Below are positions 1 to 20,000 of a stretch of 20,000 nucleotides of DNA, one piece after another (the stretch's first letter is position 1; each line of letters opens with the position of its first letter). Under the pieces are notes generated by a model, which saw nothing but the letters and a program-made list of their open reading frames with translations, ran no database searches and was not told the origin of the DNA. The position numbers and the translations under genes are program-made. This DNA comes from Chiloscyllium plagiosum (lineage: Eukaryota): the NCBI RefSeq assembly GCF_004010195.1, contig NC_057755.1, positions 6,785,132 to 6,805,131 of the forward strand, given 5' to 3'.

Positions 1-382
1 CCACTCCAGGAGGTTGGTAGCTGGTTGTGGACTGGCAACCGCCAAGGCAGTGGCCACACTCTCACAGCCCCCAACACCTTCCCCTCCACAGACCACATGT
101 ACGTGAATGGAAGGCAATTGAGCACCTTCCAGCTGTTCAGTTCTGCGACATCGCCTCGTCAGTGCCATATGCAGTCAATGGTGCACAGACCCAGCTTCAC
201 ATGCCCTGCGCTCATCGTCCATCATCCAGTCCCCAGCACCCAGTGGTCCACTGTACAGCATCCAGTGCCGAGCTCACACCACACAACACCCAGCCGCCAG
301 CATCCAGCGGGAGACCCAGATCTGTACTTGAAAGGTGCTAACTCGGGGGCTGAGGATACAGCCCAAATACCCAGAGATCGAG

Positions 383-2382
383 ATAGAACATAGAACATAT
401 AAACGCACAGCACTGAACAGGCCCTTTAGCCCAAGATGTTGTGCTGATGTTAAATCCTAATATAAAATAAAATACCGCAACCTATGCATCCCGCAACTCA
501 CTGCTATCCATGTGCATGCCCAGCAGTTGCTTAAATGTCCCTAATGATCTGGTTCCACCGCCACCGCTGGAAATGCATTCCCTGCATTCAAAGCTCTCTC
601 TGTAAAGCACCGACCTCTGACATCTCCTCTATACCTTTCTCTTTATATCTTAAAACGATGACCACTTGTACCAGTCAATCCTGCCCTGGGGAAAAATTTC
701 TGGCTATTGAATCTAGCTATTCCTCTCATTGTCTTGTATTCCTCGATCAGGTCTCCTCTCTTCCTCCTTCTCCCCAGAGAGAAAAATCGGAGCTTTCGCA
801 TAAGGCAAGCCCTCCAGTCCAGGGAGCGTCTTAGTAAACCTTCTTTGCACCCTCTCCAAAGCTTCTGTATCTTTCCCATAGTAGGGCGACCAGAACTGGA
901 CACAATATTCCAAGTGTGGTCTCACCCTGGACTTGTAGTGCTGTAGCAAAACCTCGCAGCGATTAAACTCTATCCCCCTGTTAATGAAAGCCAAAATAGC
1001 ATATGCTTTCTTAACAACCCTATCCATTTGTGTGGCAACTTTGAGGGATCTATGCACTTGAACACCAAGATCACTCTGTTCCTCTTCAATGCCAAGAATC
1101 CTCTATTTAATCCTATATTCAGCATTCGAGTTAGACGATCAATAATGCATCATTTCACATTTATCCAGGTTGAACTCCATATGCCAATTCTCAGTCCAGT
1201 CCTACATCCTGTCTATGTCGCACTGCAGCCTGTAATAGCCCTCTATACTATTAACGGCACTTCCAATCTTTGTGTCATCTTCAAATTTACTAACCTTACC
1301 CTCAAACTCCTCATCCAAGTCATTTATAAAAACTACAAAGAACAGAGGCCCAAGAACACAGCCCTACGGGACACCACTCGTCACTGACCTCCAGGCGGAA
1401 GGTTTTCTGTCAGCCAACCAATTCAGAATCCAGATAGCCAACTCTCCCTGTATCCCATACTTCCTGACTTTATGAATGAGCCTACCATGGGGAACCTTGT
1501 CAAGTGCCTTGCTAAAGTCCAGATACACCACATCCATTGCTCTACCTTCATCGACCTATCTTGTCAGGCACCTCAAATAACTCAATATGGATGGTGAGGC
1601 ATAATGTGCTCCTGATAAAGCCATGCTGCCTACCTTTAAGAACACCATGCTTTGCCAAATATTCATCAATCGTATCCATTAGACTTCTTTCCAAACATTT
1701 GCTGACCACAGACTTAACACTGAATGGTCTGCAATTGCCCAGGAGTACCCTGTTGTCCTTCTTGAAAAAAGCAACAACATTTGCCTCATTTCAATCCTCC
1801 AGTATGACTCCCGTTCAAAGTGACGAGGCAAAGATCTTCGGCAGCTGCTTAGCAAACTCCTTTCGCGCTTCTGGGAGCAGCCTACGATAAATCTGGTCTG
1901 TCCCTGGGGACGTATCAATCTTAATGTTTGCCAAAATTTCCAGCACATCAAGTACTGTTCCATGCTCGAAGTTCGTCACTCTTGTTTCTGACATTCCTTG
2001 CGTTATAGCAGACACACTTTCACTGATCCCTTTGTTTCATTGCGTGAGAAACCTTCCAGATAGATTCACTACATCCTGTCTCTGCCCCATCTGTGACTGT
2101 CCCCCACTCAGATATGTGGCACTGATTCCCACCCCCCTATCAAACAAGTTTAAAAACTCCCGAATCACACGAGCAAATCTCCCACCAAGGACATTTGTGC
2201 CCGTCCAGTTCAGGTGCAACCCGTCCTTCATGTACAGGTACCAACTTCCCCAAAAGTTATCCCAATGGTCTAGGTATCTGAAGTCATCCCTCCTGCACGA
2301 GCCTCGCAGCCACATGTTAGCTGTATTAACTGACTGTTCCTCGCCTCACGATCGCGTGGCAACGGTAGCAAACAGGGGTTCA
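383..2382 (-). mobile_element. CR1-clade non-LTR retrotransposon, 5'-truncated, internally deleted, inactive
   Basis: 3' tail (TTCTATG)n-type repeat at 383-399 (ATAGAACATAGAACATA on +) and 3'UTR stem CAGCAC(408-413)/GTGCTG(441-446). Minus-strand translations give CR1 ORF2 motifs RPHLEYCVQFWSPYYGKDTEALERVQRRFTK, SKFEDDTK, VYLDFSKALDKVPHGRL and the ORF1 esterase end KDGLHLNWTGTNVLGGRF. Many frameshifts and stops. Confidence 0.93.
2037..2382 (-). pseudogene. C-terminal remnant of CR1 ORF1 SGNH/GDSL esterase-like domain plus inter-ORF region
   Basis: ORF 2037..2315 WLRGSCRRDDFRYLDHWDNFWGSWYLYMKDGLHLNWTGTNVLGGRF contains the DxxH (DGLH) motif. Homologous to 5680-6020. Confidence 0.85.
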
Positions 2383-2480
2383 GAAGTGAAGAAGTATTTT
2401 AGTGTCTGAGGTTCAGTCATGAGGCAGTAACGTCGCAGCCAGTGCTGTGACATTGTCTGAGAACTGACAAAGTTTTCAAG

Positions 2481-3171
2481 CCCAATTCTCCCATTTAGTC
2501 GTGCCCTACTCTATTTCTCCAATCCAGTACTGTCCTGCCCCAATTCTCCCATTAAATGCTGCACTGCAACAGTTCTTCCATTACTTTATGCTCTGTTCAA
2601 AATTCTCCTATTCAGACGTGGCCTGGCCGAATTATTCCATGTGGTAGTTCCTTGCAATGGTTGGTTTTCTCATTTGTTGGTCCATTGCCAGAATATTTTA
2701 AATTTTAGCATGGACTAGTTGAACAGGAAGGTGTTTCTATCCTGTACATCTCTGTGATTGCATGACTCTATTTAGGGCTGCACTGCTCTGCACCAATTCT
2801 CCCATTTACCAGTCTTGCACAAATCCTGGAGCTGTACTATCTCTCCGTTCAGTATTATCCTGCCCCAGTTTTCCCACGTAGTGTTACCCTGCACTAATTC
2901 TCGTATCTTGTGACACCGGCATGAATTCTCCAATTATTGATGCCCGTACATCTTTTCTCCAATACACTTATTCCACGTATTGGTTCCATACTCAATTTTT
3001 TTTATTTAGTCATGCGCAGACAGAATGTCCAATTTACTGATGCTTGCAACATTTATCTTCTTTTTATTCATGCCCGTTTTGATCCTATTTAGACCCTCTC
3101 TGCTCAAACTCTCTAATTTATTGGCACTGCCACAAATTCTATAATGTAATGGCACTTTGCACCAAACTCGC
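2481..3171 (+). repeat. Highly degenerate 29-bp satellite
   Basis: Recurrent CCAATTCTCCCATT(T/A)A..CTGC words at about 29-bp spacing. More decayed than the central blocks. Confidence 0.8.
2707..2771 (+). mobile_element. Short 3'-terminal fragment of a CR1-type LINE/SINE
   Basis: AGCATGGACTAGTTGAACAGGAAGGTGTTTCTATCCTGTACATCTCTGTGATTGCATGACTCTAT resembles a CR1 3'UTR stem followed by a decayed (CTCTATGA)n octamer tail. It interrupts the satellite phase. Confidence 0.55.
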
Positions 3172-3229
3172 ATTCTGGATTAGTGGTGCTGGAAGAGCAC
3201 AGCAATTCAGGCAGCATCCGAGGACCAGC

Positions 3230-3268
3230 CAAATCGACGTTTCGGGCAAAAGCTCTTCATCAGGAATA
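3230..3268 (-). ncRNA. Minimal type I hammerhead ribozyme motif in PLE pLTR (probably impaired)
   Basis: Minus strand reads CUGAUGA-A-GAGC-UUUU-GCCC-GAAA-CGUC: both conserved core boxes, stem II with one A.C mismatch, palindromic ACGU in place of stem III and a GUC cleavage triplet. Minimal hammerheads are established features of PLE pLTRs. Confidence 0.75.
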
Positions 3269-4020
3269 AAGGCAGAGAGCCTAAAGCGTGGTGAGATAAG
3301 CTGGAGGAGGGTGGGGATGGGGAGAGAGTAGCATAGAGTACAATAGGTCAGTGGGGGAGGAGATGTAGCTGATAGGTCATGGAGGAGAGGGTGGAGTGGA
3401 TATGTGGAAAAGGAGCTGGGCAGGTCGGACAAGTCCGGACAAGACAAGGGGACAGTGTTGAGCTGGAGGTTTGAAACCAGGATGAGGTGGGGGAAGGGGA
3501 AACAAGGAAACTGTTGAAGTCCACATTGATGCCCTGGGGTTGAAGTGTTCCGAGGCGGAAGATGAGACGTTCTTCCTCCATGCGTCTGGTGGTGAGGGTG
3601 CGGCGGTAGAGGAGGCCCAGGACGTCCATATCCTCGGCAGAGTGGGAGGGGGAGTTGAAATGTTGAGCCACAGGGCGGTTTTGGTTGATTGGTGCGGGTG
3701 TCTCGGAGATGTTCCATAAAGCGCTCTGCTAGGAGATGCCCAGTCTCCCCAGTAGGGGGGCGTGGACCTGACCAGGTAGTCACGGAGGGAACGGTCTTTG
3801 CGGAAGGTGGAAAGGGGTGGGGAGGGAAATATATCCCTGGTGGTGGGGTCTGTTTGGAGGTGGCGGAAATGTCGGCGGATGATTTGGTTTATGCGAAGGT
3901 TGGTGGGTTGGAAGGTGAGCACCAGGGTCGTTCTGTCCTTGTTACGGTTGGAGGGGTTGGATCTGAGGGCGGAGGTGCGGGCTGTGAAAGAGATGCGTTG
4001 GAGGGCATCTTTAACCACGA

Positions 4021-4115
4021 GGGAAGGGAAATTGCGGTCTCGAAAGAAGGAGCACGTGGGAAGGGAAATTGTGGTCTCGAAAGAAGAAGCACATGGGAAG
4101 GGAAATTGCGGTCTC
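4021..4115. repeat. 37-bp tandem repeat x2.6 at the PLE 5' truncation point
   Basis: GGGAAGGGAAATTG(C/T)GGTCTCGAAAGAAG(G/A)AGCAC(G/A)T starts at 4021, 4058 and 4095 (last copy partial). Mirrored at about 19794-19888. Confidence 0.95.
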
Positions 4116-4762
4116 TGCCATTTAGTGGTGCCCGACTCTAATTCTCCTATGTAATGCCACAATTCTCTAATTGAGTTCCACTGTGCACCAGTTCTTCCAT
4201 TTAGTATTTCCCTGCAACACTTATCTCAGTTAGTTATTCGCTGCTAGAATTCTCTAATATTGATGTGTCCTGCATCAAAACTCCAATCTGCACGGAGAGT
4301 GAAAATGCCTTATTTCTGCACTGCACCAATTCTCACATCTAATACTGCATGGCACAAATTCTCACATTGAGCATTACACTGCCCCGATTCTCCTATTTAG
4401 TCCAACACTGCACCAATTCGATCATTTCGTACTATACTGTGTCAAGTCTCCTAGTTAATGCTGCTCTGCACCAATCCTCCCATTTAGTGCTCCACATTTC
4501 CCAATTCTCCCATTTAAAAATAAATTCATCAGTTCTCCTATTTGTTCTGATACAGAACCAATTCGCCCATTTAGTGCTACACTGCATCAATTCTCACATT
4601 ACGACACTGCACTAATTCTCCATTTAGTATTTTAATGCTTCAATACTCCCATTTAGTACTACACTATCCCCGTTCTCCCGTTTACTGCTATACTGCTGAA
4701 GTTCTTCCATTTAATATAAGACTTCCATAATTCTCCCTTTCAGTACTACACTGCATCAATTT
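4116..4762 (+). repeat. 29-bp satellite block
   Basis: Repeating CCAATTCTCCCATTTAGTGCTACACTGCA variants between the PLE and the CR1. Confidence 0.92.
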
Positions 4763-4975
4763 ACTTTGAACAGAGCGGTGAGGAGAGAGGGTTCAGGGAA
4801 TAAAGGGCTGCTGGGAAGTTTTAAAGTGGGTGAGATCTAAACCCGAGACCTTACACCGTAGGGCCTCCCTCTAACCTTACTAAAAATCTGTAAACTCTGC
4901 AAGTTTGCAGGTTTTCTCTTTTTTTTTGCTTCTCTTCCCCATTTAGTACTATGTTGGCTTTCAGATTAGAGGGGC

Positions 4976-5908
4976 ATGGCTGATAGAGCAGTTGCATGTT
5001 CCTCCTGCACAATGTGGCAGGTGAGAGACACAACACATGTCTCTGCCGACCACATCTGAGGGAAGTGCACCAAATCCAATTCCTCAAAAACGGAGTTAGG
5101 GAACTGGAGCTGCAGCTCAATGAACTGTGAATCGTCCGGGAGGCTGATGGAGAAATTGAGAGGATGCGCAGAGAGATGGTCACTCTTCAGACACAGTATA
5201 ATGACAGCTGACATACATTCAGGGGAAGGAAAGAGAACCAATAGATAGAGCGGGGGTAACCTATGGCCGTTCCCCTCAGCAATAAGTATACCATTTCGTA
5301 CACAACTGGTGAGAAGGCCTACCAACGGAAAGCCATAGTTGTCAGATTTCTGGCACTGAGCCTGGCACTGATGCTCAGAAGGAAAGAGGAGGGAGAATAG
5401 AAAATCACTGGTGGGAGGGAACTCAATAGTTAGACGGATTGACAGGAGATAATATGGTCAGGAACGGGACACCCGGTAAGTATTTTGCCTCCCCGATGCC
5501 AGGATCTGATATGACATCAATCGAATTTACTGGATTCTGAATGGAGAGGGTGAACAGCCAGAAATCGTGGTACATATTGGAACCAATGATATAGCCAGGG
5601 AATGGATTGAGGGTCTGAAAAGTGACTACAGAGAGTGAGGTTGGAAGCTGAAGAGCAGGACGAATAGAGGAGTGACCTCAGGTTGGCTACTGGTGCCACG
5701 ACACAGTGAGGTGAAAAACAGTCCGCGAATGCAGCTTAACAAGTGGCTGCGAGCCTGGTGCAGGAGGGTGATTTCAGATAGGTAGACCATTAGGACGCCA
5801 TCTGAGGAATGTGGGACCTATTCCTATTGGATGGTTTGCACGTGGTCTGGAGGGGCACAAATGTCCTGGATGGGTGATTTCATCATGGTTCTGGAGGGTT
5901 TAAACTAG
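4976..5908 (+). pseudogene. CR1 ORF1 (N-terminal Cys zinc-finger/leucine zipper + SGNH esterase), disrupted
   Basis: ATG 4976 gives MADRAVACSSCTMW...HI*GKC (CxxC...CxxC with a stop at the third Cys), then the heptad FLKNGVRELELQLNEL and esterase blocks GNSIVR, VVHIGTNDI, DGLHV. Multiple stops and frameshifts. Confidence 0.88.
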
Positions 5909-6012
5909 TTAGGAAAGGGGGTGAGAACCAGAGCTACATATCTGAGAGGAGGCAGTTGCAGATGGGGCAGCGGCAGGATGTAGAAAATCCAGCAGGAAGG
6001 TTTTTTCACTTG

Positions 6013-8673
6013 ATGAAACAAAAGAATCGGTTAAAGTGTGTCTGTTTTATCGCAAGGAATGTCAGAAATAAGAGTGATAAACTTATAGCACGGATCAGTA
6101 CTTGGGAATATGGTGATGTGTTCGTAACGGAGACGTGAGTTTCACAGGGGCAGGAATGGTTGCTTGATGTTCCTGTGTTTAGAACGTTTAAAAAGAACAG
6201 GGCGGTGGAAAAAGAGGAGGGGGTGTAGCAGTGTTAATCAGAGAGAGCATCACAGCTACGGAAACGAAGGTTGTCGAGAAAGGTTTGTCTACTGAGTCAG
6301 TAGGTGGTAGTTAGGAACTTGAAGGAGCTCTCTTCCTCCCTCTACAAAGATTTCAGTGAGTCCCACTCTCACTGTACCCCCCAGGTCATCTCCTCTGCAC
6401 AGAAGCTCTTCAGCAGAAGGGATTATGCCCGAAACGTCGATTCTCCTGTTCCCTGGATGCTGCCTGACCTGCTGCGCTGTTCCAGCAACACTTTTTCGGC
6501 TCTGATCTCCAGCATCTGCAGACCTCACTTTCTCCTCAAAGATTTCAACCTACTGCGAATCCTCTTACAAGGATGCCTTCCTTGAAGAAGCTCTCTTCCT
6601 CCCTCTACAAAGATTTCAGTGAGTCCTTCTCTCACTGCACCCCCCAGGTCATCTCCTCGGCACAGAAGCTCTTCAGCTAGAAGGGCTTATGCCCTAAACG
6701 TCGATTCGCCTGTTCCCTGGATGCTGCCTGACCTGCTGCGCTTTTCCAGCAACACATTTTCGGCTCTGGTAGTTAGGAACACCAAGGAATCAGCCAATTC
6801 ATTGGCGATTTTTTACAGACCCCCAAATCGCAGTAGTGAGATTGAAGAACTCAACTGCGGCAGGTTTTGGAAAAATGCAGATGGAGCAGTGTTGTTATGG
6901 GCAACTTCAACTTTCCTAATATTGACTGAGACTTCCTTTGAGCAGATGGTATCGGTGGAGCCGTTTTTGTCTGGTGTGTTCAGGAGGGTTTCCTTACGCA
7001 ACATGTAGACAAGCCAACGAGGGAAGAGGCCATTTTGGGCTTCGTACTCGGCAATGAGCCAAGACAAGTGTCAGATCTCGAGTTGGGAGGACACTTTGGT
7101 GGCAGTGACCACAACTGCCTCACATTTACCACAGATTGGATAGGGAAAAGAGCGGTTGTCAATGGAAGATATTTAATTGAGGAAAAGTAAATTATGATGC
7201 GATCACAGGAGTTGGGAAGTACAGATTAGGAGCAAGTATTCTGCTGAAAGCGCAAAACAGATATGTAGAGACTATTTAAGTAGCAGTTGTTTCCACTGAT
7301 GCACGAATTTATTTCCTCTGAGACAGGTAAGAAGGGGTAAGATTAAGAGCCTTGGATGAACCGAGGAGCTACTGGAAGGAAAAAGACAGCTTACGTAAGG
7401 TGAAGGAAGCAAAGATCTAGCACAATATTGGAGGATTTCTGGCCTACGAGAAAGGAGCTCATAAATGGACTGAGAACAGCCAAGAGGTGGCACGAAAACG
7501 GCTTGGCACGGAAGATGAACGAAAACCCAAAGGCCTTTTACTCATACGTGTGGAATAAGAGAATAATCAGGGAGAAGGTAGGGCCGGTCAGGGATAACGT
7601 AGGGAACTTGTGTGTGAAGTCTAAGCAGATAGGGGAAGTCCATAATGAGTTTTTTTGCTTCGGTTTTTACTCAGAAAAGGGACCTTGTTGTGAATGAAAA
7701 CGTTGAGGTGCTGGAAAACAGGCTTGAAAAGATCAAGATTGATGAATTTGATGTGATGGAAAATTTGGCAATCATTAAGATTGCTAAGTCCCCATGGCCA
7801 AAATCAGATTTACCTGGGCTGCTCCAGAATGCGAGAAAGGCGCTTGCTAATTCGCTGATGAAGATCTTTGTTTCCTGACTCTGCACAGGAGTCGTATCAG
7901 AGTATTGGAGAGAGTAGAATGCTGTTCCTCTTTTCAAGAAGGGAAATAGGAAAGTCCCTGGCAATTAAAGACAAGTCAGTCTTATGTCTGTGGTCAGCAA
8001 GGTTTTGGAAAGAATTATGAGCGATAGGATTCATGACTATTGGAAAAGAATGGTGTGATTAAAGGCAGTTAATACGCTTTGTGAGGGGCAGATCATGTCT
8101 CACAAATCTTGTTAAGTTTTTTGAGGAGGTGATGAGACATGTCGACGATGGCAGAGCACTGGATGTGGTGTATATGGACTTCAGCAAAGCATCTGATCCC
8201 ATGCTAGGTTCATTCATAAAATCAGTAGATCTGGGGTACAAGGAGATTTGGCTGTATGGATTCAGAACTGGTTAGCTGACAGAAGGCAGAGAGTAGTTGT
8301 CGATGGAAACTATTCTGCCTGGAGGTCAGTGGTGAGTGTTGTCCCGTATGGCTCTGTTCTTGGGCTACTGCTCTTTGTAGTTTTTTTTATATATGACTTG
8401 GATGAGAAGGTTGAGGGCTGGAGTAGTAAATTTGCCAATGAAACAAAGGTTTGACGTGCCGTTGATAGCATCGAAAACTATTGCAGGCTGCAGCACGACA
8501 TAGACATGATGCAGAGCTGGACTGAGAAAAGACAGATGGAGTTCAACCTGGATAAATGCGAAGTGATGCAATTTGGAAGGTCGAACCTGAATGCTGAATA
8601 TAGTATTAAAGACAGGATTCTTGACAGTGTGGAGGAACAGGGGGATCTTGGTGTTCCAGTGCATACATCCCTC
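6013..8673 (+). pseudogene. CR1 ORF2 (APE endonuclease + reverse transcriptase), disrupted and interrupted by an insertion
   Basis: APE motifs CFIARNVRNK...VTET, IFYRPPN, MGNFNFPNID, GGSDHN. RT motifs GRSCLTNL, DVVYMDFSKA, VPYGSVLG, SKFANETK (the catalytic FADD is lost). Confidence 0.92.
6319..6766 (+). mobile_element. 448-bp non-autonomous PLE-derived mini-element (263-bp unit x1.7) with 14-bp TSD
   Basis: TGGTAGTTAGGAAC duplicated at 6305-6318 and 6767-6780. Direct repeats 6319-6504 and 6582-6768. The segment GCCCGAAACGTCGATT...GGATGCTGCCTGA...TTCCAGCA is homologous to the reverse complement of 3172-3260. Absent from the other arm (empty site 17645-17658). Confidence 0.92.
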
Positions 8674-11600
8674 CAATTTACTGATGCTTATTACAAATCT
8701 CCTATTTAGGGGTGCTCTTCCCCACTTCCCCCATTTCATGCTGCTTAGCAGTAATTCTCTAAATTAGTTCAACTCTGCACCAAATCTACCGTTTACCTCT
8801 ACACTGCATGAATTCAGAAATTTAGTACTGCTTTGCATTAATTCTCCCATATGTTACTGGACGAAACCAATCCTCCAATTTAGTACTACATGCCAGCAAT
8901 TCTCCCGTTTAGTACCACACTGCGGCAATTCTCACTTTAAAAAATAAATTGAACCAATTCTCCCTTTTATTGCTACACTGCAACAATTCTCTCGTTTCGT
9001 GTTACAGACGTTCTGTTTATAGCTACACTACACGAATTCTCCCATTAAACTTTACACTGCAACAATAATCCTTTTTTGTTATTACACTGTAACATTTCTC
9101 CCATTTCGCATTGCATTCTACCAATTCTCCCACTTCACGATACTCTTCACCAATTCTCCCATTTAGCGCTACACTGAACCAATTCTCCCATTTGCTGCTA
9201 CACTGCACCAGTTCTCTATTTTGCGCCACATTATACCAGTTATCCCATTCAGTACTATACTGCACCAATTCTTCCAATTAATGTGACGATGCATCAATTT
9301 TCCTACTTTGTACTCCATTGCATCAATTCTCCAATTTCATTCTGTACTCAACTATTCCCCCATTTAGTACAACACTGAACCAGTTCTTCCATTTATTGCT
9401 GCGCTGTACCAATTATCCCATTCAGTGCTACACTGTAGTAATTCTCCCATTTACTGCTTCATTGCATCAATTCTGCAATTTCACCCTTTTCGGACTACAC
9501 AGCAGCACATTTTCCATTTGCACAAATTCTCACATTTATTGTTGCACTGTACCAATTCTTCCATTTAGTGCTATGCTGCACCAGTTCTCTTATTTCGTGA
9601 TATAGTGCACAAATTCTCCCAATTAATGATACACTGCCGCAATTCACTAATTTAGTCCTGCAGTGCAACACATCTCCACTTAGAGTTACACTGCCTCAAG
9701 TCTCCAATTTAGTACTACTCTGCACTAATTCTTCCTTTTTTTGCCGAACTGCACGACTTTTTGCAATTTAATAATAGATTGCGCCAGTTCTCACATTAGT
9801 TATCACACTGTACCAATTCCACAACTTAATACTACACTGCACCATTTCTCCCCTTTCGGGCTGCACAACACCAATCCTTGCAATCACTGTAACTCTGCAC
9901 AAACTCTTCCATTTATTGCGCCTCTGTACTAATTCTCTCATTTATTGCTACACTGTACCATTTAGTGCTACAATGCCCCAATTCTCCAATTTCCTACTAC
10001 ATTGCACCAATTCTCGCACTTAGTGCTACTCTGCCCACATCTCCCATTTGGTACTACTCTGCACCAATTCTCCTATTTCCTGCTACTCTGCACCAATTCT
10101 CCCATTTATTGCTACAGTGCACTAATCCTCTATTTATTACTGCACTTCTCCCATCTCCCATTTATTAATAAACTGCAACAATTCTCCTATTTTGAGCTAC
10201 ACTGCCCCAATCCTCTCATTTTTGCAACACTATACCAATTATCCCATTTAGTATTATTCTGCAGCAATTTTCCCATTTCGAGCTGTAATGCGCCAATTCA
10301 TCCAATTAGTGCAACTCTGCACCAACTCTGCCACATACTTCAAAACTACAACAAATCCCTCATTTAGTGCTGCACTGATACAAGTCTCCCATTTCGTACC
10401 TCGCTACACCAATTCCCTCATTTCGGGCTACACTGCGCCAATTCGCCCATTTAGTACCACACTGAACTAATTCTGCCATTTATTGCTACAGTGCACCAAT
10501 TCTCAAATCAGTATAACACAGCCACATTTCTCAGATTTAATGCTGAACTTCACCAATTCTTTCATTTAGGGCTATCCTCCCCAAAGTGCTACAGTTCCTC
10601 ATCCTCCCATTTATTGCGACGATGTACCAATTGTCCCATTTAGTGCTGCACTGCCTCAATTCTCACACTTATTGCTACTCTGTACCAATTCCCCCATTCA
10701 GTGATAAACTGCCCCAATTCTTCAATTTATTGCTACACTGCACCAAATCTACCATTTAATGCGAAACGCATCCATTTTTCCAATTTGTGTTACACTGCAC
10801 CCATTCTTCAATTTCGTATGACACTGCCACAATTCCTCCAGTTAGTACTACACTGCACCAAGTCTCGCATTTCTTGCAATCCTGTATCAACTCTTCTATT
10901 TAGTGCTACACAGTCCCAATTCTCCAAATTAAAGCTTTCCTGCACCAATAATTCTATTCATTGCAACACAGCACCAGTTCTTCCATTTATTGCGACGCTG
11001 TACCAATTCTCCCATCCAGTGTTTCACTGCAGAAATTCTCCCGTTTACGTTCCACTTCAGCAATTCTGCAAATTAGTGCTACAATGCCCAATGTCTCCCA
11101 TTTCATTTTACGCTGCTGCACTCTTTGCATTTCGAAATCCAGTGCACACATTCTCCCTTTTTCATCTGACATGAAACCAATTCTCACATTCAGTATTATT
11201 CTGCACACATTCTCCCATTTCGTGCTTCGCTGCACCAGATTTTTCCATTTCGTGATACACTTATCCAATTCACCCATTTAGTACTACACTGAACTAATTC
11301 TCCTATTTCGTTATATAGTTCACCAATTGTCCCATTTCGTGCGACACTGCCCCGATTCTCCACTTTAGAACGACACTGCAGCACTTCTCTCATTTAGTGT
11401 TAGACTGCCCCAAGCCTCCCAGTTAGTACGGCCTGCACCAATTCTCCCATTATTTTGGAATTTAGCTATACAGTGCCAATTCTCAGATTTAACATTGCAC
11501 TCTACCAATTCTCCAATTTAGTACCACAGTGAACCAGTTCTCCCATCTCGTGATACACCAACAATTCACCAATTTAATCCTATTCTGCGTTCGGTAATAC

Positions 11601-11849
11601 ATTGCAGCAATTCTTCCATTTCGTGCTACAAAGCACCAATTCTATCATTTCTTACCACACTGCCTCAATTCCTCCATTTCAGGAAACTGCACCAATACTC
11701 CCATTTAGTGTGCGTTTGCACTGATTCTCCCTTTCATTACGACACTTTCCCAAGTCTCCCTTTATAGCTATTTTTACTACAATTCTGCCATTTAGTACTA
11801 CACTGCACCAATTGTCACATTTACTGCTACACTGCCCTATGTCTCCCAT
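8674..11849 (+). repeat. 29-bp satellite array (about 110 diverged monomers)
   Basis: Example: CAATTCTCCCATTTAGCGCTACACTGAAC|CAATTCTCCCATTTGCTGCTACACTGCAC near 9151. The 29-bp period persists up to the gap. Confidence 0.96.
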
Positions 11850-12349
11850 NNNNNNNNNNNNNNNNNNNNNNNNNNNNNNNNNNNNNNNNNNNNNNNNNNN
11901 NNNNNNNNNNNNNNNNNNNNNNNNNNNNNNNNNNNNNNNNNNNNNNNNNNNNNNNNNNNNNNNNNNNNNNNNNNNNNNNNNNNNNNNNNNNNNNNNNNNN
12001 NNNNNNNNNNNNNNNNNNNNNNNNNNNNNNNNNNNNNNNNNNNNNNNNNNNNNNNNNNNNNNNNNNNNNNNNNNNNNNNNNNNNNNNNNNNNNNNNNNNN
12101 NNNNNNNNNNNNNNNNNNNNNNNNNNNNNNNNNNNNNNNNNNNNNNNNNNNNNNNNNNNNNNNNNNNNNNNNNNNNNNNNNNNNNNNNNNNNNNNNNNNN
12201 NNNNNNNNNNNNNNNNNNNNNNNNNNNNNNNNNNNNNNNNNNNNNNNNNNNNNNNNNNNNNNNNNNNNNNNNNNNNNNNNNNNNNNNNNNNNNNNNNNNN
12301 NNNNNNNNNNNNNNNNNNNNNNNNNNNNNNNNNNNNNNNNNNNNNNNNN
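11850..12349. other. Assembly gap, exactly 500 N
   Basis: Round-number N run, typical of a fixed-size scaffolding join. True distance unknown. Confidence 0.99.
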
Positions 12350-15300
12350 GGGGAATTGGGGCTGTGTAGTAGTAAATGGGAGAATTGGTTCAGAGTAGTA
12401 CTAAATAGGAGATTTGGGGCAGCGTAACCCTAAATGGTAGAAATGTTGCAGTGTGGTACTAAATTGGAGAATTGGGACAGTGTAATACTAAATAGAGAAG
12501 TGGTGCACTGTCGCAATAAATGGGAGATTTGGTGCAGAGTTCCACGAATTGGTAGAATTGGTGCAGAGCAGATCTAAATGGGAGACATAGGGCAGTGTAG
12601 CAATAAATGGGACAATTGGTGCAGTGCAGTACTAAATGGCAGAATTGTAGTAAAAATAGCTATAAGGGGAGACTTGGGAAAGTGTCGTACTGAAAGGGAG
12701 AATCAGTGCAAACTCGCACTAAATGGGAGTATTGGTGCAGTTTCCTGAAAGGGACGAATTGAGGCAGTGTGGTAAGAAATGAGAGAATTGGTGCTTTGTA
12801 GCACTAAATGGAAGAATGGCTGCAATGTATTACCGAATGCAGAATAGGCCTAAATGGGTGAATTGTTGGTGTATCACGAGATGGGAGAACTGGTTCACAG
12901 TGGTACTAAATTGGAGAATTGGTAGAGTGTAATGCTAAATGTGACAATTGGCACTGCATAGCTAAATTCCAAAATAATGGGAGAATTGGTGCAGGCCGTA
13001 CTAAATGGGAGGCTTGGGGCAGTCTAACACTAAATGAGAGAAGTGCTGCAGTCTCGTACTAAAGTGGAGAATTGGGGCAATGTCGCACTAAATGGGACAA
13101 TTGGTGCACTATATAACGAAATAGGAGAATTAGTTCAGTGTAGTATTAAATGGGTGAATTGGTTAATTGTATCACGAAATGGAAAAATACGGTGCAGCGA
13201 AGCACGAAATGGGAGAATGTGTGCAGAATAATACTGAATGTGAGAATTGGTTTCATGTCAGATGAAAAAGTGAGAATGTGTGCACTGGATATCGAAATGC
13301 AAAGAGTGCAGCAGCGTAAAATGAAGTGGGAGAAATTGGGCATTGTAGCAATAATTTGCAGAATTGCTGAAGTGGAACGTAAGCGGGAGAATTTCTGCAG
13401 TGTAACACTGGATGGGAGAATTGGTACAGCGTAGCAATAAATGGAAGAACTGGTGCTGTGTTGCAATAAATAGGATTATTGGTGCAGGAAAGCTTTTATT
13501 TGGAGAATTGGGACTGTGGAGCACTAAATAGAAGAGGTGATACAGGATTTGAAGAAATGAGAGACTTGGGGCAGTGTAGTACTAACTGGAGGAATTGTGG
13601 CAGTGTCATACGAAATTGAAGGATGGGTGCAGTGTAACACAAAATGGAAAAATGGATGCGTGTCGCATTAAATGGTAGATTTGGTGCAGTGTAGCAATAA
13701 ATCGAAGAACTGGGGCAGTTTATCACTGAATGGGGGAATTGGTACAGAGTAGTAATAAGTGTGAGAATTGAGGCAGTGCAGCACTAAATGGGACAATTGG
13801 TACATCGTAGCAATAAATGGGAGGATGAGGAACTGCAGCACTTTCGGGAGTATAGACCTAAATGAAAGAATTGCTGAAGTTCAGCATTAAATCTGAGACA
13901 TGGGGGTGTGTTGTACTAATTTGAGAATTGGTGCACTGTAGCAATAAATGGCAGAATTAGTTCAGTGTGGTACTAAATGGGCGAATTGGCGCAGTGTAGC
14001 CCGAAATGAAGGAATTGGTGTAGCGAGTTACGAAATGGGAGACTTGTATCAGTGCAGCACTAAATGAGGGATTTGTTGTAGTTTTGAAATATGTGGCAGA
14101 GTTGGTGCAGAGTTGCACTAATTAGATGAATTGGCGCATTACAGCTCTAAATGGGAAAATTGCTGCAGAATAATACTAAATGGGAAAATTGGTATAGTGT
14201 TGCAAAAAATGAAAGGATTGGGGCAGTTTATTAATAAATGGGAGAGGGGAGAAGTGCAGTATTAAATAGAGAATTGGTGCACTGTCGCAATAAATGGCAG
14301 AATTGGTTCAGAGTTCATGGAATGGGAGAATTGGTGCAGATTAGTACCAAATGGGAGATGTGGGCAGAGTAGCACTAAGTGCGAGAATTGTTGTAATGTA
14401 GTAGTAAATTGGAAAATTGGGGCACTGTAGCACTAAATGGTACAGTGTAGCAATAAATGAGAGAATTAGTACAGTGGCGCAATAAATGCCAGCGTTGGTG
14501 CAGAGTTACAGTGATTGCAAGGATTGGTGTTGTGCAGCCCGAAAGGGGAGAAATGGTGCAGTGTAGTATTAATTTGTAGAATTAGTACAGTGTGATAATC
14601 AATGTGAGAACTGGCGCAATCTAGTATTAAATTGCAAAAAATCGTGCAGTTCTTCAAAATGAAGGAAGAATTAGTGCAGAGTAGTACGAAATGGGAGACT
14701 TGAAGCAGTGTAACTCTAAGTGGAGATGTGTTGCACTGCAGGACTAAATTAGTGAATTGCGGCAGTGTATCACTAATTGGGAGAATTTATGCACTATATC
14801 ACGAAATGAGAGAACTGGTGCAGCATAGCACTAAATGGAAGAATTGGTACAGTGCAACAATAAATGTGAGAATTGGTATAGTGTCGCATGAAAAAGTGAG
14901 AATTTGTGCAATTGGAAAATGTGCTGCTGTGTAGTACGAAAAGGTTGAAATTGCAGAATTGATGCAATGAAGCAGTAAATGGGAGAATTACTGCAGTGTA
15001 GCACTGAATGGGAGAATTGGTACAGCGCAGCAATAAATGGAAGAACTGGTTCAGTGTTGTACTAAATGGGGGAATTGTTGCAGTACAGAATGAAATTGGA
15101 GAATTGGTACAATGGAGTACAAAGTAGGAAAATTGATGCATCGTCACTCTAATTGGAAGAATTGGTGCAGTATAGTACTGAATGGGATAACTCGCATAAT
15201 GTGGCACAAAATGGGAGAACTGGTGCAGTGCAGCAGCAAATGGGAGAATTGGTTCAGTGTAGCGCTAAATGGGAGAATTGGAGAAGAGTATCGTGAAGTG

Positions 15301-15757
15301 GGAGAATTGGTAGAATGCAATGCGAAATGGGAGAAATGTTACAGTGTAATACTAAAAAGGGATTATTGTTGCAGTGCAAAGTTTAATGGAAGAATTCGTG
15401 TCGTGTAGCAATAAACAGAACGTCTGTAACACTAAACGAGAGAATTGTTGCAGTGTATCAATAAAAGGTAGAATTGGTTCAATGTGTTTTTTAAAGGGAG
15501 AGTTGTCGCAGTGTGGTACTAAACGGGAGAATTGCTGGCATGTAGTACTAAATTGGAGGATTGGTTCAGTCTAGTAACATATGGGAGAATTGTTGCAGAG
15601 CAATACTAAATTTCTGAATTCATGCAGTGTAGAGGTAAACGGGAGATTTGGTGCAGAGTTAAACTAATTTAGAGAATTAGTGCTAAGCAGCATGAAATGG
15701 GGGAAGTGGAGAAGAGCACCCCTAAATAGGAGATTTGTACGAAGCATCAGGAAATTG
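12350..15757 (-). repeat. 29-bp satellite array, inverted orientation (about 117 monomers)
   Basis: TGCAGTGTAGCACTAAATGGGAGAATTGG variants. 12578-15757 is the monomer-by-monomer reverse complement of 8674-11849. Confidence 0.96.
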
Positions 15758-18700
15758 GAGGGATGTATGCACTGGAACACCAAGATCCCCCTATTCCTCC
15801 ACACTGTCAAGAATCCTGTCTTTAATACTATATTCAGCATTCAGGTTCGACCTTCCAAATTGCATCACTTCGCATTTATCCAGGTTGAACTCCATCTGTC
15901 TTTTCTCAGTCCAGCTCTGCATCATGTCTATGTCGTGCTGCAGCCTGCAATAGTTTTCGATGCTGTCAACGGCACGTCAAACCTTTGTTTCATTGGCAAA
16001 TTTACTACTCCAGCCCTCAACCTTCTCATCCAAGTCATATATAAAAAAAAATACAAAGATCAGAAGCCCAAGAACAGAGCCCTACGGGTAAACACTCACC
16101 ATTGACTTCCAGGCAGAATAGTTTCCATCGACAACCACTCTCTGCCTTTTGTCAGCTAACCAGTTCTGAATCCAGACAGCCGAATCTCCTTGTACCCCAG
16201 ACCTACTGATTTTATGAATGAACCTAGCATGGGATCAGATGCTTTGCTGAAGTCCATATGCACGACATCCAGTGCTCAGCCATCGTCGACCTGTCTCATC
16301 ACCTCCTCAAAAAACTAAACAAGATTTTTGAGACATGATCTGCCCCTCACAAAGCCATATTAATTGCCTTTAATCACGCCATTCTTTTCCAATAGTCATG
16401 AATCCTATCCCCCATAATTCTTTCCAAAACTTTGCTGACCACAGACGTAAGACTGACTTGTCTTTAATTGCCAGCGATTTTCCTATTCCCCTTCTTGAAA
16501 AGAGGAACAGCATTCTACTCTCTCCAATACTCTGATACGACCCCTGTGCAGAGTCAGGAAACAAAGATCTTCGCCAGCGAATTAGCAAGCGCCTTTCTCG
16601 CATTCCGGAGCAGCCCAGGTAAATCTGATTTTGGCCATGGGGACTTAGCAATCTTAATGATTGCCAAATTTTCCATCACATCAAATTCATCAATCTTGAT
16701 CTTTTCAAGCCTGTTTTCCAGCACCTCAACGTTTTCATTCACAACAAGGTCCCTTTCCTGAGTAAAAACCGAAGCAAAAAAACTCATTATGGACTTCCCC
16801 TATCTGCTCAGACTCCACGCACAAGTTCCCTACGCTATCCCTGACCGGCCCTATCTTCTCCCTTCTCTTATTCCTCACGTATGAGTAAAAGGCATTTGGG
16901 TTTTTGTTCATCTTTCGTGTCAAGCCGTTTTCGTGCCACCTCTTGGCTGTTCTCAGTCCATTTATGAGCTCCTTTCTCGTAGGCCAGAAATCCTCCAATA
17001 CTGTGCTAGATCTTTGCTTCCTTCACCTTACGTAAGCTGCCTTTTTCCTTCCAGAAGCTCCTCGTTTCATCCAAGGCTCTTAATCTTACCCCTTCTTACC
17101 TGGCTCAGAGGAACAAATTCGTGCATCAGTGGAAACAACTGCTACTTAAATAGTCGCTATATATCTGTTGTGCGCTTTCTGCAGAATTATTGCTCCTAAT
17201 CTGTACTTCCCAACTCCTGTGATCGCATCATAATTTAGTTTTCCTCAATTAAATATCTTCCATTGTAACTGCTCTTTTCCCTATCCAATCTGTGGTAAAT
17301 GTGAGGCAGTTGTGGTCACTTCCACCAAAGTGTCTTCCCACCTCGAGATCTGACACTTGTCTTGGCTCATTGCCGAGTCCGAAGCCCAAAATGGCCACTT
17401 CCCTCGTTGGCTTGTCGACATGCTGGGTAAGGAAACCCTCCTGAACACACCAGACACAAACGGCTCCACCCAGACCATCTGCACAAAAGAAGTTCCAGTC
17501 AATATTAGGAAAGTTGAAGTTGCCCATAACAACGCTGCTCCATATGCATTTTTCCAAAACCTGCCGGCAGTGGAGTTCTTCAATCTCACTACTGCGATTT
17601 GGGGGTCTGTAAAAATTCGCCAATGAGGTGGCTGATTTCTTGGTGTTCCGAACTATCACCCGTAGTGACTCAGTAGACAAACCTTTCTCGACAACCTTCC
17701 TTTCCGTAGCTGTGATGCACTCTCTGATTAACACTGCTACACCCTCTCCTCTTTTTTCACCGCCCTGTTCTTTTTAAACGTTCTAAACACAGGAACATCA
17801 AGCAACCATTCCTGCCCCTGTGAAACTCACGTCTCCATTACGAACACATCACCATATTCCCAAGTACTCATCCGTGCTCGAAGTTCATCACTCTTATTTC
17901 TGACATTCCTTGCGATAAAACAGACACACTTTAACCGATCCTTTTGTTTCATCAAGTGAAAAACCTTCCTTATAGATTCACTGCATCCTGCCGCTGCCTC
18001 ATCTACAACTGCCCCCTCTCAGATATGTAGCTCTGGTTCCCACCCCCTTTCAAAACTAGTTTAAACCCTCCCGAACCATGATCAAATCGCCCATCCAGGA
18101 CATTTGTGCCCCTCCAGATCACGTGCAAACCATCCTATAGGTATAGGTCCCACGTTCCTCAGATGGCGTCCTAATGGTCTACGTATCTGAATCCACCCTC
18201 CTGCACCAGGCTCGCAGCCACTTGTTAAGCTGCATTCGCGTACTGTTTTTCACCTCACTGTGTCGTGGCACCAGTAGCCAACCTGAGGTCATTCCTCTAT
18301 TCGTCCTGCTCTTCAGCTTCCAACCTCACTCTCTGTAGTCACTTTTCAGACCCTCAATCCATTCCCTGGCGAAATCATTGGTGCCAATATGTACCACGAT
18401 TTCTGGCTGTTCACCCTCTCCCTTCAGAACCCAGTAAACCCGATTGATGTCATATCAGATCCTGGCACCGGGGAGGCACAACACTGACCGAGAGTCCCGT
18501 TCCTGACCATAATATCTCCTGTCAATCCGTCTAACTATTGAGTTCCCTGCCACTAGTGCTTTTCTATTCTGCCTCCTCTTTCCTTCTGAGCATAAGTGCC
18601 AGGCTCAGTGCCAGAAATCTGACAACTATGGCTTTCCGTTGGTAGGCCTTCCCACCAGTTGTGTACGAAATGGTATACTTATTGCTGAGGGGAACGGCCA

Positions 18701-19200
18701 TAGGTTACCCCTGCTCTATCTATTGGTTCTCTTTACTCCCACTGAATATATGTCAGCTGTCATTATACTGTGTCTGAAGAGTGACCATCTCTCTGCACAT
18801 CCTCTCAATTTCTCCATCAGCCTCCCGGACGATTCGCAGTTCATTGAGCTCCAGCTCCAGTTCCCTAACTCCGTTTTTCAGGAATTGGATTTGGTGCACT
18901 TCCCTCAGATGTGGTCGGCAGAGACATGTGTTGTGTCTCTCACCTGCCACATTGTGCAGGAGGAACATGCAACTGCTCTATCAGCCATGCCCCTCTAAAC
19001 TGAAAGCCCACACAGTACTAAATGGGGAAGAGAAGCAAAAAAAAGAGAAAACCTGCCAACTTACAGAGTTTACAGATTTTTAGTAAGGTTAGAGGGAGGC
19101 CCTACGATGTAAGGTCTCGGGTTTAGATCTCACCAACTTTAAAACTTCCCGGCAGCCCTCTATTCCCTGAACCCTCTCTCCTCGCCGCTCTGTTCAAAGT
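15758..19200 (-). mobile_element. Second copy of the 3'-truncated CR1 (ORF1 about 18988-18056, ORF2 about 17952-15758), without the mini-PLE
   Basis: Reverse complement of 4763-8673 with the same satellite junctions, the same ORF1 stop (CACATCTGA) and the same FANE lesion. Confidence 0.95.
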
Positions 19201-19793
19201 AAATTGATGCAGTGTAGTACTAAAAGGGAGGATTATGGAAGTCTTATATTAAATGGAAGAACTTCAGCAGTATAGCAGTAAACGAGAGAACGGGGATAGT
19301 GTAGTACAAAATGGGAGTGTTGAAGCATTAAAATACTAAATGGAGAAATAGTGCAGTGTCGTAACAAATGGGAGAATTGATGCAGTGTAGCACTAAATGG
19401 GCGAATTAGTTCTGTATCAGAACAAATAGGAGAACTGATCAATTTATTTTTAAATGGGAGAATTGGGAAATGTGGAGCACGAAATGGGAGGATTGGTGCA
19501 GTGTTGGACTAAATAGGAGAATTGGGGCAGTGTAATGCTCAATGTGAGAATTTGTGCCATGCAGTATTAGATGTGAGAATTGGTGCAGTGCAGAAATAAG
19601 GCATTTTCACTCTCCGTGCAGATTGGAGTTTTGATGCAGGACACATCAATATTAGAGAATTCTAGCAGCGAATAACTAACTGAGATAAGTGTTGCAGGGA
19701 AATACTAAATGGAAGAACTGGTGCACAGTGGAACTCAATTAGAGAATTGTGGCATTACATAGGAGAATTAGAGTCGGGCACCACTAAATGGCA
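19201..19793 (-). repeat. 29-bp satellite block, inverted copy of 4116-4762
   Basis: Reverse-complement match, two monomers shorter. Confidence 0.92.
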
Positions 19794-20000
19794 GAGACCG
19801 CAATTTCCCTTCCCATGTGCTTCTTCTTTCGAGACCACAATTTCCCTTCCCACGTGCTCCTTCTTTCGAGACCGCAATTTCCCTTCCCTCGTGGTTAAAG
19901 ATGCCCTCCAACGCATCTCGACCACAGCCCGCACCTCCGCCCTCAGACCCAACCCCTCCAACCGTAACAAGGACAGAACGACCCTGGTGCTCACCTTCCA
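19794..20000 (+). mobile_element. PLE fragment, inverted copy of 3909-4115 (runs off the window)
   Basis: Same 37-bp triplication and FFRDRNFPSLVVKDALQRIS coding remnant. Confidence 0.93.

What the first reader, a model, noticed from the sequence alone, without database searches (positions are those of the whole stretch)
6305..6780. Arm-specific mini-Penelope element: 263-bp unit x1.7, 14-bp TSD, empty site visible in the same window
Seen: a 448-bp insert flanked by identical TGGTAGTTAGGAAC copies. The other arm has a single target, TGATAGTTCGGAAC (17645-17658, -). The insert is 186 bp + 77 bp + 187 bp, a permuted head-to-tail repeat. The unit joins a pLTR/hammerhead 3' half to a 35-codon ORF (6573-6680, MPSLKKLSSSLYKDFSESFSHCTPQVISSAQKLFS*). 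Established: PLEs form partial-tandem pLTR structures and can mobilise small non-coding derivatives. Inference: this is a PLE whose ORF was deleted from about codon 35 to the next pLTR and which still transposed in trans, making it a candidate undescribed non-autonomous (retrozyme-like) family. The two internal copies differ at about 10 substitutions and 1 indel while the TSDs are identical, which favours a source that was already a diverged tandem over fresh rolling-circle copying of one circular RNA.
Basis: partly seen in the sequence, partly recalled or inferred. Interest (0 to 1): 0.72.

Follow-up and report, generated by a model that had tools for sequence, protein, structure and literature searches.

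The report
Twice-copied Penelope fragment in shark genome
A small jumping-gene insertion in a shark genome holds 1.7 head-to-tail copies of a 263-base piece of a Penelope-like retrotransposon; it looks more like a one-off, made when the copying enzyme went round a short RNA twice, than like a new mobile family.

Summary
The structure is real: a 448-bp insert (6319-6766), an exact 14-bp TSD, a single target in the other arm, and 1.7 units of 263 bp. Each unit is a natural piece of a shark Penelope-like element (PLE): hammerhead 3' half, tail, 5' UTR and ORF codons 1-35, joined end to start. The join removes the hammerhead's CUGA box, so this is not a retrozyme. The copies differ by 5.4%, the arms by 4.6%, identical TSDs have P about 0.5, and private changes split 6:4. 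The only indel lies exactly at the join, which suggests the join was made twice during one insertion. In four public runs laid, none known to be this species, the parent parts are very abundant, but 0 of 20 and 0 of 4 raw reads show this join. One contig from another organism carries a different join 3 nt away with an intact core. Best reading (0.5): a one-off, two-pass reverse transcription of a short PLE RNA. A low-copy family (0.3) is not excluded, because no genome was held. Earlier scan notes describe PLE stubs in this genome; none returned describes this unit.

The parts
6305..6318 (+). Left target-site duplication (14 bp); its last C also matches ORF nt 9 (1-nt microhomology at the 5' join)
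6319..6414 (+). 5'-truncated PLE ORF start, ORF nt 10-105 (copy 1)
   Evidence: 95% to 6581-6677; tblastn with P0001 and P0002
6414..6415 (+). Join 1: ORF nt 105 joined bluntly to the hammerhead just after its missing CUGA box
   Evidence: parental loose ends before 6415 end in ..CCTCATTCCTGA (table 7)
6415..6504 (+). pLTR 3' part, copy 1: hammerhead stem II, GAAA, GUC site ending at 6438, and downstream sequence
   Evidence: 82% to the window's own PLE end at 3182-3258 (-); very high depth in all four runs
6505..6572 (+). Single-copy segment: 32-nt tail ending at about 6536 (a common 3' end of relatives), then 5' UTR
   Evidence: loose ends pile behind 6534-6536; contigs run 6524-6610 and 6493-6586; spacing
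6573..6677 (+). PLE ORF codons 1-35 (copy 2)
   Evidence: 34/35 identical to the N-terminus of P0001; P0001 linked to RT/GIY-YIG proteins through P0005
6678..6678 (+). Join 2: one extra T between ORF nt 105 and the hammerhead half; the only indel between the two copies
6679..6766 (+). pLTR 3' part, copy 2; ends 64-66 nt past the GUC site, with TG shared with the TSD (2-nt microhomology); inferred start of reverse transcription
   Evidence: loose ends at 6755-6760 in relatives
6767..6780 (+). Right target-site duplication (14 bp)
17645..17658 (-). Empty target in the paralogous arm (12/14 identical)
5900..8680 (+). Host element: decayed LINE with AP-endonuclease-like and RT remnants; the insert lies in the endonuclease part (the label CR1-type is recalled, not tested)
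   Evidence: Pfam RVT_1 E 6.6e-08 and Exo_endo_phos E 0.0097, below cut-off; Exo_endo_phos_2 E 0.0064 in the other arm
3180..4120 (-). Separate 5'-truncated PLE with intact minimal hammerhead core (3236-3263); local control for the parent structure

Best explanation
The insert is a single PLE-made integration whose template was a short piece (about 263 nt) of PLE RNA, running from inside the hammerhead to ORF codon 35. PLE reverse transcriptase began at its normal internal start site (6766-6768) and copied back to the template's 5' end (6679). It crossed to the 3' end (6677) with one extra base, copied the whole piece, crossed again with no extra base (6415|6414), and stopped 96 nt later. The crossing was either an end-to-end template jump or imprecise read-through of a ligated circle. 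The two copies were identical at birth and decayed in place. SHOWN: anatomy, PLE origin, lost core, indel at the join, symmetric decay on the local clock. INFERRED: start site, short RNA template, two passes, and one-off status.
For: (1) The only indel in 186 aligned bp is at the join. Arm indel rate is 8 gap openings per 3266 bp, so about 0.46 are expected in 186 bp, and a given indel falls within 1 bp of the join with P about 0.016 (noticed post hoc). (2) The 10 substitutions split 6 (copy 1) to 4 (copy 2) against relatives (9 sites, 1 from P0001; binomial p 0.75), and 5.4% (CI 2.6-9.7%) matches arm divergence of 4.6%. (3) Among the 40 difference rows shown (78 hidden), only 6498/6762 is clearly shared by both copies and rare in relatives, so the source was close to the parent. 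(4) The 3' end lies 32 nt before the other common end at 6536, like the 30-40-nt tail between two RT start sites in the anole PLE; that study also found hammerhead cleavage dispensable in vitro (PMC11167929). (5) No sign of an abundant family: in raw RNA reads of organism A, 0 of 20 covering 6414 and 0 of 4 covering 6678 carry the window's letter. Contig depth with T at 6678 is at most 85 (X1) and 30 (X13), against 230,000 and 105,000 on the ORF start. (6) Other, different ORF/UTR-to-hammerhead joins occur in relatives (X16 record 17; X1 record 8; joints 6604>6679 and 6536>6680). (7) Jumps with non-templated bases are shown for R2 RT in vitro and in vivo (PMC8857657; PMC3414825).
Against: No laid run is known to be the window's species (best share of words 0.45), and no genome was held, so absence of the join is untested where it matters. 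Contig depth is no copy number, contigs drop rare variants, X13 was partly uncounted, and 0 of 20 only bounds the share below about 14%. The bound for the blunt join is weak (at most 947 in X1 and 656 in X13, mixed with parental ends). Template jumping has not been shown for a PLE RT in any paper I read, and PMC8857657 notes that L1 chimeras arise from pre-ligated RNA. The template's inferred 5' end lies 4 nt inside the core, whereas earlier scan notes (not re-measured here) put usual ends 8-12 nt upstream, so a trimmed RNA must be assumed. X16 record 17 aligns across join 1 without a gap at the join and differs there by only two bases, which could mean shared ancestry. X1 record 8 could carry the same join with its 9 extra letters elsewhere.
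Confidence: 0.5

Rival explanations
1. Low-copy non-autonomous family. A DNA master with the ORF deleted from codon 36 to the next hammerhead, in tandem or making a circular RNA, is mobilised in trans by PLE RT; this insert is one 5'-truncated daughter.
For: The unit keeps the RT start site and downstream sequence, and pLTR sequences suffice for trans-mobilisation (PMC3846280). Such derivatives exist (MRC1, PMC8557442; animal retrozymes). Organism D has a 104-nt contig (depth 95) bridging ORF start and an intact CTGAAGA core in the same register as join 1, with 67 and 38 letters on the two sides. P0001 residues 36-39 (HILK) allow codons resembling the hammerhead front, which could seed a recurrent deletion (DNA not read).
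Against: Needs the only indel to fall on the join by chance (P about 0.016). Almost no shared diagnostic changes among rows shown. No read or listed contig with this exact join in four runs. No intact hammerhead to cut unit-length RNA, and no special fold. The TSD argument has no force. The scan's sequence look-up found no look-alike.
Confidence: 0.3
2. One-off DNA-level history: an ordinary PLE insertion later lost its ORF by deletion, and a 263-bp stretch was locally duplicated (slippage or unequal exchange), with no special RNA template.
For: Microhomology-mediated internal deletions of PLE copies are reported (PMC3846280). Local tandem amplification of PLE ends is proposed in the 2026 preprint. 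The window's other PLE lacks the stretch matching P0034 residues 304-369.
Against: The left copy starts at ORF nt 10, directly at the TSD, so the same deletion must be present twice inside one TSD pair, or the duplication must restart exactly in phase. Join 1 shows no microhomology against the pLTR loose-end letters (the parental ORF DNA beyond codon 35 was not read). The 1-nt difference at the join remains unexplained.
Confidence: 0.12
3. Decayed true retrozyme: the template was a unit with an intact hammerhead (263-272 nt), cut and circularised at GUC, and the core was lost in copying or afterwards.
For: Intact-core joins appear possible nearby (X16 record 17; X1 record 8 has 9 extra letters, position not shown). 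Hammerhead-made circles were proposed to explain PLE tandems (PMC4209133).
Against: Both copies read as ORF sequence (S35) up to the join and both lack the core, so the loss would have to happen twice or precede the copying. The join is 23-24 nt upstream of the GUC site, not at it.
Confidence: 0.08

Closest known systems
Partial-tandem insertions of endonuclease-bearing Penelope-like elements with pLTR and tail (Arkhipova 2013 PMC3846280; Craig 2021 PMC8557442; Frangieh 2024 PMC11167929)
   Same: Head-to-tail partial tandem, 5' truncation, TSD (8-10 bp in the rotifer examples, 14 here), 3' end at an internal site with a second end about 32 nt further on, hammerhead-bearing terminal repeat.
   Different: The repeating unit is 263 bp instead of a full element of several kb; all of RT and the endonuclease and the 5' box of the hammerhead are missing.
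Animal non-LTR retrozymes (Cervera and de la Pena 2020 PMC7229834; Li, Clavereau and Pollet, bioRxiv 10.64898/2026.07.22.740005)
   Same: Small (170-400 nt class) tandem unit derived from a PLE pLTR, long TSD, presumed mobilisation by PLE RT; reported for one chondrichthyan (mean 363 bp).
   Different: No complete type I hammerhead in either unit, fewer than two units, not highly self-paired, carries ORF codons 1-35, and no evidence of many copies.
Non-autonomous PLEs such as MRC1 of Chlamydomonas (PMC8557442)
   Same: Short, non-coding PLE derivative with pLTR-forming head-to-tail structure.
   Different: MRC1 is a multi-copy active family of the Chlamys clade, which lacks canonical hammerheads; family status is not shown here.
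R2 SIDEs and in vivo R2 template jumps (Eickbush and Eickbush 2012, PMC3414825)
   Same: An internally deleted derivative joining the two ends of an element; junctions made by RT jumping from an RNA 5' end, with 0-2 non-templated bases at 5' junctions.
   Different: SIDEs keep a working ribozyme and are site-specific LINE derivatives; the jumps there go to other RNAs, not round the same template.

Membership tests
PLE-made insertion | Sequence derived from an element with RT and C-terminal GIY-YIG | tested here: met
   ORF stub is 34/35 to P0001; P0001 103-174 is 57% to P0005; the P0005 RT region hits proteins with RVT_1 plus GIY-YIG (P0019, P0023, P0087). This is a chain of homologies, not one full-length protein.
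PLE-made insertion | Head-to-tail partial tandem forming a pLTR, 5' truncated | tested here: met
   1.70 units, starting at ORF nt 10
PLE-made insertion | TSD with an empty site | tested here: met
PLE-made insertion | 3' end at one of two sites 30-40 nt apart (tail) | tested here: met
   End equivalent to 6504; relatives pile at 6534-6536; 32 nt apart. Relatives' ends near 6760 are blurred by subfamily differences.
Autonomous PLE | Intact RT-EN ORF | tested here: not met
   35 codons only
Non-LTR retrozyme | Complete type I hammerhead in each of at least two consecutive units | tested here: not met
   The descriptor finds only 3236-3263 (-); both insert copies lack CUGA, and copy 2 also has GAAA changed (6695 T); criterion
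Non-LTR retrozyme | Unit of about 170-400 nt with homology to a PLE pLTR | tested here: met
   263 nt; 82% to the window PLE end
Non-LTR retrozyme | Highly self-paired circular RNA structure | tested here: not met
   Circular MFE -52.2 against -54.1 +/- 4.2 for 100 shuffles, z +0.47; other strand z +0.42; decayed copy, so a limited test
Non-LTR retrozyme | Self-cleavage and accumulation of circular monomers | not testable with these tools
   Needs in vitro cleavage and RNase R or northern data
Non-autonomous PLE family (MRC1/SIDE-like) | Several independent insertions sharing the same join | tested here: inconclusive
   None seen in 4 of 24 listed runs laid; no genome held; the runs may be other species
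Non-autonomous PLE family (MRC1/SIDE-like) | Diagnostic changes shared by copies and absent from the parent | tested here: inconclusive
   One clear site (6498/6762) among 40 rows shown, 78 hidden
Neptune clade (parent) | [quoted passage not shown] | tested here: inconclusive
   Cys linker seen in relatives P0034 and P0019; feature; no tree built

The most novel reading that the evidence does not exclude
Sharks carry low-copy, roughly 263-272-nt PLE derivatives formed at a join hot spot between ORF codons 34-39 and the hammerhead front. Some keep the core (organism D contig) and some lack it (this insert), and PLE RT copies them by going more than once round one RNA whose ends are not set by hammerhead cleavage. 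This would be in vivo evidence of hammerhead-independent rolling or end-jumping synthesis, and a snapshot of how retrozymes are born from PLEs.
Probability: 0.25. Interest if true: 0.55.

Novelty: new variant of a known kind. Interest (0 to 1): 0.3.

Why it matters
How PLEs build their partial tandems is open: hammerhead-cut circles (PMC4209133) and multi-copy transcripts with internal initiation (PMC11167929) have both been proposed. A TSD-bounded 1.7-turn copy, whose two joins differ by one base and lie 23-24 nt from the hammerhead cut site, is what a two-pass, cleavage-independent route would leave, and it points to a simple genome-wide test. As a single decayed locus it is only suggestive, and small tandem PLE derivatives are already a known kind.

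Tried and rejected
No whole genome is held for this window, so the genome-wide junction count could not be run. Rfam: 2 matches at E <= 5, both chance miRNA hits below gathering score. Junction pattern: 2 metagenome hits (L001, L002) with no homology beyond the pattern; 0 in viral contigs; 0 in prokaryote genomes. Searches for parent DNA found nothing, so the ORF DNA after codon 35 was not read. The look-up of sequencing runs listed no RNA holder on record; the shares of words (0.29-0.45) were not used as evidence. In one search, 3 of 5 hits (P0006-P0008) are repeat-rich proteins and were dropped as chance. The PDB search of P0005 hit only a ClpX fragment in that gene model. Pfam found nothing on the 35-aa ORF, P0001-P0003, P0005 or the window's PLE frames. 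The transversion-rich spectrum between copies (3 transitions, 7 transversions, against 72:78 in the arms) is not significant (p 0.34). Assembly artefact of the insert was rejected: the copies differ at 11 places and lie inside an exact TSD. Chance TSD was rejected (empty site in the other arm). Exact homology-guided switching was rejected for this join, because the putative homologous 10 nt are missing from both copies.

Full report
OBSERVATION. The 14-mer at 6305-6318 recurs exactly at 6767-6780 and extends on neither side. The only other near match in the window is 17645-17658 (-), with 2 mismatches. The window is largely an inverted duplication around a 500-N gap (11850-12349): 3909-4433, 4443-6318 and 6770-11849 match the right arm at 98.1, 94.6 and 93.2%. 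Aligning the arms leaves one large gap at this site, so the right arm is an empty site. The insert is 448 bp; 6319-6504 and 6582-6768 differ by 10 substitutions and one indel, giving 1.70 units. The host is a decayed LINE (RVT_1 E 6.6e-08; weak endonuclease hits).

WHAT THE PARTS ARE. The 35-codon ORF is 34/35 identical to the N-terminus of P0001, named by its source 'mucin-2-like [Hemiscyllium ocellatum]'; related N-termini occur in other shark gene models. P0001 103-174 is 57% identical to the start of P0005. The RT region of P0005 retrieves 110 proteins among 207 candidates, including P0019, P0023 and P0087, which carry RVT_1 and GIY-YIG domains. So the stub is the start of a PLE ORF, by a chain of homologies. 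The other half is 82% identical to the 3' end of a separate PLE in the window (3182-3258, -), whose ORF remnants match shark PLE proteins at 67-85%. That PLE holds the only minimal-hammerhead match in the window. In the insert, stem II, GAAA and the GUC site are present but the CUGA box is replaced by ORF sequence; copy 2 has also lost the G of GAAA. Contigs from public runs cover 6493-6654 in overlapping pieces (records 5, 6, 12-14), so 6415-6677 is one natural stretch of the parent: hammerhead 3' half, tail, 5' UTR, ORF nt 1-105. The only new feature is the end-to-start join.

IS IT A FAMILY? No genome is held. I listed 24 public runs (best share of words 0.45, so none is shown to hold the locus whole) and laid 4 on 6240-6839 at 85% likeness: X1 (organism A, DNA?), X13 (B, DNA?), X16 (D, RNA?), and X21 (A, raw RNA reads, about 2% of the run, 2,887 laid). 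Summed contig depth in X1 and X13 is about 1e6-2e7 on the pLTR part and about 1e5 on the ORF start; the tool warns that this is no copy number. At 6678, depth not explained by the parental A is at most 85 of 26,251 (X1) and 30 of 1,639 (X13). At 6414 the remainder is at most 947 and 656, mixed with parental ORF ends. In X21, 20 of 20 reads at 6414, 3 of 3 at 6677 and 4 of 4 at 6678 carry other letters. None of the 24 records shown (of 180,335) has the window's join for certain; X1 records 1, 2 and 7 stop at it. Results pointing the other way: X16 record 17 (104 nt, depth 95) bridges 6348-6452 with T at 6412 and A at 6414, which gives an intact CTGAAGA core in the same register. X1 record 8 runs 6596-6694 with 9 extra letters whose place is not shown, and has only 16 letters past the join. 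Joints 6604>6679 and 6536>6680 are listed with short sides (21-28 letters). So an abundant family with this join is unlikely in organisms A, B and D; a low-copy or species-specific one is not excluded; and similar but different joins recur. The scan's own index holds no look-alike and nothing near.

THE DIVERGENCE ARGUMENT. The LINE flanks differ between arms at 150 of 3266 sites (4.6%); the internal copies differ at 10 of 186 (5.4%, CI 2.6-9.7%; Fisher p 0.59). Identical 14-bp TSDs are expected with P 0.46-0.52. Against relatives, six changes are private to copy 1 (6325, by P0001; 6365, 6375, 6422, 6479, 6492) and four to copy 2 (6627, 6659, 6695, 6708); 6479 is polarised by X21 reads but not by X1 contigs. 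Only 6498/6762 is clearly shared and rare in relatives among the 40 rows shown (78 hidden). It does not by itself exclude such a source.

MECHANISM. The right end is 64-66 nt past the GUC site and 32 nt before the position (6534-6536) where relatives' loose ends pile. In the anole PLE, RT starts at two internal sites that bound the 30-40-nt tail, and hammerhead mutants still insert in vitro (PMC11167929). I infer that 6766-6768 is an RT start, with 2 nt of microhomology to the target. The one indel between the copies is the T at the join; for a fixed join the chance of that is about 1.6% per indel (post hoc). The simplest account is that the join was made twice: RT reached the 5' end of a short RNA, crossed to its 3' end with one extra base, went once round, crossed again without one, and stopped at ORF nt 10. 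R2 RT jumps with non-templated additions (PMC8857657; PMC3414825), but I found no such demonstration for a PLE RT, and a ligated circle read imprecisely would look the same. The join is 23-24 nt upstream of the cut site, so hammerhead cleavage did not define it. Earlier scan notes report that PLE 5' ends in this genome pile 8-12 nt upstream of the core; the loose-end consensus before 6415 stays conserved for about 15 nt, which is compatible but is not a measurement. P0001 residues 36-39 (HILK) allow codons that resemble the hammerhead front. This may explain why joins recur here, and would give exactly 9 extra letters as in X1 record 8, but the DNA was not read and this is inference.

COMPARISON WITH WHAT IS KNOWN. 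It works like a PLE partial-tandem insertion. It is not a non-LTR retrozyme by the published criterion of two consecutive units with complete type I hammerheads, and it is not unusually self-paired (z +0.47). Non-autonomous tandem PLE derivatives are described (MRC1; vertebrate retrozymes including one chondrichthyan). Eight literature searches listed no paper whose title or shown text describes this shark unit. Repbase, Dfam and the preprint's supplements could not be seen and may catalogue it. What I read: bioRxiv 10.64898/2026.07.22.740005, parts 1-3 of 5 (abstract to discussion); PMC11167929, parts 1-2 of 4; PMC3414825, abstract and section 8; keyword passages only of PMC3846280, PMC8557442, PMC4209133, PMC7229834, PMC8857657 and PMC8969392. 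The label 'CR1-type' and the hammerhead core numbering are recalled.

VERDICT. A real, well-bounded PLE-derived 1.7-mer. Most likely a one-off product of two-pass reverse transcription (0.5), possibly a low-copy non-autonomous family (0.3), and not a retrozyme. New variant of a known kind; interest 0.3.

Noticed in passing
window 3909-11849 and 12578-20000: Large inverted duplication around a 500-N gap (11850-12349); identity varies from 93% to 98% by segment; the right arm runs off the window. Paralogous duplication or scaffolding of two related contigs was not resolved.
   Followed up: partly
window about 2470-3120, 4130-4770, 8690-15670, 19200-19600: Long, diverged 29-bp satellite arrays with strong strand asymmetry.
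   Followed up: no
window 3180-4120 (-), partly repeated at 19684-20000 (+): 5'-truncated PLE with intact minimal hammerhead core; lacks the stretch matching P0034 residues 304-369 (Cys linker and GIY motif); its 5' part has a short internal repeat.
   Followed up: partly
window 6295-6304 vs 17659-17670: The filled arm lacks 2 bp just left of the left TSD compared with the empty arm.
   Followed up: no
run X16 record 17, laid on window 6348-6452: Contig from organism D joins the PLE ORF start to an intact hammerhead core, 3 nt from this insert's join; a candidate true retrozyme-type unit.
   Followed up: partly
run X1 record 8, laid on window 6596-6694: Contig from organism A joins ORF start to hammerhead stem II with 9 extra letters (position not shown).
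   Followed up: partly
proteins P0001, P0004, P0005, P0029, P0074: Public shark and ray gene models that contain PLE sequence under host-gene names (mucin-2-like, prostatic acid phosphatase-like, nicotinamide riboside kinase, chitinase domain) or fused to a ClpX fragment; probably annotation artefacts.
   Followed up: no
window about 540-2400 (-): A third, more diverged copy (74-84%) of the same LINE type as the insert's host.
   Followed up: no
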